From: an uncultured Woeseiaceae bacterium | GTDB lineage: Bacteria > Pseudomonadota > Gammaproteobacteria > Steroidobacterales > Woeseiaceae | Reading direction: 5' to 3' | Assembly (NCBI GenBank): GCA_964465665.1 | Contig: CAYXKM010000285.1 | Coordinates: 1,435-65,434 of the forward strand | DNA: 64,000 nt | Shown: in pieces, positions 1 to 64,000 of the stretch | Layout: every line of letters begins with the position of its first letter | Position numbering within the stretch: position 1 is the first letter of the stretch | Position numbers and translations under genes: made by a program | Notes under the pieces: model-generated | The model's input: the letters and a program-made list of their open reading frames with translations, nothing else | The model's database searches: none | Told to the model about the DNA's origin: nothing

Positions 1-179
1 TTCACCGAAGCCGGAATGCCTTCACGCTGCTCCAGGTCACCGTCGTAAAGGGGAATTCCCGCGAGCGTGACAACATCCAGTTGCACCTCGGCCGGGACCA
101 GCGCCTGCGCCGCCCGCAGCAGTGCCGTGTTGTAGGAGCCGCCGCGCAGGCTGCCCGAGATACCAAGAATCCTGATCAT
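1..179 (-). CDS. NAD(P)H-dependent FMN reductase family protein, N-terminal fragment (continues past window edge)
   Basis: Own reverse-strand translation from ATG (179-177) gives MIRILGISGSLRGGSYNTALLRAAQALVPAEVQLDVVTLAGIPLYDGDLEQREGIPASV. The GISGS-R flavodoxin-like N-terminus is typical of ChrR/YieF/SsuE-type reductases. Too short to appear in the ORF track. Confidence 0.7.
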   Translation of the reverse strand, partial: MIRILGISGSLRGGSYNTALLRAAQALVPAEVQLDVVTLAGIPLYDGDLEQREGIPASV

Positions 180-197
180 CTGCCGACAGCATACGAG

Positions 198-276
198 AAA
201 TGGTGACAGTTACCCCAGTTAATTGCCGGAGCGAAAGTGACGTTTTCGCAATTGATCAGGGTCACTGTCACCAAAT
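198..276. repeat. Small intergenic element with terminal inverted repeats, copy 1
   Basis: TGGTGACAGTTACC at 201-214 and its inverted partner GGTCACTGTCACCAAAT at 260-276. Both arms recur as exact reverse complements at 4331-4418. Confidence 0.8.
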
Positions 277-282
277 CAGGGA

Positions 283-675
283 TCAGTGTTTGCCTGGATC
301 GAGCTCGACGCCGCGGCGTTCCTTGTACGCATACGCCAGCATGGCGATCATGCGCGGGTCGTCTGCGGCAAGGTCTTTGCCTTCCAGCGGATTGCGGATG
401 CACCAGTTGATCATTTCCCAAAGTTGCGCCACGCGGCCGATTTGCTTCTGAAATTTCGGATAGGTCTCCGGATGCGTATTGGCCGCATTCGGGTGGCATT
501 GCGCGCAGGCAACGCCGTTGGTGCCGATCTCCGGGCTGGTCCAGAGCCTCCGTCCTTCCGTTGCAACCAGCTCGAACTGTTCCATCCAGCGGGCGGTGTC
601 TTCCTCGGTAAATTCATCCGCAATCGCCGGGCCGGAAAGGCACAACATCAACGTACACAGGGTCAGGTATTTCAT
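283..675 (-). CDS. Periplasmic mono-haem c-type cytochrome (130 aa)
   Basis: C-terminal 130 codons of ORF 283..1185, starting at MKYLTLCTLMLCLSGPAIA (signal peptide). Single CAQCH haem motif. The ATG at 675 lies 11 nt after the upstream gene's stop. Confidence 0.85.
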   Translation of the reverse strand: MKYLTLCTLMLCLSGPAIADEFTEEDTARWMEQFELVATEGRRLWTSPEIGTNGVACAQCHPNAANTHPETYPKFQKQIGRVAQLWEMINWCIRNPLEGKDLAADDPRMIAMLAYAYKERRGVELDPGKH

Positions 676-686
676 GCGAGCCTCTC

Positions 687-1769
687 CTAGAAATGCTGCT
701 GGGCCGGTATGCGTATTGCCGGGTCCGAGAAACTCGTGTCTTCCGGGTGACCCTTGGCGGTATTGAATGCAATCGTCCGATTCGAGTTGTTGTACAAATT
801 GAATTCCAGGTCGACTCTGCCGGTGTGCATGTTCATGAACTGCCAGCCGGTCGCATCGCGTTCGTTGAAAGGATCCGCGCGGTTCATCGGTACCGTCAGG
901 ATCGGCATATGACTTTCGGCCAGTGCATAGCTTTCCGGATACGGCCACGGCCACGCCGTCGACATCACCGAAGTGAATGCAATGTTGCCGATCTGGTTGT
1001 ACTGGATCTGGTGTACATGGCCATAGATGACATTGACCTTGTCGAAAGGCCTTAGCATTGCCTGGATGTCGTCGGCTTCCTCGGTCCAGAAATTCCAGCC
1101 TTTGTAGATCTTCTGCAAAGGCGAGTGTGAAAAGACCACGATCGGCGTGTCCTTTGAAACCTTCGCGAGATCCTTTCGCAGCCATTCCATTTGCTTGGCA
1201 CCTATCATGAACGGCGAGCCGTTCGGATTGTCGAGGCCCGCCATCTCGTTCATGCGGCGCTCGTCCGATTCCCAGCGATCGAAGGTCCAGTCATCGTACG
1301 TAAGAATGCTGTTCAGGGTGATGAAGTGCACGCCCTTGTGGTCCCAGCTGTAGTAATGCTTGCCGTAGAGCTTGCTCCAGTACTCACCAAGGTCCAGGTA
1401 ATAGTCGTGCTCGCCCATGACCATGTACGTTTTGTAATTGAGCTTGGCCAGCATCTCTGCGCCGTGATCCAGTTCCGGCTTCGAACCGAGCTGTGCCAGG
1501 TCGCCACCGAAAACGACGAAATCGGGTTTCGGTTCGAGCAGGTTCGCCTCGGCCACAGCGCGTATCAGGCCGCGGTCCCAGTTCCGGACAAATTGGTTGC
1601 CCTTGATCTGCTGAATGTGCGAATCGGAAATATAGGCGAAGGTGAAATCGGGACCGCCTTCCTTGCCGTAGGACAGCCGTATCAGGCTGACCGGCAACAT
1701 TCCGGCGATCACGCCGGACATCGTGGTTCGCAAGAAATCCCTTCGGCTATTCACTTTAATGCTTTTCAT
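687..1769 (-). CDS. Tat-exported metallophosphoesterase (calcineurin-like)
   Basis: ORF 687..1769. Twin-arginine leader NSRRDFLRT. Metallophosphoesterase motifs DSH, GGD, GEHD (variant of GNH[DE]), SHSP and GHVH. Confidence 0.85.
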   Translation of the reverse strand: MKSIKVNSRRDFLRTTMSGVIAGMLPVSLIRLSYGKEGGPDFTFAYISDSHIQQIKGNQFVRNWDRGLIRAVAEANLLEPKPDFVVFGGDLAQLGSKPELDHGAEMLAKLNYKTYMVMGEHDYYLDLGEYWSKLYGKHYYSWDHKGVHFITLNSILTYDDWTFDRWESDERRMNEMAGLDNPNGSPFMIGAKQMEWLRKDLAKVSKDTPIVVFSHSPLQKIYKGWNFWTEEADDIQAMLRPFDKVNVIYGHVHQIQYNQIGNIAFTSVMSTAWPWPYPESYALAESHMPILTVPMNRADPFNERDATGWQFMNMHTGRVDLEFNLYNNSNRTIAFNTAKGHPEDTSFSDPAIRIPAQQHF

Positions 1770-2911
1770 TGTGTATCTCCCGATACGCCAGAGGCTGCAA
1801 CCGACTGAGCCTTCAGTGACTGGAACTGCGGGCTGGTAAGCGTTTCCATGAATGCGACCAGGTCGTCGATCTCCTGTTCTGTAAGATTCAACGGCCGAAT
1901 CCCGCCACTCAGGAACGGATTGACCGGATCTTCAGGCTTGGTCACACCGCCATTGTTGTAGTGTTCGACCACTTCGCGCAGCGTCTTCACGCTGCCGTCG
2001 TGCATGTACGGTGCGGTCACGTCGATGTTGCGCAACGTTGATGTCTTGAAGGAACCCATGGAGCTGAACTGGTCGTCGACCGCAAACCGTCCGAGATGCG
2101 ACGTATCCGCATCCGAGAGCACGGCGACATCGACATCCATTCCGGCATTCTTTGCTACCTGGAAGGCCCGTGCCAGTTCCGGTACCTTGTCCTGGATGTT
2201 GTTGATGCCGATGCCGATGTTGTGAAACAGGTGATCAGTAAAAAGGGCGAAGTCCTGTTCGATCGCGTGGCACGACACACATCGTCCGTTGCCAAGAAAT
2301 GTGGCGAATCCGCGTTTGGCCTGCTCGCTGATCGCATCCTGCTCGCCGCCGAAGTACCAGCGATCAAACGGTGAGTCACCGGAGATCTGCGTGCGTTCGA
2401 AGGCAGCGATGGCCCTGGTCACTTCTTTCATCGTGATCGATGTGGCGTCCACACCGAACACATCGCTGAACGACTTTATGTATGCCCGGTCACTTCGAAC
2501 GATTGTCAGCAGCGCATCATCGTTCGACATCGCCATTTCCACGGGATTCACGAACGGGTGCATGGACTGGTCCTCGAGGTCCGGCGAACGGCCGTCCCAG
2601 AACTGGGTCTTGTTGAACGCGGCATTGACGATTGTCGGCGCATTGCGCGTGCCGGTCAGTTTGCTTATGCCTTCGGAAACACTCAACGGACTGTCCGTAA
2701 ACGCCTTCTCTGCCACGTGGCAGGTTGCGCAACTGACCTCGCCTGTGGCACTGAAGCGCACATCGTTGAACAGCCGGCTGCCCAGTGCAATTTTCTCCGG
2801 TGTCTGCGGGTTGTCTGCCGGTATCGGGACTTCCGGCAATCCGAGTGGCGCATCCGCCAGTAGCGGGGCCGCCAGGATCAGGATGCCCACGGCGATCAAT
2901 GGTTTATTCAC
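1766..2911 (-). CDS. Di-haem cytochrome c peroxidase / MauG family protein
   Basis: ORF 1766..3109 trimmed to the GTG at 2911, which is preceded by GGAGGA. Signal peptide NKPLIAVGILILAAPLLADA. Two haem motifs, CATCH and CVSCH, and a CCP-like C-terminus (APYMHDGS). Its stop overlaps the downstream start (ATGA). Confidence 0.9.
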   Translation of the reverse strand: MNKPLIAVGILILAAPLLADAPLGLPEVPIPADNPQTPEKIALGSRLFNDVRFSATGEVSCATCHVAEKAFTDSPLSVSEGISKLTGTRNAPTIVNAAFNKTQFWDGRSPDLEDQSMHPFVNPVEMAMSNDDALLTIVRSDRAYIKSFSDVFGVDATSITMKEVTRAIAAFERTQISGDSPFDRWYFGGEQDAISEQAKRGFATFLGNGRCVSCHAIEQDFALFTDHLFHNIGIGINNIQDKVPELARAFQVAKNAGMDVDVAVLSDADTSHLGRFAVDDQFSSMGSFKTSTLRNIDVTAPYMHDGSVKTLREVVEHYNNGGVTKPEDPVNPFLSGGIRPLNLTEQEIDDLVAFMETLTSPQFQSLKAQSVAASGVSGDTQ

Positions 2912-3402
2912 TTTGTTTCCTCCCCGCTTTCTGCGGCGCGGTTGCTGGTCAATACATCTGTGGATTCCTGCGGCGAAGGTACGCCGCAGTTGAAAACTGC
3001 TGCGCCATCGAACCAGACAACCTGGTCGGCCTGCAGAACCTGCACGTCGCTGTAGCCGCGTTCCCGCAGGCTGAGTTGCAGCGCCGTCGCCCGTTTGCCG
3101 GTTCTGCAATAAACCACGATGGGCTCATCCAGGTCCGCCGGCAGGTCGGTGTTCGAATCGATGGGAGAATCGTGCGGCACGTTGATCGCACCGCTGATGT
3201 GCGACGCCTGAAATTCCTCGGCGGATCGGGCATCGAGCAAGGTGAATGTGCTGTTGTCAGCCAGGAAGGACAGCAACAGCTTCTGCGGGACAGGTGTACG
3301 GTTTGCGGTGATTTCATCGGCCAGCGCATCGACGCGCCCTGCAAGCAACGCGGGCAGCATAATCGTCACAGCAAAGAGCAGACGTCTAATTGCCGGTTTC
3401 AC
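2908..3402 (-). CDS. Periplasmic rhodanese-domain sulfurtransferase
   Basis: ORF 2908..3402 with a GTG start. Signal peptide and active-site loop CRTGKR. 4-nt overlap (GTGA) with the CCP gene. Confidence 0.85.
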   Translation of the reverse strand: MKPAIRRLLFAVTIMLPALLAGRVDALADEITANRTPVPQKLLLSFLADNSTFTLLDARSAEEFQASHISGAINVPHDSPIDSNTDLPADLDEPIVVYCRTGKRATALQLSLRERGYSDVQVLQADQVVWFDGAAVFNCGVPSPQESTDVLTSNRAAESGEETK

Positions 3403-3428
3403 CAGGCCACCCCTTTAGTCCGAATCGT

Positions 3429-3457
3429 TAGACTTGTTCTAATTTAGAGTCAGTCTA
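3429..3457. promoter_or_regulatory. 29-bp imperfect palindrome in a divergent promoter gap (candidate operator)
   Basis: TAGACTtgtTCTAA-T-TTAGAgtcAGTCTA, with 11 of 14 arm positions pairing around one centre (3443). It lies between the rhodanese operon start (3402) and the DUF3313-like start (3624). Confidence 0.4.
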
Positions 3458-3623
3458 GAAGGGCTTATGTACAATGTCAATTGCGGTAAATACAGTGCGC
3501 GGGGCTGGCCCTGACCGTCGTTGCCTTCATCGAGGGCGACAGGTATCTTGATGAGGCAACAACAATTTTCCTTCTGTAAATAACAAAAACGACCGCCTGT
3601 GTAAGGCCGGTTGGAGGCATGCA

Positions 3624-4331
3624 ATGCAAGCGAGCAGAAAGTCCCGAATCCTTCTTGGCGTGATCGCCACGGCCGCCATGGCGATGTCTGCCATCGCCAA
3701 GGAAGAAATTCCGGAGACGACACCGGAAGGTCTGGTGCTGATGAAGGACAGCAAGGCAAGGCTTGTTTATGCCAGGCCCGGCGCAACGCTGGACCAGTAC
3801 ACCAAGGTTGCGTTGCTCGATTGCTACGTCGCTTTCAAGAAGAACTGGGAAAGGGATTACAACCGCGATGCGTCAACGCTTAGCGGCCGCGTAACGACCG
3901 AGGACATGGAAAAAATCAAGAAACTCGTCGCTGATGAGTTCAGGACAATATTCACCGAGGAACTGCAGGAAAAGGGTGGCTACCCGCTGGTCGACGTGGC
4001 TGGCGAAGATGTACTGGTTGTAAGGCCGGCAATCCTCAATCTCGACGTCACCGCCCCCGACATCAATAACAGCGCGGGCAATCGCCAGTTCGTCACATCG
4101 GCAGGCGAGATGACCCTGTTTATGGAGCTGTTCGATTCATCGACCGGCGAAATCATTGCGCGGATCGTCGATCCGCAGGCAGCCGACAGGGGCGGTTTCG
4201 CGACGATGGCCAACAGTGTCACCAACAAGGCGGAAGCAGACCGGATCCTGCGTAAATGGGCTGTCGCGCTGCGCGGCCATCTCGGTGACCTGGACAAGGC
4301 AACGACGGCCGAGGGGGAGGCCGCGAACTAA
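3624..4331 (+). CDS. Secreted protein, DUF3313-like (family assignment from memory)
   Basis: ORF 3624..4331. GGAGG lies upstream of the ATG. Signal peptide ends AIA-KEE. Confidence 0.6.
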   Translation: MQASRKSRILLGVIATAAMAMSAIAKEEIPETTPEGLVLMKDSKARLVYARPGATLDQYTKVALLDCYVAFKKNWERDYNRDASTLSGRVTTEDMEKIKKLVADEFRTIFTEELQEKGGYPLVDVAGEDVLVVRPAILNLDVTAPDINNSAGNRQFVTSAGEMTLFMELFDSSTGEIIARIVDPQAADRGGFATMANSVTNKAEADRILRKWAVALRGHLGDLDKATTAEGEAAN

Positions 4332-4445
4332 TTTGGTGACAGTGACCTTAATTGACTCCGGCTGGTACTAGATCCCGAGACTTCTTTACCTTTATATGAA
4401 CAAGGGTAACTGTCACCAAATTAATAAGGTCACTGTCACTGTCAC
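4331..4445. repeat. Small intergenic element with terminal inverted repeats, copy 2, plus an extra half-site
   Basis: ATTTGGTGACAGTGACC at 4331-4347, GGGTAACTGTCACCA at 4404-4418, and GGTCACTGTCACTGTCAC at 4428-4445. Confidence 0.8.
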
Positions 4446-5359
4446 TTAACTTGGCGCAGGCACCAGTACTGCACTTTCTGCGCCTCGAGAAACGCCTCGG
4501 CGTTCGCGCCGTTCAGCATCGCCAGCGTCGTGAGCATGCCGGCCTGGGTGCAGGTGTCGGCGGCCACGGTAACGGATTCGGGCGCGTTCTCGACCGGCCA
4601 GCCGGTGAGGGGATTCAGGATGTGGCTGTAGCGAACGCCGTTCTTCAGCAGGAATCGGCGCGAATCGCCGCTGGTCGCCAGCGCACCCGATCGCAATGAA
4701 ATCAGTTTCTGCACGGAGCCTTCCCGGCACGGCGCTTCGATACCGACCTGCCAGCCGGCAGGTTGCCTGACCTCGCCGGTTACGACGAGATCGCCACCGA
4801 AGTTGATCAGGCAGGGGCGGGACGTCAGTTGCGTGACCAGGCCGGCCGCCCGGTCCACCGCATACTCCTTGCCGATCCCTCCGAGGTCAATCTGCATGCC
4901 GCGCTGCATGCGTATTCGAGGACGCGCCCAGGACACGCGACGCCAGCCGATGGCAACGAGGACCTGAGCGATTCTGTCTGCGGTCGGTATCCGGTCACTG
5001 CCATCGAATACCCAGACTTTTCGCAGCGCACCCGACGTGATGTCGAACCGGTGTTCACTCAGTTCGTAAAGTGTTACAGCGAAGTCCAGCAGGTTGGCAG
5101 TTTCGTCATCCACTGTGACCGCCTGCCCGTCGCTTTCGTTAATTCTCGCGACGATGTTGCCGGGTCGATACCGGCTGAACTTGTCTTCGATGCGCCAGGC
5201 TTCGGCGGCGACCCGCTGCAACAAGGCATTGGCGAGCGCCTCGTCGTCGGTGTCGATGAGGAGTTCGCACGGACTGCCCATGGCATGGAACAGCCCCTGG
5301 TAGTAGCCTGCTGCGGCACGCCGCAATTCCGGATTGCGGCAAATGCCGGCCTGCTTCAC
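4442..5359 (-). CDS. apbE: FAD:protein FMN transferase (ApbE family)
   Basis: ORF 4442..5428. ApbE-like blocks: MGSPCELLI, FDITSGAL, GGIGKEYAVD and ATSGDSRRF..YSHILNP. Start uncertain. I chose the GTG at 5359 because it does not overlap the upstream gene. ATG alternatives are at 5407 and 5428. Confidence 0.85.
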   Translation of the reverse strand: MKQAGICRNPELRRAAAGYYQGLFHAMGSPCELLIDTDDEALANALLQRVAAEAWRIEDKFSRYRPGNIVARINESDGQAVTVDDETANLLDFAVTLYELSEHRFDITSGALRKVWVFDGSDRIPTADRIAQVLVAIGWRRVSWARPRIRMQRGMQIDLGGIGKEYAVDRAAGLVTQLTSRPCLINFGGDLVVTGEVRQPAGWQVGIEAPCREGSVQKLISLRSGALATSGDSRRFLLKNGVRYSHILNPLTGWPVENAPESVTVAADTCTQAGMLTTLAMLNGANAEAFLEAQKVQYWCLRQVK

Positions 5360-5372
5360 AGGTCGTCTGTCC

Positions 5373-6701
5373 TCAGAAGCGATAGCTGAATTGCGCAATA
5401 ATGGCATCGAGGTCGGGATACAGTTCACGGCCGGCCTGGTTGCCGATAATCTGGTCTGACGGAGCGGAGCCGTCCTGCATATAGTATTCGAGCCGCACGC
5501 TCATCTCGTTGTCCGATCGTGTCTTCCAGCCGTACTTCATACCGACGGTAATCGCATCGAATTCGCCGAGTCGATAGTCGGACGAGGCAAATTCGAGCGG
5601 CGGTGCACCATCGACGAGACTGATGCGGTAGAAATCCGCTGCAGTTTGCGTATACCAGCGTACATGCGGTTCGAGGTATCGCCGGTCACCGAAAGGCCAG
5701 CGATAGCGAGCTTCCAGTGTATGCGAGTCGATCTCCCAATCGTCCGTCATGTAACGGTACGACAGATCGAGCACGTTGCCGCTCATGTAGTACTTTGCCT
5801 GGCCGTAGATGCTGTGCTTTGTTCGGTCGTCGGGGCGGCTCTCGAAGCGGTACTCGTGCAACGGTCCGGATTCGCCGGGCGGGAGCGTGCGAACCACCGG
5901 ATCACCGGTGGTGCCATCTACGAGGCTCAGGAATTTATACGGATCGTTGAGATAACCGCTGGACTGGCTCAGCGAGTAATTGAACTGGAACAGGAGATCC
6001 CGGCTGACGACCTGGGTCAGGCCGAGCACCAGGTCGGCGACGTCCTTGTCCTGGTCACCGATCCGGTTCGAAAGGTCGCCGACGTCCAGCATGGCCGACA
6101 GCGGCACCGGTGCACCCCCTTCCGGTTCAAGGCTGTCCTGCGCGTAGGCAAGTCCGAGCGACAGCGTCGTGTTTCGCTTGTTGAAATCGCGTGACAGTCC
6201 CACATTGGCTCCGAGATGGACGTAGTCGTATTCCTTGGAGGCGCTCAATCCGGCATTGATCGAATACAGCCGTGCAAACGGCTGTTGCCAGCCGGCCGTG
6301 AGGGCTACGCGCGTATCGAGAAAGCTGTCGTCGAGCGGGATCTCGTTGGCCGCCGTGGTGTAGGTGGCTTTGCCGGAGGGCCTTGTGAATGTCTGGGGTC
6401 CGTCGAACGGCAACGCACCGCTCGGTGTTGCGCCTGTCAGTGAGTCGGCAACAAGTCCGAGTGTCAGGATCCGATCGTCGACAAACGTGCGGCGCACGAG
6501 CAGGTTCAGGCTCAAGTCCTGCACACGGTCGTCGCTCTCGCCATAGTAAAGTAGCGCCGTATTGAAATCCCAGCCGGGTTCTTCCTGCGCTTGCACCGGT
6601 GAAACTGTCGATGTTCCCAGCAATGAGCAGGCTGCTGTCGCGAGCGACGCGGCGATGGAACGAGTGCTTTGTTTCGACATTCGATCTGGCTTCGTAGTCA
6701 T
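5373..6701 (-). CDS. DUF3570-like predicted outer-membrane beta-barrel protein
   Basis: ORF 5373..6737 trimmed to the ATG at 6701 (GGAG upstream). Signal peptide ends VQA-QEE. Alternating beta-strand-like sequence with a C-terminal FSYRF. Contains DSLTGAT. The DUF assignment is from memory of the conserved DUF4266/DUF3570/ApbE/thioredoxin neighbourhood. Confidence 0.7.
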   Translation of the reverse strand: MTTKPDRMSKQSTRSIAASLATAACSLLGTSTVSPVQAQEEPGWDFNTALLYYGESDDRVQDLSLNLLVRRTFVDDRILTLGLVADSLTGATPSGALPFDGPQTFTRPSGKATYTTAANEIPLDDSFLDTRVALTAGWQQPFARLYSINAGLSASKEYDYVHLGANVGLSRDFNKRNTTLSLGLAYAQDSLEPEGGAPVPLSAMLDVGDLSNRIGDQDKDVADLVLGLTQVVSRDLLFQFNYSLSQSSGYLNDPYKFLSLVDGTTGDPVVRTLPPGESGPLHEYRFESRPDDRTKHSIYGQAKYYMSGNVLDLSYRYMTDDWEIDSHTLEARYRWPFGDRRYLEPHVRWYTQTAADFYRISLVDGAPPLEFASSDYRLGEFDAITVGMKYGWKTRSDNEMSVRLEYYMQDGSAPSDQIIGNQAGRELYPDLDAIIAQFSYRF

Positions 6702-6708
6702 CTCCGCC

Positions 6709-6942
6709 TCAATTGCAGCCGCAGCCGCCGCCGCCAAAGCCGCGTCCGCCGCTCGAGGCTTCCTTGCTGAAATAAATGTGGTCGTCGATGCCGGCTTCTA
6801 CGGCATCCGTTGTCAGCTGCATCTCTTCTTTTGCCAAAACGTCACGTTCCCACGGTTCGACGCCCATGGACGTACATCCGCTTGCCGTTGCAGCAAGCAG
6901 CAGACATAGCGCCGCCGCTTTCAATGCTCTGAAATTCAACAT
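6709..6942 (-). CDS. DUF4266-like small lipoprotein with Gly/Cys tail
   Basis: ORF 6709..6942 (77 aa). Lipobox LAATASGC. C-terminus GGRGFGGGGCGCN. Confidence 0.7.
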   Translation of the reverse strand: MLNFRALKAAALCLLLAATASGCTSMGVEPWERDVLAKEEMQLTTDAVEAGIDDHIYFSKEASSGGRGFGGGGCGCN

Positions 6943-6946
6943 GCAG

Positions 6947-7438
6947 TCAATCCTCTCCTGATGTCAGTACCTGCCTGATTTTTTCCTCGTACTCATCAGA
7001 CTTTTTGACCTGAAAACCCATGTGGGTGGCAACGACGGCGCCGTCGCGACCAATGATGTAGGAACTCGGCATCGCTTCGACTTCGAAATACCGTGCCAGG
7101 TCGCCGCCGGGATCGGCAGCGATGGTGAACTGCGCCGGATAGTCCCGCAGAAACGCGTCAGCATCGCCGGGGTCGGCGTCCATGTTCACGCCGATGATGA
7201 CCAGGCCCTGCGCGGAATACTTCTCCTGCATGCGATTCATCCACGGAAAAGAACGACGGCAGGGCACGCACCACGAGGCCCAGAAATCGAGCAGCACCAC
7301 CTGGCCGCGATAGTCGTCGAGGTTCAGCGAGGATTCGGCAGCGGGACTCGAGCTGATCGCCAGGGAACTGGCGATCAGCATCAGGAAAGCGGCGAGGGCC
7401 GGGCCGAAATTTCGAACGCGAGACACGTCCATATGCAA
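6947..7438 (-). CDS. TlpA/ResA-family periplasmic thiol:disulfide oxidoreductase
   Basis: ORF 6947..7438. Signal/anchor segment, WCVPC active site and thioredoxin fold blocks. Confidence 0.9.
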   Translation of the reverse strand: MHMDVSRVRNFGPALAAFLMLIASSLAISSSPAAESSLNLDDYRGQVVLLDFWASWCVPCRRSFPWMNRMQEKYSAQGLVIIGVNMDADPGDADAFLRDYPAQFTIAADPGGDLARYFEVEAMPSSYIIGRDGAVVATHMGFQVKKSDEYEEKIRQVLTSGED

Positions 7439-7591
7439 CAGGTGACCTTTATCAACGGATTTTCCAGGGCGTTCGACAGCGTGCTCTGCTGCCAGCCTGC
7501 CTCAATAGACGTTGGTCAATGAAAAATCGGTCGCTGGCCCACTGCCGCATGGCCTGCCGCTCGCCGAGCGGTCAGGCCGAAGTATTGAGGA

Positions 7592-8290
7592 CTACCAGCG
7601 GAAACCAATCGTCAGCGGGATGAACTCTATGTTCTCCCGTTCGAACTGAATCTGGTGATACTTCGCTTCGATGAAAATCTGCCCGTTGTAGGTGTTGAAA
7701 CTGTAGCCTGCACCGAGATTCCAGCCGAATTCGTCCGCAGAGGTACTGCCAACGACAAACGTGCCGGGCCCGACGCCGCCCGGATAGCACCACCAGAACC
7801 ACGGATCGCAGACCGGCGGATAGTAGACGAGCCCGTCCTGCGTAACTTCGCCGCCGACGTGGTACCAGCCGACGCCGCCGGTCAGGTACAAGCCGCTGCC
7901 GTTGCTGCCGCTCAAGCTCCAGATGCCGTTCAACCCCAGTTGCCAGTAATCGACGCCGCCTCCGGAAATGTTGCCGTCGTTGTTCGGATCCTGGTCGATG
8001 GCGTCATTGATGGCGCTCAGTGCCGAACTCGACAGATCGAAGTCGGTGTAGGCACCCTCGATCGAGAGTCCGATCGGCCAGTCCGAAGGCCAGTACAGTG
8101 CACCGCCGCTGAAGGTCCAGTCATCGTCAAGGACGTCGCCTGTGTCGCCCTGCGGGAAAGCCCAGCCGGCACCTATGTGCCCGAACCAGTCTCTGGACTG
8201 GTCATCGGGCCGACCCCCGGCCCACGCAGGTGCGATTGCCAGCGACGTGGCGGCGAGTACGGCACAAGCTTTTGAAATTGTTCGCGACAT
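7592..8290 (-). CDS. Small outer-membrane beta-barrel protein
   Basis: ORF 7592..8527 trimmed to the ATG at 8290 (GGAGGA 10 nt upstream). Signal peptide MSRTISKACAVLAATSLAIAPAWA. Gly/aromatic-rich sequence with a C-terminal GFRW. Confidence 0.75.
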   Translation of the reverse strand: MSRTISKACAVLAATSLAIAPAWAGGRPDDQSRDWFGHIGAGWAFPQGDTGDVLDDDWTFSGGALYWPSDWPIGLSIEGAYTDFDLSSSALSAINDAIDQDPNNDGNISGGGVDYWQLGLNGIWSLSGSNGSGLYLTGGVGWYHVGGEVTQDGLVYYPPVCDPWFWWCYPGGVGPGTFVVGSTSADEFGWNLGAGYSFNTYNGQIFIEAKYHQIQFERENIEFIPLTIGFRW

Positions 8291-8601
8291 AAACGAGAAG
8301 TCCTCCGACTTGATGAAATTATTATTCATTCTGGCAGATCCGGTGAGTACTGACACTTGTAGAATCGAAACCCCCGCGTAAGTTCCACACGGGGCGTAAC
8401 GCAGGCTGGCAGTCCGCCACCAGTGTATATCGATTGCCGCGATGAGTGGCGCGAAGCCTGAGGGAAGCCGATAGCTCATTGCGCTGTTACAAATGCTTAC
8501 CGTTTGGCCAATACCGCGCGCCGACAAATCCGTACACTATGATCCAGTGTCGATGACGCCGGATCGATGTGCAAAACCTGAATTACCCAGCAGATCCATA
8601 A

Positions 8602-10038
8602 ATGACCGGCATTCGCTCTCACATCCTGTGGTTTCGCCAGGATCTTCGACTCTCGGACAACCCGGCACTGCACGCGGCCGCTGCCAGCGGTGCCCCGATA
8701 CTGCCGGTTTATGTGTTGGACGACATCAAAGCGGATGACTGGGAAATCGGCGCTGCAGGACGCTGGTGGCTGCATAGGAGTCTTGCGGCACTGAATACGG
8801 ATCTCGGTGGCAGCCTGCGGTTTTTCAAAGGTGATGCGAAGAGCATTATCCTGCGACTCGCCAACGAGACCGACGCGAGCGCCATTTTCTGGAATCGCTG
8901 TTATGAACCGTGGCGGCGAACGCGCGACGAAACGCTGCGAACCGCATTGATTCAGGGGGGCAGGGAAGTTCGCAGTTTCAATGCATCGATGTTGTTCGAG
9001 CCGATGAGCATAAACAAGGCCGATCGTTCGCCGTACAAGGTCTTTACCCCGTTCTGGAATAAAGGCTGCCTGGAAAAAGGGCCTGCGCCGAGGACTGTCA
9101 TCGCTGCGCCTGCCGGTCTGAAGTACTGCGCGTATCCGGAGGAAGCCAGCCTGGACGAGCTCGAATTGCTGCCGGCGATCCGCTGGTACGACGAAATGCA
9201 AAGCGTATGGCAACCCGGTGAGCGCGGTGCGCGACAGCGCCTTCACGAGTTCCTGCAACATGGTCTGAAAAACTACGAAACGGGGCGAGACTTTCCAGCG
9301 AGGGGAAACGTCTCGCGATTGTCGCCACATTTGCATTGGGGCGAGATCTCGCCGCACCAGGCCTGGCAGGCGCTCGACGCGCAAGACGGGAGAAATGCAC
9401 CGCCGGGAGATATCGAGCATTTCCGCCGCGAGCTCGGCTGGCGGGAATTCTCGTACAACCTTCTGTATCACTTCCCACAGTTGCCGAAGGAAAACCTGCA
9501 ACGCAAATTCAATCGCTTTCCCTGGCGCGACGATCCCGGCTCGTTGCGTCGCTGGCAGCGCGGTGAGACGGGCTATCCCATTGTCGATGCGGGCATGCGC
9601 GAGCTTTGGCGTACCGGCTATATGCACAACCGTGTGCGCATGATCACCGGCTCGTTTCTCGTGAAGAACCTGTTGCTGCACTGGCATCACGGCGAACGCT
9701 GGTTCTGGGACACACTGGTCGATGCCGATCTCGCCAACAACAGCGCGAGCTGGCAGTGGATTGCCGGCTGCGGGGCCGATGCCGCTCCTTATTTCCGGAT
9801 ATTCAACCCGGTAACACAGGGACGTAAGTTCGATCCCGACGGCGCTTACGTGCGACGCAATGTCCCGGAGCTTGCCGCTCTGCCGGATCGTTACCTGCAT
9901 GCTCCGTGGGAAGCACCGACAGAAGTCCTTAAGGAATGTGGCATCACGCTGGGGCGTACTTATCCCAGGCCGATCGTCGATTTGAAAGAATCGCGCGAGC
10001 GCGCCCTGCAGGCGTTCGGATCACTTACACCGGACTAG
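8602..10038 (+). CDS. phrB: Deoxyribodipyrimidine photolyase
   Basis: ORF 8602..10038. N-terminal WFRQDLRLSDNPAL and C-terminal FAD-binding blocks (GYPIVDAGMREL, MHNRVRM, WQW..G). Confidence 0.92.
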   Translation: MTGIRSHILWFRQDLRLSDNPALHAAAASGAPILPVYVLDDIKADDWEIGAAGRWWLHRSLAALNTDLGGSLRFFKGDAKSIILRLANETDASAIFWNRCYEPWRRTRDETLRTALIQGGREVRSFNASMLFEPMSINKADRSPYKVFTPFWNKGCLEKGPAPRTVIAAPAGLKYCAYPEEASLDELELLPAIRWYDEMQSVWQPGERGARQRLHEFLQHGLKNYETGRDFPARGNVSRLSPHLHWGEISPHQAWQALDAQDGRNAPPGDIEHFRRELGWREFSYNLLYHFPQLPKENLQRKFNRFPWRDDPGSLRRWQRGETGYPIVDAGMRELWRTGYMHNRVRMITGSFLVKNLLLHWHHGERWFWDTLVDADLANNSASWQWIAGCGADAAPYFRIFNPVTQGRKFDPDGAYVRRNVPELAALPDRYLHAPWEAPTEVLKECGITLGRTYPRPIVDLKESRERALQAFGSLTPD

Positions 10039-10239
10039 TTATGCCGCTTCGCGAGCGGCGGTCCGCGAACGGCTGTCGGTGAGGGTTGGCACGATTCGCT
10101 CGCGCCGGCAGTCGGGCCATAATAACAGCAGCCGGATAGAGCTGGACGATCGATGAAGTGCACTCGCTCGACGGCGAGTTTGCGTTGCAATGGGTCCTTG
10201 AGACCGGGCACTGGCGGTGAGTTCCGCGCACTGCAATAG

Positions 10240-11145
10240 TCAGTCGGTATCAATGTACCTTTCTGTTATCGGGCCATAAGCATCGATACGGCGATCGCGA
10301 AAGAACGGCCAGCCATGGCGCGTCCTGCTCATCTCGCCGAGGTCCAGTTCCTCGACCATGACACATTCCTCATCTACAGGCGCGCGGCAGAGAATTCTTC
10401 CGTCCGGCGCGACCATGAAGCTCTGGCCCCAGAACTCGATGCCGCCCGAGCCCAGCGGGTCCGGTTCAAAGCCGGTGCGATTGACTGCCACAACGAAACA
10501 ACCGTTGGCAACGGCGTGCGAACGCTGAATGGTTTCCCAGGCCTGGTGCTGATTGACGCCAAACTCGGCCTTTTCCTCCGGATGCCAGCCGATGGCGGTC
10601 GGGTAGAACAGGATTTCGGCGCCCTTCAAGGCCGTCAGTCTCGCCGCTTCGGGGTACCACTGGTCCCAGCAGATCAGCACACCGAGTTCCGCATTCGCCG
10701 TACCGAAAGTCTTGAACCCGAGGTCGCCGGGGGTGAAATAGTACTTTTCGTAGTAGCGGGGGTCGTCGGGGATGTGCATTTTGCGGTACTTGCCGATGTA
10801 GCCGTGCTTGCCGTCCACGACCGCCGTGGTGTTGTGATACAGCCCCGGCGCGCGCTTTTCGAACAGGCTGACAATGATTGCTACATCGTGGCGAGCAGCG
10901 ATCGCGGCGAACGCATCCGTACTCGGACCGGGGATGACCTCGGCAAGCGCAAACTGCGCTGCGTCTTCGCTTTGGCAAAAATAACGGGAGCGAAACAGTT
11001 CGGGAAGACAGACGACTTGCGCACCCTTTCGGATGGCATCCTCGGTCATCGCAAGCGCTTTGCGCATGTTCTCGTCGGGATTGTCGGAACAGCTCATCTG
11101 CACCAGGCCAACCCGGACTTTTTCCGGCTTGTCGCTCGACTTCAT
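10240..11145 (-). CDS. aguB: N-carbamoylputrescine amidase (carbon-nitrogen hydrolase)
   Basis: ORF 10240..11253 trimmed to the ATG at 11145 (GAGGAGA upstream). Nitrilase-superfamily blocks LPELF and ICWDQWYPE. Sits in a polyamine gene context. Confidence 0.85.
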   Translation of the reverse strand: MKSSDKPEKVRVGLVQMSCSDNPDENMRKALAMTEDAIRKGAQVVCLPELFRSRYFCQSEDAAQFALAEVIPGPSTDAFAAIAARHDVAIIVSLFEKRAPGLYHNTTAVVDGKHGYIGKYRKMHIPDDPRYYEKYYFTPGDLGFKTFGTANAELGVLICWDQWYPEAARLTALKGAEILFYPTAIGWHPEEKAEFGVNQHQAWETIQRSHAVANGCFVVAVNRTGFEPDPLGSGGIEFWGQSFMVAPDGRILCRAPVDEECVMVEELDLGEMSRTRHGWPFFRDRRIDAYGPITERYIDTD

Positions 11146-11158
11146 TTCACCTGTCTCC

Positions 11159-13105
11159 TCATAGTCGGCCGCGCGGATCGATATACGTCTCTTCCTTGAG
11201 GCAGGCCATATACTGGTCAAGTATTTCCATACCGCGCGTCGGCCGGATTGCACCGGACTCGATCTTCTCCTTGATCAGGTTTTGCATGCGCCGCTGCAGG
11301 TCATTTGGAAAGTACTGCACCTGCGCGAGAATTTCCTGCACTTCGGTACCCGGGATGACTTTCTCGACCCAGAAGTTACCCGCCTCGTTGGCGTCGCCAT
11401 AGATGTGCGCCTCGGCGACCCGGCCGAAGAGATTGTGCGAATCACCCATGATGTCCTGATACGCGCCCATGAGGAAAAAGCCGAGGAAATACGGCTCCCC
11501 CGGACGGAGTGGATGCAGCTCCAGAAACTGCTTGTCCGGGTTCGACGAAACATACTGGCTCACCTTGCCGTCCGAATCGCAGGTCAGGTCAACGAGCAGC
11601 GCGCGCCGTGTCGGCCGCCGGTCGAGGTGATCCAGTGGCACGATCGGGAAAGCCTGGTCGATGGCCCAGTGATCCAGCATCGACTGGAACACCGAGAAAT
11701 CGCACAGGTACTGGTCGATCAGCTTGTCTTCGAGCTCGTGCATTTCCGCTGGCAACGGATCTGGGTCGATAGCCCGCAGGTGTCTTAAGACCGCGGAGCA
11801 GCAGCTCCAGTACAAACGCTCGACCAGCGCGTTCTGCTCGAGCGACAGGTAGCCGATGCCAAACAATGTCGACGCCTCGGCATGTACTTCCACGACATCA
11901 TGGTAAGCCTCCAGTAACTCGCCGATATCCATGCTGCCATCGGCAGTTTTACGAAGTGTCTGCAGGATCTCGCTCAGCGTTCGTGTCATGCGGTGGGAGT
12001 TCCTGGGCGCCTTGTAATCGTCTGCCACGCGGTCCTTCTGGTACGCGCCGAGTGTCTCGACGATCAACACGGAATGATGCGCCGTCAGCGCACGGCCGCT
12101 TTCCGAAACCAGCACCGGGTGCGGCACATTGCGCGTGTCGCACACTTCCATGATGGCCGAGACGACTGCGTTGGCGTATTCCTGCAACGAATAATTAATG
12201 CCGCCGTCAAATCCTCCGGAATAATTGACGCCGAGACCGCCGCCGACATCCATGTAGCGAATACGCAAGCCGCGATTCACCAGTTCGGCATAGATCTGTG
12301 CCATCTCCTTGGCGGCCTGCTTCAACTGCTGGATGTCGGATATCTGGCTGCCCAGGTGAAAATGCAGCAGCACGAACGAATCTCCGGCGCCGGCTGCCTC
12401 CAGGCGCTCCACCAGCTCCAGCAGTTCCGGAAGAGATATGCCGAACTTGGATCTGTAGCCACCGGAATCAGCCCATCGCCCGGCGCCTCCGGTCCGGAGC
12501 CGGATGCGCACGCCGAATTGCGTTTTGCTCTCGGACTCGGCGGCAAGCGCCATCAATTGCTCGAACTCGCCAAACTTTTCCATGACCGGGACCACGTTTT
12601 TTCCGAGTCGTTGCGCGGCGAGGATCAGGGACAGCATGGTCCGGTCCTTGACGCCATTGCAAATGAGCAGTGTCTCGTCCGATACGAGATGAGGAAGTGA
12701 TGCGATCAACTCCGCTTTGGATCCGCACTCGAGACCAAGACCATAAGGCGCGCCGGCATCCAGAACTTCCTCGACCACTTCGTGAAGCTGGTTCACCTTG
12801 ATCGGGTACACGCCGCGATAAACGTTCTTGTACTCCGCGTACGCAATCGCTTCGGCGAATGCCTCGTTCAGTCGGCGCACACGCGCGCGCAACACATCCT
12901 GAAATCGCAGCAGCAAGGGAAAGTTGATATTGCGCCGACGCATCTCGTTGACCACGTCCATGATGTCGATGGTCAGGGAATCGTTGTCGAAGGGTTTGAC
13001 GGCTACATGGCCTTTCTCGTTGATGACAAAGAACCCGTCGCTCCAGGCTTCCAGGCGATAGAGTTCGGCCGCGTCCTCCGTCGACCAGGTCATGTCCGCA
13101 GGCAT
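11159..13105 (-). CDS. speA: Biosynthetic arginine decarboxylase
   Basis: ORF 11159..13105 (648 aa). Shows SpeA-type sequence throughout (YGIxxWG-like N-terminus, PLP-binding region). Confidence 0.92.
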   Translation of the reverse strand: MPADMTWSTEDAAELYRLEAWSDGFFVINEKGHVAVKPFDNDSLTIDIMDVVNEMRRRNINFPLLLRFQDVLRARVRRLNEAFAEAIAYAEYKNVYRGVYPIKVNQLHEVVEEVLDAGAPYGLGLECGSKAELIASLPHLVSDETLLICNGVKDRTMLSLILAAQRLGKNVVPVMEKFGEFEQLMALAAESESKTQFGVRIRLRTGGAGRWADSGGYRSKFGISLPELLELVERLEAAGAGDSFVLLHFHLGSQISDIQQLKQAAKEMAQIYAELVNRGLRIRYMDVGGGLGVNYSGGFDGGINYSLQEYANAVVSAIMEVCDTRNVPHPVLVSESGRALTAHHSVLIVETLGAYQKDRVADDYKAPRNSHRMTRTLSEILQTLRKTADGSMDIGELLEAYHDVVEVHAEASTLFGIGYLSLEQNALVERLYWSCCSAVLRHLRAIDPDPLPAEMHELEDKLIDQYLCDFSVFQSMLDHWAIDQAFPIVPLDHLDRRPTRRALLVDLTCDSDGKVSQYVSSNPDKQFLELHPLRPGEPYFLGFFLMGAYQDIMGDSHNLFGRVAEAHIYGDANEAGNFWVEKVIPGTEVQEILAQVQYFPNDLQRRMQNLIKEKIESGAIRPTRGMEILDQYMACLKEETYIDPRGRL

Positions 13106-13111
13106 CGCGAT

Positions 13112-14083
13112 CTATTGCTCGAGCACGCAGGCGAAAATCAGCGGCGCGACGATCGTTGCATCGGACTCGATGATGTATTTCGGTGTGCTGGCCGACAGCT
13201 TTCCCCAGGTGATCTTTTCGTTCGGCACCGCGCCGGAATACGAGCCGTAGCTCGTTGTCGAATCGCTGATCTGACAGAAATAACCCCAGCGCGGCGTATC
13301 CGTTTTCCGCAGATCCTGCTGCAACATCGGTACGACGCAAATCGGAAAATCGCCGGCGATGCCGCCGCCAATCTGAAAGAAACCGATCGAGGATCTCACA
13401 CAGGTTTCCTCGTACCACTTCGCCAGCATCATCATGTATTCGATGCCGCCACGAACTGTGTGCACGTTGCTGATTTCACCAGTAATGCAGTGCGACGCAT
13501 AAATGTTGCCCAGCGTCGAGTCCTCCCAGCCGGGCACGATGATCGGCAGGTCGCGCTCGCAGGCGGCGGCCAGCCAGCTGTCTTTCGGGTCGATCTGGTA
13601 GTGCTTCTTCAGCTTGCCGGATCTCAGCATCTGGTACATGAATTCATGCGGAAAATACGCTTTCTTTTTCCCGTCCGCCTCCAGCCACAGGTCAAGAATA
13701 ACGTGCTCGATGCGTCGGATGGCTTCCTCCTCCGGAATGCAGGTGTCGGTGACTCGATTCAGGTGCCTCGCGAGCAAGGCCTCTTCATCGTCGGCAGTCA
13801 ACTGCCGATAATGAGGAATGCGAACGTAATGATCGTGCGCGACGAGATTGAAAATGTCTTCTTCGAGGTTGGCACCGGTACAGCAGATCGCGTGTACCTT
13901 GTTCTTGCGTATCATCTCGGCGAGCGACAGCCCGAGTTCCGCGGTACTCATTGCTCCCGCCAGTGTCATGAACATGACTCCGCCTTCGTCCAGGTGCCGT
14001 ACATACCCGTCCGCCGCATCGATCATGGCGGCGGCGTTGAAGTGGCGATAGTGGTGATGCACGAAGTCGCGAATGGCGGTCAT
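13112..14083 (-). CDS. Deoxyhypusine synthase-like protein (possible homospermidine synthase-type enzyme)
   Basis: ORF 13112..14083. GGAGGGAG RBS. DHS-family blocks include NEKITWGKL, which corresponds to the catalytic-lysine WGK motif of deoxyhypusine synthases. Confidence 0.8.
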   Translation of the reverse strand: MTAIRDFVHHHYRHFNAAAMIDAADGYVRHLDEGGVMFMTLAGAMSTAELGLSLAEMIRKNKVHAICCTGANLEEDIFNLVAHDHYVRIPHYRQLTADDEEALLARHLNRVTDTCIPEEEAIRRIEHVILDLWLEADGKKKAYFPHEFMYQMLRSGKLKKHYQIDPKDSWLAAACERDLPIIVPGWEDSTLGNIYASHCITGEISNVHTVRGGIEYMMMLAKWYEETCVRSSIGFFQIGGGIAGDFPICVVPMLQQDLRKTDTPRWGYFCQISDSTTSYGSYSGAVPNEKITWGKLSASTPKYIIESDATIVAPLIFACVLEQ

Positions 14084-14189
14084 TGGGCGGGTCTCCCTCC
14101 TGGGCCGTATGTACTCAGAATGTCGGCGGTGGACGCGGCATCATGGGGCCGGCTGGCCTGCATCGTGCCGGATTTCCTGCAGGCCGCTA

Positions 14190-15254
14190 TTAAACCACAG
14201 GAACCTGTTGTGTCAGACAATGAAATGTACCGAGGCCGAGAACCAGGTCGGTACAGTCGATGCCAATGACTTCCCGCCCCGGGAAGCATCGTGCCAGCAT
14301 CGCGCAGTTCGGCGTATCGGCAGGATCGTTGAATGCCGGCATCAGGACGGTCTTGTTGCCAATGTAGAAATTCGCGTAACTCGCCGGCAGGCGGTCTCCC
14401 TCGAACTCCACTGGCCGCGGCATCTGCAATTCGATCACTGTCAGCGATCGACCGTCGTCCAGCCGCACGCCATCCAGGCGCTCACGATTTTCCGCCAGCG
14501 CCAGGTAGTTCTCGTCCTTACGGTCACGTTCCACCACGGTAACGACAGTATCCTCCGCGACGAACCGTGTGAGGTCGTCGATATGACCGTCCGTATCGTC
14601 ACCGACTATGCCATCGCCAAGCCAGATGATCTGCCGGATGCCGAAACAATCGCGTAATCGTTGTTCGATATCGCCCTTCGTCATCGTCGGGTTGCGATTC
14701 GGATGCAACAGGCATTGCTCCGTGGTCAGCAACGCACCTGCGCCGTTGATGTCGATGGAACCGCCCTCGAGCACCATGTCGATGCTCTCGCAGGGGATGC
14801 CGAGAGCGGCAGCCATTTGCGGTGGAATGGCGTTGTCGAGGTCGTAGGGCGGGTATTTGCCACCCCAGGAGTTGAAGCGGAAGTCGAGGGCGAGCAGCGA
14901 CGCCTCGGGCGTACGTCGGGTAACGAAAATCGCACCGTGATCGCGGCACCAGGCGTCATTGGTCTGAAAGCGGTGGAAACGGAGGTTGGCCGAGTTCGTG
15001 TGTCCCTCCAGAAGGCCTTTGACGTGCTTTTCGTGTTTCACGTCGAGCACATTGATACGCACGAGTTCATGGGCCGACAGTGCCGCAACGAACTGAACCA
15101 TCACCGGTTCAACGGGCTCGAACTTGCCCGGCCAGCTTTCCCGTTTGTGCGGCCACGAGATCCAGGTCGCCTGGTGCGGCATCCATTCCGCAGGCGTGGA
15201 ATAGCCGCGTGCAGCAGGTGTATCCACCGTATTCGTACGGGGGGCTGTCGGCAT
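14190..15254 (-). CDS. aguA: Agmatine deiminase
   Basis: ORF 14190..15254. Blocks PAEWMPHQATWISWPH and C-terminal GTFHCLTQQ (catalytic Cys) identify a PAD_porph-type agmatine deiminase. Confidence 0.9.
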   Translation of the reverse strand: MPTAPRTNTVDTPAARGYSTPAEWMPHQATWISWPHKRESWPGKFEPVEPVMVQFVAALSAHELVRINVLDVKHEKHVKGLLEGHTNSANLRFHRFQTNDAWCRDHGAIFVTRRTPEASLLALDFRFNSWGGKYPPYDLDNAIPPQMAAALGIPCESIDMVLEGGSIDINGAGALLTTEQCLLHPNRNPTMTKGDIEQRLRDCFGIRQIIWLGDGIVGDDTDGHIDDLTRFVAEDTVVTVVERDRKDENYLALAENRERLDGVRLDDGRSLTVIELQMPRPVEFEGDRLPASYANFYIGNKTVLMPAFNDPADTPNCAMLARCFPGREVIGIDCTDLVLGLGTFHCLTQQVPVV

Positions 15255-15314
15255 CGGGGTGGCCTCTGGTTTTCCGGTGTTGCCGGGAACTGCAGGTTAT
15301 CGGTCGCGACAGGC

Positions 15315-15341
15315 AAAAAAAAGCCCCGCAAGCGGGGCTTT
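15315..15341 (-). terminator. Rho-independent terminator downstream of 15365..15817
   Basis: Reverse strand reads AAGCCCCGCTTGCGGGGCTTTTTTTT: a 7-bp GC stem with a tetraloop, followed by a T8 run. Confidence 0.8.
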
Positions 15342-15364
15342 CTTCAGATCCTGTACCTGGGCTG

Positions 15365-15817
15365 TCAATCCTTGAAGGTAACTTGCTGCAGTACATAAGT
15401 GCTGCCGATAGTACGCAGCGTCTCGCGATCGACTGCCGCTACGCGCATGTTCTCGGTCGAACCCGTGATGGTCGCACCGAGTTGCTCGACGTATTCGATG
15501 CCACGGTCAAACACCGCCCAGTTCTTGTAGGTTACCGTCAGGTACAGATCCGGCTCGCCTTTGCGCGGCGAAGTATTGGTAAACATGCTGAATGAAACAA
15601 TATCGCCATCCTTCATCTGGGCTTCGTTGAATTTTCGCCACACGTTGCTCAAATCGTTCACATAGGCATTGAACATTCCCGGTTTGACGTGTACTTCCGT
15701 CACGGCAACGATGTTGCCGTTCTCCCATCCACGGGTATGATCCTGTGCGAGCGCCGTGCCGGTCGATGCGCAGAATGTCACTGCCAGTACAGCAGTCCAG
15801 AGTCTTGTTCTTGTCAT
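15365..15817 (-). CDS. Hypothetical secreted protein
   Basis: ORF 15365..15817. AGGAA RBS. Signal peptide ends ALA-QD. No family recognised. Confidence 0.6.
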   Translation of the reverse strand: MTRTRLWTAVLAVTFCASTGTALAQDHTRGWENGNIVAVTEVHVKPGMFNAYVNDLSNVWRKFNEAQMKDGDIVSFSMFTNTSPRKGEPDLYLTVTYKNWAVFDRGIEYVEQLGATITGSTENMRVAAVDRETLRTIGSTYVLQQVTFKD

Positions 15818-15944
15818 TGCTGTGATTCCTTATTCTATTGTTGAATTGACAGAGTACAATTAATTGATCTTTTGCACTTGTGGCGGCGATTATACAGGTG
15901 CCGGCCACACATAAACTTTTTTCTGATGAAGTGAGAAATCCCGG

Positions 15945-17948
15945 ATGAGAATAATTCTTGTATTGGTCACGATTTCGGTTGCCTTGCTGGCAAGTTGTGC
16001 CCGGTCTGACAAGCCCGATCACGCCGACCTGGTACTGACCAATGCCTACGTTTACACCGCCGACGACGCAATGAGCATCGCAGAGGCCGTTGCAATCGGC
16101 GGCAACTCCATCGTTTTCGTCGGCACGAACGCTGCTGCCGTTGACTACATCGGGGAGGACACCGAGGTCCGGGACATGGCCGGGGCGATGGTGATGCCCG
16201 GTCTCCACGACATGCATATCCATGCGCTGGGCATTATCGAACCCGACATGTGCGATCTCGATTCGCAGCCGCTGTCACTCGAGCAACTGGTGCCGGTACT
16301 GCAGGCTTGCCTGGAAAAGTATGAGGTACCGACTGGCGAATGGCTGATCGTCCTGCAGTGGGCATTCTCCAGCGGTAACCAGCCGAGCGTTGGCTTGCCG
16401 AACATACGCGCGGCACTTGACGCCGTGTCCACCGAGCACCCGATTTTCCTGTGGGGTAACGACGGCCATCACGGCGCGGCCAACAGCGCCGCCCTTGCAA
16501 CGGCAAGGAATACGGACGGTGACGTGGTTGGTATCAACAGCCGGACACTTGCCGGTGATTTCGCCGCATTCAGGCCGATGATCGCGGTCGATGCGCGCGG
16601 CGAACCGAGCGGTGGCATCAATGAAGATGCACGCATGCTGATCCGGCCTGACTTCTTCGGCGACATGCTGGGCATGAGCGCGGACCCGGAGACGACCATG
16701 CCGCGGGTTGCGGCGAAGCTCGCGGCGACCGGCATCACCTCGATACAGGATGCAATCGTCACTGCCGATACGCTAGCCGCGTATGCGTGGCTCGAAGAAA
16801 GCAGCCTTATGACGTTCCGCCTGAAAGCGGCACTTTCCGAACCCGAGTCCGAAAGTGTTGATGCGATCGATGCACACCTGAAGTCGCTGCAGGCACTCCG
16901 CGAGCAGTACCGCGATTCGAAGCTGATTCAGGCTAACGCCGTCAAGCTGTTCGCCGATGGGGTGCTGGAGGGCAATCCGCTGACCTGGCCGCCGACCCTG
17001 CCGGTAGCCGCGATGCTCGAGAATTTCAAACAGCCGATATTCGGCGGCAATATCGAGGATGGCAGCTTCGGTATTCGCGGTTATGTCGACCAGGATCGCG
17101 AGGCGTGCAAGACCGTGCAAATCGACCCCGACGGCTATACGGATGCTGCACGCGCCGCAGCCTTCGAGTCGGAGTTCGGCTTCTATCCGCAGCAGTGCAT
17201 TCCGACGAGCGGTATTCTCGAACACGAAGAGGCGTTCGTTCGCGCTTATATTCGCAAGGCGACCGAGGCCGGTTTCCATGTGCACGTGCACGCACTCGCG
17301 GACAAAGCTGTACGCGTAGCCGTGGACGAGTTCGGCAAGGTCAAGAGCATCGCGGAAGCGCAGAGTCTTACGCAAAGCCTCGCGCATGTGCAGATTGCAA
17401 ATCCTGAGGACCAGAAGCGCATCGGCGAACTCGGCGTGTCGGTGGTGTTTACTTTCGTGTGGACAACGCCGAGCGTCCAGTACGAGATGATGGTGGCGCC
17501 GTTCATCGACGAGGTAACCGGTATCGAGGACATGTACAGCCTGGATAACTACTACATGAAAAACGTCTACCCGGCGAAAAGCATCCAGTCATATGGCGGA
17601 GTACTGGTCAACGGCAGCGATGCGCCGGTCGGGAGCCGAGACCCCATGCCCTTTGTCAGCCTGCAGCAATCCGTCTATCGCAGCGACGGTGAGCGTGTGA
17701 TGAACGCGGATGAGCGTATCGACATACACTCGGCGATCGCTGCATTCACGAAAAACGGCGCAAAGCTGTTTGGCCACGCAGACACACTTGGGAGCATCGA
17801 GGTCGGCAAGACCGCCGACATCATTGCCATCAGCCAGAATATCGTCGAGCTGGCGGAGAAAGGCGAGCCAGAGCGCATTGGAGACACGCAGGTAACGCTG
17901 ACTGTCTTTGACGGGAAAATTGTTTACGAACAGGGCATGAAAAACTGA
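15945..17948 (+). CDS. Amidohydrolase-family (Amidohydro_3 / YtcJ-like) lipoprotein
   Basis: ORF 15945..17948. Lipobox VALLASC. Metal-binding HDMHIH near the N-terminus and a C-terminal GSDAPV block. Confidence 0.85.
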   Translation: MRIILVLVTISVALLASCARSDKPDHADLVLTNAYVYTADDAMSIAEAVAIGGNSIVFVGTNAAAVDYIGEDTEVRDMAGAMVMPGLHDMHIHALGIIEPDMCDLDSQPLSLEQLVPVLQACLEKYEVPTGEWLIVLQWAFSSGNQPSVGLPNIRAALDAVSTEHPIFLWGNDGHHGAANSAALATARNTDGDVVGINSRTLAGDFAAFRPMIAVDARGEPSGGINEDARMLIRPDFFGDMLGMSADPETTMPRVAAKLAATGITSIQDAIVTADTLAAYAWLEESSLMTFRLKAALSEPESESVDAIDAHLKSLQALREQYRDSKLIQANAVKLFADGVLEGNPLTWPPTLPVAAMLENFKQPIFGGNIEDGSFGIRGYVDQDREACKTVQIDPDGYTDAARAAAFESEFGFYPQQCIPTSGILEHEEAFVRAYIRKATEAGFHVHVHALADKAVRVAVDEFGKVKSIAEAQSLTQSLAHVQIANPEDQKRIGELGVSVVFTFVWTTPSVQYEMMVAPFIDEVTGIEDMYSLDNYYMKNVYPAKSIQSYGGVLVNGSDAPVGSRDPMPFVSLQQSVYRSDGERVMNADERIDIHSAIAAFTKNGAKLFGHADTLGSIEVGKTADIIAISQNIVELAEKGEPERIGDTQVTLTVFDGKIVYEQGMKN

Positions 17949-17956
17949 AGTCGAAG

Positions 17957-18766
17957 TCAGTCTACCGCCAACAAGCCTGATATGTAGTTGATCATAAGGT
18001 CAGAGCCTGTATCTGCCAGCGAGAACAGGGCAGTTCGGCGGACTTCCATGTCCAGGTCCGGTTTTTCGATGACGGCGATCAGTTCGCGGGCTGCCTCGTC
18101 CGGCGGCAGTTGCGACAATGCGAGAATGGCCTGGTCCTGAATTTCCTCGTTGCCCTTCTCGAATGCCAGTTGCCTCATGACATCCGTTGTTTCGGCGATT
18201 CGGGCCACTCCTAACCATTCAATCGCGTCCAGGCGATCGTCGATGTTTGCGCCATGCCTTGCAATCTTTATGAGGGCATCGCGTGACCGGGTTCCATCGT
18301 GGACTGCCATTGCAGCCAATACATCGGAAGTGATGTCCGAACGGGGTTCAACATACGCCTGCAACCAGTCAAGGCTGGCATCCGCAGACACGACGCCCAG
18401 ATCATTGATCGCGAGCTCCGTTGTTACGGGACAGCTCGGGCTCAATGTTCGAATGTCGACCGACTTTCCTGCATCAACCAGGACATAGATCTGCATTTCG
18501 GGACCCTGGTATCCGGCGGTGTCCATGATATTGATGCCGCCGCTTCGGCCATCAAGATTGCAGCCGGTCCGGGTTGGGCTCCCCCTGTTCCATTGAACGC
18601 AACACCATTCGCCGGCGCCGGCGTGAGCGGCCACCCGCCAGGCATGCCAGCCGTCATCGGCGATTGCGAACTTCGATTCGGCGAGGCCCTGGCCGCCGGC
18701 GGTCAACCCGGTGAACAAGAGCGGGAAGAGGCCGAAGCGAATCGGGGCCGAGGCAGTGCGCATCAC
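17957..18766 (-). CDS. Secreted protein with Cys-containing N-domain and C-terminal HEAT-like repeats
   Basis: ORF 17957..18766. The start overlaps the upstream stop (GTGATG). Signal peptide, then HEAT-like helical repeats in the C-terminal half. Confidence 0.65.
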   Translation of the reverse strand: MMRTASAPIRFGLFPLLFTGLTAGGQGLAESKFAIADDGWHAWRVAAHAGAGEWCCVQWNRGSPTRTGCNLDGRSGGINIMDTAGYQGPEMQIYVLVDAGKSVDIRTLSPSCPVTTELAINDLGVVSADASLDWLQAYVEPRSDITSDVLAAMAVHDGTRSRDALIKIARHGANIDDRLDAIEWLGVARIAETTDVMRQLAFEKGNEEIQDQAILALSQLPPDEAARELIAVIEKPDLDMEVRRTALFSLADTGSDLMINYISGLLAVD

Positions 18767-19671
18767 AGCTCACCGTCAAACGTCGAATCGATAATCTCCA
18801 TCACTGCATCGCTGTCCATGTTGACAAGTGTGCGCAGCAGCTCCTGTTTCTCTCTGGCATCCTGGCTTTCGCGAAAGAGTTGCAGTACTCCGTCGTCATA
18901 ATCCGAGATCAGCATCCCTTGCAAAGCGGCATCCCTGACATCCGCCGAAACCGCTCCCTTGTACACTTCAAGCAGCGTGGCGTTCGCCTTGTCGCCACCG
19001 ACGACACCAAGCCCGTGCAGCGCCTGAATCTGTTGCTGCGGATTCGTGTTGTCGATGGCAAGTACACGAAGGCTGTCGAAATCTCCCGCCACCGAGTACG
19101 CATCAATCAGGCTTTCCGAAGTTCCGAGCTGCTCACGCAGCCGGTGCAGTTCGTCACGCGCGTCCATGGCACCGAGTATGCCGACAGCCGCTTCGAACTC
19201 CTTTTCGGTGGTTGCATCGATCGCAACCTGATAGACGGCTCCGGCATCATCAGCTATGAGGTAAGCATCCAGCACGGCCTCTCGTATGGCTTCGTCGCCG
19301 CCCGCGTAAATCTCCCTGAGCCCTGCAAGGGCGGTCGTATCTCCGCCGATGCCGATCATCCGAATGGCCTCCGTGCGCAGCGTTGCTGTACCCGTCTTTG
19401 CCGTATCCAGCAACATTTGTTGCGCTTCGGGCAACTCTATCTGGCTGAGTACGAACAAAGCGCGCGACTTCAGTGCCTCGCTGTACTCACCGCGTAGAAC
19501 TTTTGCGACGATCGGCAGGGCCTTTTCCGGCGGGGCCGAGATCAGTGCCTCGAGCGCTGCAATTCTGAGTTGCTCGTTGTCATTACTGTCGTTCCTGGCA
19601 GTCTGCGCACCAGCACCGACAGCGGCCAGCGAAGAAACAGTGAGCAGAATAAAAGTCCTCAGCCAATTCAT
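18763..19671 (-). CDS. Secreted HEAT-repeat protein
   Basis: ORF 18763..19671. Signal peptide MNWLRTFILLTVSSLAAVGAGA, followed by repeated helical A..AL..L/I units. Confidence 0.65.
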   Translation of the reverse strand: MNWLRTFILLTVSSLAAVGAGAQTARNDSNDNEQLRIAALEALISAPPEKALPIVAKVLRGEYSEALKSRALFVLSQIELPEAQQMLLDTAKTGTATLRTEAIRMIGIGGDTTALAGLREIYAGGDEAIREAVLDAYLIADDAGAVYQVAIDATTEKEFEAAVGILGAMDARDELHRLREQLGTSESLIDAYSVAGDFDSLRVLAIDNTNPQQQIQALHGLGVVGGDKANATLLEVYKGAVSADVRDAALQGMLISDYDDGVLQLFRESQDAREKQELLRTLVNMDSDAVMEIIDSTFDGEL

Positions 19672-19685
19672 TTCGGTGTTCCTCT

Positions 19686-20420
19686 TCAGATGGTTTCTGC
19701 TACTTCTGATGGGGCGATCGAGAGTTTGGTTAGCATCACCTTGAGTTCGAAGGCGAGCTGGTCGCGCAGAGCCTCGGCGTCCTGCGGCGCGATATCCTCG
19801 CTGGCAAGCTGTAGAAGAATGGGTTCAAAAGCGCGCAGTACCCGAGCCAGGTTCGGTGCGTTACTTTGGACAGCAGCCTTTTCGAACAATCGATTCTGCT
19901 CGACGAGTTGCAAGGTCAGTGCAACGCGACCGGCTTGGTCGTCGATCGGCAGACTTCTGATCTCTCGCTGGCTGTCATCCAGGTGCAGCAGCAGGCCACG
20001 CGTAAACGACAACGGAATTGTGGCAACAGGAACAGATTCGCTGCCGGCAATCGAGCTGTCGACGACGTTATCGGGAATCTGCCGGTCCTGCAGTCGAACG
20101 CCGATGCCGATGCCGACGGCCAGCGCTGCAGCAAGCGCGGTCCCCATCCCGGCCAGCCAGAGCCGCGGAACGACTCGCCGGGCTTCCGCCCTCGCAGGCG
20201 CACTGCGCGCGGCCCGATCGATGCTGTCATACCAGCGTTGCCGAAGATGATCGGCCGCTGGCGGCACGGACTCGCTCCGCCATTCTTCAAGCTGGTTACA
20301 TAGCTCCCGGTACTGGATGGCGAGCCGCGGATCCTCGGCCAGCGCGATGCGCACCTTCTCGCGTTCGCGGGGAGTCAACTCGTCATAAAAGTACAGCAGG
20401 AGGATGTCTTCAGTAATCAT
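19686..20420 (-). CDS. Putative anti-sigma factor (single-pass membrane, non-zinc type)
   Basis: ORF 19686..20420, overlapping the sigma gene by 11 nt. A short cytoplasmic N-domain is followed by one TM segment (LWLAGMGTALAAALAVGIGIGV). No HxxxCxxC motif. Confidence 0.7.
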   Translation of the reverse strand: MITEDILLLYFYDELTPREREKVRIALAEDPRLAIQYRELCNQLEEWRSESVPPAADHLRQRWYDSIDRAARSAPARAEARRVVPRLWLAGMGTALAAALAVGIGIGVRLQDRQIPDNVVDSSIAGSESVPVATIPLSFTRGLLLHLDDSQREIRSLPIDDQAGRVALTLQLVEQNRLFEKAAVQSNAPNLARVLRAFEPILLQLASEDIAPQDAEALRDQLAFELKVMLTKLSIAPSEVAETI

Positions 20421-20949
20421 TGTTGCTCCGACGGTCTGCCATGATGACGCGCAGTTTCTTTACCGCGCGAAACAATGCCTGTTTGACAGTGCCGACACCG
20501 GTGTCGAACTCAGCGGCTATCTCGCTGAGACGCCACTGCTCGAGGTGCTTCAGCACAAAACACGCGCTCTCCATTTCTGTAAGGTTTTGCAAAGCCGACG
20601 CAAGATCCTTGTCGAGCTCCTGATCGGCCCGCTGGCTATCGGGTGCGCGTCCTGTATCGGGCAGATCTTCATGCAGCTCTTCGTGCCTCCAGGAGGCCGC
20701 TTTCCGAAGTAACTGTAGCGCCGCGTTGATCGCAATCCGGTGTATCCAGGTTTCCAGCATTGCGGTGCGTTCAAACTGGTGCCGTTTGTGCCAGGCACTG
20801 ACCAGCGCATCCTGGACCGCATCTGCCGCGAGATCCTCATTTCGGGTAATACGCAGGCACGCCGCAAACCAGTGGTCGCTGCGATTGGCGATCGCCTGGT
20901 CAAACTCGGCCTGCGTCGGAACCCCATGATTCTGCACCATTGACGTCAT
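20410..20949 (-). CDS. ECF-type RNA polymerase sigma factor
   Basis: ORF 20410..20949. Region 2 (DAVQDALVSAW..ETWIHRIAINAAL) and region 4 (LSEIAAEFDTGVGTVKQALFRAVKKL). Confidence 0.9.
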   Translation of the reverse strand: MTSMVQNHGVPTQAEFDQAIANRSDHWFAACLRITRNEDLAADAVQDALVSAWHKRHQFERTAMLETWIHRIAINAALQLLRKAASWRHEELHEDLPDTGRAPDSQRADQELDKDLASALQNLTEMESACFVLKHLEQWRLSEIAAEFDTGVGTVKQALFRAVKKLRVIMADRRSNNDY

Positions 20950-21002
20950 TGAGCCTTGGATGCGTCAGGCCCTGCTTTGGTTAGCAACCGGGCCCTGTGA
21001 GT

Positions 21003-22136
21003 TCAGCGCCGATGGTCGAAAGACGCGGTCTTCACCAGAGCAAACACGGGCATATTGGCGCGAAGACGCAATTCCTCGACCGCATGGCGCGTCAACTCGG
21101 CTTTGAGCACCGTATGGCCGATGTCGATCGACACCGTCGCAAATGCGCTGTTCGGGTGGAGTTCGACTGCTGTCAGGTTGCCGCGAAGGATGTTACGAAC
21201 ACTCAAGCCCCGCGGTGCCTCGGTAGCAATGGCCACGTCACTGGCACGAATACTCAGGCGCACCTGTGACCCGATGGACAGGTGCGTGAGCGTCGGTACC
21301 ACAAAGGATTGCCCGAAATGATCCAGTCGCGTCAGCTGAAGCTCCGTCAGCTGCTCAACGACTGTCGCGTCGATGACTGATATCTGACCCAGTGGCGACT
21401 GTTGCGCATGTATCCCGAGTTGGTTGAGTACATCCGTCGTATTTCCGGTGCCGATGACTTGTCCATGTTTGAGCACGATGACGCGATCGCAAAGCCTGGC
21501 AACTTCGTCTATTGCATGGCTTACGTACAGGACGGGAATGCCAAAGCGATCCGGCAATGATTCGAGGTACGGAAGGATGTCGCTCTTTCGGCTCGTGTCC
21601 AACGCCGAGAGCGGCTCATCAAGCAGCAGGATGCGCGGCCTTGTGAGCAATGTGCGTGCGATTGCAACCCGCTGGCGCTCGCCTCCGGAAAGTGCCTCGA
21701 CGCGACGTGACAGGAGTGCTTGCAGGTCGAAAGCCTCGACTACGTGCCTGAGTTCGATCGGAGCGCGGCCGGGCGCACTACGGCTTGCGGCAAACAGCAG
21801 GTTTCCTGCGACATCGCGATGGCCGAACAGTCTTGTATCCTGAAACACGATCCCGACCGGGCGCCGCCATGCCGGCAGGAAATGCTCACGTTCCGAGTCC
21901 TGCCAGCACTCGCTGTCGTACTCCACACGTCCGCGGGCTTCTTTCTCGAATCCGGCGATCACTCGCAGCAAGGTACTTTTGCCGCTTCCGCTTGCACCGA
22001 ACAATCCTACACTGCGATCGAACACCAGTTCCTGGTCCACGTCGAGGGTGAAGCCGGGATAGGAAATCCCCGCCTTGATCGACAACACCGGCGCCGAATC
22101 AGCGGATGCTGACACGATGCCCTCGCACAAAAGCAT
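21003..22136 (-). CDS. modC: Molybdate ABC transporter ATP-binding protein
   Basis: ORF 21003..22136. Walker A GASGSGKST, signature LSGGERQRV, and a C-terminal TOBE/Mop-like domain. Alternative GTG start at 22115. Confidence 0.88.
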   Translation of the reverse strand: MLLCEGIVSASADSAPVLSIKAGISYPGFTLDVDQELVFDRSVGLFGASGSGKSTLLRVIAGFEKEARGRVEYDSECWQDSEREHFLPAWRRPVGIVFQDTRLFGHRDVAGNLLFAASRSAPGRAPIELRHVVEAFDLQALLSRRVEALSGGERQRVAIARTLLTRPRILLLDEPLSALDTSRKSDILPYLESLPDRFGIPVLYVSHAIDEVARLCDRVIVLKHGQVIGTGNTTDVLNQLGIHAQQSPLGQISVIDATVVEQLTELQLTRLDHFGQSFVVPTLTHLSIGSQVRLSIRASDVAIATEAPRGLSVRNILRGNLTAVELHPNSAFATVSIDIGHTVLKAELTRHAVEELRLRANMPVFALVKTASFDHRR

Positions 22137-22770
22137 AGACCACGAAAAGCACGGCGAACGAGAACAGCAGGAGGATTGCTGACAGCAGGTGTGCGTCGGC
22201 GTAGTTCAACGTCTCTACATGTTCGTAAATCGCGATCGAGATAACCTTGGTCTTTCCCGGTATGTTGCCGCCGACCATCAGTACTACACCGAACTCGCCA
22301 ATCGTGTGCGCAAATGTGAGCACGGCGGCAGCAATGAAACTGCGCACAGACAGTGGCACGACGACCGAGAAAAACGTATTGAGCGGACTTGCGCGAAGAC
22401 TGGCCGCAGCCTCCAGAGGCGCCCGCCCTATGGATTCGAAAGCACTTTGCAACGGTTGCACGGTGAAGGGCAGGGAATAGAAAACCGATGCAACGACAAG
22501 ACCGCTGAAAGAAAAAGTGAGGGCGTCCCCGGTCGCGCGCATCCAGAACGAACCTATGGGTGAGGCGGGGCTGAGGGCTATCAGAATATAGAAACCGATC
22601 ACGGTCGGCGGAAGAACCAGTGGCAGAGCTGTAACCGCCTCGACGAACGGTTTGACCCGGGACTGCGTACCGGACAACCACCAGGCCAGCGGCGTTCCGA
22701 CCAGCAGCAAAATAACGGTTGTTACACCTGCGAGGGCCAGGGACAGCCAGAGCGGACCGAAATCAGGCAT
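22099..22770 (-). CDS. modB: Molybdate ABC transporter permease
   Basis: ORF 22099..22770, with ModB-like sequence (ALPLVLPPTVIGFYIL, EAAASLRASP). Confidence 0.9.
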   Translation of the reverse strand: MPDFGPLWLSLALAGVTTVILLLVGTPLAWWLSGTQSRVKPFVEAVTALPLVLPPTVIGFYILIALSPASPIGSFWMRATGDALTFSFSGLVVASVFYSLPFTVQPLQSAFESIGRAPLEAAASLRASPLNTFFSVVVPLSVRSFIAAAVLTFAHTIGEFGVVLMVGGNIPGKTKVISIAIYEHVETLNYADAHLLSAILLLFSFAVLFVVYAFVRGHRVSIR

Positions 22771-22773
22771 GTG

Positions 22774-23553
22774 TCATTCCAGCCCGTACCCGTAGGCTGT
22801 GATGGTCAGTCGCGCTGCGTCGGATCTCAAGTACGCGAGAAAGGCAACTGCAGCCGCGTTCTCATAACCGTGCACCAGCAGCACGGCTTCCTGGCGGATC
22901 GGTGCATGCAGATGGGCCGGTACGTCCCAGCGGCTGCCATTGCGCGTGTTGCGCTTGCTGATGACCGATGCCAGTGCAACCAGCCCAAGTTCCGCGTTCC
23001 TCGTTGCGGCCAGAGCGAAAGCCTGCCCGACGTTCTCACCCATAACGATCTTTGCTTCCAGCGCACTCCAGAGACCGAGTGACTGCAGTACTTCCTTCGC
23101 TGCGGCCCCGTACGGCGCCAGCGCGGGATTGGCTATTGCCAACGCACGAAACTCCTGCCTTTCAAGGACCTCAGTTCCGTTGTCGCCGATCAGCTCCTCG
23201 TCCGGACTCCAGAGAGTCAATTTGCCGACAGCGTACACAAACCGAGTGCCGACAACGGCGTGCGCCGATTCTTCGAGGCGCCGAGGGCGTTCCTGGTCGG
23301 CGGCGAGGAGCGCATCGAAGGGTGCGCCGTTGACAATCTGTGCGTAATGTTTGCCGGTTGCTGCGCTCGAAATCTCTATTTCATGCTCGCCAAGATTCTC
23401 GAAATCCTGCACCAGTGTCTCTGCAGTTTCTGCGAAGTTCGTGGCCACCGCGATGAGCGCAGTATCGGCCGTGGCCAACATCGGCGACAGCAATGCCAGT
23501 GCCGGAAAGCTCCTACACACCGAGCGTCGAATTGTCGTGACCAGGTTGTTCAT
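22774..23553 (-). CDS. modA: Molybdate-binding periplasmic protein
   Basis: ORF 22774..23772 trimmed to the ATG at 23553 (MNNLVTT...). Signal peptide followed by a ModA-like block (AVATNFAE..., SSAATGKHYAQIVNGAPFD). Confidence 0.85.
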   Translation of the reverse strand: MNNLVTTIRRSVCRSFPALALLSPMLATADTALIAVATNFAETAETLVQDFENLGEHEIEISSAATGKHYAQIVNGAPFDALLAADQERPRRLEESAHAVVGTRFVYAVGKLTLWSPDEELIGDNGTEVLERQEFRALAIANPALAPYGAAAKEVLQSLGLWSALEAKIVMGENVGQAFALAATRNAELGLVALASVISKRNTRNGSRWDVPAHLHAPIRQEAVLLVHGYENAAAVAFLAYLRSDAARLTITAYGYGLE

Positions 23554-23590
23554 CGCTGCCGCGCATTGTACGGCAGTTGCGCGGGCGCCC

Positions 23591-24244
23591 CTAAACCGGC
23601 TTGCCAGCAGCCGTGATTTGCCGCAGTCGCCGCACCCAGCCGGCATCGAGCAATGGCAGACTGTCGAGCGCGAGTTGCGCATTGGCTGCGTTTTGCTCCG
23701 GGCCGAATACGGTTTGCCACAATCGGAATATGCTGATGTTGTGGGCGGGGCGTTGCAGCAATTGGATTCCATCGCCAGCCCGTAACGTACCTTCCTGTTC
23801 GACCCGCAGGTAAAAGCCCAGCCGGCCGCTCGTCAGGAACCGGTTCGGAAAGGTATCGTCGTTCATGCGAATCCCGAGCTTGAAACAGGGCAGTCGCGGT
23901 TGGGTAACGGTTGCAATGACATCACCGAGCCGGTAGGAGTCGCCCAACACCACCGAGGTCTCCGTCATACCGCTGACCGTGAGATTTTCGCCGAACTGCG
24001 ATGATTCGAGTCCGGCAACACCCAGTTCTTTCGCCCAATACGAATAATGCTCATGCGGATACGCGTACATGGACTTGTCGCGGCCTCCGTGAACCTTGAG
24101 GTCCGCCTGTCCGTCTCCCTCGAGATGCAACAGGCCGGCGACCACGGGGCCGTGTACAGGCACTTTGAAAATGCCGGTCGACACGGCCTTCCGCCCGTGT
24201 TGCAAGGTCTTTGGCATGCCGACACTGACCTCGATGATAATCAA
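23591..24244 (-). CDS. MOSC domain-containing protein (YiiM-like)
   Basis: ORF 23591..24244. Blocks HGGRDKSMYAYP, FGENLTV and RLPCFKLG. Confidence 0.85.
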   Translation of the reverse strand: MIIIEVSVGMPKTLQHGRKAVSTGIFKVPVHGPVVAGLLHLEGDGQADLKVHGGRDKSMYAYPHEHYSYWAKELGVAGLESSQFGENLTVSGMTETSVVLGDSYRLGDVIATVTQPRLPCFKLGIRMNDDTFPNRFLTSGRLGFYLRVEQEGTLRAGDGIQLLQRPAHNISIFRLWQTVFGPEQNAANAQLALDSLPLLDAGWVRRLRQITAAGKPV

Positions 24245-24249
24245 TTCGT

Positions 24250-25194
24250 TTACGCCCGCTTGCGAGTCGCTTCGGTGTGGTCGAGCTTTCTGCGCCAGTT
24301 CGACCCCTGGATGCGCTTGCCGATCTTGCGAACGCCTTCGACAAACGCAGTGGCTACGTCGTCATTGCAGGTGTTGGCCACAGCGGCAGACCAACGGCGC
24401 CTGAAACCGCCTCTCGTAATGCGCACTGCGGCGAGCCCTTCGATATTGTCGAGGTCATTGAACGCCCAGCCGGCCTGTATGGCGACGCCCTGGCCGGATC
24501 GCGCCAGTTCGATGATGGCTTCGGTCATGCGAACCTGGATGACCCGGGCCGGAGAGACTCCGGCGGGGCGCAGTACCTCGTCCAAAATGGCGAGGCGTTT
24601 CCCGCTGTATACGATCAGGACCTGGTCTTGAAAACTGGACGGGCTGAGATAGCGCCGTCCGGCGAGTGGATGATCCTTGTTCATGACGGCGAACAACTCA
24701 TCCTCGAACAGTTCATGGATCGTGAATCCGGTACCGGCCTCAACCGAGCTGACGATGGCAATGTCGACCTGATCCTGCTTCAGCGCCTCGAGCGGTGCAT
24801 CAGTTGCTTCCGGCACGACATCTATGCCGAGCCGGGCAAATTGCGCCGACAGATCACGCATGACATAGGGCAGCCAGCGATAGCAGGTGTAGCACTGTGT
24901 GGTAATGCGGAGGCGCCTGGCTCGCTCGGTGCGCATGTCTTCAATGTCGGCGAATGCCGTTTCGAGCCGGCCCAGAACATCCCGTGCCGCGGTCACCAGC
25001 CGTTCGCCTGCGGCCGTCGGTCGCATGAGCCCGTCCTGCCGCTCGAACAGGCTCGAGCCGATACGCGATTGCAGGTTCGCCAGTCTCTGGCTGATAGCCG
25101 GCTGGGACAGGTGCATGCGCTTCGATGCGGCCGTGAGCGAGCCATCCTCCGCAAGGCACAGCAGCAGTTGCAGATCTCGCGTGTCTATTTTCAC
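24250..25194 (-). CDS. LysR-family transcriptional regulator
   Basis: ORF 24250..25194 with a GTG start. N-terminal HTH (GSLTAASKRMHLSQPAISQRLANLQ) plus a substrate-binding domain. Confidence 0.9.
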   Translation of the reverse strand: MKIDTRDLQLLLCLAEDGSLTAASKRMHLSQPAISQRLANLQSRIGSSLFERQDGLMRPTAAGERLVTAARDVLGRLETAFADIEDMRTERARRLRITTQCYTCYRWLPYVMRDLSAQFARLGIDVVPEATDAPLEALKQDQVDIAIVSSVEAGTGFTIHELFEDELFAVMNKDHPLAGRRYLSPSSFQDQVLIVYSGKRLAILDEVLRPAGVSPARVIQVRMTEAIIELARSGQGVAIQAGWAFNDLDNIEGLAAVRITRGGFRRRWSAAVANTCNDDVATAFVEGVRKIGKRIQGSNWRRKLDHTEATRKRA

Positions 25195-25312
25195 AATATA
25201 GGAGAAACTTATTAGAACATAATAATTATAAACTCGGCTTATAACATTCTATTTGCTAGCGTGTGCAGACACCAGATGTTTGTTTTCCTGCAATCAGGGA
25301 TGGAGCCGAGTC

Positions 25313-26125
25313 GTGCCCAAAAAGCCGTTGATACTCACGTCGATGTTCGCATTGCTGGCTGCATTCGACATCAGCAAGGCCACCTGCGCGGACCCACTGC
25401 GCGTGGAGCGGTTGAACTGGGCGGGCGTCAGGTTCGTATACGGAACCACGACCGTACTCGTCGACGCCGTCGGCGGGGAATTCTGGGACAACGATCCGCC
25501 CGAGGGTCTGGCCGGGGTGAGCGCCGAAACCGCGCGGCGTTACGCACTGCTGACTCACGTGCATAACGATCACTTTGACGCAGGGACGCTGAAACGTGTA
25601 CTTGGCGACCGCGGTACTGTCATATGCCATGAATCAACGGCAGTTTACGTTGCATCGAGGGGACTTAAAGTCACGCCGGTTGCGATGTACGAACCTGTCG
25701 TTCGCGGTGACTTCACTTTCATTGCCGTCCCGGCAGAAGACGGGTTCGGCGACGAGCAGGTGAGCTGGATAGTATCCGTGAACGGAAAACGGTTCTTTCA
25801 CGGCGGCGATACTCTGTGGCACGGCCAATGGCAGACGATCGGCGCTCAGTACGGGCCCTTCGACGCTGCGTTTCTGCCGATCAATGGCGCCCGACTGCAA
25901 AGCGACCCGATGCCGGAGACGCCCGGCGTGCTGACTCCGGTTCAGGCGGTCGACGCGGGCAAAATCCTGCGCGCCAGCAAGATCGTGCCGATCCATTTCG
26001 GGCTCAACGATCCGCCGGCCTACGTCGAGGTTGAGAATCCGCTGTCAACGTTTCAGACGGAAGCTGCGCGTCGTGGCATGCCGGTGGAACATTTGCTGCC
26101 GGGCGAGGCACTGATCCTGGACTAG
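25313..26125 (+). CDS. MBL-fold metallo-hydrolase (secreted)
   Basis: ORF 25253..26125 with an HVHNDH motif. Start uncertain. I chose the GTG at 25313, which follows GGAG and gives a signal-like N-terminus. The ORF-track start is 25253. Confidence 0.75.
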   Translation: MPKKPLILTSMFALLAAFDISKATCADPLRVERLNWAGVRFVYGTTTVLVDAVGGEFWDNDPPEGLAGVSAETARRYALLTHVHNDHFDAGTLKRVLGDRGTVICHESTAVYVASRGLKVTPVAMYEPVVRGDFTFIAVPAEDGFGDEQVSWIVSVNGKRFFHGGDTLWHGQWQTIGAQYGPFDAAFLPINGARLQSDPMPETPGVLTPVQAVDAGKILRASKIVPIHFGLNDPPAYVEVENPLSTFQTEAARRGMPVEHLLPGEALILD

Positions 26126-26222
26126 ATACAGGTCACCTCCAGAGCCCGGGGAAGGGCCGCGCCCGCGCCCGGGCCCTGGGTCACTGGAATCGTGGCCAGG
26201 TTTCCGGCATCGACAACACGCA

Positions 26223-27050
26223 TCAGCCGGCGAGAGTCGCTCTTACGGCGTCACGGTAACTACGGCTGAGCGGTATTTCGCCGCCACTCTTCAGCCGTAT
26301 CCGGTACCCGGAGTCGGCCGGCCGGATTTCCTGGATCCTGTCGATATTGACTATGAAACTGCGGTGCGTGCGGAGAAAAGGTTCCCCGGCCATTCTTTTC
26401 TCCAGGTTGTTTATGGTGTCCCGCAGCAGGAACTCCTTGTCACCGACGTGCACCACCAGGTAATTCCGCGCGGCGGAAACGTAGTCGATCTCCGCAATGT
26501 GCACGATGCTCTCACCGCTCCCGGTTTGTACCACCAGCCGGCCCTGCAACGGTGCTGCGGGAGGCTTCGACAGCCGGAAATGGCGAAAGTACTGGTACGC
26601 GGCCACGATCAGCACGATGGCCACGTAGATCTTGATATCGAGCTGGTACTCGACGATCAGGTTCGATGCGTAGCTTTGCAGCCAGCTGTACTCCATGCCA
26701 TTGAGCTGAAAAACAACAATGCGAAAAAACACCATCAGGCTGTAGTGGCCGAATGCGAAGATTACGCTGCCTGCGGTATGACCGATGACCGCAGGAACCC
26801 ACTGGTCACGCTTCAGTGGAAACAGCTTTAGCCAGTAAATGACGAAGGGAATCATCAGCACGGCGGCCGCAGCGCTCGTGCCCTGATCCGTGAACAACCG
26901 GAAATCGTCCTTGCCGTAACCGGCCTGGTCACGAATCGCGAGCTTTGACAGCGTATCGACCGTCCACAGGAAGCCCACCCCGGCGACCCATGCCAGGACC
27001 TCCGCCGACCTCCGGCGCAAGCTTCCGCGGCTTTGCTCTTCGTCGTTCAA
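26223..27050 (-). CDS. Membrane-anchored LytTR-family DNA-binding protein
   Basis: ORF 26223..27050 with a TTG start. About 4 TM segments are followed by a C-terminal LytTR domain (YVSAARNYLVVHV...FLRTHRSFIVNIDRI). Confidence 0.85.
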   Translation of the reverse strand: MNDEEQSRGSLRRRSAEVLAWVAGVGFLWTVDTLSKLAIRDQAGYGKDDFRLFTDQGTSAAAAVLMIPFVIYWLKLFPLKRDQWVPAVIGHTAGSVIFAFGHYSLMVFFRIVVFQLNGMEYSWLQSYASNLIVEYQLDIKIYVAIVLIVAAYQYFRHFRLSKPPAAPLQGRLVVQTGSGESIVHIAEIDYVSAARNYLVVHVGDKEFLLRDTINNLEKRMAGEPFLRTHRSFIVNIDRIQEIRPADSGYRIRLKSGGEIPLSRSYRDAVRATLAG

Positions 27051-27100
27051 TTTCGTCCCCGCCCACCGGTCATTCGTACCACCTGGCTGTCATTCGTCCC
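27051..27100. promoter_or_regulatory. Three direct repeats with exact 20-bp phasing (candidate LytTR operator)
   Basis: tttcgtcccc (27051-60), cattcgtacc (27071-80) and cattcgtccc (27091-100). GTCATTCGT is identical at 27069-77 and 27089-97. Confidence 0.5.
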
Positions 27101-27195
27101 GAAGCTTAAGCCTTCGCCTGCACGGGACACTAAATTTTCGCCGCATTCGACGGGTCCGGCGACCCGTTGTCAACCCGACCCTCAAGGATCACACG

Positions 27196-28410
27196 ATGAC
27201 TTTACACGAGCTCAAGAACAGCAAGGCGATTGCCGCTGCGTGCACCATTCTTGTACTGCTGGTTCTGACCGCCTGTGGTGGCGGAAGCAACGGCCCGGAG
27301 CCGGCGCCACCTGAACCGCCCTACAGCTACCGGTTGCCGGCAAGCAAAGCCGACGGCTGGATCGTTGCCGGCGCCGGCAGCCTTGGCATGTCCGAGCAAC
27401 TGCTCGAAGACATGATGAATGCGATGGCGTCCGAATTCGACATCGTGGATTCGATTGCCATTGCCCACGAGGGGCAGCTGGTGCTCGATGAAACCCTGCG
27501 CACGAACACCGATTCTTTTGACGAGCGGGCAGGTAACGTCGACCCGACAATGCACGCCCTGTTCTCGATGTCCAAAAGCCTGGCCTCGATTGCCATCGGC
27601 GTCGCCATCGACCAGGGCATCATCGACGGCGTGAGCACGGCTTACCTTGATCTCTTTCCGTATACGTCGTACGAAAATTGGGATGACCGGAAGAACAGCA
27701 TCACGCTTGAAGACGTTCTGACCATGCGTCTCGGTCTCGAGTGGAACGAATGGGATCCGCCCTACTCGTCGATGGACAACGAAATGGTGCGCTTTTACGA
27801 CACGCAGACGGATTTCAGCAAAGCGCTGCTGGATCTGCCAATGGCAAGCGATCCCGGAACAGCCTTTGCCTACAACACGCCAGCGACCGTGTCCCTGGGG
27901 CAAGCAATCGAAACCAACGGCCCGCTGTCACTGCTGGATTTCGGGCTCGTCCATGTGATCGCGCCGCTGCAAATCAGCGAGATCGAAGTACTCACTACGC
28001 CGACGGGACTGCCGGATCTCGGTCGCGGTCTGTACCTCGCCGCACGCGACCTGCTGAAGTTCGGTCAGCTGCTGGCGGATCGCGGGCGGTGGAACGGGCA
28101 GCAGATCGTCAGCGAGGCCTGGGCCGATGTATCGACGCAACTGCATGTCGCGCTGAGCTGGGCACATCCGGAGAACTTCGCCTGGACGCTCGACGGCTAC
28201 GGATATCTGTGGTGGACCGGCTACTTCGAACATGATGGGCAAGAGCTGCGTACGTTTGCCGCGCGAGGATTCGGTCAGCAACTGCTGATGGTGATACCGG
28301 AGCTCGAGCTGGTCATCGCGATTTACTCCCATGCCTGGAATGAAGAGGCCGACGAAGTGAATCAACTGTTCGATCTTATCAATCGCTACATCCTTCCTGC
28401 TGTCACGTGA
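27196..28410 (+). CDS. Serine hydrolase, beta-lactamase/PBP4-related lipoprotein
   Basis: ORF 27196..28410. Lipobox LVLTAC and SxxK motif (FSMSKSL). Confidence 0.85.
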   Translation: MTLHELKNSKAIAAACTILVLLVLTACGGGSNGPEPAPPEPPYSYRLPASKADGWIVAGAGSLGMSEQLLEDMMNAMASEFDIVDSIAIAHEGQLVLDETLRTNTDSFDERAGNVDPTMHALFSMSKSLASIAIGVAIDQGIIDGVSTAYLDLFPYTSYENWDDRKNSITLEDVLTMRLGLEWNEWDPPYSSMDNEMVRFYDTQTDFSKALLDLPMASDPGTAFAYNTPATVSLGQAIETNGPLSLLDFGLVHVIAPLQISEIEVLTTPTGLPDLGRGLYLAARDLLKFGQLLADRGRWNGQQIVSEAWADVSTQLHVALSWAHPENFAWTLDGYGYLWWTGYFEHDGQELRTFAARGFGQQLLMVIPELELVIAIYSHAWNEEADEVNQLFDLINRYILPAVT

Positions 28411-28643
28411 CCTGCGATGCGCACGATGCCGGTGCATTTGCGCTGGGAACGCGCACCAATCGGAAGCATGAAGTAACAAAGGCAACCATCGGCGCAGGCA
28501 AGGACACGAGACTTTGGGCCAATCCTGGCCTGTCATCGAAGTGCAAAGCAGCATTGGTACGATTCATGCAGGTACTCTGTCGAACCAGCGAATGCGCGCC
28601 CGGGTAGCGACACGTTTATGCAAAAGAACGCAATTCACAGGAA

Positions 28644-29549
28644 TTGCCGGAGATGAGCGCTCCGGCGAAACGAATGTCCATGCGCGGCGTTCGCACCTTC
28701 TGTGTCGCCGCGCGGCACGGCAGCTTCCGGTCGGCTGCAGAGGACCTGTTCATTACCGCATCGGCTGTCAGTCACCAGGTGAAAAAGCTCGAGGAAGAAC
28801 TGGGAGTCAAACTGTTCGAGCGCCGCGGTCGCGATCTCGAATTGACGCAGGCCGGGCATATACTCTTCGAGGAGGCAGATCCGGCCATTCGGCGCCTCGA
28901 TACAGTGGCGGATGGCTTGCGGCCGGAGTCGCCGCAAGTCACGTTGCGCGTATCGGTGCAGCCGTTCTTTGCCAGCGAAATGTTCGTACCCAGGCTGTCG
29001 CAGTTCACGGCATTGCATCCGGAGATCGATATCTCCGTCGACACCAGTGACGAATCCGTAGAGAAACACCCGGCCAATGCCGATGTTTCGATCCGGCTCT
29101 TTGGTACGCCGCCGAAGGGCCTTGCGGCGACGGCGCTGTTTCCGCTGATGCTCGTGCCGGCGTGCTCGCCGGAGTTTCGCGCGGGACTGAACATGGTCGG
29201 CTGGAATGTGCGCGAGCCGTTTCCGCTGGTCGTGCATACCACGCGTCCGGATGCGTGGCGGTTATGGTCGGAGTATTCCGGTATTCATATTCCCAAGACG
29301 CGAAACATCATTCGGCTGGATTCCATGATTGCAGTTGCCCGGGCAGTAGAACGTGGAGTAGGTGCAGCATTGCTACCACTGCCACTGAGCAATGCCTGGT
29401 TTCAGTCAGGAAGCCTGGTACGGCTCTTCGATCAGGAAATGCAATCGAGCGATGCGTACTACGTGGCGTACGAGAAACACCAGGGCCACCGCCCGGAAGT
29501 GCAGGCATTACGCAACTGGGTGTTACAGGAGTTCGGTACCGATGCATGA
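28644..29549 (+). CDS. LysR-family transcriptional regulator (GcvA-like)
   Basis: ORF 28644..29549 with HTH SFRSAAEDLFITASAVSHQVKKLE. Alternative in-frame ATG starts up to 28680. Confidence 0.88.
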   Translation: MPEMSAPAKRMSMRGVRTFCVAARHGSFRSAAEDLFITASAVSHQVKKLEEELGVKLFERRGRDLELTQAGHILFEEADPAIRRLDTVADGLRPESPQVTLRVSVQPFFASEMFVPRLSQFTALHPEIDISVDTSDESVEKHPANADVSIRLFGTPPKGLAATALFPLMLVPACSPEFRAGLNMVGWNVREPFPLVVHTTRPDAWRLWSEYSGIHIPKTRNIIRLDSMIAVARAVERGVGAALLPLPLSNAWFQSGSLVRLFDQEMQSSDAYYVAYEKHQGHRPEVQALRNWVLQEFGTDA

Positions 29550-29621
29550 AAAATTCTCATGCGTGACAGAAGTTTAATTCGTTTGTTTCCCTGCAGTCGT
29601 GAACTGTAAGTTGGCGTCGTC

Positions 29622-29640
29622 GGTAAACACCGTGTTTACC
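29622..29640. promoter_or_regulatory. Perfect 9+1+9 palindrome (candidate operator)
   Basis: GGTAAACAC-C-GTGTTTACC, 46 nt upstream of the TPR gene's ATG and 73 nt downstream of the LysR stop. Confidence 0.4.
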
Positions 29641-29642
29641 CG

Positions 29643-29663
29643 AAGCCCGGTAGCCGGGTTTTC
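29643..29663 (+). terminator. Short intrinsic-terminator-like hairpin
   Basis: AAGCCCGG-TAG-CCGGGTTTT, downstream of the LysR gene. Confidence 0.45.
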
Positions 29664-29685
29664 GCACTTCGCAGGAGGGCACACA

Positions 29686-30228
29686 ATGTTCACGAACGAG
29701 AGAAAGCACAAAGCGATTGCCTCAAGCGGCAAGCTTGCAGTTGCGATTCTGCTGCTGGCTGGCGGGTCATCGCTGGCCGAGCAAACATCGCCGTCGGCAT
29801 ACCGTATGGCCGTGATCAAGGACGATGCCTATGGCCGCGTGATGATGTCCGGGGACTACGACAAAGGGATCGAAAAGATCAGTTCCTACCGATACAAGAA
29901 AGGACGAACGTTCGCAGCGCAAAACAACCTCTGCGTTGCCTACACGCTGACCCGGAAGTTTGATGCAGCGGTTGCAGCGTGCGAGACGGCGCTCTCTATC
30001 AGCGAGCGTTACGTACGCCATCGCAGTTCGCCCATCAGCCCGTTCACTTCACAGGATCTTGCGCTGGCTTACTCGAATCGCGGTGTGCTTCGTGCCGTAA
30101 CCGGCGACGCCGATGGGGCGAGGCAGGATTTCGAGTCTGCCGCCAGGGCTAACACGGACATGCAAGCTGCAAATGAAAACCTGGCGCGACTCAAAGCCAG
30201 CCAGGCAACAGCACTGTCATCTTTGTAG
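29686..30228 (+). CDS. Secreted TPR-like protein
   Basis: ORF 29599..30228 trimmed to the ATG at 29686 (GGAGGG RBS). Signal peptide and TPR-like helices (NNLCVAYT..., LALAYSNRGVL...). Confidence 0.7.
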   Translation: MFTNERKHKAIASSGKLAVAILLLAGGSSLAEQTSPSAYRMAVIKDDAYGRVMMSGDYDKGIEKISSYRYKKGRTFAAQNNLCVAYTLTRKFDAAVAACETALSISERYVRHRSSPISPFTSQDLALAYSNRGVLRAVTGDADGARQDFESAARANTDMQAANENLARLKASQATALSSL

Positions 30229-30309
30229 ATCAGGAGATCCGAACCACGTGACCGATCATTGAGGCACCCGTTACGCCACCGTTTTGGCAAGCGTCAATGG
30301 TCACAACCG

Positions 30310-30342
30310 GCCGGCCCGCACCCCCCGCGGGCCGGCTTTTTT
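30310..30342 (+). terminator. Rho-independent terminator
   Basis: GCCGGCCCGC-ACCCCCC-GCGGGCCGGC followed by TTTTTT. Confidence 0.8.
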
Positions 30343-30356
30343 CCGAGGAGTGAGAG

Positions 30357-30430
30357 TGGAGCGGGTGATGGGAATTGAACCCACGTCTCCAGCTTGGGAA
30401 GCTGGGGCCCTACCATTAGACGACACCCGC
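30357..30430 (-). tRNA. tRNA-Gly (anticodon CCC), CCA encoded
   Basis: Reverse complement reads GCGGGTG TC GTCT AATGGTA GGGC C CCAGC TTCCCAA GCTGG AGAC GTGGG TTCAATT CCCAT CACCCGC TCCA. It folds as a cloverleaf and is collinear with E. coli tRNA-Gly(CCC) as I recall it. Confidence 0.92.
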
Positions 30431-30607
30431 CAATTGCCGGCTTTCGGCTGATTCTACATTTGCATCCGGTAACAAGTCACCGCTGCAGCGCAGCGGATGA
30501 CACGATCCTGCGGCTCCGATCGTCCTCGCGCGCCTGGCACCGTATCATTTCTGCCGGATTCTGAGCATCATACGGTCCCGGATGGCAGTCCTGTAAAGAG
30601 TATCGCG

Positions 30608-31255
30608 GTGAAACAAAAATCATACTCGCCACGATCGTGGTTGATTTGCGGATTCGTGGTCCTGCTTGGCGCATGCGCCATGAGTTCGAGCGTCACCACG
30701 GTCCAGGAAGTGTCGGATGTGGCAGAAACGCCGTACAAGAAGATCCTGGTCATCGCCCTGTTCTCGTCATTCGATACGCGGCGATATCTCGAGACGGAGG
30801 TTGTCAAGCAACTCGCCAGCCATGGCACCGATGCGATCGCCGCAACTTCGATGATGAATTCAAAAACACCCGTTAACCGGCAAACCCTTATCCCACTGGT
30901 CGAAGAGATTGCTGCGGATGCCGTCCTGGTCACACAAATGGTGAGTCTTGCGTCGGACGCCAAGGTAAAGGAGATGAATCCGCAATCGACCCACATCTTT
31001 AGGCCAACCTATTATTACAATGTATGGACCTACGAACTGACCGAGTACGTCGAGCCACCGAGCGTGGATTTCAAGCATGCGCTCAGGCTGGCAACACAGC
31101 TTTACGCCGTTTCGACCCAGGAACAGGTGTGGGCAATCGAGATCGACTCGAAGATCCGACAGGATACCGATCACTTGCGCGACTACTCGATATTCGTGAA
31201 AGAGGCAGAGACGATCGTCTCGGAAGTCTCTCGCGACGGGCTGATCGCACGCTAA
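30608..31255 (+). CDS. Hypothetical lipoprotein
   Basis: ORF 30497..31255 trimmed to the GTG at 30608, which gives the lipobox VLLGAC. No family recognised. Confidence 0.55.
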   Translation: MKQKSYSPRSWLICGFVVLLGACAMSSSVTTVQEVSDVAETPYKKILVIALFSSFDTRRYLETEVVKQLASHGTDAIAATSMMNSKTPVNRQTLIPLVEEIAADAVLVTQMVSLASDAKVKEMNPQSTHIFRPTYYYNVWTYELTEYVEPPSVDFKHALRLATQLYAVSTQEQVWAIEIDSKIRQDTDHLRDYSIFVKEAETIVSEVSRDGLIAR

Positions 31256-31384
31256 CTGTGACGTAGGCGACCTTTTGCACACTTCGACTGCATCGTAAAA
31301 TAGCGAAACGTACCTGTTCTGCCTGAAAGAAGTTCTGGTCATGTTTGGTTTTGTTCCGCTTGGGAGATATTTACGTATGACGTA

Positions 31385-31987
31385 ATGCTTCAAAGATCAA
31401 TGCTTTTGAATACCGTTTCAATCTGCCTGCTTTTGGCAGTGGCGGCATTCCTGTCAGTCGGTAATGCACACGCCCAGGCCGGCGCTTACCGTGGAGGCAG
31501 CGTCGGCAGTGCGACCGTCGAAGTCGATATTCCCGACGAGAATCTCGGCGAGGTTTTTGAGTTCGACGAGAATGACTTCGCGTGGAAAGCTTTCGGCGGC
31601 TACAACTTCGATCTGGGTGCCGTCGATCTCGCAATCGAGGGTGGCTATGTAGATCTGGGTGCGCCGAGCGGCGATTTGCTCGGGAGTGAGGTTGAACTCG
31701 ATGTCATCGGTTGGGACGTTTTCGGAGTCCTCGGCGTTGACATCGGCCCGGTCGGCGTCTTCGCCAAGGCTGGGATGGTGTCGTGGGATGTCTCAGCCTC
31801 GATCGATGGCGTCGATTCGGGTAGCGACGACGGCACGGACCCAGCCTACGGAATCGGCGCCCGATTTGCGCTTGGCAATCTTGAGATACGCGGCGAATAC
31901 GAGATGTTCGATATCGATCCGGAAGATACGGATAGCGCGGACGTGTACATGTTGTCGGCCGGACTCGTCTTCAATTTCGGCGGTTAG
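31385..31987 (+). CDS. Small outer-membrane beta-barrel protein (paralog of 40961..41500)
   Basis: ORF 31385..31987. Signal peptide ends AHA-QA. Shares blocks with the 40961..41500 product (EGGY/W, FAKAGMVSWD/FGKAGIISWD, RGEYEMFDI/RAEYEWFDI). C-terminal FNFGG. Confidence 0.75.
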   Translation: MLQRSMLLNTVSICLLLAVAAFLSVGNAHAQAGAYRGGSVGSATVEVDIPDENLGEVFEFDENDFAWKAFGGYNFDLGAVDLAIEGGYVDLGAPSGDLLGSEVELDVIGWDVFGVLGVDIGPVGVFAKAGMVSWDVSASIDGVDSGSDDGTDPAYGIGARFALGNLEIRGEYEMFDIDPEDTDSADVYMLSAGLVFNFGG

Positions 31988-32031
31988 TCACTTTTCCTGA
32001 ATTCGTAATTTTCAGGAATTTCGCGTAGTTT

Positions 32032-32062
32032 CCTGTATGCGCCGCCATGGCGCATACAGGAA
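32032..32062. other. Perfect 13-bp stem-loop between the OMP gene and the SLC13 permease gene
   Basis: TCCTGTATGCGCC-GCCAT-GGCGCATACAGGA, with no T-run. A second 8-bp hairpin (TTCCTGAA..TTCAGGAA) lies just upstream. Confidence 0.6.
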
Positions 32063-32071
32063 CGAGATCTT

Positions 32072-33844
32072 GTGACAGCCGACCAGGGCATACTCTACAC
32101 ACTGCTCGTTTGCGTTTTCGTCCTACTCATCTGGGGACGATGGCGATATGACCTGGTCGCTTTCGCAGCATTACTCGCGGCGCTGCTGACCGGCATCGTG
32201 CCCGCCGACAAGGCGTTCTCCGGGTTTGGCCACCCCGCGGTCATCATCATTGCTTTCGTACTCATCGTCAGCCGTGGCCTGTCGAACAGCGGGGCCATCG
32301 AGCTGCTGGCTCGATTCGTGGTGTCCGGGTCGCGCAAGCTCTCGGCGCACATCGGAATCATGTCGTCACTTGCGGCTGTGCTGTCGGCGGTGATGAACAA
32401 TGTCGCGGCGCTTACTCTCCTGATGCCCGTAGATATCCAGGCGGCTGCAAAGGCGAACAGGAGCCCGGCCCTGTCACTGATGCCGCTGTCCTTCGCGTCG
32501 ATCCTCGGCGGCATGATCACCCTGATCGGAACGCCACCGAACATCGTCATATCCGAGTTTCGAAACGATGCGCTCGGCGCACCGTACAACATGTTCGATT
32601 TCACACCGGTCGGGATTGCCTGCGCGGCGGTCGGCGTCGCCTATGTCGCGCTCATCGGCTGGCGATTGCTGCCCGCCGAACGCCTCGAAGTGAAATCATC
32701 CAGGGATTCCTTTGATCTGGCGGGCTACATCGCGGAACTCAAGGTCTCGAAAAACTCCCCGGTGATCGGCAAGCGTGTTCGCGAGCTGGACGAACTGGCC
32801 GATGCGAGCGACGTGGAAATACTTGGCCTGATCCGTAACGGCAGACGCATGCCCGGGTTTGCGCGCATCGTCGAGATACAGGCGGGCGATACCCTGGTGG
32901 TCGAAGCTAACCCGGAAAGTATCGAGGGCGCACTCGGGAGCATGGGGCTCGAGTACATCGGCACCGGCGAAGTCCTGGTGAAAGACGAACATATAGAGCT
33001 GCAGGAAGTGGTCGTTCCCGAAGCGTCGCAACTTGCCGGCCGGTCTGCCCACGCGGTGCGCATGCTTTATCGCTATCGCGTCGGCCTGGTTGGTGTATCA
33101 AGAGGCGGCGTTCGATTTCGCGAAGATGTTCGCAAACTGAATATCGAACCGGGCGATGTCCTGCTGCTGCTGGGTGATGAGGAGGGTCTGGGAGACATCA
33201 TCGGCCATCTCGGTCTCCTCCCGCTGGCAGATCGCGGACAAAAGGTAATCAAGCGAAACAAGGCGGGGTGGGCGGTCGCGCTGTTTGTCGCAGCAATCGT
33301 CGCAGCGAGTTTCGGACTCGTGCATTTGCCGACGGCGCTCGGCTGTGTCGTTGCAGGCTACGTGATACTTAACGTTGTACCGCTACGTGACCTGTACGAC
33401 TCGATTGAATGGCCTGTCATCGTGCTCCTGGGGAGCCTGATCCCGATCGGTGTTGCATTGCAGACTACGGGCGCCACATCGCAGATCGCTGACGGAATTC
33501 TGAGTGTGTCCGGCGGCTACTCGCCAGTGATCGTGCTGGTTCTCCTTATTCTTGTGACGATGACCCTGTCCGATGTCATGAACAACACAGCAACTGCCGT
33601 CATTGCAGCGCCCCTGGCGGTCGAGATTGCCGCGCATTTGCAGGTCAACCCGGATCCGTTCCTGATGGGAGTTGCCGTAGCGGCGTCAAGCGCTTTCCTG
33701 ACGCCGATCGGTCACAAGAACAACACACTCATTATGGGGCCGGGTGGCTATCAGTTCGGCGATTACTGGCGGATGGGGTTGCCGCTCGAGATCCTCGTGG
33801 TCGCGGTTTCCGTACCGATGATCCTGTGGGTCTGGCCCTTATAA
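32072..33844 (+). CDS. SLC13/DASS-type anion permease with central TrkA-C domains
   Basis: ORF 32072..33844 with a GTG start. Multi-TM N- and C-terminal halves (VMNNVAA / VMNNTATA repeats) flank two soluble RCK_C-like segments. Confidence 0.85.
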   Translation: MTADQGILYTLLVCVFVLLIWGRWRYDLVAFAALLAALLTGIVPADKAFSGFGHPAVIIIAFVLIVSRGLSNSGAIELLARFVVSGSRKLSAHIGIMSSLAAVLSAVMNNVAALTLLMPVDIQAAAKANRSPALSLMPLSFASILGGMITLIGTPPNIVISEFRNDALGAPYNMFDFTPVGIACAAVGVAYVALIGWRLLPAERLEVKSSRDSFDLAGYIAELKVSKNSPVIGKRVRELDELADASDVEILGLIRNGRRMPGFARIVEIQAGDTLVVEANPESIEGALGSMGLEYIGTGEVLVKDEHIELQEVVVPEASQLAGRSAHAVRMLYRYRVGLVGVSRGGVRFREDVRKLNIEPGDVLLLLGDEEGLGDIIGHLGLLPLADRGQKVIKRNKAGWAVALFVAAIVAASFGLVHLPTALGCVVAGYVILNVVPLRDLYDSIEWPVIVLLGSLIPIGVALQTTGATSQIADGILSVSGGYSPVIVLVLLILVTMTLSDVMNNTATAVIAAPLAVEIAAHLQVNPDPFLMGVAVAASSAFLTPIGHKNNTLIMGPGGYQFGDYWRMGLPLEILVVAVSVPMILWVWPL

Positions 33845-33858
33845 CGTGTGGTGCGGGA

Positions 33859-35055
33859 TCAGGCCACAACGCGAAGTATCAGGCCTTTCAGGTATTCGGC
33901 TTCCGGGAAGTGAAGGGCGACCGGATGATCCGAAGGTTGTGACAGTCGCTCGATGATCTGCAGGTCGCGGTTGACGTCTACTGCGGCACCGGCAACGATT
34001 TTCTGGAACAGATCGCTGCTGACGTGCCCCGAGCAGGAAAAGCTGGCCAGCACGCCGTCCGGCTTCAGGATTTGCAGGCCGAGCATATTGATGTCCTTAT
34101 AGCCCCGGCATCCGGACTTCAACTGCTGTGCCGAGCTGACAAACTTCGGCGGATCCAGCACGACCAGGTCGAATCGCGTTCCGGAATCGCGCAGCCTGCG
34201 CAGCTCCTCGGGCACATTGGCGTTGGAAAAACGGCATCGGTCCGCGACGCCGTTCAATTGCGCCTGCTTTTCTGCCAATGCCAATGCATCGGCCGAGCTG
34301 TCGATCAGCGTTGCATGGCTCGCGCCATTCTGTAACGCGGCGATCGAAAAACCACCGGAATAGGAATACGCATCGAGGACAGCGGCGCCTTTCGCGTAGG
34401 CGGCCACGTGCAGGCGGTTGATGGCCTGATCGAGGTAGCTACCGGTCTTTTGTCCTGCTCCGATGTCGATGAGCTGCCGTATACCGCCGATCACGAATTC
34501 AACAGCACCCGAAGCTGCGGCGCCGCGTAACAGGCCGCGGCGCAATTCCAGTCCTTCCTTGCGCCTGACATCCGCTTCGGATCGCTCGACTACGCTGCGC
34601 GGTGAGAGCAATGTTTCCAGCGCCGCAATGATGGCGTCGCGCCAGTACTCGGCACCGGTTGACAGGAACTGGCAGACGAGATGCTCGTCGTAGCGATCGA
34701 CGACGACGCCGGGAAGCCCGTCCGATTCGCCGAAGATCAAACGACAGGCGCCGCCTTGCCCGAGTACACCGAGCCGGCGGCGCAGATCGACCGCACGGGC
34801 AACGCGGTTGTGCATGAAGGCGGCGTCAATGGCGGCTTCCTCGTCGAAAGACCATATCCGCAGGCGAATCTGCGACGAGGGCGAGTACGCAGCCAGTGCG
34901 AGGAACTCCCGCGCCGGGCTGAGCACGCGAACCGTTGATCCCGGCTCCGGACGGCCGTCCACGCGCGCCACGGCGCCGGAAAAGATCCACGGATGCCGCC
35001 GCCGGACCGATTTCTCGCGGCCGGGTTGCAAAATGACTTCAGGGTACTCAGGCAT
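33859..35055 (-). CDS. rlmI: 23S rRNA (cytosine1962-C5)-methyltransferase
   Basis: ORF 33859..35055. N-terminal RRHPWIFSGAV (PUA-like) plus a SAM-methyltransferase core (VLDAYSYSGGFS, DPPKF). Confidence 0.88.
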   Translation of the reverse strand: MPEYPEVILQPGREKSVRRRHPWIFSGAVARVDGRPEPGSTVRVLSPAREFLALAAYSPSSQIRLRIWSFDEEAAIDAAFMHNRVARAVDLRRRLGVLGQGGACRLIFGESDGLPGVVVDRYDEHLVCQFLSTGAEYWRDAIIAALETLLSPRSVVERSEADVRRKEGLELRRGLLRGAAASGAVEFVIGGIRQLIDIGAGQKTGSYLDQAINRLHVAAYAKGAAVLDAYSYSGGFSIAALQNGASHATLIDSSADALALAEKQAQLNGVADRCRFSNANVPEELRRLRDSGTRFDLVVLDPPKFVSSAQQLKSGCRGYKDINMLGLQILKPDGVLASFSCSGHVSSDLFQKIVAGAAVDVNRDLQIIERLSQPSDHPVALHFPEAEYLKGLILRVVA

Positions 35056-35240
35056 CGTCGCGCGCTCTCAGGCTCCCGTGAGCAAGCGCCATTCTACCCA
35101 AATGCAGGCGGCACAAGGCCTTACGGCGTTGGCTTGCAGGGCCGGTCCACGATCCGGCGAATTTTTTGCTAACCTCGGTATCAAACAAGACAGATAAAGT
35201 ACGGCTGCGGCCCGAGGCTGCAACCAGCGAGGAGAGGACT

Positions 35241-35693
35241 ATGGATACGGCATGGATTCAGGTATTTGTGTTGACCCTGAGCGAGTGCGTGGCGCCGGCC
35301 GGCAAGACGGTGTGCCAGGAGCAGGAGTTGCAGATGCAGTTTGTCGACCAGGCGGAGTGTGAGCTGGCATTGCAACAGCTCGTGACATTGAAAGAGGGTG
35401 CGGACAACGTCATCGTATACAAAGACAAAAGTCGTTGCGCACCTTCAGCGCGACAACAGCCGGTGTATGCGTCGTTGCAGGCTGTGAACAAGGACCTGGC
35501 AGGATCGCCGGAATGGGTGGCCCCGGAGGTTGCCGAGGCTCCGGCGGATTTCACCCAGAGTTCCCATCAGGAACGGCTGGCCAAACTTTCAAAATGCGAC
35601 GACGTGGGCGGTGTCGCGCCATGCAAGATCGGCGAGATCATCATAGAGGGCGCAACCCAGCAAACCGTGGAAGTCTGGCGCCGCGAAAAGTAG
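35241..35693 (+). CDS. Hypothetical Cys-containing small protein (150 aa)
   Basis: ORF 35166..35693 trimmed to the ATG at 35241 (GAGGAGAGG RBS). Six Cys. No family recognised. Confidence 0.55.
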   Translation: MDTAWIQVFVLTLSECVAPAGKTVCQEQELQMQFVDQAECELALQQLVTLKEGADNVIVYKDKSRCAPSARQQPVYASLQAVNKDLAGSPEWVAPEVAEAPADFTQSSHQERLAKLSKCDDVGGVAPCKIGEIIIEGATQQTVEVWRREK

Positions 35694-35892
35694 AACAGCG
35701 CCAGGGTTTGTGGCAGGCCGATCCGGCCGGCAAACCGATTAAATTTTTCTCTGTCGTCCAAGAATGGCGGTCCGCTCTCCGGCAGACACAGGCTGCGGGT
35801 CCCGGTGATCGACCGGAATGGTCACATCGCCTCGTCTAAGCTTCCGGATACGCGGAGTCCGATCTGTCTTGATAATTTACGCTCAAGATAAA

Positions 35893-36489
35893 ATGCTCGT
35901 AAAACAAATGCTTGCCGGAGACGAGCAGGCATTCCGGCGCTTCTTTGACGACCATTTCCGGCGCCTGTACCGATTTGCCCTGGCGAGACTCGGCAATGAT
36001 ACGGATGCGGCCGAGGAGGTGGCGCAGATGGCGATGTGCAAGGCGACGCAGAATCTTGATTCCTATCGGGGCGAGGCTGCGCTTTTTACCTGGCTTTGCA
36101 CTATCTGCCGCAATACCTGTACGGACTGGTTGCGACAGCAGGGACGGTACCGCGAGCAGATCGTACTCACGGAAGACTTTCCCCAGGTCCAGGCGGTGGT
36201 CGAGTCGCTGGAGGAAGACGAAAGTCTGCGGCCTGACAAACGCCAGGAGCGCCTGGAGCTTGTGCGGTTGATCCAGGTTGCACTGGACAAGTTACCGCCG
36301 AACTACGGAAACATACTGGAATGGAAATACATTGACGGTTATTCGATAAAGGAGATCGCCGCACGGATGGAACTCGGCATGGAGGCCACCCAGTCATTGC
36401 TGGCTCGCGCGAAACGTGCGTTTTGCGATGTGTACGCTGCGATGGCGGAATCTGTGCAGGCCGATAACCCGAACCGGGGATTGACATGA
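35893..36489 (+). CDS. ECF-type sigma factor
   Basis: ORF 35818..36489 trimmed to the ATG at 35893. Region 2 (FRRLYRFALARL..., EVAQMAM) and region 4 (YSIKEIAARMELGMEATQSLLARAKRAF). Confidence 0.88.
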   Translation: MLVKQMLAGDEQAFRRFFDDHFRRLYRFALARLGNDTDAAEEVAQMAMCKATQNLDSYRGEAALFTWLCTICRNTCTDWLRQQGRYREQIVLTEDFPQVQAVVESLEEDESLRPDKRQERLELVRLIQVALDKLPPNYGNILEWKYIDGYSIKEIAARMELGMEATQSLLARAKRAFCDVYAAMAESVQADNPNRGLT

Positions 36490-37547
36490 AAAAGCTACCT
36501 GAACCCGAATCCGGAATTCAAAGCGACGAGGCACTGGAAGCCCTGTTTGCCCACGCAGCCGCGCGACCGCTGCCGCGCGCGGATCGTGAGGTCGCGATTC
36601 GCGAGCAGGTGAAAATTGCCTGGAAACAGGGTATCCGCCTCCGGCAACAGCGACGATATACGAAGATGGCCATGGCAGCCTCGTTCGTTGCTGCCGCCAT
36701 CGTCGGAATGCTGTGGTATCAATCGTTGCCGTTGACGAACGGCAGCACCGCGCTTGCGACAGTCCAGAAAAGATTCGGTGAGGTGCAAATCGCCGATGAG
36801 TCCGGTATACCGTATTACCCGTCATCGGGCACGTTCGAGCTCGTGCCGGGACAGTCGATAAGAACCGGGGACGAAGCCGGGATGGCGATGACATGGAAAA
36901 ACGGCGGATCGCTGCGTCTCGGTGAGCACACTGCGGTTTCGCTGACCGCTGCAAATGAAATTTACCTGCAGCATGGCCGGCTGTACTTTGATTCCGATCC
37001 GGCTACGAACAGCGCCACTGCGGTGCGGGCCGGCAGTCGGGAGTTGCTTGCCATAAGAACCGACCAGGGACGGGTTACACCGCTCGGTACGCGCTACGTC
37101 ACGCAGCAATTAAATGACCGGCTGGAGGTCATGGTCAGGCAGGGCAAGATAGCCGTCGAGAGTGCGGGCTATTCTGCAATTGCCATGGAGGGCGAAAGAC
37201 TGCTCATGTCGCGCGATGATGCGCCGGTCGTGGTTCCGGTGGATTCCTACGGTGAAGAGTGGGACTGGATCGAGAGAACGACACCGGCGTGGAATGCGGA
37301 GGGCAGGACAATTTTCGAATTCCTGAGCTGGGTCAGCCGCGAGTCGGGCAGGCCGATCCGATTTGACACACCTGCCGCGGAACGGCTGGCCAGGACGGAG
37401 TCACTGGTGGGTTACGGGCTGGTGGACATGGAGCCGACCGTTGCGCTGCGGCTTGTACTGATGACGACCGATCTCGATTGGACTATAAAGGATGGCACTG
37501 TCGTTGTGACAGAAAGGCAGCCGGACGTATCTGCCAATTTCAACTGA
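36486..37547 (+). CDS. FecR-family transmembrane anti-sigma/sensor
   Basis: ORF 36486..37547, with a 4-nt overlap with the sigma gene. One TM segment (MAMAASFVAAAIVGMLW) and a periplasmic FecR-like domain. Confidence 0.85.
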   Translation: MKKLPEPESGIQSDEALEALFAHAAARPLPRADREVAIREQVKIAWKQGIRLRQQRRYTKMAMAASFVAAAIVGMLWYQSLPLTNGSTALATVQKRFGEVQIADESGIPYYPSSGTFELVPGQSIRTGDEAGMAMTWKNGGSLRLGEHTAVSLTAANEIYLQHGRLYFDSDPATNSATAVRAGSRELLAIRTDQGRVTPLGTRYVTQQLNDRLEVMVRQGKIAVESAGYSAIAMEGERLLMSRDDAPVVVPVDSYGEEWDWIERTTPAWNAEGRTIFEFLSWVSRESGRPIRFDTPAAERLARTESLVGYGLVDMEPTVALRLVLMTTDLDWTIKDGTVVVTERQPDVSANFN

Positions 37548-37614
37548 CGTCGTCGTCTGAATCTTGCAGGAAAAGCTGCGCAATACGTGGGCAATCGGCA
37601 GGCGTGTCCGCGTG

Positions 37615-40185
37615 ATGTTTTGCGCGGCTCTCTCGTGCCGCCGGCTGCTGTGGTCGACGATCCTGCTCCTGCCCCAGTGTTTCCTGCAGACATCGAGCGC
37701 TGCGGAGCCCGGCCAGGTCCGCTATCTCGGGAGACCGATTGCGGCGGTCATCGATGAGTTCCGGGCGGCCGGTTACCCGTTCGCCTACAGCACAGGTCTG
37801 GTGCCGCCGGAGCTCGCCGTCAGTGTGGAGCCCTTGTCCACCGAGCCGACGGAAATCGTTCGGGAAATTCTTGCGCCGCATAATCTCGAGGTCCTCGAGG
37901 AAAGGGGATTCCTGCTGGTAGTGAGGGCCGAATCGGCAACCCCGTCCGGCGGCGGCATTTTGCTCATCGTGCGCGATCAGCAGAACTGGCAAACGGTTGA
38001 CAACGTGCGTGTATCGTCGTTGCCGCAATTGCCGGGCGCTGCCTCGCTCGGCTCCGGCGTGTATCAATACTCGGCTCTCGAACCGCGCGAATACCGGATC
38101 CAGGTTGAGGCGGACGGTTACGAGCCCGGGATACGCACGGTCAAAGTCCGGGCAGGCAAACCCACGCTTGTTGAAGTAAAACTGTTTGCGGAGCGCGATG
38201 AAATCGAAATGATCACGGTGCTGTCGAGCCGCTACGACATCTGGAGCGATCTCGGCAGCGCACCGTTTTTCCTCTCCGGTTTGTCCATCGAGAACCTGCC
38301 GGACATCGGTGACGATCCGCTGAGGGCGGCTCAGACCGTGCCGGGCACAGCGTCCACCGGCGTATCCGCGCGCACCTACGTACGAGGCGGCGAATACCGG
38401 GAGACGGGCGTGTTCCTGAACGGCAACGAACTCCTGGATCCATATCACGCACGGGATTTCCAGAGCATTTTCAGCACCGTCGATTCACGAATCATTGACG
38501 GCGTTGAGGTTTATACCGGTGGCGTGCCCCTCAGGTTTGGTGACCAGATGAGTGGCGCGGTACTGATGACAACTATCGACCCTGCCATTGTGCAGAGGAA
38601 CGAAATCGGCGTCAGTGTTTACAACACCAGCATTCTGTTCTCGGGTTTGCTGGACAGCGGCCGCGGAGGCTGGCTCGTCTCAGCCCGGCGAGGCAATCTG
38701 GACCTGGTGATAAAACCCGAGTTCGGCTCACCGAAGTATCACGACATCTTTGCTTCGTTCCGCTACGAACTGTCGCCCGACGCGACGCTTACTGCCAATG
38801 CGCTGTATGCCAAGGACAAGATCAGCCTGACTCTTGCAGACGATCCCGATGACCTCGAGGCCGCCGGCAGCAACGCCGAAAGCGTGCAGTTGTGGATGGA
38901 ATTGCAGAATCAGTGGACCGATGACCTGCAAAGTTCGAGCCTGGTCTCGCTGAATGCATACAAGAGCAGGCGCCACGGAGATATCAACGACATCGAAAGG
39001 TATGTCTCGGAGGTCAGTGACGGGAGAGATTTCCAGGAGTTCAAAGTCCAGCAGGATTGGGAGTGGGGCTACGCCGACAAACATATTCTGCATTGGGGCT
39101 TCGACCTCGCTTACGGCAGCGCCGACTACAGGTACTTGAGCGATACCACTTATCTTGGCCTGTCGACCTTGTATCCGGGAACGCCGGCAAATGAGGTTCG
39201 GGATCTCGACAGGACGCCGGAAGGAGGGTCTTACGCCATTTACGTTGCGGATAAATGGCAATTTGCACAAAGAACGTTCATCGAATATGGCCTGCGTCTG
39301 GATCAACAGAACTACGACGAGCGGACTTTCGCTGCAGATGCCAGCCCGCGCGTGAATCTCTTTCATGCGACCGCGGGCGGAACGGAATTCCGGGCAAGCT
39401 GGGGGCGTTTTTTGCAGCCCCAGGATCTGCGCGAGCTGCAGATCGAAGACGGCGTCACCGATTTCCGACGTGCTCAACGCGCAGACCAGGTAGTCGTCGG
39501 TGTCACGCAACCGCTTGGTTCAAATTACTCGCTGCGCCTCGAGCTGTATCAGAAGGAATACGATCGGCTGCGGCCGAGGTACGAAAATCTCTATGACCCG
39601 CTTGCTCTGATTCCCGAGGTCTTGCCCGATCGCCTGCAGATTGCGCCGATATCTGCCCGCGCACGGGGAGCCGAGATCATGCTCGATCGTGGATCCGGCG
39701 GTCCTTTGTCATGGTGGATTGCGTACACCTGGTCCGAAGCTGAAGACCGCGAAAATGACATCGACATGCCTCGTGGCTGGGATCAGAAGCACGCGCTTCG
39801 CGCCGGCCTGAACTGGTCGACCGACCGATGGGATCTTGGCATTGCGACCAACATCCATGATGGCTGGCCAACCACGTCACTGTCCCTCGTCGAAACGGTC
39901 GACGAAAACGGTCTGCCAATTTACATCGCTGAACCCGGGCCGAGAAATGCCGAGCGTTATGCGACTTATGCAACTCTGGACGCCCGCGTGAATCGTAAAT
40001 TCCGTTTTGGCGACCAGCGCGTACTGAACATATTTGTCGAGATTTCCAATGCCCTGAACCGCGAGAACCCCTGTTGTACAGAGTTCGAGCTGCTCTACAA
40101 CGACAGCGGTGTCCCGTACGTCGACGGTCAGGAAGACTTCTGGCTGCCGGTGCTGCCGGCAATTGGATTCATTTTCGAGTTCTGA
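37615..40185 (+). CDS. TonB-dependent receptor/transducer with N-terminal STN and carboxypeptidase-regulatory-like domains
   Basis: ORF 37564..40185 trimmed to the ATG at 37615. Contains signal peptide, STN-like segment, plug, barrel and C-terminal FIFEF. Confidence 0.85.
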   Translation: MFCAALSCRRLLWSTILLLPQCFLQTSSAAEPGQVRYLGRPIAAVIDEFRAAGYPFAYSTGLVPPELAVSVEPLSTEPTEIVREILAPHNLEVLEERGFLLVVRAESATPSGGGILLIVRDQQNWQTVDNVRVSSLPQLPGAASLGSGVYQYSALEPREYRIQVEADGYEPGIRTVKVRAGKPTLVEVKLFAERDEIEMITVLSSRYDIWSDLGSAPFFLSGLSIENLPDIGDDPLRAAQTVPGTASTGVSARTYVRGGEYRETGVFLNGNELLDPYHARDFQSIFSTVDSRIIDGVEVYTGGVPLRFGDQMSGAVLMTTIDPAIVQRNEIGVSVYNTSILFSGLLDSGRGGWLVSARRGNLDLVIKPEFGSPKYHDIFASFRYELSPDATLTANALYAKDKISLTLADDPDDLEAAGSNAESVQLWMELQNQWTDDLQSSSLVSLNAYKSRRHGDINDIERYVSEVSDGRDFQEFKVQQDWEWGYADKHILHWGFDLAYGSADYRYLSDTTYLGLSTLYPGTPANEVRDLDRTPEGGSYAIYVADKWQFAQRTFIEYGLRLDQQNYDERTFAADASPRVNLFHATAGGTEFRASWGRFLQPQDLRELQIEDGVTDFRRAQRADQVVVGVTQPLGSNYSLRLELYQKEYDRLRPRYENLYDPLALIPEVLPDRLQIAPISARARGAEIMLDRGSGGPLSWWIAYTWSEAEDRENDIDMPRGWDQKHALRAGLNWSTDRWDLGIATNIHDGWPTTSLSLVETVDENGLPIYIAEPGPRNAERYATYATLDARVNRKFRFGDQRVLNIFVEISNALNRENPCCTEFELLYNDSGVPYVDGQEDFWLPVLPAIGFIFEF

Positions 40186-40210
40186 TCCAGGCGAATGTCA
40201 CTCGCAATCG

Positions 40211-40819
40211 TCACTCGCTGACGTGCACTTCCTTTTTGATGACCTTTATCGCATGGGCCGCGGTGCCGTGCATCGACGCCGTCGTGCTGTGGTCGATGAA
40301 CGTCACATCCTGAGTGTGGCCGGCGGACTGCAACACCGAGCGGATGGTTGCTTGCGTGTTTGCAGCCAGGGGTTCCGGGGTGATCACGGTAATGTTCGCA
40401 GGCATGGCTGCTGTAAATGCCGTCCCGCTGTTCATTACTTCGACGTCAAACTCACGCTCTGACAAGTCAGCGATCGCAACGTGTGCGCCGACCTGATCGA
40501 ATGCCGGCATCGACACGGTACGCCCGTCGACTTCGAAATCATATCCTTCCGCGGTTCGCGTAATAAGTATGTTTCGCCCGGAGCGGTCCACCACCGAGCG
40601 GCTTTCGCCAAATTGCAGGTCCTGAAGGTCGAACCCGAGCTCCTCGCCGGACAGTTCGATGCGAATCCGCTCGCCGCCCGCGCCATCGTGGTCGGCAATG
40701 ACAACCCGCGACCCCCACGTTGCATTCGAATCGCCTGCCAGCGAGGGATCTGCCGCCAGAAGGCCTGCGCAAAGATTGCCTGCGGCCAGGATCAGAAACA
40801 GTATCCGGTTCATGGTCAT
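40211..40819 (-). CDS. Hypothetical secreted protein
   Basis: ORF 40211..40906 trimmed to the ATG at 40819 (or 40813). Signal peptide NRILFLILAAGNLCAGLLAA. Confidence 0.55.
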   Translation of the reverse strand: MTMNRILFLILAAGNLCAGLLAADPSLAGDSNATWGSRVVIADHDGAGGERIRIELSGEELGFDLQDLQFGESRSVVDRSGRNILITRTAEGYDFEVDGRTVSMPAFDQVGAHVAIADLSEREFDVEVMNSGTAFTAAMPANITVITPEPLAANTQATIRSVLQSAGHTQDVTFIDHSTTASMHGTAAHAIKVIKKEVHVSE

Positions 40820-40904
40820 TCCCCAATGAGTTGAGTTCTTACTCAGGGATGCAACGATACCCCAAAAGCGTCGCAGGCTTCGGTACGGGGAAAACCCGGA
40901 GGCC

Positions 40905-40937
40905 AAAAAAAAGGCCGTAACGGTGACGTTACGGCCT
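40905..40937 (-). terminator. Rho-independent terminator downstream of 40961..41500
   Basis: Reverse strand reads AAGGCCGTAAC-GTCACC-GTTACGGCCTTTTTTTT. Confidence 0.8.
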
Positions 40938-40960
40938 TGTGTGCGTACTTGTCTCGCGGA

Positions 40961-41500
40961 TTAGCGGAAAGCGTACTCGAAACCGACCGAGAACATCCAG
41001 GCACTGTCGACGTTCTCGATGTCAAACCATTCGTACTCGGCCCGAAGACCGAATCCACCGCTGCTGTTGAACCGCCCGCCGAATCCGAGGGCCAAATCCT
41101 CGCCGCTGTCGGAGCCCTGGCCAAAGCCGCTGATCGAAGCCGACAAATCCCAGCTTATGATTCCGGCTTTGCCAAAAAGGTCGAATGTCTCGCTTATCGG
41201 CATCGCACCGATTGCAAACACATCGAATCCGTCGACTTCAAGTTCGATCTCGGTGCCAAGAACGTCCTCACTGGCCGATCCGAAGGCCACCCAGCCGCCT
41301 TCGATGCCCCAGTTGTCGTTGAACATATAGGTGCCGAATACCTTGTAACCAACCTCGTTGAAATCGACGCTGACTCCGCCTTCCTCGATAGACAGATTAG
41401 AGTAGCCCACTGATGCACCGGCCGAGAATCCCTTGTCGGCGAAGGCGGGGGTTGTGCCCAATGCCAGGAGCAGTAAGCATCCTGCGATTGATATCCTCAT
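40961..41500 (-). CDS. Small outer-membrane beta-barrel protein (paralog of 31385..31987)
   Basis: ORF 40961..41500. Signal peptide ends AFA-DK. C-terminal FEYAFR. Confidence 0.8.
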   Translation of the reverse strand: MRISIAGCLLLLALGTTPAFADKGFSAGASVGYSNLSIEEGGVSVDFNEVGYKVFGTYMFNDNWGIEGGWVAFGSASEDVLGTEIELEVDGFDVFAIGAMPISETFDLFGKAGIISWDLSASISGFGQGSDSGEDLALGFGGRFNSSGGFGLRAEYEWFDIENVDSAWMFSVGFEYAFR

Positions 41501-41740
41501 GACGAATCTCCTGCTGCGCCCTGGCCCCGCCAGCGGGACAAGGCTGAAAAAGAAACAGTTTGTAAGTGCCCAATACGAAGCCGGACGGGCCGTGTGAACA
41601 CGGAGGGCCGGGGCTAAACCCGGTCCCGGAAAACCACGGGTGACGTCCGCTCGCGGATTCTGCGCCCGGCCGAAGGCGTGAACAAGCGACTGGTCACACT
41701 ATTGGAGATAAAAAACAGTCTTTTAGGAAGAGAACTTGCG

Positions 41741-41787
41741 AAATGACAATAAATCGCCATCTGCCTCGTGGAACGATGCAGATGGCG
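41741..41787 (-). terminator. Rho-independent terminator downstream of the TonB receptor 41828..44638
   Basis: 10-bp stem CGCCATCTGC/GCAGATGGCG (41755-41764 / 41778-41787) with a 13-nt loop. Followed on the reverse strand by ATTTATTGTCATTT. Confidence 0.6.
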
Positions 41788-41827
41788 AAGAGCGGCGGGT
41801 AAGTTGCGATCGGTGGCTGGCGATGCC

Positions 41828-44638
41828 CTAGAAGCGGACCCGCACGCCCGCTATGGCGTTCCAGCCATAGATCTCGTTCTCGGCGAGTCGGCCGCTGTCT
41901 TTGCCGCTGAAGAACCGCAGTGGTTCGTCGGTAAGGTTCAGCAGCTCGATATAGGCGCTCCAGTGCTGGGTGAAATCGTAACTCGTCTTGAAGTCGAGCT
42001 GGCCGCGATCATCCCAATACAGGTCATTCGTGGCATCGTCGCCCACGGCGTCGAGGTAGGTGCTGTAGTAAGTATAGGCGAGACGAGCCTCGAATCCGCT
42101 GCGCTCATAAAACACCGCCGCGTTGCCGATGTGTTCGGATTGCAGGAAAAACGGCAACTTGTCGGGCCGGTCGAAAATCTGGGCTTCACTGTCCGAATAC
42201 GTGTAATTGAATGCAACGCCGAAGCCGTTCCAGAAGCCGGAAAGGTTCAGGAACTGCTGTTGATAGTTGAACTCGACGCCGAAAATCTCTCCGGAATCGG
42301 CATTGTCGGTGGTCGTCAGCTCCAGTTCGCTGAACGTGCGACCCTCGAAATCACCGGAGAATTGAGTTATGCGCGTGTAAATCGGCTTATCGATATCTTT
42401 GTAGAAAACGCCGACAGCCAGTATACCGCCGGTTTCCATGTACCACTCGAGGGCGACGTCGAGGTTGCTCGATTCGAGCGGCTGGAGATCTGGATTGCCG
42501 GCTTCGGCTTCACCCAGAAACGCGCCCGGCACGTCCTCGTCCTCCTCGATCTCGAAGATGCGGAAAGGTGCGTTCAGCTCGTAGGACGGCCGCCCGACAG
42601 TATTCGTCCAGGCAGCGCGCAACAGCAGGCTGTCGCTCATTTCCATGCGCAGGTGCAGGCTCGGCAACCAGTGCGAATAACTTTTGTCGCCGGTAACCAC
42701 AACCGGCGGTTCCGGATCGCCGTCGATGAAGATCAGGTCAAAAGCCGAAAAATCCGTCTGCGTATCTTCAAAACGCACGCCGGCGATCACGGTCGCGTCG
42801 TTGATGTCCATCGTGCCCATCACGTACGCGGCGGTCACTTCCTCGGTTACCTGAAAATCGACGCCGAAAGACTCTGCGACGGTGTCGCCATCGCTCAACT
42901 CGAAATCGGCGCTGTTGCCATCATAAAACTGGTCGATGGAAGAAAACAGGATCCTCGGGCCAAAATCATAGCAGCGTTCACTGCAATAGAAATCGGACCT
43001 GCCGGATTCGGTGAAACCGGTCAGCGTCAGGTCATCGACAAAACCGTCGAACACGTCCATGTTTTGATCCGAGGTCTTTTCACGCTCGATCTGCTTCGCA
43101 CCGAATTTCAGGGTCATGCCGCTGTCGCCGAAATTCAGGTCTTTCTCGAGATCCAGCTGGAACGCAGTGACGTCCTCGACGATGTTCTGGGCGCCGCGGA
43201 GGTATTCGTTGAACTCATAAAATCCCGGGTCATTGAAACCCGGGCCGGCATCAACGGTAACAAACAGGTCGGATGTGTCGTAGTTCATTGGCAGAACATC
43301 GGACGTCTGGAACGACCACTCGCGGTCTCGCGGTGTATTCTGCTCGGACTTGCCGAGCGTTGCCGATGCTTCCAGTACCCAGCTGCCGAGTATAAATTCG
43401 CCGCCAAGCGACGAGCTCTGGATGGTTTGTGTTTCATTGCGATCGGATACCAGGCGCTCGCCCTCGCCCTCGGTAAAGGTGCCGGAAGTTGGAGTCAGGT
43501 TTTCCAAATCGCCTTCCCGGTAAGCCCAGATCGTCTCGGCCTGTACTTCTGTGTCCTCGAACTCGTTATAGAGATTGCGAAGATAGAGTTTGGTCTCGTC
43601 GTTCGGCCGGAATTCGAGATTGGCAACGATGCCACTGCGAATGCGTTCGATTCGGTAGTCGCGAAGTACCAGCTCATCCGGTATGAGAATGCCGGTGTCG
43701 TCCTCTGCCTCCTCCCACGGGTCGCCGCCCTGCAGATTGTCAGTAGTGAAATCGCGGTCGGAATAACTGCCGGAAATGACAATGCCCCATTGCTGTGAGG
43801 CACCGAACACCTGGCCGTAACCGGCCGCGATGCTGTACGGGTTCTCGCCGCCCAAATCGTAGTTGCCATAGTCCGCTGTCGCCGAGAAGAAACGGCCGTC
43901 CGGATCGTCGAAGGCGCTCGGCGTGACGATATTGATCGAGCCGCCTACCGCATGGCCGTCCATGTCCGGCGTCACGGCCTTGATGACTTCGACTTTTGAA
44001 AGAACTTCAGCCGGGATGGTGTCCAGAGAAACGCGCCGCGTGTCTTCGGGCGAGCCAATCACCTGGCTATCGAGCGTAATGTTGGTGTAACTCGGGTCGA
44101 TGCCGCGGACCGTGACGTAACGTCCCTCGCCCTGATCCACGGTCGAGGTCACGCCGGTCACGCGCCGCAAGGCTTCCGCGACGTTCTGGTCCGGCAACTT
44201 TCCGGCATCGTCCGCGGTCAGCGTTTCCTTGATCATATCGGCCATGCGCTTGTCCTGGAGCGCGTTGGCCTGCGCTGCGCGATAGCCCGTAACAACGACT
44301 TCTTCGGTGGCGCCGATGGCGGCGAGCCCGATATCCGCTACTACGGCTTCGCCTGCCGATACCTGGATGCTGCGCTGGGCGCTTTCATAACCGCCGTAAC
44401 TGACCGCAAGCGTGAACGAACCCGGGGGCACGTTGTTGAACGAATAGGCGCCGCTGGTTTCGGCGATGACGCTCCGTCCCAGCTCGACAATCGTTATTTC
44501 TGCGGCGGGCAGGGGGCGACTGGTCAGTGTGTCCGTCACCTGGCCCCGCACGGAAACCTGTGCGTTCGCAGTGACGGCGAGCATCGTGAGACTGATGGCC
44601 AGCCAGCAACGGTTGGCAAAGGTCGTTCCGGCGAACAT
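41828..44638 (-). CDS. TonB-dependent receptor with N-terminal carboxypeptidase-regulatory-like domain
   Basis: ORF 41828..44971 trimmed to the ATG at 44638 (MFAGTTFANRCWLAISLTMLAVTANA). Has a TonB-box-like EEVVVTGYR, plug, barrel and C-terminal AGVRVRF. Confidence 0.88.
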   Translation of the reverse strand: MFAGTTFANRCWLAISLTMLAVTANAQVSVRGQVTDTLTSRPLPAAEITIVELGRSVIAETSGAYSFNNVPPGSFTLAVSYGGYESAQRSIQVSAGEAVVADIGLAAIGATEEVVVTGYRAAQANALQDKRMADMIKETLTADDAGKLPDQNVAEALRRVTGVTSTVDQGEGRYVTVRGIDPSYTNITLDSQVIGSPEDTRRVSLDTIPAEVLSKVEVIKAVTPDMDGHAVGGSINIVTPSAFDDPDGRFFSATADYGNYDLGGENPYSIAAGYGQVFGASQQWGIVISGSYSDRDFTTDNLQGGDPWEEAEDDTGILIPDELVLRDYRIERIRSGIVANLEFRPNDETKLYLRNLYNEFEDTEVQAETIWAYREGDLENLTPTSGTFTEGEGERLVSDRNETQTIQSSSLGGEFILGSWVLEASATLGKSEQNTPRDREWSFQTSDVLPMNYDTSDLFVTVDAGPGFNDPGFYEFNEYLRGAQNIVEDVTAFQLDLEKDLNFGDSGMTLKFGAKQIEREKTSDQNMDVFDGFVDDLTLTGFTESGRSDFYCSERCYDFGPRILFSSIDQFYDGNSADFELSDGDTVAESFGVDFQVTEEVTAAYVMGTMDINDATVIAGVRFEDTQTDFSAFDLIFIDGDPEPPVVVTGDKSYSHWLPSLHLRMEMSDSLLLRAAWTNTVGRPSYELNAPFRIFEIEEDEDVPGAFLGEAEAGNPDLQPLESSNLDVALEWYMETGGILAVGVFYKDIDKPIYTRITQFSGDFEGRTFSELELTTTDNADSGEIFGVEFNYQQQFLNLSGFWNGFGVAFNYTYSDSEAQIFDRPDKLPFFLQSEHIGNAAVFYERSGFEARLAYTYYSTYLDAVGDDATNDLYWDDRGQLDFKTSYDFTQHWSAYIELLNLTDEPLRFFSGKDSGRLAENEIYGWNAIAGVRVRF

Positions 44639-44964
44639 GGTGTTTCCCCCCTGTGGTACCTGTCGAAAGTCGGCGGAAACGCTGATGTCGATTCGCCCTG
44701 TTCGCGGCGACCACTCGGCATCCACGGGCCGCGACCGGCGCTGATGATTCCACGTGAATGTGACAACGAATTTACAATGGAGTATAGAACGGAAATTTTG
44801 TAATATGCAAATCTGAAAATGTTGTTTCATTCGCCACGGTGAAAGGTGTCGCAGGCAGTCCGCCGGCGTTGGCCACTGCGGATGGAACAGATATTCGATA
44901 ATTGGAACGTGCGTTGCATTGCCGCTACCATGGTGCAGGCCGGAGGGCGGAGGGGGCTCAAAAC

Positions 44965-45804
44965 ATGGCAAGCGTCAGGAACATCGAGCAGTTACGCGCA
45001 GCGATCATTGCCCGTCACGAGGACTTGAGTCCGCGTCTTCGCCAGGTAGCCGCTTACGTGCTCGATCACCCGAATGACATGGGTCTGGAGACGCTGGCGG
45101 TCATTGCCGATCGCTGCGGGGTGCAGGCATCGACCATCGTGCGTTTCGCGAAGGCCTTCGGATACGACGGTGCGAGCCAGATGCAACGCCTGTTCCGCGA
45201 TGAGCTGATCAACTCGGCGCCAAGTCCCTCGTACGCCGAGAGAGTGCGACAGTTCGCGCAGCGCTCCGGCGATGGCCAGGTGCTGACTCCGCAGGAGCTG
45301 CTGCAGGAGTTTGCAACCGGAAACATCATTGCTCTGGAACATCTGCGGGAAACCGTCGATGCCGACGCGCTCGAACGCTCAGTCGATCTGCTGGTGAAAG
45401 CGAAGACCGTTTACCTCGTGGGACTTCGGCGCTCGTTTCCGGTGGCGGCATACATGGCGTACGCATTGCGCCATGTGGACAAGCCCGCGCACCTCATCGA
45501 CGGCATGGCCGGGATGCTCGTTGAACAGAGTTCGATGATTTCCCGATCTGATCTCCTGTTTGCCATCAGTTTCCGACCGTACGCGAAGGAAACGGCCGAC
45601 ATTGCCGGCACCGCGAAAGCGGCGGGTGCGACGGTGGTCGCGATCAGCGACAGTCAACTGAGCCCTGTGTCGCGCGAAGCCGATGTCTCGTTCGCTGTCA
45701 GGGACTCCGAAGTACGGCAGTTTCGTTCACTCACGGCGTCACTTTGTCTCGCACAGACGCTGATCATCAGTTATGCGCAACGTGTCGAGCTGCCAAAAAA
45801 ATGA
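44965..45804 (+). CDS. RpiR/MurR-family transcriptional regulator (HTH + SIS)
   Basis: ORF 44902..45804 trimmed to the ATG at 44965 (GGAGGGGG RBS). HTH_6 block LETLAVIADRCGVQASTIVRFAKAFGYDG plus a SIS domain. Confidence 0.88.
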   Translation: MASVRNIEQLRAAIIARHEDLSPRLRQVAAYVLDHPNDMGLETLAVIADRCGVQASTIVRFAKAFGYDGASQMQRLFRDELINSAPSPSYAERVRQFAQRSGDGQVLTPQELLQEFATGNIIALEHLRETVDADALERSVDLLVKAKTVYLVGLRRSFPVAAYMAYALRHVDKPAHLIDGMAGMLVEQSSMISRSDLLFAISFRPYAKETADIAGTAKAAGATVVAISDSQLSPVSREADVSFAVRDSEVRQFRSLTASLCLAQTLIISYAQRVELPKK

Positions 45805-45832
45805 CTTGCTGTGGCATTGAAGGATTCAATAT

Positions 45833-46828
45833 ATGAGTTTCCGCCTGTGTCTCATCGGTGCCGGGCGCATCGGCCGGATTCATGCCGGCAATATCGCGGT
45901 GCATCCCGATGCCAGCCTGCATTGCGTGGTGGATGCCGATCCGAAGGCGGCCGCCGACCTGGCGAATCGTACCGGCGCCAAAGTTTGCGAACTCGAGCGC
46001 GCTCTCGCCGATGACAAGGTCGATGCAGTCGTCATCGCCAGTTCCACCGACACTCACCTTCCATTGATAGAAGCTTGCGCCGCAGCAGGGAAGCCCGTGT
46101 TCTGCGAGAAACCGCTGGACCTCGATTCCGGAAATGCGCGCCGCTGCATCGAACTGGCCCGCAAGAGCTCCATCCTTTTATTCGTCGGATTCAATCGCCG
46201 TTACGACCCGTCCTTTCGCCGGCTGCGGGAAGAGCTGAAGTCCGGCGCGATCGGTGCAATCGAAGTTCTGACCATTATCAGCCGTGATCCCTCGCCGCCG
46301 CCGCTCGATTACGTGAAACGGTCCGGAGGACTTTTCCGCGACATGATGATTCACGATTTCGATATGGCGCGCTGGTTGCTCGGCGCGGAGCCCACGGCGG
46401 TCTTTGCCACCGGGAGTTGCCTGGTCGACGATGCGATCGGCAAGTCCGGCGACGTCGATACCGCCGCCGTCATCCTCGAAACCGCGACCGGCGCCGTCTG
46501 CCAGATCACCAACAGCAGGCGCTGCAGCTATGGTTATGATCAGCGCATCGAAGCTTTTGGCGCAAAAGGCATGCTGCGCGCGGACAACGAAACTGCGACC
46601 CGCGTGGAAGTGGCCAACGCGAATGGCTTCCTGAAGGAACCGGCGCTGCCGTTTTTTCTCGAGCGTTACAGAAGCGCCTACCGCCTGGAAATGGACGACT
46701 TCCTTCGGGCGCTCGGCGGCGAAGCGCACGACCTGGCCGGTGGCGAGGACGGTCTTCGGGCCCTGTTGATCGCCGATGCCGCGGAGCGTTCCCGACGGGC
46801 TCAAGCGCGGGTTCGGATCGACGGTTGA
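45833..46828 (+). CDS. iolG: myo-Inositol 2-dehydrogenase
   Basis: ORF 45833..46828. Rossmann motif LIGAGRIGRIHA and the EKP motif (FCEKPL). Sits in an iol gene context. Confidence 0.85.
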   Translation: MSFRLCLIGAGRIGRIHAGNIAVHPDASLHCVVDADPKAAADLANRTGAKVCELERALADDKVDAVVIASSTDTHLPLIEACAAAGKPVFCEKPLDLDSGNARRCIELARKSSILLFVGFNRRYDPSFRRLREELKSGAIGAIEVLTIISRDPSPPPLDYVKRSGGLFRDMMIHDFDMARWLLGAEPTAVFATGSCLVDDAIGKSGDVDTAAVILETATGAVCQITNSRRCSYGYDQRIEAFGAKGMLRADNETATRVEVANANGFLKEPALPFFLERYRSAYRLEMDDFLRALGGEAHDLAGGEDGLRALLIADAAERSRRAQARVRIDG

Positions 46829-46978
46829 AACGTATGTTCTATTTTTCCAATAATTGAAATCAGTCTTTCACCACGGTATCTTGTCGATTTCGGCCTGCAG
46901 CTTCAGTGCTGCGAGAGTTTTGTAGTTCACCTCACGGTCGCGACATAGTCACGACTGCACCCTGGCAGGAACCTTGCA

Positions 46979-48106
46979 ATGATGTCGAAGCTCGGATTCG
47001 GATTGATCGGCAGCGGCTTCATGGGCCGCGCACACGCCATTGCCCTGCGCGTCGTCGGTACGGTATTCGACGACATAGCGGCGCCGCAGTGCGTGTCGCT
47101 CGCGGACCGGGATGCGAAGTCTGCAGACGCCTCCGCGCGGGAACTCGGCTTCGAACGCGGCACCGGCGACTGGCGGCAATTGCTCGATGATCCGGCCATC
47201 GATGTCATCGACATTTGCACGCCCAACTACCTGCACTATGAAATGTCGCGCGCGGCACTGGAGGCGGGCAAACATGTTTACTGCGAGAAACCACTGACTC
47301 TGGACGTTGCCGAAGCGGAGTCTCTGGCCAAACTGGCACAGGCATCCGGAAAAGTGCATGCAGTCGGCCTGAACTATACGACCAATCCCCTCATCTTCAC
47401 GGCGCGGGAAATGATCAGGGCCGGGGAAATCGGCGAGCCGGTTTCGTTCTCCGGGCGATACTTCGAGGATTACATGGCGAGTCCCGAGGTTCCGTTCAGT
47501 TGGCGCTGCGAACGGAAGTACGCCGGCGCCGGCGCGCTCGCCGATCTCGGTTCGCATCTGATCAACATGGTTCATTACCTGCTCGGCCGGCCGAGCAGGC
47601 TGCTGGGAGATATTCGCACCGTCATCGCGACCCGGGTCGAAGCGCGGACGGGCAAGCGCCGCGCGGTCGAGAACGAGGACATTGCGCGCGCATTCCTTGA
47701 ACTGGAGTCCGGAATCCCGGCGACGCTCGAGATCAGCCGCGTCGCAACCGGGAAAAAATGCGGTCTGACATTTGACATTGTGGGTACGCGCGGCGCGCTG
47801 TCTTTCGACCAGGAGCGCATGAATGAACTTCGGGTTTACACCGCCGGCCAGCGGACAGGCCGTGCCGGATTTACTACGGTGCTGGCCGGACCGGAACACG
47901 GCGACTATGCGCGCTTCTGCCCGGCACCCGGACACGGTCTTGGCATCAACGACCTGAAGATCATCGAAGTGCATCGCCTGATTCGTGCAATTGACGGTGC
48001 CGCGCCGTTCGACCCGGATTTCACCGAAGGGCTTCGCGTGCAGCGCGTAATGCAGGCGATCGAGCAATCCGCCGCCGACAGGCAATGGGTTGCGCTGAAC
48101 TGGTGA
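46979..48106 (+). CDS. Gfo/Idh/MocA-family oxidoreductase (second inositol/inosose dehydrogenase candidate)
   Basis: ORF 46979..48106, with GLIGSGFMGRAHA and YCEKPL. Confidence 0.8.
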   Translation: MMSKLGFGLIGSGFMGRAHAIALRVVGTVFDDIAAPQCVSLADRDAKSADASARELGFERGTGDWRQLLDDPAIDVIDICTPNYLHYEMSRAALEAGKHVYCEKPLTLDVAEAESLAKLAQASGKVHAVGLNYTTNPLIFTAREMIRAGEIGEPVSFSGRYFEDYMASPEVPFSWRCERKYAGAGALADLGSHLINMVHYLLGRPSRLLGDIRTVIATRVEARTGKRRAVENEDIARAFLELESGIPATLEISRVATGKKCGLTFDIVGTRGALSFDQERMNELRVYTAGQRTGRAGFTTVLAGPEHGDYARFCPAPGHGLGINDLKIIEVHRLIRAIDGAAPFDPDFTEGLRVQRVMQAIEQSAADRQWVALNW

Positions 48107-48125
48107 TGCCGGCAGGAGTGTGGCT

Positions 48126-48938
48126 ATGGCGCAAACGACACAACAACCCGTAATCCGCCGGAACAAGCTGGCGGCTCGCGGTGAACTGCAGGACGTTGCG
48201 GAGTTCGATCAGCTGCGCGTGGCCATCATCGAGTTGGCTGCCGGAGACGTTTACAGGCAAACGTCGGCATGCGAATCCGCCTGGTTGCTGATGTCCGGCG
48301 CCATACGCGGGCGGGCGGGTGAACTCGAGTTCGAATTCGACAGGACAACGCTCTTCGATGAGTCGGCCAGTTGCGTACACCTGTCCGCGGGCACAACGCT
48401 GACGATCGAAGCGACCAGGGATTGCGAGCTGACGGTTTACCGCTGCGGCAACCGGAAACCGTTCGAGCCGCGCATTTTTCAACCGGAGCAGGTGCCGAAC
48501 GAACATCGCGGCGCGGGACAAGTTGCCGGCCGCTGCCTGCGCTTCGTGCGCACCATATTCGACGGACGAAACTCACCGGAGAATTCCGAACTGGTGCTCG
48601 GCGAAGTCGTGACACTGCCGGGCGGGTGGTCGAGCTATCCGCCGCATCATCACCGGCAGCCCGAGATCTATCACTACCGTTTCACCGCGCCGCAAGGCTA
48701 TGGTCACGCCGAGCTGGGTGACCAGGTGTTCAAGGTTCACGACGGCGATACCGTCTGCATCCAACCCGGACTCGATCATGCGCAGTGCGCTGCACCGGGT
48801 TATGGCATGTACTACTCCTGGGTCATCCGGCATCTTCCCGGAGATCCGTACACCGTGCCCGATTTTACCGAGGAGCACGCGTGGACCATGGACAAGGGCG
48901 CCACGTTCTGGTGGCCCAAAGATATTCTGCGTGGCTGA
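48126..48938 (+). CDS. iolB: 5-deoxy-glucuronate isomerase
   Basis: ORF 48120..48938. ATG at 48126 follows GGAG. Cupin block GGWSSYPPHHH..PEIYHYRF. Confidence 0.88.
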   Translation: MAQTTQQPVIRRNKLAARGELQDVAEFDQLRVAIIELAAGDVYRQTSACESAWLLMSGAIRGRAGELEFEFDRTTLFDESASCVHLSAGTTLTIEATRDCELTVYRCGNRKPFEPRIFQPEQVPNEHRGAGQVAGRCLRFVRTIFDGRNSPENSELVLGEVVTLPGGWSSYPPHHHRQPEIYHYRFTAPQGYGHAELGDQVFKVHDGDTVCIQPGLDHAQCAAPGYGMYYSWVIRHLPGDPYTVPDFTEEHAWTMDKGATFWWPKDILRG

Positions 48939-48943
48939 TCTCC

Positions 48944-50872
48944 GTGACTAGTCGCAGTCACGACGTCATTTGTCTTGGACGGGCTGCCGTGGATCTGTAC
49001 GGGCAACAAATCGGCGGGCGACTGGAGGACATGCAGTCTTTTGCCAAGTACCTGGGTGGTTCCTCCGGAAATCTCGCTGCGGGGCTTGCGCGCCTCGGTG
49101 TCCGGAGCGCGATGCTGACGCGCGTCGGGGACGAGGCCATGGGTCGATTCGTCCGCGAGGAGCTCGCGCGCCAGGGTGTCGATGTCAGTCACGTACGCAC
49201 CGATCCGTCGCGCCTGACCGGTCTCGTGGTGCTGGGTATCGGCAGCGCCGACAACATTCCGCACATTTTCTTTCGCGAAAGTTGTGCCGACATGGCGGTC
49301 AACGAAGACGATGTCGACGAAGCGTTCATTGCTTCGGCAAGTGTGCTCGCCATAACCGGTACTCACTTGTCGTCGCCGGGTACTCGCCATGCGGTTGACA
49401 AAGCGATGCGCCTTGCAAAAAAGAATGGCACTCGCATTGTGCTCGACATCGATTACCGCCCGGTGCTGTGGGGTTTCGGTCGTGCGGGTGAAGGTGCGAG
49501 CCGTTACGTCGAGTCAGCCGAAACGAGTGAGGTGTTGCAGCAGTTTCTTGAGCCCTGCGACCTGATCGTAGGTACATCAGAGGAAATCGCGATTGCCGGA
49601 GGTTCCGGCGACCTTCTGGAATCATTGCAGAACATGAGAAACAGAAGTGCAGCGGTAATCGTGCTGAAACGCGGTGCTGCGGGCTGCACCGTGTATGACG
49701 GCGACAACATCGATGGACTGGACGAGGGCGTCAGTTGCCCGGGTTTGAACGTCGAGGTTTTCAACACGGTCGGCGCGGGCGATGCCTTTCTCTCCGGATT
49801 TTTGAGTGCCTGGATCGAAAAGCGCTCGTGGCCCGATTGCGGGCGCATCGGCAATGCCTGTGGAGCACTGGTTGTTGCACGGCACGGCTGCACGCCCGCG
49901 ATGCCGAGCCGTGTCGAGCTCGAGAATTTCCTGTCTCTCCAGCCGCGACCGACGCGCCCGCGCCTCGATGCCGGACTCATACACTTGCATCGGGCATCAA
50001 CATGGTCCGACGATCCGCGACCGTTGTGCGTGCTCGCATTCGATCATCGCAGCCAGTTCGAAAAGCTCGCTGCGCAATACGGCCGTCCCGTATCGGACAT
50101 TTCGACCTTCAAGGAGTTGATTGCCGAGGGCCTGCTCGATGCCAGGGCGAACGGCAACACCTCGATTCGTCACGGCGCCATCGTCGATCATCGGTACGGA
50201 GAACGGGCGCTGGCACGCTTGACGGATGCCGATCTGTGGGCTGCGAGCCCGATCGAAGTGCCCGGTTCCCGTCCGCTGGAATTCGACCCGCATTTCGCCA
50301 CCGGCCAGTTCCTGTCCGGTTGGCCTGCGAAGCAGATCGTTAAATGTCTCCTGTACTTTCACCCGGAAGACCCGACCAGTCTGCGCGAGGAACAGGAAGA
50401 GCGGGTTCGCGCGCTGTACGCCGACGTTGTTGCGCTGGAGCGCCGTTTCCTGCTCGAAGTCATCTGCCGCGAGGCCGGCAAGGAACAGGCGTCGGCCGAC
50501 GCATTGCCGCGGGTGATCCGCCGCATGTATAACCTCGGCATCCGTCCGGACTGGTGGAAGCTTGAACCGCAGACCGCTGCAGGCTGGCGGGTGATCAGCG
50601 ACCTGGTCGCCGAATGCGATCCGCACTGCAAGGGTGTGGTGATCCTGGGATTCGGTGCCGATCAGCAGACCCTGCACCGCGGTCTCGAAGTTGCCGCAGC
50701 ATTTCCTCTGTGCCGCGGCTTCGCAGTCGGTCGCAGTATTTTTGCCGATGCCGCCGACCTGTGGTTCGCGGGGACGATGGACGATGCATCGGCCAGGACA
50801 TCGATCAGCGAGCGTTACCTGTCCATGATCGATACCTGGTGCGTCGCCGCCCGGCGAAACCAGGCTGGCTAG
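48944..50872 (+). CDS. iolC: 5-dehydro-2-deoxygluconokinase fused to a DUF2090/aldolase-like C-terminal domain
   Basis: ORF 48785..50872 trimmed to the GTG at 48944, just after the iolB stop. N-terminal PfkB kinase (GGSSGN, NTVGAGDAF) plus a C-terminal extension of about 300 aa, as in proteobacterial bifunctional IolC. Confidence 0.85.
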   Translation: MTSRSHDVICLGRAAVDLYGQQIGGRLEDMQSFAKYLGGSSGNLAAGLARLGVRSAMLTRVGDEAMGRFVREELARQGVDVSHVRTDPSRLTGLVVLGIGSADNIPHIFFRESCADMAVNEDDVDEAFIASASVLAITGTHLSSPGTRHAVDKAMRLAKKNGTRIVLDIDYRPVLWGFGRAGEGASRYVESAETSEVLQQFLEPCDLIVGTSEEIAIAGGSGDLLESLQNMRNRSAAVIVLKRGAAGCTVYDGDNIDGLDEGVSCPGLNVEVFNTVGAGDAFLSGFLSAWIEKRSWPDCGRIGNACGALVVARHGCTPAMPSRVELENFLSLQPRPTRPRLDAGLIHLHRASTWSDDPRPLCVLAFDHRSQFEKLAAQYGRPVSDISTFKELIAEGLLDARANGNTSIRHGAIVDHRYGERALARLTDADLWAASPIEVPGSRPLEFDPHFATGQFLSGWPAKQIVKCLLYFHPEDPTSLREEQEERVRALYADVVALERRFLLEVICREAGKEQASADALPRVIRRMYNLGIRPDWWKLEPQTAAGWRVISDLVAECDPHCKGVVILGFGADQQTLHRGLEVAAAFPLCRGFAVGRSIFADAADLWFAGTMDDASARTSISERYLSMIDTWCVAARRNQAG

Positions 50873-50890
50873 TCGCAGGAGTATCGGGAC

Positions 50891-52711
50891 ATGCGGAACA
50901 AGACTGTACGCGTAACCATGGCCCAGGCCCTGGTGAAGTATCTCGCTGCACAACGCATCGAAGTCGACGGTGCGCCGGTGTCACTCTTCGCCGGCATGTT
51001 TGCGATCTTCGGGCACGGCAACGTGGCAGGGCTCGGCGAAGCCCTGCAAGACGAGCGTGGACGCATGCCCGTGTATCGCGCGCACAATGAGCAGGCGATG
51101 GCACATGCCGCGATCGCGTTCGCCAAAGCGAGCAAGCGCCGACGCATGATGGCGTGCACTACATCGGTCGGCCCCGGTGCAACCAACATGGTGACCGCGG
51201 CGGCGCTCGCGCATGTCAATCGCCTGCCGGTACTCCTGCTGCCAGGCGACACTTTTGCCAGCCGCCGGCCGGACCCGGTGCTGCAGCAAATCGAATCCTT
51301 TGCAGAGCCTTCGATCAGCGCGAACGATTGCTTTCGCCCGGTGGTGCGTTTCTGGGATCGTATAGTACGTCCCGAGCAACTACTGGCGTCGCTGCCGCAG
51401 GCGCTTTCGGTGCTGACCGACCCGGCCGACTGCGGCCCGGCCCTGCTTGCGTTGCCGCAAGACGTGCAAGCGGAAGCGTTCGAGTACCCGGCCGGATTTT
51501 TCAACGAAACCCTGCACGTCGTTGCGCGACCGCGTGCGGACAGTGCAGCCATCGCGCGCGCGGCGGCAGAACTGCGCACAGCAAAGCGTCCGATGATCAT
51601 CGCCGGCGGCGGTGTGCACTACGCCGATGCCAATGGTGTGCTCGCGGATTTCAGCAGCCGGCACAGCATCCCGGTTGCCGAGACGCAAGCCGGCAAAGGG
51701 GCATTGCCCTGGGACCATCCCCTGAACGCCGGGGCCATCGGCGTCACCGGCAGCTCCGCGGCAAACCGCCTCGCAGCCGAAGCGGACCTGATTATTGCCA
51801 TCGGCACACGGCTGCAGGATTTCACCACGGCGTCGCAAACTTTGTTTGCCGATAACGCTGCATTTGTTGCCATCAACGTCTGTCGGCACGATGCCATCAA
51901 GCGCAAGGCAATGGCCTTGCGTGGAGATGCGGCCGCAACCCTCGAGGACCTGCAATCGCAGCTCGGGGGTTACAGCAGCGACACGGATTGGAAAAAACTC
52001 ACGGTGACGGCGATTGGCGAATGGCAGAATGATGTCGATGCAGCGATTCTCGCGCCGGCCGAGGGATTACCTGGCGACGCAGCCGTTATCGGTGCCGTCA
52101 ACAAACTGAGCACTGCGGCGACCACCGTGGTGTGCGCAGCAGGCGGACTGCCCGGTGAGTTGCACAAATTGTGGCGGGCGAGCGGACCCGACAGTTACCA
52201 CCTCGAGTACGGTTATTCCTGCATGGGCTACGAGATTGCGGGCGGGCTTGGCGTCAAAATGGCGAAGCCGGATCGCGAAGTCATCGTGCTGGTCGGCGAC
52301 GGCAGTTACCTGATGCTCAATTCGGAGATCGCGACCTCGATCGCACTCGGGCAGAAGATCATCATCATCGTGCTCGACAATCGAGGTTTCGGTTGCATCA
52401 ACCGTCTGCAGCAATCCTGCGGCGGCGACGCCTACAACAATCTCCTGGATTTACAGCCGCGGGTCGATTTCGTGATGCACGCGAGGTCACTGGGCGCGGA
52501 CGCAACGCTTGCAGCGAATCTCGTCGAACTCGCGCAGGCGCTTGATGCGGCACGCGGGGCCGATCGGACCAGCGTCATCGTCATCGAGACCGATCCAGCT
52601 CAGTCCACTGCTGCTGGTGGCGCCTGGTGGGACGTGCCGGTTGCTGAAGTCTCGGACAGCAAGAAGGTGCGCGATGCCTATCGCCGCTATGAAAAGGAAC
52701 GCAAGCAATGA
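50891..52711 (+). CDS. iolD: 3D-(3,5/4)-trihydroxycyclohexane-1,2-dione acylhydrolase (ThDP enzyme)
   Basis: ORF 50891..52711. The N-terminus (TVRVTMAQALVKYLAAQ) and the ThDP motif (GDGSYLMLNSE) are typical of IolD. Confidence 0.9.
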   Translation: MRNKTVRVTMAQALVKYLAAQRIEVDGAPVSLFAGMFAIFGHGNVAGLGEALQDERGRMPVYRAHNEQAMAHAAIAFAKASKRRRMMACTTSVGPGATNMVTAAALAHVNRLPVLLLPGDTFASRRPDPVLQQIESFAEPSISANDCFRPVVRFWDRIVRPEQLLASLPQALSVLTDPADCGPALLALPQDVQAEAFEYPAGFFNETLHVVARPRADSAAIARAAAELRTAKRPMIIAGGGVHYADANGVLADFSSRHSIPVAETQAGKGALPWDHPLNAGAIGVTGSSAANRLAAEADLIIAIGTRLQDFTTASQTLFADNAAFVAINVCRHDAIKRKAMALRGDAAATLEDLQSQLGGYSSDTDWKKLTVTAIGEWQNDVDAAILAPAEGLPGDAAVIGAVNKLSTAATTVVCAAGGLPGELHKLWRASGPDSYHLEYGYSCMGYEIAGGLGVKMAKPDREVIVLVGDGSYLMLNSEIATSIALGQKIIIIVLDNRGFGCINRLQQSCGGDAYNNLLDLQPRVDFVMHARSLGADATLAANLVELAQALDAARGADRTSVIVIETDPAQSTAAGGAWWDVPVAEVSDSKKVRDAYRRYEKERKQ

Positions 52712-53583
52712 ACGTGCGCATCGGCATCAATCCGTTGACCTGGAGCAACGATGACCTGCCCGCGCTCGGTGCCGATATATCGCTGGAGACCTGCTTCAGC
52801 GAAGCGGCGGCGGCGGGTTATGCGGGCGTCGAACTCGGACACAAGTTTCCGCGGCAGCCAAAGGTCCTGGGTCCGTTGCTGGCGAATCACGGACTCGAGC
52901 TCGTCTCCGGCTGGTACAGCATGCGTTTGCTGGAGCGCGACGCAGAAGCGGAATTCGCCGCCATGCAGCCGCACTTCGAATTGCTCGCAGCGCTCGGCAG
53001 CAATGTAATGGTCTGCGCGGAAGTAACAGCCTGTGTGCATTCCGACATCAACGCGCGTCTCTCGGGCCGGCCGCAGTTGCCAAAAAACGCTTTCGATAAG
53101 CTTGCCTCACGACTCTCGGAACTCGCCAAACGCATGCGCGAGCGCGGCATGCGACTCGCCTATCACCACCACATGGGCACCGTGGTGCAAAGCGAGGCAG
53201 AAATCGACACGCTGATGGAAAGTTGCACGCCGGAAGTCGAGCTGCTGCTGGACACGGGCCATCTTGCGTTTGCCGGCGGTGATCCGGTGCGCGTCGCGAC
53301 GATATATGCACCGCGCATTGCACATGTGCACTGCAAGGATATACGTCCCGATGTGCTGCGACGCGTGCTGAATCGCGATACGAGCTTCCTCGAAGCCGTG
53401 CTGCAGGGTGTATTCACCGTCCCGGGCGACGGCAGCATCGACTACGACAAGGTGTTCGTGCCCTTGCGGGAATCGAATTACGCAGGCTGGCTGGTGGTCG
53501 AGGCCGAGCAGGATCCCGCAATCGCCGACCCCGTTACCTACGCCAGCAAAGGCTACGCCACGTTGCAGCGCCTCAGCAGCTAA
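52708..53583 (+). CDS. iolE: Inosose dehydratase
   Basis: ORF 52708..53583, with an ATGA overlap with iolD. N-terminus is IGINPLTWSNDDLP. Xylose-isomerase-like TIM barrel. Confidence 0.9.
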   Translation: MNVRIGINPLTWSNDDLPALGADISLETCFSEAAAAGYAGVELGHKFPRQPKVLGPLLANHGLELVSGWYSMRLLERDAEAEFAAMQPHFELLAALGSNVMVCAEVTACVHSDINARLSGRPQLPKNAFDKLASRLSELAKRMRERGMRLAYHHHMGTVVQSEAEIDTLMESCTPEVELLLDTGHLAFAGGDPVRVATIYAPRIAHVHCKDIRPDVLRRVLNRDTSFLEAVLQGVFTVPGDGSIDYDKVFVPLRESNYAGWLVVEAEQDPAIADPVTYASKGYATLQRLSS

Positions 53584-53588
53584 ACCCG

Positions 53589-53722
53589 CCTGTAGGAGCG
53601 CGCATTGCGCGCGACCTTTTGCCTCGGACATCGCAGCATGCCGGCACCACGCCGGTCTGCCCTTCGTCAAACTGCGGTGCCTGTATGTAGTAGTGGCCGG
53701 CAATGCAGGCTCCTGCGGTCGC
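53589..53722. repeat. Pair of inverted REP-like units in a convergent gap
   Basis: Unit 1 at 53589-53616 is CCTGTAGGAGCGCGCATTGCGCGCGACC. Unit 2 at 53695-53722 is GGCCGGCAATGCAGGCTCCTGCGGTCGC, in opposite orientation. A related unit lies at 59508-59540. Confidence 0.6.
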
Positions 53723-53728
53723 ACTGAT

Positions 53729-55777
53729 TCAGTCGAGCTGCAATGCCAGTTTCACGTCGGTCCAGGAGACGAACTTGAAGTTTTGTGGTTCTTCGGGCGC
53801 GACGTTGCGGCCGTCCTGTACCACCAGCAAGCCGTCGGGAAATGCCGGTCCGAATCCCGAACTCGAGACGTCGAGGCCGTCCGTTTCCGATGCGCCATCG
53901 ATGCCTGCGGCGGCATTGGCGACGATGTGGAAATGACCCACGTAGGCGTTGTCGCCATCTCGACGGTACAGGACATAGTTGTCGGCTCCCTGGTTTGAAA
54001 CCACGAGGTAGCCGCCGCCGTCAGGACCGGTCCACAAAGCCAGACCCTCGACGTCGTCTGTCAGCCGCCCGTCTTCGGTGTTGTCGATGAGCGTGCGTGC
54101 GTCGCCGCCATCGGGTTCCGCCGAATACTTCCATACGCCGACGTCTTCTTCCGCGACATACAGGATGCCGGTCTCGTCATCGGCGACGCAGCCTTCAGCC
54201 TGCGTGCCCACGACGAACTCGCGAACCTGCTCAATGGCTACTTTGCCGTTGCCGTCATCAAACAGGCGCCATTGACGAAATGTGCCGAGATCGCTTTCAT
54301 TGATGAACACAAAAAACTCGCCGGATGTTCTGCTGCGATACATGCACTGGCCGTAGGGATCCTGGAAGCCGGTCGGCAGCACGCCGGCGGCGACATCGAT
54401 CAGCTGGCGGGAACCGGTGTCGATGCGATATGCGGCGATGCTGTCGTTGCTGCGGTTACTCGCTGTGACCAGCGTTACCGCCTCTCCGCCGAGCGGAAAG
54501 TCATAACGCAGATCGACATTGTTCATCTTGCCGTCCGGCAAGACCTGCAGGGTTTTGCCATTGAGGTCGTAAACGTGTAACCCCGCCTGCTTGTTGGTAC
54601 CAATCACGAGACTCAGCGTCGGATCGTCTGGATGCACCCAGATCGCGGGATCGTCTGCCGCGTCGCCAAGACTCGGCATCACGTCAGTTTCAACCAGCGG
54701 GCGTACGACAGCGGGACGCGAATACTCGGGCTCTGCGGCTGCCGTCTTTAACCCGCCGGCGCGCGCCAGCAATTCCCATGCAATGAGCTTGAGATTTGGC
54801 CCGCCGGCGGAACCGGACTCATCGGCAACGGCCAGCACGCCACCGGGATACGCATCGGCAAAATTCGAGGTTGTAACGGTCACTCCCTCCGGCTCGACGA
54901 GGCCGTCCGCGGCGAAGGTCGCGATCCGTGCGCCGTCGGGCAACCGGTAAGTCAGCAGTTCGCCGGAGCTGGCATCCGCGACCAGCAGATAGGAAAGATC
55001 CGCATCCACCGGGTAAACAGCGACGCCTTTCAAGTCGTCGCCAAGCATGCCCCAGGGTGCCCGCAGGTCGAGGATTTCACGCGTCGTATCGCTCTCTGGC
55101 TCCGCGCCGAAGCGCCAGATCCCGGTTGCTTCGTCACTGACGTACAGCATGCCGTCGCGCGGATCGACGGCGCAGAAACCGCTGCCTTTGCCGGAGGGAA
55201 AACTGCGCAGCTGGGTCGCGCTGATAGTCCCGTTCGCTTCGAACATTTCGTATTGGAAGACCAGCCCGGCATCGGTCACGGCGTACAGATAGTCGCTTCC
55301 CGAAAGCCGGCTGCGATAATGACAAAGTCCGACAACTTCGTCGTAATGGGCAATCGGTTCCTGCATCAGGGATTTCAGCTCCAACGATTCCGGGTCGAAT
55401 GTGTAAGCACCCGTCGTCGACGTCGCTGCGTCGTGAACGACGACCAGCGGACTGCTGGCGCCACCGAGCACGACGTCGGAGACCAGGGCCACCAGGCTGG
55501 CTTCGAGGTTCGCTACGTTGCCGGCACGGCGGCCGTCCGTTGTGTAGATCTCCAGTCCCGCGATGCCGGCTGCGGCAAGGATGTATGCGTTGCCGGAGGC
55601 GTCCGACCAGAACGCGGCATTCACCGGTGCGGCATACTCGACCGCCGGGGTATTGGCGCTGACGGCGACCTGTCTTGCGGATTCACCCGGTGTGTCCGTG
55701 GCCAGTTCGGGCTCGCAAGGCGCACCGCAAGCGCCGGCGAGGGCGGTCGTAATGACTATCAAGCCTATGTTTTTCAT
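53729..55777 (-). CDS. Tandem (two-domain) beta-propeller phytase lipoprotein
   Basis: ORF 53729..55795 trimmed to the ATG at 55777 (GAGGAG RBS). Lipobox ALAGAC. The C-terminal domain carries DAADDPAIW (nt 54638-54664), as in Bacillus PhyC-type 3-phytases. The N-terminal domain lacks it. Confidence 0.88.
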   Translation of the reverse strand: MKNIGLIVITTALAGACGAPCEPELATDTPGESARQVAVSANTPAVEYAAPVNAAFWSDASGNAYILAAAGIAGLEIYTTDGRRAGNVANLEASLVALVSDVVLGGASSPLVVVHDAATSTTGAYTFDPESLELKSLMQEPIAHYDEVVGLCHYRSRLSGSDYLYAVTDAGLVFQYEMFEANGTISATQLRSFPSGKGSGFCAVDPRDGMLYVSDEATGIWRFGAEPESDTTREILDLRAPWGMLGDDLKGVAVYPVDADLSYLLVADASSGELLTYRLPDGARIATFAADGLVEPEGVTVTTSNFADAYPGGVLAVADESGSAGGPNLKLIAWELLARAGGLKTAAAEPEYSRPAVVRPLVETDVMPSLGDAADDPAIWVHPDDPTLSLVIGTNKQAGLHVYDLNGKTLQVLPDGKMNNVDLRYDFPLGGEAVTLVTASNRSNDSIAAYRIDTGSRQLIDVAAGVLPTGFQDPYGQCMYRSRTSGEFFVFINESDLGTFRQWRLFDDGNGKVAIEQVREFVVGTQAEGCVADDETGILYVAEEDVGVWKYSAEPDGGDARTLIDNTEDGRLTDDVEGLALWTGPDGGGYLVVSNQGADNYVLYRRDGDNAYVGHFHIVANAAAGIDGASETDGLDVSSSGFGPAFPDGLLVVQDGRNVAPEEPQNFKFVSWTDVKLALQLD

Positions 55778-55823
55778 AGTTTTATTGCTCCTCACGGGAC
55801 TACCCGGTCGCTGACTTAAGTGC

Positions 55824-55853
55824 TGGAATATGTATTTTACTTTCTATTATAAT
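55824..55853 (+). promoter_or_regulatory. Candidate sigma-70 promoter for the MFS operon
   Basis: TGGAAT (55824-29), 18 nt spacer, TATAAT (55848-53), within an AT-rich divergent gap. Confidence 0.3.
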
Positions 55854-55970
55854 CGAATGAAAATTTCAAATGCCTCGGGGTGGGGGCGGCGCGGGTCGGC
55901 AACCCGGCCAGCGTCCGCGCCGGTGATTCGCAACGAAACCGTCTTCGGACTGCAGGATACTTAGCCGACC

Positions 55971-57317
55971 GTGCGAAAACTCATGCAATTGTTTGCCACC
56001 GGTGCCGATCAGCCATCGATCACGGACCGCGCCACGGTCGACGGCCTGTACCGCCGTCACCGGATGCGTATCCTGATCGCGATCACGCTGGGCTACGGAC
56101 TCGCTTATACCTGCCGGCTGGCCCTGTCGGTCGTAAAAAAGCCGCTGCTGGACGAGGGCATATTCACGCCCATCGAACTCGGCATGATCGGTGCCGCGCT
56201 GTTCTATGCCTACGCCTTCGGCAAGCTCGTGAACGGCTTCCTCGCCGACCACGCCAACATGAAAGTTTTCTTCGCCTTCGGCCTGCTGCTGTCGGCGCTC
56301 GCCAACATCGGCATGGGCTTCTCCACCGTGCTGTGGGTTTGCATCGTGTTGTGGGCGCTGAACGGCTGGTTCCAGGGATTCGGCGCGCCTGCCGGCATCG
56401 TCGCGCTGGCGAGCTGGTTCAGCAACAGCGAGCGCGGCCGTTACTACGGTATATGGAGTACCGCGCATTCACTCGGCGAAGGACTGACTTTCGTGGCGGT
56501 TGCAGCACTGGTCGCAACTTTCGGCTGGCGCTTCGGTTTCTGGACGCCTGGAGTGTTGTGTGTATTCGTCGCGGCGGCAATTTATTTCCTGATGCAGGAC
56601 CGTCCGCGCACGCTGGGATTGCCGGACGTCAACGACTGGCATGGCGATCGCTGGGGTCCGCCCGCGGCACAGGAAACTCGGTCCAGCCTGTGGAAAACGC
56701 AGTTGTCGATCCTGGTGCTGCCGTCAATCTGGATATTGGGCCTCGCCAGCGCCACAAACTACGTGGTGCGTTACGCGATCAACAGCTGGGGAATTCTGTA
56801 CTTGCAGGAAGGCCGCGGCTATTCGCTGGTGGAGGCCGGCACGCTGCTGATGGTCAACACGATTGCCGGCCTGATCGGTTGCATCCTGTTCGGCTACATC
56901 TCGGACAAAGCCTTCGGCGCGCGGCGACCGCCCGCCAATTTCCTGTTTGCCATCGTCGAGATCATTGCGCTCATATTGATTTTTTACGGCCCGCAAAACA
57001 CGGCCATGCTGTACTTCGCCTTCGTCCTGTACGGCATCGGCCTGAATGGCCTGGTGACGTCGCTCGGCGGCCTGTTCGGCGCCGATATCGTGCCGAAACG
57101 GGCGGTCGGTGCGGTCATGGGGTTCGTCGGTATTTTCAGTTACATCGGCGCCGGTATCCAGGAAAACGTGAGTGGCTACCTGATCCAAAAGGGCAGCAGC
57201 ACGGTCGATGGCGTGCGCGTATACGACTTCAGCGAAGTCATCATTTTCTGGCTGGCCGCATCCGTGGTGTCGATGTTGCTCGCGGCTACCCTGTGGCGCG
57301 TGCGGTTGCGTGACTGA
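55971..57317 (+). CDS. MFS transporter, organophosphate:Pi antiporter (UhpC/GlpT/PgtP-like)
   Basis: ORF 55971..57317 (GTG start, alternative ATG at 55983). OPA-type blocks GYGLAYTCR, GKLVNGFLADH and WFSNSERGRYYGIWSTAHSLGE. Confidence 0.85.
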   Translation: MRKLMQLFATGADQPSITDRATVDGLYRRHRMRILIAITLGYGLAYTCRLALSVVKKPLLDEGIFTPIELGMIGAALFYAYAFGKLVNGFLADHANMKVFFAFGLLLSALANIGMGFSTVLWVCIVLWALNGWFQGFGAPAGIVALASWFSNSERGRYYGIWSTAHSLGEGLTFVAVAALVATFGWRFGFWTPGVLCVFVAAAIYFLMQDRPRTLGLPDVNDWHGDRWGPPAAQETRSSLWKTQLSILVLPSIWILGLASATNYVVRYAINSWGILYLQEGRGYSLVEAGTLLMVNTIAGLIGCILFGYISDKAFGARRPPANFLFAIVEIIALILIFYGPQNTAMLYFAFVLYGIGLNGLVTSLGGLFGADIVPKRAVGAVMGFVGIFSYIGAGIQENVSGYLIQKGSSTVDGVRVYDFSEVIIFWLAASVVSMLLAATLWRVRLRD

Positions 57318-57341
57318 AGCGATCTTCCAACGGAGAACTGT

Positions 57342-58226
57342 GTGCATTCCTACGACCTCGTCACGATCGGCAACTACACGAAAGACACAATCGTCACCCG
57401 CAAGGGAACGCGCCACGTCGACGGCGGCGGCTACAGTTATGCAGCGCACGCCGCGAAGCTCAGGGGAATCTCGGTTGGCGCGGTAACGCGACTGGCAGCC
57501 GACGATCGCAAATCAACCGATGCTCTGCGCACCAAAGGGATCGAGGTGCACATTTTCGAATCGCCGCAATCGACCTTGATGCGCCTCGAATACCCGACCG
57601 ACAATGTCGACGAACGTACGCTCACCGTGGCAGCAGTGGCCGAACCGTTCACAGCCGAGTTGCTGAAGCCGTTTTATGCCCGCGCAATCATCGTCAATGG
57701 TTCTGCGCGCGGTGAAGCCTCGCTCGAGGTCATGCAATCGCTGAAGAAAAAAGGCGGGAAACTTTGCGCCGATGTGCAGGGTTTCGTGCGCATCGTGACC
57801 GGGGATGGTCGCCTGAAGTACGAGCGATGGCCCGAGCAATCTGCAATCCTGTCGCTGGTCGATATGCTGAAGACCGACGCGGTGGAAGCCGAGTTCCTTA
57901 CCGGTGAGTCCGACATACACCGCGCCGCTGCAGCGCTTGCCGGTGACGGTCCGTCCGAGGTCGTGCTTACACATCGCGACGGGGTGCTGGTGCTTTCGGA
58001 TGGCAGCTATTTCGAAGCAGGGTTTCACCCGGAGGAGTTGCGCGGTCGCAGCGGACGCGGCGATACCTGCATGGGTTCCTACGTGTCTTGCCGGCTGGAC
58101 GCTTCCGCCAACGAAGCGACGGTTTGGGCCGCCGCAGTTACCAGCCTGAAAATGGAGCGGGAAGGCCCGGTCATGTGCTCGCGCGAGGACGTCGAAGCGC
58201 TCATCGCGCGGCGTTACTCCGCATAA
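57342..58226 (+). CDS. PfkB-family carbohydrate kinase, divergent
   Basis: ORF 57342..58226 with a GTG start. Has a GG motif (VDGGGYSY) and C-terminal GRGDTCMGSY in place of the canonical DTxGAGDxxxGA. Confidence 0.8.
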   Translation: MHSYDLVTIGNYTKDTIVTRKGTRHVDGGGYSYAAHAAKLRGISVGAVTRLAADDRKSTDALRTKGIEVHIFESPQSTLMRLEYPTDNVDERTLTVAAVAEPFTAELLKPFYARAIIVNGSARGEASLEVMQSLKKKGGKLCADVQGFVRIVTGDGRLKYERWPEQSAILSLVDMLKTDAVEAEFLTGESDIHRAAAALAGDGPSEVVLTHRDGVLVLSDGSYFEAGFHPEELRGRSGRGDTCMGSYVSCRLDASANEATVWAAAVTSLKMEREGPVMCSREDVEALIARRYSA

Positions 58227-58245
58227 GATAAGAGAGGATTTTGTC

Positions 58246-59505
58246 ATGCCTGCCCGCATCATCGTCGTTGCCGCACTAACGCTCGCTGCCTGCAGCGGCA
58301 TTGCCACTTCGCCCGATTCGCAACCGCCGCTCAGCATTCTGGTGTTTGGCGATACCGGCTATGACTACAACTGGCTGGAAGCCGAGGATTACGAGAACGC
58401 GTTTACCGCCCGCGAGTTCGTCGTTTACGAACTCGATGACTGGCTCGAAGACAATCGGCCGATCGAGGATTTCGACCCGCCGCCGATGCATTTTGCAGAG
58501 CAGACCGGCGGCTACGTGGAGAGGAGCGGCATGTGGCCCGTGTCCAAAGCCATGCAAGCGTGGTGCGCCGCAGCGGAGCGCTGCAGATTCGGCGTCATGC
58601 TGGGGGACAACATCTACGATGCTGGCGCAACCGTTGGCGCCGACGGGCGCGACGATGCCGAAAGATTCGAGGAACTGCTGAATCTGCCGTACAAGGGCTT
58701 GCAGGAACAGGATCCGGAGTTCGTCATTTACCCGGTGCTCGGCAATCACGACTGGGATACTTCGCGCGAGGGCGCAATCGCGCAGCTGGAATATATGCAG
58801 CAATCACCGCTGTATGCGATGGGCAACTTCTATTACCGGGCGAAGCCATCGCCGGATGTGGAAGTGTTCGCCATCGATACGACTTTGCTGTTGAACGCCG
58901 AGACAGTGTACGACGATGCCGTCGCCCCGGATGGCACACCGATAGATACCGGTGAGGAAGACAATGACGAACCTTGGGCCATGCCGCTGGGCGACGAGGC
59001 GCGCATGCTCGTTTGGCTCGAAGAATCGCTCGCGCAATCGGATGCGCGCTGGAAGCTGGTCATCGGCCATCACCCGATCTGGTCCTCGTCCGGCACCAAG
59101 CAGGAGGAAGCGAACGTGCTGCGCCGCCTTCTGATGCCGGTGCTGTGTCGATACGCCGACGCTTACCTGGTGGGCCACGATCACACGCTGGAAATTCATA
59201 CCGATGATTGCCGCACGGAAGGGGAGCGTTACCGAGACGCGCCGCCGTTGTTGCAGTTGATCTCCGGCGCAGGCGCAAAGCAACGGCCAGTGCACAGGCC
59301 TTTCATGGCCTGGCAGGACCGCGAGTATCCACAGAAGACCACGTGGTTTGCCGAGGGCATGCTCTGGGGTTTCGCTGAACTGGTGCTGACCGATGAGACC
59401 GCGACCGTGCACCTCGTGACCACGCCTGAAAACGGCAGCGGCGAGACGCAACTCGAGTTCAGCAAGGAATTCCTGCGCCGATCCGGACGACTGCCGGCTT
59501 TGTGA
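58246..59505 (+). CDS. Lipoprotein metallophosphoesterase (acid-phosphatase-like)
   Basis: ORF 58246..59505. Lipobox LTLAAC. Motifs GDTGYD, GDNIYD, GNHDWD, GHHPIWSS and GHDHTLE. Confidence 0.85.
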   Translation: MPARIIVVAALTLAACSGIATSPDSQPPLSILVFGDTGYDYNWLEAEDYENAFTAREFVVYELDDWLEDNRPIEDFDPPPMHFAEQTGGYVERSGMWPVSKAMQAWCAAAERCRFGVMLGDNIYDAGATVGADGRDDAERFEELLNLPYKGLQEQDPEFVIYPVLGNHDWDTSREGAIAQLEYMQQSPLYAMGNFYYRAKPSPDVEVFAIDTTLLLNAETVYDDAVAPDGTPIDTGEEDNDEPWAMPLGDEARMLVWLEESLAQSDARWKLVIGHHPIWSSSGTKQEEANVLRRLLMPVLCRYADAYLVGHDHTLEIHTDDCRTEGERYRDAPPLLQLISGAGAKQRPVHRPFMAWQDREYPQKTTWFAEGMLWGFAELVLTDETATVHLVTTPENGSGETQLEFSKEFLRRSGRLPAL

Positions 59506-59507
59506 CC

Positions 59508-59540
59508 GGTCGCCTGCAGTGCAGGCTCCTACAGCGCGAC
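59508..59540. repeat. REP-like unit related to 53589-53722
   Basis: GGTCGCCTGCAGTGCAGGCTCCTACAGCGCGAC. It shares GCTCCTACAG with the reverse complement of unit 1, and TGCAGGCTCCT.C.G with unit 2. Confidence 0.55.
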
Positions 59541-59632
59541 TTCCGGCAATGTGAATTCGGCGGTCGCGCGTAACCCTTTGATTGCTGCATCGCGGATAGC
59601 GCGGTGAACCGGTCCTCACTTACCCTCGGCCG

Positions 59633-59866
59633 ATGATCCGCATGTCCACATTTCTCGAGTTACAGCAAAACCACCATACGCTGGGACTTTACTGCATACA
59701 CTGCAATCGCTGGGGCGTCGCGGACCTTCAGAGCCTCATCGATACCGGTCGAGGAGATTCTGCAGTCACCGGTGCAAGGTTTCGCTGCCGCGATTGCGGT
59801 TCGGTCGTGGAGAAACAGCTTCGGCCACCGGTGCCGGCTCTTGGCGGGACCACACGTTATATTTAG
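59633..59866 (+). CDS. Hypothetical small zinc-ribbon-like protein (77 aa)
   Basis: ORF 59633..59866 with two CxxC pairs (CIHC, CRDC). No family recognised. Confidence 0.4.
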   Translation: MIRMSTFLELQQNHHTLGLYCIHCNRWGVADLQSLIDTGRGDSAVTGARFRCRDCGSVVEKQLRPPVPALGGTTRYI

Positions 59867-59922
59867 GGCCAGCGGAATCTGTTACGTGGCTTGATTCGCA
59901 AGTGACGACGAACGTAACCAAA

Positions 59923-60639
59923 TCAGTCGGAAATCTTCTGCGCCGATGCAGGAGTTTTGACGGTCGCATGCAATCCGAATCCGGTGTTGCGCCAGGCGTA
60001 GTAACTCAACAGGAAAAAGACCTGCATCATCAGTGCAAAAATCCATTCGATGACATTCTCGGATCTATCGGCATCGGCGAGCACGGACTTCAAAACTATG
60101 TTGAGGACGCCGAGGGCGAATGGCGCGATCGACAGCAGAAGTTGTACACGCGCAATGCGTAGCAGCACCGGGTTGCCAATACTACGGGACAGTTTCAGGG
60201 AACCTGATGCAAGCAAGAGTTGCGCAATCACGGAAAACAGGAAATACAGGTATACACCGAAGCGCCGCATGAACTCGTAGAACGGCTCGGCGGTTCCAAG
60301 AAAAGTCACGTAAAGAATGAGGCTGAGCGCCCCCGCAATACCGAGGATCGCAATGGCCCTATGCGAGCGCTGCGGGAGATTGGCGGCGTTCCCGATAGCG
60401 CGCAGCCACGCAACGTTCATTATCCAGTACGCGCACAGCAACATCGTAGTGGGCAACATCACGGCCCGGAAAAGATAGCTGGCCGGCGGATACCGTCCCG
60501 TGGCGCTGATTGATGTGCAGCCGTCGAGATACGGGATGCAGGCAGGCAGCCCGGCATACTGAACGGCGATCAGGTAACAGGCGTGAATGGCAACGATCGG
60601 TGCCAGACCGGTCGCGATCGGCACTATGCGCAAGTTCAT
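59923..60639 (-). CDS. Hypothetical integral membrane protein (about 6 TM)
   Basis: ORF 59923..60777 trimmed to the ATG at 60639 (MNLRIVPIATGLAPIV...). Strongly hydrophobic segments throughout. Confidence 0.6.
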   Translation of the reverse strand: MNLRIVPIATGLAPIVAIHACYLIAVQYAGLPACIPYLDGCTSISATGRYPPASYLFRAVMLPTTMLLCAYWIMNVAWLRAIGNAANLPQRSHRAIAILGIAGALSLILYVTFLGTAEPFYEFMRRFGVYLYFLFSVIAQLLLASGSLKLSRSIGNPVLLRIARVQLLLSIAPFALGVLNIVLKSVLADADRSENVIEWIFALMMQVFFLLSYYAWRNTGFGLHATVKTPASAQKISD

Positions 60640-60662
60640 GGCGAAAGTATATGCACGGCCGG

Positions 60663-61604
60663 TCAGTGCGCGGCGAGTCGCTCGTGCATCTGGCGTATGT
60701 GCCGCGGCCCCATGCGGCAACAGCCGCCGATGATGCGGGCGCCGGCCCGCGACCATTCCTGCGCGGCCAGGCCGCATTCGACCGGCGTCGAGATGCCGTG
60801 CCAGGTGTTGCTGGCTGCTTCATAGCGCTCCCCGGAGTTGGGATACACGACAATGGCTCTGTCCGGCACCGACTCCCGGAGTTCCCTGATCAACGACGAT
60901 ATGAACTGCGGTGGCGTGCAGTTGACGCCCACAGCGAGCACCGTCGGGTGATCGCGGAATAACGCGGCGCACTCACGTATCGGCGTGCCGTCGCTGATGT
61001 GCCTGCCATCCTTGCAGGAAAAACTGATCCAGGCCGGCGTTACCGTCGTGCGAAGCAACTCGCAAAGAACAGCGGCTTCCTGGCAGTCGGGGATGGTCTC
61101 GCAGGCGAGAATGTCGGCGCCACTCCCATCGAGGAGCTCGAGCCGATGCGCGTGGAACTCCCGTATCGCGGCCTTCGAAACGGCGTAAGCCCCGACGTAT
61201 TCGGAGCCGTCGTGCAGTGCGGCGCCGTAAGGCCCGACGCTCGCTGCAATCAGGATCGGCCACGCCGTGGCCGGGTTGCTCACAAGGAACCGGCGCCTGG
61301 CTTCACGCGCAAGTTCCACCGAGCGGACGATCAGGGCGTCGGCTTCGCTCGCGGATACGCCCAGTGTCATCAGGCCACGCCGGCTTGCCTGGTAGCTCGC
61401 GCTGATGATGCAGGTGGCGCCGGCTTCGAGGTATGCGAGGTGTGCTTTAACGATGGCTTCCGGATCGGTGTGCAGCAGTGCGGCGGACCAGAGCGAATCG
61501 TGCAACACCGCGCCTTGCGCTTCGAGTTCTGTGGCGAGTCCGCCGTCGATAAGGAGCGGGCGGCGCTTCTCCAGTTCTTGTGCAAACAGGCCTGATTTTG
61601 GCAT
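60663..61604 (-). CDS. mmuM: Homocysteine S-methyltransferase
   Basis: ORF 60663..61604. Blocks LIDGGLATELE, GVNCT and a C-terminal GGCCR zinc-site motif. Confidence 0.88.
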   Translation of the reverse strand: MPKSGLFAQELEKRRPLLIDGGLATELEAQGAVLHDSLWSAALLHTDPEAIVKAHLAYLEAGATCIISASYQASRRGLMTLGVSASEADALIVRSVELAREARRRFLVSNPATAWPILIAASVGPYGAALHDGSEYVGAYAVSKAAIREFHAHRLELLDGSGADILACETIPDCQEAAVLCELLRTTVTPAWISFSCKDGRHISDGTPIRECAALFRDHPTVLAVGVNCTPPQFISSLIRELRESVPDRAIVVYPNSGERYEAASNTWHGISTPVECGLAAQEWSRAGARIIGGCCRMGPRHIRQMHERLAAH

Positions 61605-61662
61605 GGGTCGATCTTACCCGGATTTGAATGCAAGGTGAGATTCAACAACAATGCCCGGCATC

Positions 61663-62505
61663 ATGCTGAGCTACCGACACAGCTTTCACGCCGGAAATTT
61701 TGCCGATGTCATGAAACATGTCGTACTGGTCGCGTTGCTTCGATACATGACGCGCAAGGAATCGCCATTGTGCTACATCGATACGCACGCCGGCGCAGGC
61801 GGTTACGACCTGCGCGGGGAGCACGCGCGACGGACAGCGGAAAGCGAGACGGGCATCGGCAGAATCTCAGGCGCTGACGATGCACCGGCACCGGTCTCGG
61901 CGTACCTGGAGCTGGTCCGGACGTTCAACGGAACCCGCGAGCTCGTCCGGTATCCCGGCTCGCCCTGGATTGCGGCGGAGCTATTGCGAAAAAACGACAG
62001 GATGATGCTTTGCGAGCTGCATGGCAGCGATTATCCACAGCTCAAACGAATGTTCGACAAGGATCGCCGCGTGCGTTGCTATGCAGAGGATGGCTACAAA
62101 TTCTGCATTGGCCTGGTACCGCCGGCCGAACGGCGTGGCCTGGTGCTGATGGACCCCTCGTACGAGCTGGCGAATGAGTATCAAACGGCGATGGCGACTC
62201 TCGGCAAGCTATGCCGCCGGTTCGAAACGGGAACGTACGCGCTGTGGTATCCGCTGCTCGACGAGCGCCGCGCAGGCACTTTGCACCGAGCCGTCGAACG
62301 CTTGGGCCTCCGCGATGTTCTGAATCTCCAGTTGATTGTCGCCGATCACGCGTCAGAACCCGGCATGTACGGTTGTGGAATGATCCTGGTGAATCCGCCC
62401 TGGACGCTGCGTAATGACATGGAACTCGCTTTGCCGTACCTGGCCCGGAAACTGGGCCGCGGTGTCGACAGTTCGTATCGAATCGAGTTATGGTCTGCGG
62501 AATAA
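61663..62505 (+). CDS. rlmJ: 23S rRNA (adenine2030-N6)-methyltransferase
   Basis: ORF 61651..62505. I place the start at 61663 so the N-terminus reads MLSYRHSFHAGN, as in E. coli RlmJ. ATG at 61651 is an alternative. Confidence 0.88.
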   Translation: MLSYRHSFHAGNFADVMKHVVLVALLRYMTRKESPLCYIDTHAGAGGYDLRGEHARRTAESETGIGRISGADDAPAPVSAYLELVRTFNGTRELVRYPGSPWIAAELLRKNDRMMLCELHGSDYPQLKRMFDKDRRVRCYAEDGYKFCIGLVPPAERRGLVLMDPSYELANEYQTAMATLGKLCRRFETGTYALWYPLLDERRAGTLHRAVERLGLRDVLNLQLIVADHASEPGMYGCGMILVNPPWTLRNDMELALPYLARKLGRGVDSSYRIELWSAE

Positions 62506-62566
62506 ACAAGTCAAACAAGTGACTACTGGCACCGCGTACCGGCACCGCTTAAATCTGGAGGACTTC

Positions 62567-63034
62567 ATGCAATTCAGGAAACATAAGATGATCGTTTCGT
62601 CGTTGGCCGCAGCACTGGGCATGGCCGTATCCGTGGCTGCAAAGGCGGAGACGACGCCTCAGGATGCATCCGACTATCGCAAATCCGTCATGACGACACT
62701 CAAGGGGCACATCGGAGCCTCCTCGATGCATGTGCGTGGACTCGTGGATGGCAAGGAGTTCCTGGTCAAGCATGCGCAAGGCCTCGAAAACGGCGCCTCG
62801 GAACTCGCGACGCTGTTTCCCGCCGGTTCAAACGTCGAGGACTCGGATGCGCTGCCCGTCATCTGGGACGAGCCCGAGGAGTTCAAGGCGGCGATAGAGA
62901 AACTCATCGCAGCAACGCAGAAGTTCACCACTGCGGCCGAAAGCGGTGACAAAGAAGCGATTGCGACAGCGTTCCGCGATGTCGGCGGCAGTTGCCGTGG
63001 CTGTCACGACAAGTTCCGCGTTCCGCAGGACTGA
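62567..63034 (+). CDS. Class II cytochrome c (cytochrome c' / c-556 type)
   Basis: ORF 62414..63034 trimmed to the ATG at 62567 (GGAGGA RBS). Signal peptide, four-helix-type sequence and a C-terminal CRGCH haem motif. Confidence 0.85.
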   Translation: MQFRKHKMIVSSLAAALGMAVSVAAKAETTPQDASDYRKSVMTTLKGHIGASSMHVRGLVDGKEFLVKHAQGLENGASELATLFPAGSNVEDSDALPVIWDEPEEFKAAIEKLIAATQKFTTAAESGDKEAIATAFRDVGGSCRGCHDKFRVPQD

Positions 63035-63042
63035 GCCCCGCT

Positions 63043-63903
63043 TTGCGTATACGCGCACTGGCCATCGTGGCCGGGCTCGTGGCGCATGGCGCAAGCGCTG
63101 CGCCGGACGAGGACCTGATCGCGAAAGGTGAGTACCTCGTCCACGCCGGGGGCTGCATCACCTGCCACACGGAGGAGTCCGCCGCCGCCGTGCCGCTGTC
63201 CGGCGGCTATGCTCTCGAATCCCCGTTCGGCACGTTTTACGCGCCGAACATCACCCCGGACAAGGACACCGGTATCGGCAACTGGAGCGACGAGGATTTC
63301 CTGCGCGCGTTTCACGACGGCATCAACCCGGATGGCGACGCGTATTTCCCGGCATTTCCGTATACGGCTTACACCGGTGCCGGTCGCGACGACCTGCTGG
63401 CCATGAAAGCCTACCTGTTCAGTCTCGATCCGGTGAGGAAGGAGATACCGGAGCATGACCTGCCGGCCTTCATGTCCTCGAGGCTGGCGGCGCGAGCCTG
63501 GCAACTGAGCTACTTCGAGGCAGAGCGCTTCGTGCCCGACCCGACACAGCCGGAAACCTGGAATCGCGGCGCGTACCTCGTGCGCCATCTCGGGCATTGC
63601 GGCGAATGTCACACGCCACGCGGGACGCTGGGTGCTCTGCAGCACGAGAAGGAACTGACAGGGAATCCTGACGGCGCGGACGGGGAGAGCATTCCGAATA
63701 TCACCGCTGACAAGAAGGACGGCATCGGTCGTTGGTCGCTCAGCGATATCGAGTACTTTCTCGATCTCGGCATGCTGCCGGATGGCGATTTCAGCGGCGG
63801 ATCGATGTCCGCCGTCATCGAGGACAATACCAGCCACCTGACAAAGGAAGACCGGCTGGCGATCGCTACCTACCTGATGTCGCTGACACCGGCTGACGAC
63901 TGA
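63043..63903 (+). CDS. Di-haem c-type cytochrome
   Basis: ORF 62992..63903 with CITCH and CGECH motifs. Start uncertain: the TTG at 63043 gives a signal peptide (LRIRALAIVAGLVAHGASA) with no overlap. The TTG at 62992 is the ORF-track start. Confidence 0.8.
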   Translation: MRIRALAIVAGLVAHGASAAPDEDLIAKGEYLVHAGGCITCHTEESAAAVPLSGGYALESPFGTFYAPNITPDKDTGIGNWSDEDFLRAFHDGINPDGDAYFPAFPYTAYTGAGRDDLLAMKAYLFSLDPVRKEIPEHDLPAFMSSRLAARAWQLSYFEAERFVPDPTQPETWNRGAYLVRHLGHCGECHTPRGTLGALQHEKELTGNPDGADGESIPNITADKKDGIGRWSLSDIEYFLDLGMLPDGDFSGGSMSAVIEDNTSHLTKEDRLAIATYLMSLTPADD

Positions 63904-64000
63904 TGTGCTTGCGGAGGCGAGCCGGCGCTCCACGCCAGCAATAGCTGACCGCCATAGTAGAACGGCAGGCCCCAGACAAAATTCGGAAATTCCGGACGAA

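Follow-up and report, generated by a model that had tools for sequence, protein, structure and literature searches.

A conserved dihaem enzyme, metallophosphoesterase-fold protein and cytochrome cassette in an uncultured Woeseiaceae bacterium: a possible periplasmic redox enzyme coupled to H2O2

MauG acts on methylamine dehydrogenase, which hands electrons to a cupredoxin, and MbnH acts on the Trp-rich protein MbnP. Both systems (MauG with pre-methylamine dehydrogenase, MbnH with MbnP) join an enzyme of the dihaem superfamily, with a Tyr axial ligand and H2O2 as oxidant, to a dedicated Trp-rich partner encoded next door, and MbnH forms kynurenine in MbnP (PMC11951088). In Burkholderia the MauG-like Tyr/His dihaem enzyme BthA (PDB 6NX0) is always encoded beside PhosA, an exported protein of the metallophosphoesterase superfamily described as a putative purple acid phosphatase, and its authors suggest that BthA performs oxidation chemistry on this partner (Rizzolo et al., 2019; PMC6405878). 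A SoxA-type cytochrome has not been reported with BthA.

Further points of comparison are provided by SoxAX, SoxB and TsdA of thiosulfate oxidation, which comprise SoxA/TsdA-domain cytochromes with a haem-ligand Cys and a Tat-type binuclear enzyme of the metallophosphoesterase superfamily. TsdA uses a Cys S-thiosulfonate intermediate, and Arg119, invariant in TsdA and SoxA, matters most for catalysis (PMC4423706). The locus described here shares these elements, Tat export of its enzyme being predicted, and has, in its own lineage, a sulfurtransferase; it differs from the Sox systems in the absence of SoxYZ and in the association of its genes with peroxide regulators. Flavodiiron proteins and rubrerythrin perform redox chemistry on a dimetal scaffold that is either simple or hydrolase-type and has His and carboxylate ligands. 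A one-electron carrier, fused or docked, supplies them, often under oxidative-stress control. Their likeness to the present system is a functional analogy only: the folds are unrelated, and they are cytoplasmic proteins with known substrates (O2, NO, H2O2).

The locus was analysed within a stretch of 64,000 nt (the window) from an uncultured Woeseiaceae bacterium (GCA_964465665.1, CAYXKM010000285.1:1435-65434). Four genes follow one another on the minus strand over positions 283-3402, in the order rhodanese, dihaem CCP/MauG enzyme, metallophosphoesterase-fold protein (MPE) and cytochrome (Table 1). Rhodanese and dihaem genes overlap by GTGA (2908-2911), dihaem and MPE genes by ATGA (1766-1769), both read on the minus strand, and an 11-nt gap containing GAGAGG (676-686) separates the MPE and cytochrome genes. 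A preliminary description of this DNA had reported a set of four coupled reverse-strand genes fitting no named pathway; its coordinates and junctions all hold, and its remark on the pathway is borne out. A Shine-Dalgarno-like GGAG/GGGG stands ahead of all four starts, and N-terminal export signals were read by eye on all four proteins. The promoter-like site was found once, against 1.5 expected in shuffled sequence. The REP-like element (123 copies across the genome) forms an inverted pair that may mark the transcript end. Neighbours of the operon include a DUF3313 protein and an FMN reductase.

Table 1. Coordinates of the operon genes and flanking elements in the window.
Feature	Positions	Strand	Remarks
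Exported single-domain rhodanese	2908..3402	-	164 aa; GTG start; PF00581
MauG/MbnH-type dihaem enzyme	1766..2911	-	381 aa; GTG start; PF03150; two CXXCH
Tat-type metallophosphoesterase-fold protein (MPE)	687..1769	-	360 aa; Pfam Metallophos 1.8e-14
Mono-haem SoxA/TsdA-type cytochrome c	283..675	-	130 aa; PF21342
Promoter-like site, TTGACA-17 nt-TAGACT	3452..3480	-	~50 nt upstream of rhodanese start; weak consensus match
Inverted pair of REP-like element GGTGACAGTNACC	201..273		just 3' of cytochrome gene

The dihaem enzyme belongs to the bCCP/MauG superfamily (CCP_MauG, 5.6e-53; 180 bits against a cut-off of 25.6) and carries the haem motifs CATCH (residues 61-65, window 2717-2731) and CVSCH (residues 211-215, window 2267-2281). 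Its predicted axial ligand Tyr318 (VEHYNNGG; window 1958-1960) aligns with MauG Tyr294, and at least 95% of 72 orthologues keep it, which bears out the earlier suggestion of a MauG-type enzyme. MbnH and MauG are the best family and structure matches; membership of either family proper was rejected, the scores being 256.7 against a cut-off of 362.85 for MbnH (TIGR04039) and 217.7 against 443.85 for MauG of TTQ biosynthesis (TIGR03791), whose methylamine dehydrogenase is not among the neighbours. No MbnP-like neighbour recurred in a neighbourhood clustering of 160 related loci. A canonical bacterial dihaem cytochrome c peroxidase with a Met/His electron-transfer haem was ruled out by Tyr318 in place of Met. 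BthA is a weak match (E 5.8e-13); between the haems it has Ser, not Trp, and FWDGR is kept in the enzyme described here.

The MPE carries the twin-arginine sequence SRRDFLR (residues 8-14, window 1728-1748), in which RR is invariant across 47 sequences; export by Tat is predicted, with a TIGR01409 score of 13.9, just below the cut-off of 16.7. Its motif III is GEHD (residues 119-122, window 1404-1415), aligned with GNHD of GpdQ, and Glu120 thus replaces the metal-ligand Asn; leader and replacement had both been noted before and are confirmed. GEHD is invariant or nearly so in the MPEs of this type and in all distant clades examined, and the hydrolytic residues are all present (Asp49, His51, Asp90, His121, His215, His251 and His253). 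The protein contains 11 Trp and no Cys, and conserved Trp residues sit at the active-site entrance. Its nearest folds are the class III phosphodiesterases GpdQ (Enterobacter aerogenes) and Rv0805, and the purple acid phosphatases (Foldseek E 3.5e-15 to 1e-11, identity about 15-17%), with which six of seven metal ligands are identical. Apart from the Glu in motif III and the predicted Tat-type export, it differs from GpdQ and Rv0805 in the additional conserved segments RNWD, LDNPNGSPF, AWPWPYP and MNRADPF, which are placed by modelling at a predicted interface with the cytochrome.

Several familiar identities were considered for the MPE and rejected. Source annotations label it CpdA or Icc, and its fold does match the class III phosphodiesterases (CpdA, GpdQ, Rv0805); however, GEHD stands in place of GNHD and the CpdA score of 37.9 is well short of the cut-off of 225. 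The MPE does not fall into a characterised phosphodiesterase clade. Motif II of purple acid phosphatases, which we take to be GDxxY with the Tyr as ligand, is GGDLAQ here (residues 88-93), without Tyr; PhosA is described as a putative purple acid phosphatase, not as GEHD-type (PMC6405878). The SoxB likeness proposed previously holds at the superfamily level only: SoxB (TIGR04486) gave no match to the MPE at E up to 0.1, was absent from its 50 best fold matches, and is about 560 aa long, compared with 360 aa and a GpdQ-like fold here. No SoxB above the family cut-off was found in this genome.

PF21342, the cytochrome c domain of SoxA/TsdA type, is recognised in the cytochrome (3.4e-13; 49.8 bits, cut-off 27), which has a single CXXCH in its 130 aa, CAQCH at residues 57-61 (window 493-507). 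The additional Cys noticed earlier in WCIRNP, Cys92 (window 400-402), is a predicted haem ligand that lines up with the corresponding Cys ligands in SoxA (1h31) and TsdA (4v2k), a result that supports the His/Cys ligation guessed at that stage; Cys57, Cys60, His61 and Cys92 are invariant across 46 sequences. SoxA or TsdA proper was rejected (SoxA equivalog TIGR04484, 42.7 against a cut-off of 110; single haem), and in contrast to SoxAX and TsdA there is neither a SoxX nor a second domain. The invariant Arg of SoxA and TsdA, four residues before the Cys (Arg119 in TsdA numbering; PMC4423706), is Met88 here and nearly invariant as Met within the family, and TsdA Arg109 and Ser127 align with Gln78 and Pro96, respectively.

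Among genome loci whose MPE is 66-82% identical, the dihaem gene lies upstream of the MPE gene in 72 of 73 informative cases and the cytochrome gene downstream in 77 of 78, over more than 10 phyla; a more divergent metagenome set gave 50/53 and 60/63, respectively. Almost all related loci examined repeat the order of the three-gene core, which puts the arrangement far beyond chance, and the trio is an undescribed cassette kept intact in many bacterial phyla. Co-conservation of all four genes, proposed as a check in the preliminary description, was therefore found for the trio and not for the rhodanese, which is present in 11 of 160 related loci and is thus a lineage-specific accessory. It lies upstream of the trio in Woeseiaceae-like genomes and downstream in Steroidobacteraceae. 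The rhodanese assignment itself is clear (5.9e-17, 62.4 bits), with catalytic Cys99 in YCRTGKR (codon 3106-3108) and the six-residue CRTGKR loop kept in 11 orthologues.

Gene fusions connect the MPE with redox proteins. Two natural CCP_MauG-MPE fusion proteins, 78% identical to each other, were found; both have lost their twin-arginine sequence, and in both cases the next gene encodes a SoxA-TsdA cytochrome. Unlike the MauG and MbnH systems, in which the partner is neither an MPE-fold dimetal protein nor a Cys-ligated cytochrome, these fusions suggest a permanent complex and not a one-off maturation. Among distant GEHD relatives the fusion partner is a cupredoxin (in about 90 of the 120 best hits of that clade), a Rieske domain, a CuA-like motif or a CxxCH segment, and other relatives adjoin a cupredoxin or, in a single case, a HiPIP.

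Peroxide-type regulators adjoin the cassette in about one quarter to one third of loci; none lies within this window. In other genomes the OxyR motif GHCLR...C occurs in 15 of 15 LysR-type neighbours checked, a redox Cys pair with a spacing of nine residues (Cys199 and Cys208 in E. coli OxyR). OxyR was the best NCBIfam model for all three LysR neighbours scanned (209-272 bits, under the cut-off of 329), Fur-family neighbours score best as PerR, and ECF sigma factors with ZAS anti-sigma factors are the neighbours in other clades.

When MPE, haem and cytochrome were modelled together, the cytochrome was placed over the metal site of the MPE with a median ipSAE of 0.75 (best of three controls, 0.00), a value that expresses the confidence of the model and is no measurement. 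Of 80 solved complexes, 58 reached this ipSAE mark, as did 2 of 110 mismatched pairs; both counts apply only roughly, because the alignments were our own and the runs included a small molecule. Model runs share at least 51% of contacts, and partner pLDDT is at least 88. The modelled interface involves metal ligand His51, invariant Trp225 and the WPWP motif (273-276) on the MPE side, and residues 58-66, His68, Cys92 and 95-96 of the cytochrome. Trp273 and Trp275 are retained in clades with a SoxA-type cytochrome and replaced in clades with cupredoxin or Rieske partners. We know of no solved complex of this kind.

Taken together, the predicted complex, the electron-transfer fusions and the peroxide-type regulators point to a periplasmic dimetal/haem-thiolate redox enzyme coupled to H2O2, a reading to which we give an even chance; the trio looks like a redox enzyme and not a plain phosphatase, and its substrate is possibly a sulfur compound. 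According to this proposal, the MPE, with Glu for Asn, and the Cys/His-ligated cytochrome would pair as a heterodimer. In it the cytochrome is predicted to cover the dimetal entrance (His51, Trp225, Trp273, Trp275) with its SoxA/TsdA-type active-site face (CAQCH, Cys92, Gln78, Pro96), so that the two would share a composite dimetal/haem-thiolate centre. The MauG-type Tyr/His dihaem enzyme would be a stoichiometric partner that reacts with H2O2 and takes electrons from the composite centre, so that the trio would consume peroxide in oxidising a small substrate in the periplasm: by preference a sulfur oxyanion or persulfide, then Fe(II)/Mn(II), then peroxide itself. Regulation would be exerted by the OxyR-type or PerR-like regulators that adjoin the cassette in many lineages, and the rhodanese added in this lineage may take or deliver sulfane sulfur at Cys92. 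The analysis shows the conserved gene order, the family assignments, the aligned residues, the fusions and the neighbouring regulators; we infer that a complex forms, as modelled, which way the electrons run, that the metals have a redox role, and what the substrate may be. Some observations count against the proposal. Since all hydrolytic residues are kept, the MPE could still have phosphoesterase or sulfoesterase activity; haems with Cys/His ligation, whose potentials are very low, usually serve in catalysis and not as simple carriers; peroxide-type regulators adjoin a minority of loci; and the Tyr/His dihaem enzymes whose role is established act, to our knowledge, by modifying partner proteins, with no turnover of small substrates. 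A reversed electron flow, making the enzyme a reductase, would fit the CuA-like and cupredoxin fusions too.

The dihaem enzyme might instead act once, as a maturase, a role also raised in the preliminary description, using H2O2 to oxidise Trp or Tyr near the metal site of the MPE (AWPWPYP, for example), or the cytochrome, to yield a protein-derived cofactor or metal ligand. Such a role would have precedents in MauG, MbnH and the BthA-phosphatase pair, and it agrees with the conserved Tyr318, the MbnH and MauG matches and the Trp-rich, Cys-free MPE with Trp at its entrance; the transfer from methylamine dehydrogenase to a cupredoxin also echoes the cupredoxin partners of distant GEHD clades. 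We nevertheless consider it unlikely: a 1:1 fusion of a maturase to its own substrate would be unusual, Trp273 and Trp275 go with the cytochrome, the behaviour expected at a docking surface, and many GEHD clades have electron carriers and no adjacent MauG-type gene, which argues that MPE chemistry does not generally need a MauG-type enzyme.

A minimal Sox-like module, suggested in the preliminary description and distinctly unlikely in our estimate, would join Cys92 oxidatively to thiosulfate, as in TsdA and SoxA, hold the sulfonate at the dimetal site and hydrolyse it to sulfate, as in SoxB, and pass the electrons to H2O2 through the dihaem enzyme, with the rhodanese removing or supplying sulfane sulfur. 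The ligand Cys of a SoxA/TsdA domain, the S-thiosulfonate chemistry of TsdA, a modelled TsdA-type pocket set against a putative oxyanion-binding dimetal site and a rhodanese on either side of the trio according to lineage are all consistent with it, as is the HiPIP neighbour of one clade, HiPIP being an electron acceptor of TsdA. However, Met88 and Gln78 replace the two Arg residues of TsdA, the MPE is unlike SoxB in sequence and fold, SoxB itself is missing above cut-off from this genome, the rhodanese is restricted to few loci, and the hosts, which include methanotrophs, Acidobacteriota and Planctomycetota, are mostly not known sulfur oxidisers.

It is quite improbable that the MPE is a true phosphoesterase gated by the oxidation state of its metals, reduced by the cytochrome (in other clades by cupredoxin or Rieske domains) and oxidised by the dihaem enzyme with H2O2. 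Purple acid phosphatases, among its nearest folds, are active only in the mixed-valent state, its hydrolytic motifs are intact apart from the Asn, and electron-transfer partners occur throughout the GEHD family; yet the Tyr that defines purple acid phosphatases is missing from motif II, a cytochrome docked as modelled would lie over the substrate entrance, and we know of no precedent for fused electron-transfer domains serving only as a hydrolase switch. Least of all do we expect an uncoupled peroxidase, donor cytochrome, passenger phosphodiesterase and rhodanese: bacterial dihaem peroxidases do receive electrons from small cytochromes and the annotations read CpdA or Icc, but the genes stay in order across phyla at 60-80% identity, dihaem-MPE fusions exist, a specific MPE-cytochrome interface is predicted, the haem ligands are Tyr (not Met) and Cys, and the CpdA score is far too low.

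Beyond this locus, the GEHD family is large (3,961 members in one Atlas cluster; for the cupredoxin-fused clade, at least 8,000 relatives at E <= 1e-20), highly conserved and present in many phyla, and is annotated everywhere as 'CpdA/Icc phosphodiesterase', very probably wrongly. It is proposed tentatively, and with somewhat less than even confidence, that GEHD proteins represent a new class of oxidoreductase that acts in the periplasm and uses the metallophosphoesterase fold. The change from Asn to Glu would make a hydrolytic dimetal site redox-active, and this site would be wired to interchangeable one-electron modules (Cys-ligated cytochrome, cupredoxin, CuA-like, Rieske, HiPIP or MauG-type dihaem), the trio combining haem-thiolate and dimetal in one H2O2-driven site.

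If the redox reading is true, a dimetal site and a haem-thiolate in one pocket would be a new enzyme architecture and a new case of a hydrolase fold recruited into electron-transfer chemistry. The cassette offers a testable role for MauG-type enzymes beyond cofactor maturation, which bears on the BthA-phosphatase pairing in Burkholderia, and points to an unrecognised periplasmic peroxide response in methanotrophs, sediment Gammaproteobacteria, Acidobacteriota and Planctomycetota.

The preliminary description placed four genes on the minus strand of the window, and this placement holds with all coordinates unchanged (see table): they encode a rhodanese, a dihaem CCP/MauG protein, a metallophosphoesterase-fold protein (MPE) and a cytochrome c. 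The junctions are likewise as first read, on the coding strand as GTGA at 2908-2911 and ATGA at 1766-1769, and the 11-nt gap between the MPE and cytochrome genes (676-686) contains GAGAGG. All four starts are preceded by a Shine-Dalgarno-like run, no minus-strand terminator-like site was found within the four-gene block, and the promoter scan gave a single weak consensus promoter-like site (3452-3480), a count not above chance.

The four-gene operon and its neighbours in the window
Feature	Position	Strand	Details
NADPH-dependent FMN reductase, gene start	3-179	-	104 nt downstream of the cytochrome gene, past a REP pair
Cytochrome c	283-675	-	ATG start, 130 aa, SoxA/TsdA cytochrome c domain PF21342
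MPE	687-1769	-	ATG start, 360 aa, Pfam Metallophos
Dihaem CCP/MauG protein	1766-2911	-	GTG start, 381 aa, Pfam CCP_MauG
Rhodanese	2908-3402	-	GTG start, 164 aa, Pfam Rhodanese
DUF3313 lipoprotein gene	3624-4331	+	Between the operon and the ApbE-DUF3570-TlpA cluster
ApbE, DUF3570 and TlpA/AhpC-type thioredoxin cluster	4442-7438	-	

A REP-like element, GGTGACAGTNACC, occurs as inverted pairs at 201-273 and 4329-4440. The pairs were considered as borders of a mobile cassette and rejected, since they are copies of a genome-wide element that occurs 123 times in the 3.2-Mb genome, on many contigs and mostly as intergenic pairs 20-70 nt apart. The ApbE protein (FAD:protein FMN transferase family), the outer-membrane-like DUF3570 protein and the thioredoxin look like a separate periplasmic redox-maintenance set, and the FMN reductase gene is not co-conserved with the dihaem, MPE and cytochrome genes.

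Co-conservation of all four genes was the check first proposed; it holds for these last three and fails for the rhodanese, which occurs at 11 of 160 loci. In the genome set (the best 80 loci, limited to a single genome for each species, MPE 66-82% identical to that of the window), the dihaem gene lies immediately upstream of the MPE gene at 72 of the 73 loci with enough upstream DNA, and a SoxA-type cytochrome gene immediately downstream at 77 of the 78 with enough downstream DNA. The corresponding counts are 50/53 and 60/63 in the metagenome set of 80 more divergent loci (42-55% identity by BLASTP to the window MPE or to another MPE, P0144). Judged from record titles, the hosts in the genome set are Woeseiaceae, Steroidobacteraceae, methanotrophs from two classes, Sulfuriferula, Acidobacteriota, Planctomycetota, Verrucomicrobia, Armatimonadota and Calditrichia, among others. 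The rhodanese gene precedes the trio in Woeseiaceae-like genomes and in Aliikangiella and follows it in Steroidobacter and Povalibacter; it is an accessory, perhaps recruited repeatedly. An orthologue at E <= 1e-80 was detected in 19 of 301 sampled genomes of the class, a tally that counts the window's own genome and one unpublished genome (G039, used for this result alone), and in neither the sampled same-family genome nor the sampled same-order genome; the cassette is therefore patchy. A 66%-identical MPE orthologue from an uncultured Gammaproteobacterium (L072, 6001-7056) has neither a dihaem nor a cytochrome gene adjacent; it is the only fully flanked genome locus lacking both partners, and it is surrounded by ABC-transporter and MobA-like genes. 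In the P0144-like clade, the 211-aa and 91-aa genes that follow the cytochrome gene gave no family match.

The reading that we prefer, with confidence about evenly balanced, is that the trio constitutes a general periplasmic redox module. Two dihaem-MPE fusion proteins were found (744 and 745 aa, with 78% mutual identity), both without a twin-arginine motif and each followed by a SoxA-TsdA cytochrome gene; since both come from one metagenome sample, they probably reflect a single fusion event kept in two lineages. MPE motif III reads GEHD in the window protein, and this motif is invariant across distant relatives tied to cupredoxin, Rieske, CuA-like, CxxCH or HiPIP modules. One clade carries a fused cupredoxin on about 90 of the best 120 matches, a Rieske domain is fused in P0224, a cupredoxin gene adjoins the MPE gene at locus L088 and, in a single case, a HiPIP gene does so at L090. 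Unusual C-terminal extensions were seen in P0222 (CuA-like motif Cys-x3-Cys-x3-His-x2-Met) and P0248 (CFQCH haem motif). Other long relatives (P0172, P0175, P0131, P0184, P0151 and P0195) proved not to be informative fusions. The MPE-cupredoxin family is large, with no annotation beyond 'plastocyanin' or 'Icc protein', and comes at least in part from Gemmatimonadales, as named at source.

The genes beside this family include regulators of several kinds. A Fur-family gene, with PerR as its best models, occurs in 19 genome-set loci, mostly immediately upstream and in the same orientation. Of the LysR-type neighbours, all 15 that were checked bear the GHCLR...C redox motif of OxyR, and for the three scanned against NCBIfam OxyR is by far the best model. 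No bacterioferritin gene recurred as a neighbour across the 160 loci. The P0144-like and cupredoxin-fused clades adjoin ECF sigma factors with zf-HC2 (ZAS) anti-sigma factors; such a pair was observed beside each of the MPE-cupredoxin fusions at L175 (5001-6344) and L176 (5001-6290). Three unrelated types of regulator linked to oxidative stress thus stand beside the GEHD family. In the window none of these types adjoins the operon, whose neighbours are the DUF3313 lipoprotein gene, the ApbE-DUF3570-TlpA cluster and the FMN reductase gene.

The MPE itself bears the twin-arginine motif first noticed (SRRDFLR, residues 8-14) and retains every metal motif of its superfamily, and its motif III, GEHD, aligns with GNHD of GpdQ. 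The nearest folds to its AlphaFold model (pLDDT 83) are those of GpdQ, Rv0805 and purple acid phosphatases, with identities of about 15-17%, and none of the NCBIfam equivalogs fits (the CpdA score, 37.9, falls short of its cut-off of 225). The likeness to SoxB that had been proposed was not recovered, SoxB being absent from the best 50 fold matches and from the profile matches. The Atlas entry says only 'putative metallophosphoesterase'. A conserved His-containing tail, Q-x-H-F/Y, closes the protein (window 687-701), outside the interface predicted below.

For the dihaem protein the best families are MbnH (TIGR04039) and MauG, both with scores under their cut-offs. Among solved structures the best match is 6E1C, a deposited 'Di-heme enzyme' that we take to be MbnH; the match to BthA (6NX0) is weak (E 5.8e-13). 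Tyr318 aligns exactly with MauG Tyr294, and of 72 orthologues at least 95% share it. An axial Tyr ligand sets MauG-type enzymes apart from Met-ligated peroxidases (PMC6405878). A MauG-type maturation of the MPE by this enzyme was an early proposal, and we regard it as rather unlikely.

The cytochrome has the single CAQCH and extra Cys originally reported. This Cys92, invariant in 46 sequences, falls in the alignment on the Cys that ligates haem in SoxA (1h31) and TsdA (4v2k). In the alignment the SoxA/TsdA active-site Arg is replaced by Met88, Arg109 by Gln78 and Ser127 by Pro96, and the thiosulfate pocket is therefore not retained. A sulfur oxyanion or persulfide as candidate substrate fits the SoxA-type Cys and the rhodanese of the window lineage; it is disfavoured by the loss of the Arg, by how seldom the rhodanese occurs, by the hosts of the trio and by the lack of a SoxB above the family cut-off in the window's 97%-complete genome. 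A specific Sox-like scheme appears decidedly unlikely.

MPE residues 36-360 were modelled with haem and cytochrome residues 20-130 in three runs, with ipSAE values of 0.49, 0.83 and 0.75 (median 0.75; best of three controls 0.00). Among solved complexes 58 of 80 reach the tool's mark, as do 2 of 110 mismatched pairs; these counts are only rough for this pair because own alignments were used and a small molecule was included. The runs share at least 51% of contacts, with partner pLDDT of at least 88, and the predicted complex has the support of a model, not proof. The MPE side of the predicted interface includes the metal ligand His51, invariant Trp225, WPWP (273-276) and three segments specific to the family, RNW, GLD and RADPF; the cytochrome side includes the CAQCH stretch, His68, Gln78, Cys92 and Asn95-Pro96. 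Clades that have the SoxA-type cytochrome retain Trp273 and Trp275, and in those that lack it other residues take their place. In TsdA the same face forms the substrate pocket, so that in the model the pocket of the lost Arg would open onto the oxyanion-binding dimetal site. The cytochrome also ends in a conserved His-containing tail, PGKH (window 283-294), outside the predicted interface.

As a general redox module, the MPE and cytochrome would associate as a heterodimer in the periplasm and share a composite dimetal/haem-thiolate site. The MauG-type dihaem enzyme, permanently tied to this heterodimer, would use H2O2 as its oxidant, and the Glu that replaces Asn in the MPE would favour higher metal oxidation states. 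That the MPE is instead a redox-gated hydrolase seems very improbable, and that these are ordinary, uncoupled parts is scarcely credible.

A search of the published literature found nothing on the trio cassette or on MPE-cupredoxin proteins, the nearest hint being the constant position of BthA next to a putative phosphatase with no assigned role (PMC6405878). New here are the MPE-cytochrome docking model, the missing Arg of the cytochrome, the dihaem-MPE fusion proteins, the OxyR motif check on LysR-type neighbours, the demotion of the rhodanese and the bracketing repeats, and a wider GEHD family with interchangeable electron carriers. In that family one-electron modules are fused again and again, a hallmark of redox enzymes.

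Follow-up and report, generated by a model that had tools for sequence, protein, structure and literature searches.

A DUF3570–ApbE flavinylation operon in an uncultured Woeseiaceae bacterium: a predicted outer-membrane barrel, a Cys-Gly-Cys lipoprotein and a possible thiol-to-flavin relay

The window analysed here, a 64-kb stretch of DNA from an uncultured Woeseiaceae bacterium, contains four closely packed minus-strand genes for a TlpA-like redoxin, a DUF4266 lipoprotein, a DUF3570 protein and an ApbE-family flavin transferase, separated by gaps of 4, 7 and 13 nt with the likely starts read from the sequence. The features of the locus are as follows.

6947..7432, minus strand: predicted TlpA/ResA-type periplasmic thiol:disulfide oxidoreductase (ATG at 7432, stop at 6947, 161 aa)
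6709..6942, minus strand: DUF4266 lipoprotein (77 aa)
5373..6701, minus strand: DUF3570 protein (ATG at 6701, stop at 5373, 442 aa), a Sec signal peptide followed by a predicted 16-stranded barrel
6414..6446, minus strand: predicted flavinylation motif within DUF3570, D86-S-L-T89-G90-A91-T92-P-S94-G95-A96
4442..5359, minus strand: ApbE-family FAD:protein FMN transferase (GTG at 5359, stop at 4442, 305 aa)
4330..4446, no strand assigned: palindromic element, hairpin or bidirectional terminator, between the convergent stops of a DUF3313 gene and apbE

This layout agrees with the initial annotation, which had described reverse-strand genes 4-13 nt apart for a WCVPC thioredoxin, a 77-aa lipoprotein with a CGC tail, a 442-aa signal-peptide protein ending in FSYRF and an ApbE protein, and Pfam profile searches reproduced its four family assignments (AhpC-TSA/Redoxin, PF14086, PF12094 and PF02424). 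A GGAG sequence lies 5 nt upstream of the DUF3570 ATG. The palindromic element, whose arms are formed by inverted GGTGACAGTKAC, folds into a 15-bp stem (-38.2 kcal/mol, z -4.2), recurs in a second copy at 195-275 and is likely the 3' end of the operon. An Rfam scan of positions 3300-9000 for a riboswitch such as FMN returned no match, and a promoter/terminator consensus scan returned nothing exceeding shuffled expectation. An upstream 311-aa OMP-like ORF was rejected as a fifth member because it is missing from all 80 related loci. Within the 64-kb window no DsbD, Nqr, Rnf or other polytopic redox membrane protein is encoded, as had been claimed for Nqr/Rnf-type acceptors; its multi-helix proteins number just three, an ABC permease, a LytTR protein and a CitMHS transporter. 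The acceptor motif [ST]GA[ST] had been assigned to DUF3570 alone, and among the window's long ORFs it is indeed present there (TGAT, T89-T92) but also occurs once in the CitMHS permease.

The first gene product matches the AhpC-TSA (9.8e-21) and Redoxin (2.8e-20) profiles and combines a thioredoxin fold with a hydrophobic N-terminus (a signal or anchor) and, at codons 7270..7259, with the active site W-C55-V-P-C58. Its best NCBIfam matches are ResA, DsbE and TlpA, and since it falls below every equivalog cut-off it is not a named orthologue of any of them. Against the PDB it matched 3gl3, a 'putative DsbE' (4e-39), ResA (8e-21) and TlpA (2e-13). The CxPC motif is kept in the syntenic homologues, as CVPC in 34 of 57, and these sequence features strongly support a predicted role as a periplasmic CxPC reductant.

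The DUF4266 protein is a small secreted protein that matches the full PF14086 profile (1.3e-22, positions 1-50 of 50), with a lipobox A-S-G-C23 followed by Thr at +2 and a Gly-rich tail that ends C74-G-C76-N (codons 6723..6712; C-terminal sequence GGGGCGCN). Among its homologues the lipobox is present in 77 of 78 loci and the GGCGCN end in 76 of 78, and position +2 holds S, A, G, T or N but in no case D. Because the +2 residue here is Thr and not Asp, sorting to the outer membrane is predicted, and the sequence strongly supports the view of DUF4266 as a probable lipoprotein of the outer membrane, small and with a flexible, Gly-rich tail that terminates in Cys-Gly-Cys.

The DUF3570 protein spans positions 2-427 of the 427-position PF12094 profile (E 1e-133; 446.7 bits, cut-off 25), with a signal peptide probably cleaved at VQA|QEE and the C-terminus FSYRF. 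An exact-sequence search for it in public assemblies gave no match. An AF2 model (pLDDT 90.3, pTM 0.84) contains 16 long antiparallel strands, and the top Foldseek matches in the PDB are all outer-membrane barrels, namely OmpG, AlgE, BcsC (TMq 0.47) and PelB, at probability 1.00; a search for sequence relatives in the PDB found none. The signal peptide, the even strand number, the short turns and long loops on opposite sides and the C-terminal aromatic residue are all features of outer-membrane beta-barrels. Together the model and these features give strong support to export by Sec and to a predicted 16-stranded outer-membrane barrel, the fold that the initial annotation had suspected. Conservation is similar in the long outward loops (0.48) and in the strands (0.50) and lowest in the periplasmic turns (0.36), and the most conserved of the five long loops is L2 (0.60). 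By standard porin topology, L2 is predicted to lie on the outward or lumen side.

The acceptor motif D86-S-L-T-G-A-T92 stands at the start of loop L2. Across 129 diverse DUF3570 representatives the family motif DxL[TS]GA[ST]PxGA is invariant or nearly so (D86 in 128, G90 in 129, A91 in 110, S/T92 in 128 and G95 in 129), and D86, T89, G90 and G95 are invariant in A1. The protein has a single canonical acceptor site, with Leu in the acceptor Ser/Thr place of the second half-repeat, S-G-A-L97. As reported in passages of the survey by Meheust, Huang, Rivera-Lugo, Banfield and Light (eLife 2021, PMC8238504), the Chlorobium luteolum DUF3570 protein was flavinylated by its cognate ApbE and flavinylation was lost only on mutating the motif serines, which bears out the suggestion that TGAT is the acceptor motif of the family. 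Thr92 is thus strongly supported, on sequence grounds, as the predicted acceptor to which ApbE would attach FMN. A literature search for later work on any flavinylated outer-membrane barrel found none.

The ApbE protein matches PF02424 (6e-68) and PDB ApbE/FMN transferases (3.5e-38 to 1e-19), and its TSGD and RYSHILNP motifs, the latter with the catalytic His, align with TSGDY and YHHI(L/I)DP or YSHIIDP of the solved ApbEs shown, so the profile is accompanied by the catalytic and Mg/FAD-binding motifs. Against the NCBIfam equivalog NF007774 it scored 94.3 bits, below the cut-off of 498, and by sequence it is a family member and not an E. coli-type equivalog. The protein had been assumed to be extracytoplasmic, an assumption that our analysis contradicts. 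It has no hydrophobic N-terminus, even with the frame extended to the previous stop, and no signal peptide, lipobox or Tat motif was found in it or in its syntenic homologues (56, plus a member of a clade at 38% identity). The maximum hydropathy of the 56 homologues has a median of 0.52, against 2.0-2.7 for the three exported partners, and the member of the 38%-identity clade behaves likewise. Three apparent pointers to export were rejected: a Tat signal at 'LRRAAAGYY', where no hydrophobic region follows and the RR is missing from most homologues; a lipobox at 'AGIC', which is without an h-region and whose Cys is missing in relatives; and a DUF3570-ApbE fusion (P0261), a single read-through product that may be an artefact.

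A signal-less ApbE with an exported substrate presents a topology problem. Since ApbE is without an export signal, flavinylation probably takes place on the unfolded precursor, possibly before Sec export. To our knowledge there is no precedent for a cytoplasmic ApbE that acts on a Sec substrate. The substrate described in the passages of PMC8238504 was a signal-peptide-less DUF3570 protein that was flavinylated yet insoluble in the E. coli cytoplasm, which implies that a folded barrel is not needed. Passage of an FMN-bearing chain through SecYEG would be physically possible, since adducts of up to about 2.4 nm can be accommodated by the channel when open, as stated in a passage of PMC6028853 citing Bonardi 2011.

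Synteny was assessed in a sample of 80 species-level loci found through DUF3570, of which 78 contain DUF4266, 76 TlpA and 66 ApbE, and gene order is kept in 66-78 of the 80. Wherever ApbE directly follows DUF3570, order and strand are as in the window; it lies upstream instead in two loci (L022 and L073), and at least a dozen DUF3570 loci have no adjoining ApbE. The adjacency of the four genes is not due to chance. The module is found in Woeseiaceae, known in this analysis only from sediment and environmental MAGs, in Kangiella, Granulosicoccus, Glaciecola, Oceanicoccus and Aliikangiella, and in the 38%-identity clade (L086). The DUF3570 search returned about 2,000 clusters at 50% identity. 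A second clade carries a DUF4266-DUF3570 pair with neither TlpA nor ApbE nearby, which suggests that the system could work without the thioredoxin step. When metagenomes were scanned with P0224, a distant homologue that bears a tandem SGASPSGAS motif, only its own contig was recovered.

The wide co-occurrence of the four families, suggested in the initial annotation, holds in our sample and also in the 2021 survey, passages of which report ApbE/DUF3570/thioredoxin-like/DUF4266 clusters by the hundred, 227 with DsbD and 316 without a neighbouring DsbD (PMC8238504). The window operon is a DsbD-less example, in Woeseiaceae, of this already described module: ApbE, DUF3570, a thioredoxin-like protein and DUF4266 stand in one cluster, and DsbD (PF02683) is missing from it. 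With the module and its key co-expression experiment already in the literature, as those passages attest, novelty is much lower than the initial annotation implied. The additions made here to the known module are the synteny counts, the barrel model, the placement of the motif in a conserved loop, the outer-membrane lipoprotein prediction, the signal-less ApbE and the neighbours.

The reading that we consider probable is that the module forms a DsbD-fed thiol-to-flavin relay ending in the outer membrane. A DsbD/CcdA-type protein, whose gene would lie elsewhere in the genome (in Kangiella, next door), would carry reducing equivalents of cytoplasmic thioredoxin over the inner membrane to TlpA, and TlpA, once reduced, would in turn reduce the CGC disulfide of DUF4266. 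The DUF4266 tail would then enter the barrel and pass two electrons to FMN by dithiol-to-flavin chemistry like that of Erv/QSOX-type enzymes. From the flavin the electrons would go on to an acceptor, either inside the barrel lumen or on the cell surface; the most plausible candidates are Fe(III) and Cu(II), in the course of metal acquisition or detoxification. Such a proposed relay matches the hypothesis, put forward in the passages of PMC8238504, that DsbD feeds a hybrid of thioredoxin-like and flavinylation systems, whose function was there called uncertain. Counting against the relay, neither an electron donor (DsbD/CcdA) nor an acceptor is encoded within the 64-kb window. A bolder joint reading, which we regard as doubtful, couples a haem-free electron conduit across the outer membrane with a cytoplasmic ApbE that modifies the precursor, the FMN-bearing chain passing through SecYEG. 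Here the covalent FMN would sit in the conserved outward or lumenal loop of the 16-stranded barrel, the Cys-Gly-Cys tail of the lipoprotein would thread into the barrel to reduce the flavin from the periplasmic side, and the flavin would reduce extracellular metal or another oxidant.

The genes that neighbour the module in other lineages suggest thiol and metal chemistry, and they count in favour of the relay as well as of a first alternative, metal (copper) handling instead of electron export. In five Kangiella loci CutA1 and a full-length DsbD, which form the E. coli 'cutA' copper-tolerance pair, flank the module (DsbD also adjoins it in Oceanicoccus); 15-18 Woeseiaceae loci carry MbnP and an MbnH-like haem peroxidase downstream; six loci (L006, L008, L017, L018, L019 and L082) have an ECF sigma-FecR-TonB receptor set immediately upstream of TlpA-DUF4266-DUF3570; and OmpR-type two-component systems adjoin it in Granulosicoccus and Glaciecola. 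VIT1 iron transporters are further reported in 25 clusters in the passages of PMC8238504. The DUF4266 tail would on this account bind Cu(I), like the CXC motif of CCS, and be kept reduced by TlpA, as Bradyrhizobium TlpA does for ScoI and CoxB, while the barrel would be a metal channel whose flavin sets the metal oxidation state (Cu2+/Cu+ or Fe3+/Fe2+). No such metal gene lies beside the operon in the window, however, and the metal-related neighbours vary from lineage to lineage and, being lineage-specific, could reflect plain synteny. We consider metal handling unlikely as a replacement for the relay, with which it overlaps and is compatible.

Less likely still is operation in the reverse direction, as a disulfide-generating sulfhydryl oxidase in which envelope thiols are oxidised via TlpA and the CGC tail and the FMN of the barrel discharges the electrons onto O2 or some other oxidant outside, in the manner of Erv2p. 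The combination of CGC tail and flavin resembles the Erv2p architecture, and the modelled flavin site on the outward or lumen side would be open to O2 or oxidants. The CxPC motif and the ResA/TlpA/DsbE similarity are, however, typical of DsbD-fed reductants and not of DsbA-like oxidants, and the recurrent partner, in our loci and in the passages of PMC8238504, is DsbD, a reductant supplier. That ApbE is an incidental neighbour serving a cytoplasmic target, with DUF3570 a simple porin-like channel whose flavin, if it has one, would come from a different, periplasmic ApbE, draws on the missing export signal, on cytoplasmic ApbEs with cytoplasmic substrates in Klebsiella (PMC12052999) and on the loci without an adjoining ApbE, but is very improbable given that ApbE is near DUF3570 in 66 of 80 loci and, apart from the two exceptions, nearly always directly after it (13 nt in the window), that no other [ST]GA[ST]-bearing candidate lies nearby, that the DUF3570 acceptor motif is invariant and that a cognate ApbE-DUF3570 pair was shown to work (passages of PMC8238504).

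According to those same passages, DUF3570 systems are flavinylation-linked envelope systems present in hundreds of genomes of the 2021 survey. If a thiol-fed flavin does reside in an outer-membrane barrel, the relay would offer a cytochrome-free route for cytoplasmic reducing power to the cell surface, and this would matter for metal acquisition by Woeseiaceae and for their part in sediment redox cycling. The signal-less ApbE raises the question of where and when exported flavoproteins are modified; flavinylation of the precursor, if true, would mean a sequence of steps that is new for exported flavoproteins, and periplasmic FAD would no longer be required.

Compared with the clusters described in the passages of PMC8238504, the window operon shares the four adjoining families, the DUF3570 [S/T]GA[S/T] acceptor and the C-terminal CXC of DUF4266. 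It differs in its thioredoxin-like partner (Redoxin/AhpC-TSA of TlpA/ResA type, not PF13899), in having one acceptor, T92, where the inferred second site of the paper is Leu97, and in an ApbE without a signal peptide; the terms 'beta-barrel' and 'outer membrane' are not used of DUF3570 in those passages, whereas it is modelled here as an outer-membrane barrel. With the flavinylation of NqrB/NqrC, RnfD/RnfG, NosR and PplA the system has in common the enzyme family (TSGD, catalytic His) and the Dxx[ST]GA[ST] acceptor logic, but the acceptor is a predicted outer-membrane barrel instead of an FMN_bind domain or inner-membrane subunit, and the ApbE is not a periplasmic lipoprotein. The cytoplasmic ApbE of Klebsiella pneumoniae, which flavinylates a soluble fumarate reductase (reviewed in PMC12052999), likewise has no N-terminal signal; its substrate is cytoplasmic, whereas the sole candidate here has a Sec signal peptide and a predicted outer-membrane fold. 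MtrCAB and other porin-cytochrome conduits resemble the modelled system in an outer-membrane barrel that houses a redox cofactor carrier, works with a lipoprotein and may move electrons across the outer membrane, but the window operon has no haems, and a single covalent flavin on the barrel would receive thiol/disulfide input instead of electrons from periplasmic cytochromes. Bradyrhizobium TlpA reduces ScoI and CoxB, and ResA and CcmG act in cytochrome c maturation; each is a periplasmic CxPC reductant that is supplied by DsbD/CcdA and serves a single Cys-pair client, as proposed here, where the client would be a 55-residue outer-membrane lipoprotein with a CGC tail and not a copper chaperone or apocytochrome. 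In Erv2p a C-terminal Cys-Gly-Cys tail shuttles electrons to the flavin, and in the copper chaperone CCS a CXC motif tail is a Cu(I)/disulfide transfer arm; the flexible Cys-x-Cys tail is common to these proteins, QSOX and DUF4266 as a likeness in mechanism only, with no kinship in sequence or fold, and in contrast to Erv2p/QSOX the tail and the flavin are here placed on separate predicted outer-membrane proteins, with covalent FMN and not FAD as the cofactor.

The compact minus-strand envelope operon singled out in the initial annotation is real and was correctly read. Open reading frames and a sequence reading of the likely gene starts recover its four genes with intergenic gaps of 4, 7 and 13 nt, and Pfam supports each of the four family assignments.

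Genes of the operon
7432..6947, minus strand: TlpA-like gene, 161 aa; Redoxin/AhpC-TSA, ~1e-20 (Pfam)
6942..6709, minus strand: DUF4266 gene, 77 aa; DUF4266, 1.3e-22 (Pfam)
6701..5373, minus strand: DUF3570 gene, 442 aa, GGAG upstream; whole profile, 1e-133 (Pfam)
5359..4442, minus strand: ApbE gene, 305 aa, GTG start; 6e-68 (Pfam)

The features originally described for these proteins (WCVPC, the ASGC lipobox, the GGGGCGCN end, the signal peptide and the FSYRF end) are all present as described. By NCBIfam, the TlpA-like protein lies nearest to ResA, DsbE and TlpA with a score below every equivalog cut-off, and the ApbE is a non-equivalog ApbE. The 3' end of the operon is a strong palindromic hairpin common to the convergent DUF3313 gene. 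This palindromic element is present in two copies of ~80-115 nt each, at 195-275 and 4330-4446, and its arms are inverted GGTGACAGTKAC (6 matches where 0.63 would be expected). Both copies form long hairpins whose stems measure ~10-15 bp (z -4.2 and -4.9) and lie at gene 3' ends, the second where the DUF3313 gene and apbE converge, between their stops, and the element looks like a REP/MITE-type repeat doubling as a terminator. One additional open reading frame was considered as a module member.

Candidate placed outside the module
7592-8527, minus strand: 311-aa OMP-like ORF with an internal signal-peptide-like segment and an OMP-like end (…TIGFRW)

Neither Pfam nor NCBIfam gives a match for it and none of the 80 related loci contains it, so it was rejected; the closest relatives (L001-L003) carry a GntP-like permease in its place.

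The four genes are conserved together as a module. Among 80 species-level loci retrieved through DUF3570, with partner genes located by tblastn, DUF4266 is present in 78, TlpA in 76 and ApbE in 66, and order and strand match the window in nearly all, the exceptions being two loci with ApbE upstream (L022, L073). The closest loci, at 89% identity, belong to Woeseiaceae and unclassified gammaproteobacterial sediment MAGs, and a contig as distant as 38% identity to the window DUF3570 (L086) has the full four-gene order. Because this core stays constant while the flanks vary by lineage, the arrangement bears the signature of a functional module. In 15-18 Woeseiaceae loci (L014, L025, L027, L028, L036 and others), ApbE is followed, one gene further downstream, by MbnP (PF20243, 1.6e-36) together with an MbnH-like di-haem peroxidase, at ~+2.9 to +4.9 kb relative to the start of DUF3570; the window has no MbnP and a different di-haem peroxidase (1766-3109). 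In Granulosicoccus and Glaciecola an OmpR-type two-component system adjoins the module. In a clade at 35-40% identity (L081, L083, L085, represented by protein P0208) the DUF4266-DUF3570 pair stands alone: neither TlpA nor ApbE occurs within 6-8 kb, and the motif D-x-L-T-G-A-[ST] is conserved. Lipoprotein and barrel are therefore the invariant core of the system. Six loci (L006, L008, L017, L018, L019, L082) carry an ApbE-less form in the order ECF sigma, FecR, TonB-dependent receptor, TlpA, DUF4266, DUF3570, in which DUF3570 keeps the acceptor motif; at least one genome (OFTM24) has both forms, L006 without and L028 with ApbE.

Our AlphaFold2 model of DUF3570, based on a 128-sequence alignment covering two clades, revealed 16 long antiparallel strands (mean pLDDT 90.3, pTM 0.84), with the signal peptide as its sole disordered part, and the top Foldseek PDB matches were all outer-membrane barrels (OmpG, AlgE, OccAB1, TodX/FadL, BcsC with TMq 0.47, and PelB). 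The outer-membrane-type beta-barrel first suspected from the 442-aa sequence is thus upheld, and an outer-membrane barrel is strongly predicted. Because the Foldseek TM-scores are modest, DUF3570 is a barrel type of its own; a sequence-profile search of the PDB returned no solved relative. In the model the mature N-terminus lies just ahead of strand 1 and the strand number is even. By analogy with standard porin architecture, the short links (73-77, 143-145, 174-177 and others) would be periplasmic turns, and the long links L2 (90-128), L4 (192-216), L5 (250-291), L7 (353-380) and L8 (412-430) would face outward.

The motif D86-S-L-T-G-A-T92, which holds the predicted FMN acceptor T92, ends strand 3 and starts L2, and the flavin would lie on the outward or lumen side of the modelled barrel. 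Conservation across 129 diverse representatives is nearly complete at D86 (128/129), G90 (129/129), S/T92 (128/129) and G95 (129/129). It consists of a tandem pseudo-repeat, [TS]-G-A-[ST]-P-x-G-A-x, and 34 of the 129 representatives have Ser or Thr at the last position, as in DSLSGASPSGAS of P0224; we infer that this position is the second flavinylation site described in PMC8238504. Since it is Leu97 in the window protein, T92 is the only modifiable residue, in line with the single acceptor motif noted initially. Mean top-residue frequency is 0.48 in the long loops, 0.50 in the strands and 0.36 in the periplasmic turns, with L2 the most conserved long loop (0.60). The long loops are thus unusually conserved for an outer-membrane protein, which we take to mean that they may pack into or over the lumen, forming the flavin site, rather than extend as free surface loops.

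DUF4266 is highly conserved: it has a lipobox in 77 of 78 loci, then a core of PWERD..LAK..M and DDHIYFSKEASSGG, and a GGCGCN end in 76 of 78. The +2 residue is Asp in none of the loci, so that the E. coli rule predicts sorting to the outer membrane; an outer-membrane lipoprotein with a CXC tail is strongly predicted. The TlpA homologues carry C-x-P-C (CVPC in 34/57), and the best solved relative of the window protein (6947-7432, minus strand) is the 'putative DsbE' 3gl3 (4e-39), far ahead of ResA (8e-21) and TlpA (2e-13). We take 3gl3 to be a Chlorobium protein, and it may be the orthologous partner from a Chlorobium DUF3570 cluster. The TlpA-like protein is strongly predicted to be a periplasmic reductant. 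In the proposed relay, electrons would pass from DsbD to TlpA, from TlpA to the CGC pair of DUF4266, from this pair to FMN on T92, and from there onward, with Fe(III) or Cu(II) as the probable acceptor in the lumen or at the surface.

Polytopic redox proteins, DsbD, Nqr and Rnf included, are absent from the 64-kb window, which bears out what was reported initially for Nqr and Rnf and extends it to DsbD. A periplasmic redox run on the minus strand at 283-3402 comprises a SoxA/TsdA-type cytochrome c, a Tat-signal metallophosphoesterase, a di-haem cytochrome c peroxidase and a rhodanese; of the related loci, only the closest (L001, L002) have its peroxidase and rhodanese beside the module. In five Kangiella loci CutA1 flanks the module on one side and, on the other, a full-length DsbD composed of DsbD_N, DsbD_TM and thioredoxin domains; DsbD also adjoins it in one Oceanicoccus locus.

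Loci with CutA1/DsbD neighbours
L065, L068, L069, L070 (Kangiella); L066; L061 (Oceanicoccus)

In E. coli, CutA1 and DsbD lie side by side in the cutA copper-tolerance locus. The Kangiella flanks are a strong hint that DsbD would be the electron source and the role metal-related. One of the carriers, Kangiella aquimarina DSM 16071 (L065), with the order CutA1-TlpA-DUF4266-DUF3570-ApbE-DsbD, is culturable. A copper- or iron-handling role with the CGC pair as metal ligand, which overlaps the relay reading, is a minor but credible alternative. Operation in the reverse, thiol-oxidising direction is less probable still: the CxPC motif is of the reductant type and the module is linked to DsbD, both of which speak against it.

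Unexpectedly, the linked ApbE has no export signal. In the window protein, whose catalytic motifs are intact, ~25 polar residues precede the first fold strand (…GLFHAMGSPCE…), and there is no hydrophobic segment even with the frame extended to the previous stop. In 56 syntenic homologues the maximal hydropathy of any 10-residue stretch before the fold has a median of 0.52, whereas the N-termini of the three exported partners score 2.0-2.7, and the distant L086 ApbE (5476-6381) likewise lacks a hydrophobic N-terminus. The DUF3570-linked subfamily (window, L001-L080, L086) has a conserved AM(G/A)(S/C)PCE at the start of the fold and no signal peptide, lipobox or Tat motif, so that a cytoplasmic location is predicted, in contrast to the Sec-exported barrel that is its only plausible substrate. 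That such an ApbE adjoins the barrel by chance is very improbable in view of the synteny and of the published flavinylation assay of a cognate pair (PMC8238504). Flavinylation before export is conceivable, since in that assay signal-less DUF3570, insoluble in the E. coli cytoplasm, was flavinylated, so that ApbE does not need a folded barrel, and open SecYEG tolerates adducts up to ~2.4 nm (PMC6028853). To judge from the loci that lack a linked ApbE, a second ApbE may be able to flavinylate DUF3570 as well. One homologous representative, P0261 (717 aa), joins a complete DUF3570, including the last strand, to an ApbE domain with 56% identity to the window ApbE; it may be a fusion that arose naturally by read-through, or else an artefact of assembly or of a frameshift.

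The wide co-occurrence of the four families without an assigned function, stated in the initial annotation, is documented by Meheust et al. (eLife 2021; PMC8238504), who describe clusters of ApbE, DUF3570, a thioredoxin-like protein and DUF4266, the last with a conserved C-terminal CXC. They count 227 DsbD clusters with DUF3570 (DUF4266 in 221, thioredoxin-like in 183), a further 316 DUF3570 clusters without DsbD, and VIT1 iron transporters in 25 clusters. The co-expression experiment suggested initially is already published there for a homologue: Chlorobium luteolum DUF3570 was flavinylated when co-expressed with its cognate ApbE, and loss of the modification required mutation of the serines in both [S/T]GA[S/T] motifs. 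ApbE thus flavinylates DUF3570 in a homologous pair. The authors proposed that DsbD feeds a hybrid thioredoxin-like/flavinylation system and termed its function uncertain. A 2023 preprint by Haft mentions the same gene neighbourhood in passing, a 2025 ApbE review (PMC12052999) does not mention DUF3570, and our literature search found no paper later than 2021 on a flavinylated outer-membrane barrel. The window operon thus adds one more member to a system in the literature since 2021 and is not new in kind; some interest lies in a flavin that would sit on the outward or lumen side of a barrel, and a linked ApbE without a signal peptide. In its predicted location this ApbE would resemble the known cytoplasmic ApbEs (PMC12052999), with the difference that their substrates are cytoplasmic, whereas here the substrate would be a Sec-exported barrel.

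What the first reader, a model, noticed from the sequence alone, without database searches (positions are those of the whole stretch)
6426..6446. ApbE-type flavinylation motif DSLTGAT inside the predicted outer-membrane DUF3570-like protein
Reverse-strand codons gac tca ctg aca ggc gca aca (6446-6426) encode D-S-L-T-G-A-T. The site is about 50 residues after the predicted signal cleavage site. This matches the D-x-x-[S/T]-G-A-[T/S] context of the FMN-accepting threonine in NqrC and RnfG (established knowledge). The ApbE gene lies immediately downstream. As far as I know, a covalently flavinylated beta-barrel or outer-membrane protein would be unusual.
Basis: partly seen in the sequence, partly recalled or inferred. 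Interest (0 to 1): 0.7.

Follow-up and report, generated by a model that had tools for sequence, protein, structure and literature searches.

The report
Known flavin-attachment site in DUF3570 barrel
The DSLTGAT peptide is real and almost certainly marks where the neighbouring ApbE enzyme attaches a flavin, but a 2021 paper already showed this modification for the DUF3570 family; what remains open is that the protein looks like an outer-membrane barrel and its ApbE has no export signal.

Summary
Observation confirmed. Codons 6446-6426 (- strand) encode D79-S-L-T-G-A-T85 of a 435-aa protein that matches Pfam DUF3570 over its full length (E 8.6e-134). ApbE lies immediately downstream; DUF4266 and a TlpA-like thioredoxin lie upstream.

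The motif is not chance. It appears in 0.6% of shuffles of this protein. The acceptor Ser/Thr sits in the same alignment column in 131/132 and 117/117 diverse homologues.

Méheust et al. 2021 (eLife, PMC8238504) showed experimentally that ApbE flavinylates DUF3570, and they described this four-gene cluster.

Three points go beyond that paper:
- This protein has only one canonical site. The paper reports two.
- An AlphaFold2 model (pLDDT 83.6) is a roughly 16-stranded barrel whose best structural matches are all outer-membrane barrels. The motif sits at the base of an unusually conserved long loop. The paper never mentions a barrel.
- The cluster ApbE has no signal peptide in about 70 orthologous loci and 4 distant ones. 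Where the flavin is attached is therefore unexplained.

Verdict: an ordinary member of a known system, of low interest as filed. The leaderless ApbE and the barrel placement are worth a follow-up.

The parts
6426..6446 (-). D79-S-L-T-G-A-T85, the ApbE-type flavinylation motif (family site 1)
   Evidence: conserved column
6426..6428 (-). Codon aca for Thr85, the predicted FMN acceptor (phosphoester link)
   Evidence: Ser/Thr at this column in 131/132 and 117/117 homologues. The acceptor role is inferred from NqrC/RnfG and from the DUF3570 mutants in PMC8238504
6411..6422 (-). S87-G-A-L90, a conserved half-motif 5 residues downstream (x-G-A-x). It has no hydroxyl acceptor in this protein
   Evidence: x-G-A-x in 124/132 homologues. 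S/T at the last position in about 25% of one set and 17/117 of the other
5373..6680 (-). DUF3570 gene (435 aa; an alternative ATG at 6701 would add 7 residues). Predicted roughly 16-stranded outer-membrane beta-barrel ending in ...FSYRF
   Evidence: Pfam PF12094, E 8.6e-134, full length. AF2 pLDDT 83.6, pTM 0.79. Foldseek top hits are all OM barrels
6588..6680 (-). Predicted Sec signal peptide of DUF3570 (residues 1-31, VQA|QEE)
   Evidence: Sequence inspection. AF2 pLDDT <50 for residues 1-33
6318..6434 (-). Loop L2 (residues 83-121) between strands 3 and 4. It starts inside the motif, is structured, and is unusually conserved
   Evidence: DSSP and pLDDT 82-90. Mean conservation 0.60 with 8 positions >=90%
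4442..5359 (-). ApbE, FAD:protein FMN transferase, leaderless. Probable GTG start at 5359, with GAGGA 10 nt upstream; the stop-to-stop ORF reaches 5428
   Evidence: Pfam PF02424, E 6e-68. PDB 1vrm E 3.5e-38 and 6nxi E 1.1e-26, catalytic blocks present. No signal peptide
6709..6942 (-). DUF4266 small lipoprotein (lipobox ASGC) with a Gly-rich C-terminal tail ending in CGCN
   Evidence: Pfam PF14086, E 1.3e-22. GGCGCN C-terminus in 78/79 loci
6715..6723 (-). Codons for the C-terminal C74-G-C76 (CxC) of DUF4266
   Evidence: CxC noted as a possible redox-cycling motif in PMC8238504
6947..7438 (-). TlpA/ResA-like exported thioredoxin, first gene of the four-gene unit
   Evidence: Pfam AhpC-TSA, Redoxin and Thioredoxin_8. 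NCBIfam ResA/TlpA subfamily hits
7259..7270 (-). Codons for the C57-V-P-C60 active-site motif of the thioredoxin
   Evidence: WASWCxPC in about 74/79 loci

Best explanation
The DSLTGAT peptide is the family-conserved FMN attachment site of a DUF3570 protein. The co-encoded ApbE (FAD:protein FMN transferase) is expected to transfer the FMN moiety of FAD onto the hydroxyl of Thr85 as a phosphoester. This was shown experimentally for a homologue and is inferred here. The protein is a Sec-exported, roughly 16-stranded outer-membrane beta-barrel (predicted). The site sits where strand 3 runs into a long, structured, highly conserved loop, on the side opposite the N and C termini. The gene belongs to a conserved four-gene unit: TlpA-like thioredoxin (CxxC), DUF4266 lipoprotein (C-terminal CxC), DUF3570 and ApbE. 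The most likely function is a thiol-to-flavin (or flavin-to-thiol) electron relay in the cell envelope. Reducing equivalents would pass between the thioredoxin, the CxC tail of DUF4266 and the barrel-held flavin. This relay is inferred, and the terminal substrate is unknown. The cluster ApbE has no export signal, and ApbE accepts short linear motifs. Attachment therefore most plausibly occurs on the unfolded chain before barrel assembly, possibly in the cytoplasm (inferred).
For: Identity: PF12094 at 446.9 bits against a cutoff of 25, full length. Site conservation: 117/120 close homologues; 109/132 canonical with the acceptor kept in 131/132; 116/117 canonical in an independent set. Not chance: 0.58% of shuffles. 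Experimental precedent: C. luteolum DUF3570 was flavinylated by its cognate ApbE, and Ser-to-Ala at the motif sites abolished it; the ApbE+DUF3570+thioredoxin-like+DUF4266 cluster was described in 227+316 clusters (PMC8238504). Cluster conservation: same order and strand in about 70/80 Woeseiaceae/Steroidobacteraceae loci and in distant loci L082, L083, L085, L087 and L088. ApbE integrity: DLGGIxK, FGGD, ATSGD and SHILxPxTG blocks aligned to 1vrm and 6nxi. Barrel: AF2 pLDDT 83.6; short turns alternate with long loops; C-terminal Phe; Foldseek hits OccAB1, OmpG, OprD, AlgE, BcsC and FadL at E 1e-8 to 1e-6. Loop conservation: L2, L5 and L7 carry 22 of the 50 positions that are >=90% conserved. 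Modification of an unfolded chain is plausible: a 7-residue flavin-tag suffices (PMC12052999), and C. luteolum DUF3570 was flavinylated although it was recovered from the insoluble pellet.
Against: There is no direct evidence for this protein; flavinylation rests on homology. The paper reports two conserved sites, but this protein has only one [ST]GA[ST]. I could not map the published second site because the C. luteolum sequence was unreachable. The ApbE is leaderless while the substrate is exported. The enzyme and the mature substrate are thus predicted to be in different compartments, which the standard periplasmic model does not explain. No DsbD/CcdA electron donor is present in the 64-kb window. 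Foldseek TM-scores are modest (0.3-0.46).
Confidence: 0.78

Rival explanations
1. The motif is conserved for structural reasons (a strand-to-loop transition in the barrel) and is not flavinylated in this clade. The cluster ApbE would be cytoplasmic and never meet the exported protein, and it would serve another, cytosolic, target.
For: ApbE is leaderless in every locus examined. The known cytosolic ApbEs act on cytosolic substrates (PMC12052999). The Ala before the acceptor tolerates S/G/P in about 17% of homologues.
Against: The hydroxyl acceptor is kept in 131/132 and 117/117 homologues. apbE is coupled to or overlaps the DUF3570 stop codon in about 70 loci. A homologue was shown to be flavinylated at these motifs. 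The only representative without the acceptor also lacks apbE nearby.
Confidence: 0.1
2. The protein is flavinylated but is a soluble or peripheral periplasmic protein, not an integral outer-membrane barrel. This is the implicit picture in the published model.
For: The eLife paper treats DUF3570 simply as an extracytosolic substrate and never mentions a barrel. Foldseek TM-scores are only 0.3-0.46.
Against: The AF2 model is all-beta, with 16 long strands, alternating short turns and long loops, a signal peptide and a C-terminal Phe. All 50 listed Foldseek hits are OM barrels or barrel domains. The recombinant homologue went to the insoluble pellet, as OMPs made without export do.
Confidence: 0.08
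3. The peptide is a chance match to a short degenerate motif.
For: The 4-residue core occurs in 6.5% of shuffles of this protein and 25 times in the six-frame translation of the window. A second full match in the window is clearly chance.
Against: The full motif occurs in 0.58% of shuffles. The alignment column is the same across more than 360 homologues down to 35% identity. apbE is adjacent.
Confidence: 0.01

Closest known systems
DUF3570 (PF12094) ApbE substrates in the thioredoxin-like/DUF4266/DUF3570/ApbE ('DsbD system') clusters of Méheust et al. 2021, eLife 10:e66878
   Same: Same Pfam family over the full length, the same [S/T]GA[S/T] flavinylation motif, and the same four-gene cluster. 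It belongs to the subset of 316 clusters that are not co-localised with DsbD.
   Different: Only one canonical site, against two reported for the family and two needed to abolish labelling in C. luteolum. The barrel fold, loop placement and leaderless ApbE are not discussed in the paper.
NqrC / RnfG FMN_bind domains (PF04205), the classical ApbE substrates
   Same: The same D-x-x-[S/T]-G-A-[T/S] sequence context, with FMN on the last Thr/Ser. The same modifying enzyme family.
   Different: There is no FMN_bind domain here. The fold is a membrane beta-barrel, not a small alpha/beta periplasmic domain. The classical substrates are modified by exported lipoprotein ApbEs.
Cytosolic ApbE of Klebsiella pneumoniae (flavinylates a soluble cytoplasmic fumarate reductase; cited in PMC12052999)
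   Same: An ApbE without a signal peptide.
   Different: Its substrate is cytoplasmic. Here the adjacent substrate carries a Sec signal peptide and an outer-membrane fold.
Outer-membrane barrels with an inserted redox partner, such as MtrB/MtrA porin-cytochrome conduits (comparison from my own knowledge)
   Same: Possibly a barrel that houses a redox cofactor and receives a periplasmic partner. That partner would be the OM-targeted DUF4266 lipoprotein with its flexible Cys-bearing tail.
   Different: No haem and no sequence relationship. Here the cofactor would be a flavin bonded covalently to the barrel itself. This is purely a functional analogy and was not tested.

Membership tests
DUF3570 (PF12094) flavinylation substrates | Pfam PF12094 match above the gathering score, full length | tested here: met
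   446.9 bits against a cutoff of 25; profile positions 2-427 of 427
DUF3570 (PF12094) flavinylation substrates | [S/T]GA[S/T] motif with a Ser/Thr acceptor at the family-conserved column | tested here: met
   T82-G-A-T85. The column is canonical in 117/120, 109/132 and 116/117 homologues
DUF3570 (PF12094) flavinylation substrates | A second [S/T]GA[S/T] motif (the paper reports two conserved motifs) | tested here: not met
   The protein has only one [ST]GA[ST]. The +5 half-motif reads SGAL, and 102-105 reads SGKA. Most sampled homologues also have a single site (96/132 and 98/119). The position of the paper's second site could not be mapped
DUF3570 (PF12094) flavinylation substrates | apbE in the same gene cluster | tested here: met
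   ApbE lies immediately downstream on the same strand. This is conserved in about 70/80 loci
DUF3570 (PF12094) flavinylation substrates | Thioredoxin-like and DUF4266 (C-terminal CxC) genes in the cluster | tested here: met
DUF3570 (PF12094) flavinylation substrates | DsbD-family (PF02683) membrane protein co-localised (optional; 227 of 543 published clusters) | tested here: not met
   None of the multi-TM ORFs in the 64-kb window is DsbD/CcdA
DUF3570 (PF12094) flavinylation substrates | Covalently bound FMN on the protein | not testable with these tools
   Needs MS or in-gel UV fluorescence
FMN_bind domain proteins (NqrC/RnfG, PF04205) | FMN_bind domain | tested here: not met
   The Pfam scan at E <= 0.01 returns only DUF3570
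ApbE FAD:protein FMN transferase (PF02424), neighbouring gene | Pfam match and conserved catalytic blocks, including the His of SHIxxP | tested here: met
   E 6e-68. Alignments to 1vrm and 6nxi; ATSGD in 68/72 and GGD in 68/72 orthologues
ApbE FAD:protein FMN transferase (PF02424), neighbouring gene | N-terminal lipoprotein or secretion signal, typical of most bacterial ApbEs | tested here: not met
   No hydrophobic N-terminal segment in any reading of the ORF, in about 70 orthologous loci, or in 4 distant loci. Assessed by hydropathy and inspection, not SignalP
Outer-membrane beta-barrel proteins (fold class) | Signal peptide, an even number of long antiparallel strands with alternating short turns and long loops, a C-terminal aromatic residue, and structural similarity to solved OM barrels | tested here: met
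   16 long strands, turns of 5 residues or fewer on the terminal side, C-terminal F435. Foldseek E 1e-8 to 1e-6 to Occ/OprD, OmpG, AlgE, BcsC and FadL. No sequence-level PDB relative, so it is not a member of any solved porin family

The most novel reading that the evidence does not exclude
A leaderless ApbE would attach FMN in the cytoplasm to the unfolded DUF3570 precursor. The flavin-bearing chain would then pass through Sec and be assembled by BAM. The flavin would end up inside, or at the outer mouth of, an outer-membrane barrel, held by the conserved loops L2, L5 and L7. There it would exchange electrons with the Gly-rich CxC tail of the OM lipoprotein DUF4266, which is in turn reduced by the TlpA-like thioredoxin. 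Together these would form a haem-free thiol/flavin conduit across the outer membrane.
Probability: 0.2. Interest if true: 0.8.

Novelty: already known. Interest (0 to 1): 0.3.

Why it matters
As filed, the finding rediscovers a published result: ApbE flavinylates DUF3570. It adds only another ortholog from a Woeseiaceae-type sediment bacterium. The function of the DUF3570 system is still unknown, and this analysis sharpens two questions. First, the substrate looks like an integral outer-membrane barrel, with the flavin site in an unusually conserved loop on the side away from the periplasmic termini. That would make it a rare cofactor-bearing outer-membrane barrel. Second, its dedicated ApbE has no export signal in any cluster sampled. 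The place and timing of flavin attachment therefore do not fit the standard periplasmic model. Both questions can be tested directly with simple co-expression, fractionation and mass-spectrometry experiments.

Tried and rejected
- **Mapping the published second site.** The C. luteolum sequence (ABB24424.1) could not be reached. The DUF3570 sheet of Supplementary file 1 was cut when stored. Supplements 2 and 3 and the main text give no residue numbers. A homologue search seeded with the two-site member P0223 returned only proteobacterial-type sequences.
- **The search for related loci with the diverse alignment A2.** It failed because no stretch was conserved enough. The closer alignment A3 returned only Woeseiaceae and Steroidobacteraceae loci. 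The test of motif against apbE adjacency therefore could not be run on a balanced set and rests on a few individual look-ups.
- **The second full-motif hit at 6589-6609.** It is out of frame and is absent from 0/80... that is, present in 0 of 80 orthologous loci, so I rejected it as chance.
- **HILNP instead of HILDP in ApbE.** This looked like a possible active-site change. I rejected it because the position varies between D and N among orthologues.
- **Readthrough or frameshift fusion of DUF3570 to ApbE.** I rejected this because the two ORFs are in the same frame in some loci and in different frames in others.
- **Promoter and terminator scan of 4200-7800.** Uninformative; hits were at or below shuffle expectation.
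- **DsbD/CcdA in the window.** None found.
- **Profile search of PDB sequences with the DUF3570 alignment.** No relatives found.

Full report
**Observation.** On the - strand, 6446-6426 reads gac tca ctg aca ggc gca aca. It is in frame with ORF 5373-6737(-). Taking the ATG at 6680 as the start, which matches the N-termini of homologues, the peptide is D79-S-L-T-G-A-T85 of a 435-aa protein.

**Is it more than chance?**
- The six-frame translation of the window (127,996 residues) has 25 [ST]GA[ST] cores but only two full D-x-x-[ST]-G-A-[ST] matches.
- The second match (6589-6609, - strand) is in a different frame, over the signal-peptide codons. None of 80 orthologous loci has such a match, so it is chance.
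- Only 0.58% of composition-preserving shuffles of this protein contain the full motif.
- The motif also sits in a conserved alignment column, as described below.

**What the protein and its neighbours are.**
- The protein matches Pfam DUF3570 (PF12094) end to end (E 8.6e-134).
- Downstream lies ApbE (PF02424, E 6e-68). Its ORF abuts the DUF3570 stop codon.
- Upstream lies a 77-aa DUF4266 (PF14086) with a lipobox (ASGC) and a Gly-rich tail ending in CGCN.
- Before that lies a TlpA/ResA-like thioredoxin with WASWCVPC.
- The order thioredoxin-DUF4266-DUF3570-ApbE, all on one strand, recurs in about 70 of 80 loci from Woeseiaceae and Steroidobacteraceae genomes. The remaining loci are mostly truncated contigs. 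The best locus is 89% identical, so the window most likely comes from a Woeseiaceae-type gammaproteobacterium.
- The same cluster is found around much more distant DUF3570 genes (L082/L083, L085, L087, L088).
- DUF4266 ends in GGCGCN in 78 of 79 loci, and the thioredoxin keeps WASWCxPC in about 74 of 79.

**Prior knowledge.** Méheust, Huang, Rivera-Lugo, Banfield and Light (eLife 2021, PMC8238504) examined orphan apbE genes and found DUF3570 next to them. They noted conserved [S/T]GA[S/T] motifs in 228 ApbE-associated DUF3570 proteins. They showed that Chlorobium luteolum DUF3570 becomes flavinylated when co-expressed with its cognate ApbE, and that Ser-to-Ala changes at both predicted sites were needed to abolish labelling. 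They also described the ApbE + DUF3570 + thioredoxin-like + DUF4266 cluster: 227 clusters with DsbD and 316 without. They proposed a hybrid thioredoxin/flavin electron-transfer system of unknown function. In the searchable library, only this paper deals with DUF3570 function. The one other paper I read that mentions it notes only the gene neighbourhood. The 2025 ApbE review does not mention DUF3570.

**Conservation of the site.**
- Among 120 close homologues (66-95% identity), 117 have D-x-[LM]-[ST]-G-A-[ST].
- Among 132 full-length representatives at 35-60% identity, taken from an exhaustive search, 109 are canonical. In the rest, the Ala is usually replaced by S, G or P.
- The acceptor Ser/Thr is retained in 131 of those 132.
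- In an independent set seeded from the distant member P0223, 116 of 117 are canonical and all 117 keep the acceptor.
- The one representative that lost the acceptor (P0142, TGAA) lies between a response regulator and a histidine kinase, with no apbE, DUF4266 or thioredoxin on its 2.8-kb contig.
- Two members with degenerate cores but intact acceptors (P0230 CGGS, P0210 SGPS) still sit in full clusters.
- One canonical member (P0270) has DUF4266 but no apbE within 5 kb.
- These few cases fit a link between the acceptor and ApbE, but they are anecdotes and not a statistical test.

**One site, not two.** The window protein has a single [ST]GA[ST]. A conserved half-motif x-G-A-x lies five residues downstream, in 124 of 132 homologues. 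Its last residue is Ser/Thr in only about a quarter of them, and in 17 of 117 of the second set. Here it reads SGAL, with no hydroxyl. A few homologues have a second motif near residues 99-102, where this protein has PSGKA. I could not obtain the C. luteolum sequence to place the published second site. Most family members sampled are single-site (96/132 and 98/119).

**Fold and placement.**
- An AlphaFold2 model built from 30 homologues is confident (mean pLDDT 83.6, pTM 0.79). It is all-beta with 16 long strands.
- Connections on the side of the N and C termini are 2-5 residues long. Most of those on the other side are long: residues 83-121, 185-209, 242-284, 346-372 and 406-423. The chain ends in Phe.
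- All 50 listed Foldseek matches to the PDB are outer-membrane barrels or barrel domains (OccAB1, OmpG, OprD, AlgE, BcsC, FadL; E 1e-8 to 1e-6). TM-scores are only 0.3-0.46, and no PDB sequence relative exists. This supports an outer-membrane barrel as a fold class, not membership of a solved family.
- By strand parity, the motif lies at the end of strand 3 and the start of long loop L2, on the face opposite the periplasmic termini.
- Unlike in ordinary porins, the short periplasmic turns are the least conserved elements (0.25-0.56). Loops L2, L5 and L7 carry 22 of the 50 positions that are at least 90% conserved, many of them charged. This suggests the loops form a structured functional pocket, plausibly the flavin site.
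- The eLife paper never uses the word 'barrel', and mentions 'outer membrane' only in connection with TonB receptors. It does report that the recombinant protein went to the insoluble pellet.

**An unexplained point: the ApbE is leaderless.**
- In the window, the ApbE ORF cannot extend beyond 5428. Its probable start is the GTG at 5359, preceded by GAGGA. The residues before the conserved F-x-A-M-G-S-P-C-E domain start are hydrophilic.
- The same holds in about 70 orthologous loci: only about 20-30 non-hydrophobic residues lie between the DUF3570 stop and the ApbE domain. It also holds in four distant clusters.
- The enzyme looks functional. It aligns over the whole domain with T. maritima TM1553 (1vrm, E 3.5e-38) and V. 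cholerae ApbE (6nxi, E 1.1e-26). The DLGGIxK, FGGD, ATSGD and SHILxPxTG blocks are conserved among orthologues.
- According to the 2025 review, most ApbEs are exported lipoproteins, and the known cytosolic ApbEs serve cytosolic substrates (PMC12052999).
- A leaderless ApbE dedicated to a Sec-exported outer-membrane protein is therefore not explained by the standard model.
- ApbE accepts a 7-residue linear tag. The C. luteolum protein was labelled although it was recovered from the insoluble pellet. The simplest reconciliation is modification of the unfolded chain before barrel assembly, possibly before export.
- From my own knowledge, SecYEG tolerates sizeable side-chain adducts on translocating chains. 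This was not checked here.
- Alternatives are a second, exported ApbE elsewhere in the genome, or non-classical export. Neither could be tested.

**Mechanism.**
- Most likely (0.78 for the flavinylation claim): Thr85 carries FMN installed by the adjacent ApbE.
- The functional reading is inferred at much lower confidence. It proposes a thiol/flavin relay among the TlpA-like thioredoxin, the CxC tail of the outer-membrane-targeted DUF4266 lipoprotein and the barrel-held flavin.
- No DsbD/CcdA is present in the window, so the inner-membrane electron source is encoded elsewhere or is different.

**Verdict.** However, the phenomenon is already known and this locus is an ordinary member of the family. 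Residual interest lies in the barrel and loop placement of the site and in the consistently leaderless ApbE. Neither is discussed in the literature I could search.

Noticed in passing
window 4442-5428 (-), and loci L001-L080, L082, L085, L087, L088: The ApbE of every DUF3570 cluster sampled lacks a signal peptide or lipobox, although its presumed substrate is Sec-exported. Most characterised bacterial ApbEs are exported lipoproteins.
   Followed up: partly
window 6589-6609 (-): A second full match to the flavinylation motif (DSFTGAS) lies in a different reading frame, over the signal-peptide codons of DUF3570. It is present in 0 of 80 orthologous loci, so it is chance.
   Followed up: yes
protein P0140 (DUF3570 representative, 489 aa), residues ~198-221: An insertion carries three tandem NTVTGASG motifs, while the usual site 1 is degenerate (SGPS). 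This may be a multi-flavinylated DUF3570 variant.
   Followed up: no
window residues 102-103 of DUF3570 (about 6372-6377, -), and homologues such as P0142, P0224, P0237, P0238: Many homologues carry Gly/Asp/Glu-rich or Ser/Thr-rich insertions of 10-60 residues directly after the conserved P-S-G in loop L2. The window protein has none.
   Followed up: no
window 1766-2890 (-); loci L011, L012, L022 and others: A MauG/MbnH-like di-haem peroxidase lies about 1.4 kb downstream of apbE in 15 of 61 loci. It is also nearby in the window, next to a rhodanese (2908-3402), a metallophosphoesterase (687-1769) and a SoxA/TsdA-type cytochrome c (283-690). This may be a loosely linked periplasmic redox neighbourhood.
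   Followed up: partly
window 7592-8527 (-): A 311-aa ORF has no Pfam or NCBIfam hit. It has a signal-peptide-like N-terminus and ends in ...GFRW, so it is probably another outer-membrane barrel. It lies just upstream of the cluster but is not a conserved neighbour.
   Followed up: partly
window 5373-6680 (-), per-element conservation: The conservation pattern is the inverse of typical porins. The periplasmic turns are the most variable elements, and long loops L2, L5 and L7 hold 22 of the 50 positions that are at least 90% conserved, many of them charged.
   Followed up: partly
locus L088 4002-4215 (+): An uncalled DUF4266 gene (ending GGCGCN) sits between the thioredoxin and DUF3570 genes. 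This shows that gene callers can miss this small ORF.
   Followed up: yes
locus L084 (around P0270): A DUF4266-DUF3570 pair occurs without thioredoxin or apbE within 5 kb. It lies next to an FG-GAP protein and a 326-aa protein with a faint PccH cytochrome-like hit. DUF4266-DUF3570 may be the core pair of the system.
   Followed up: no
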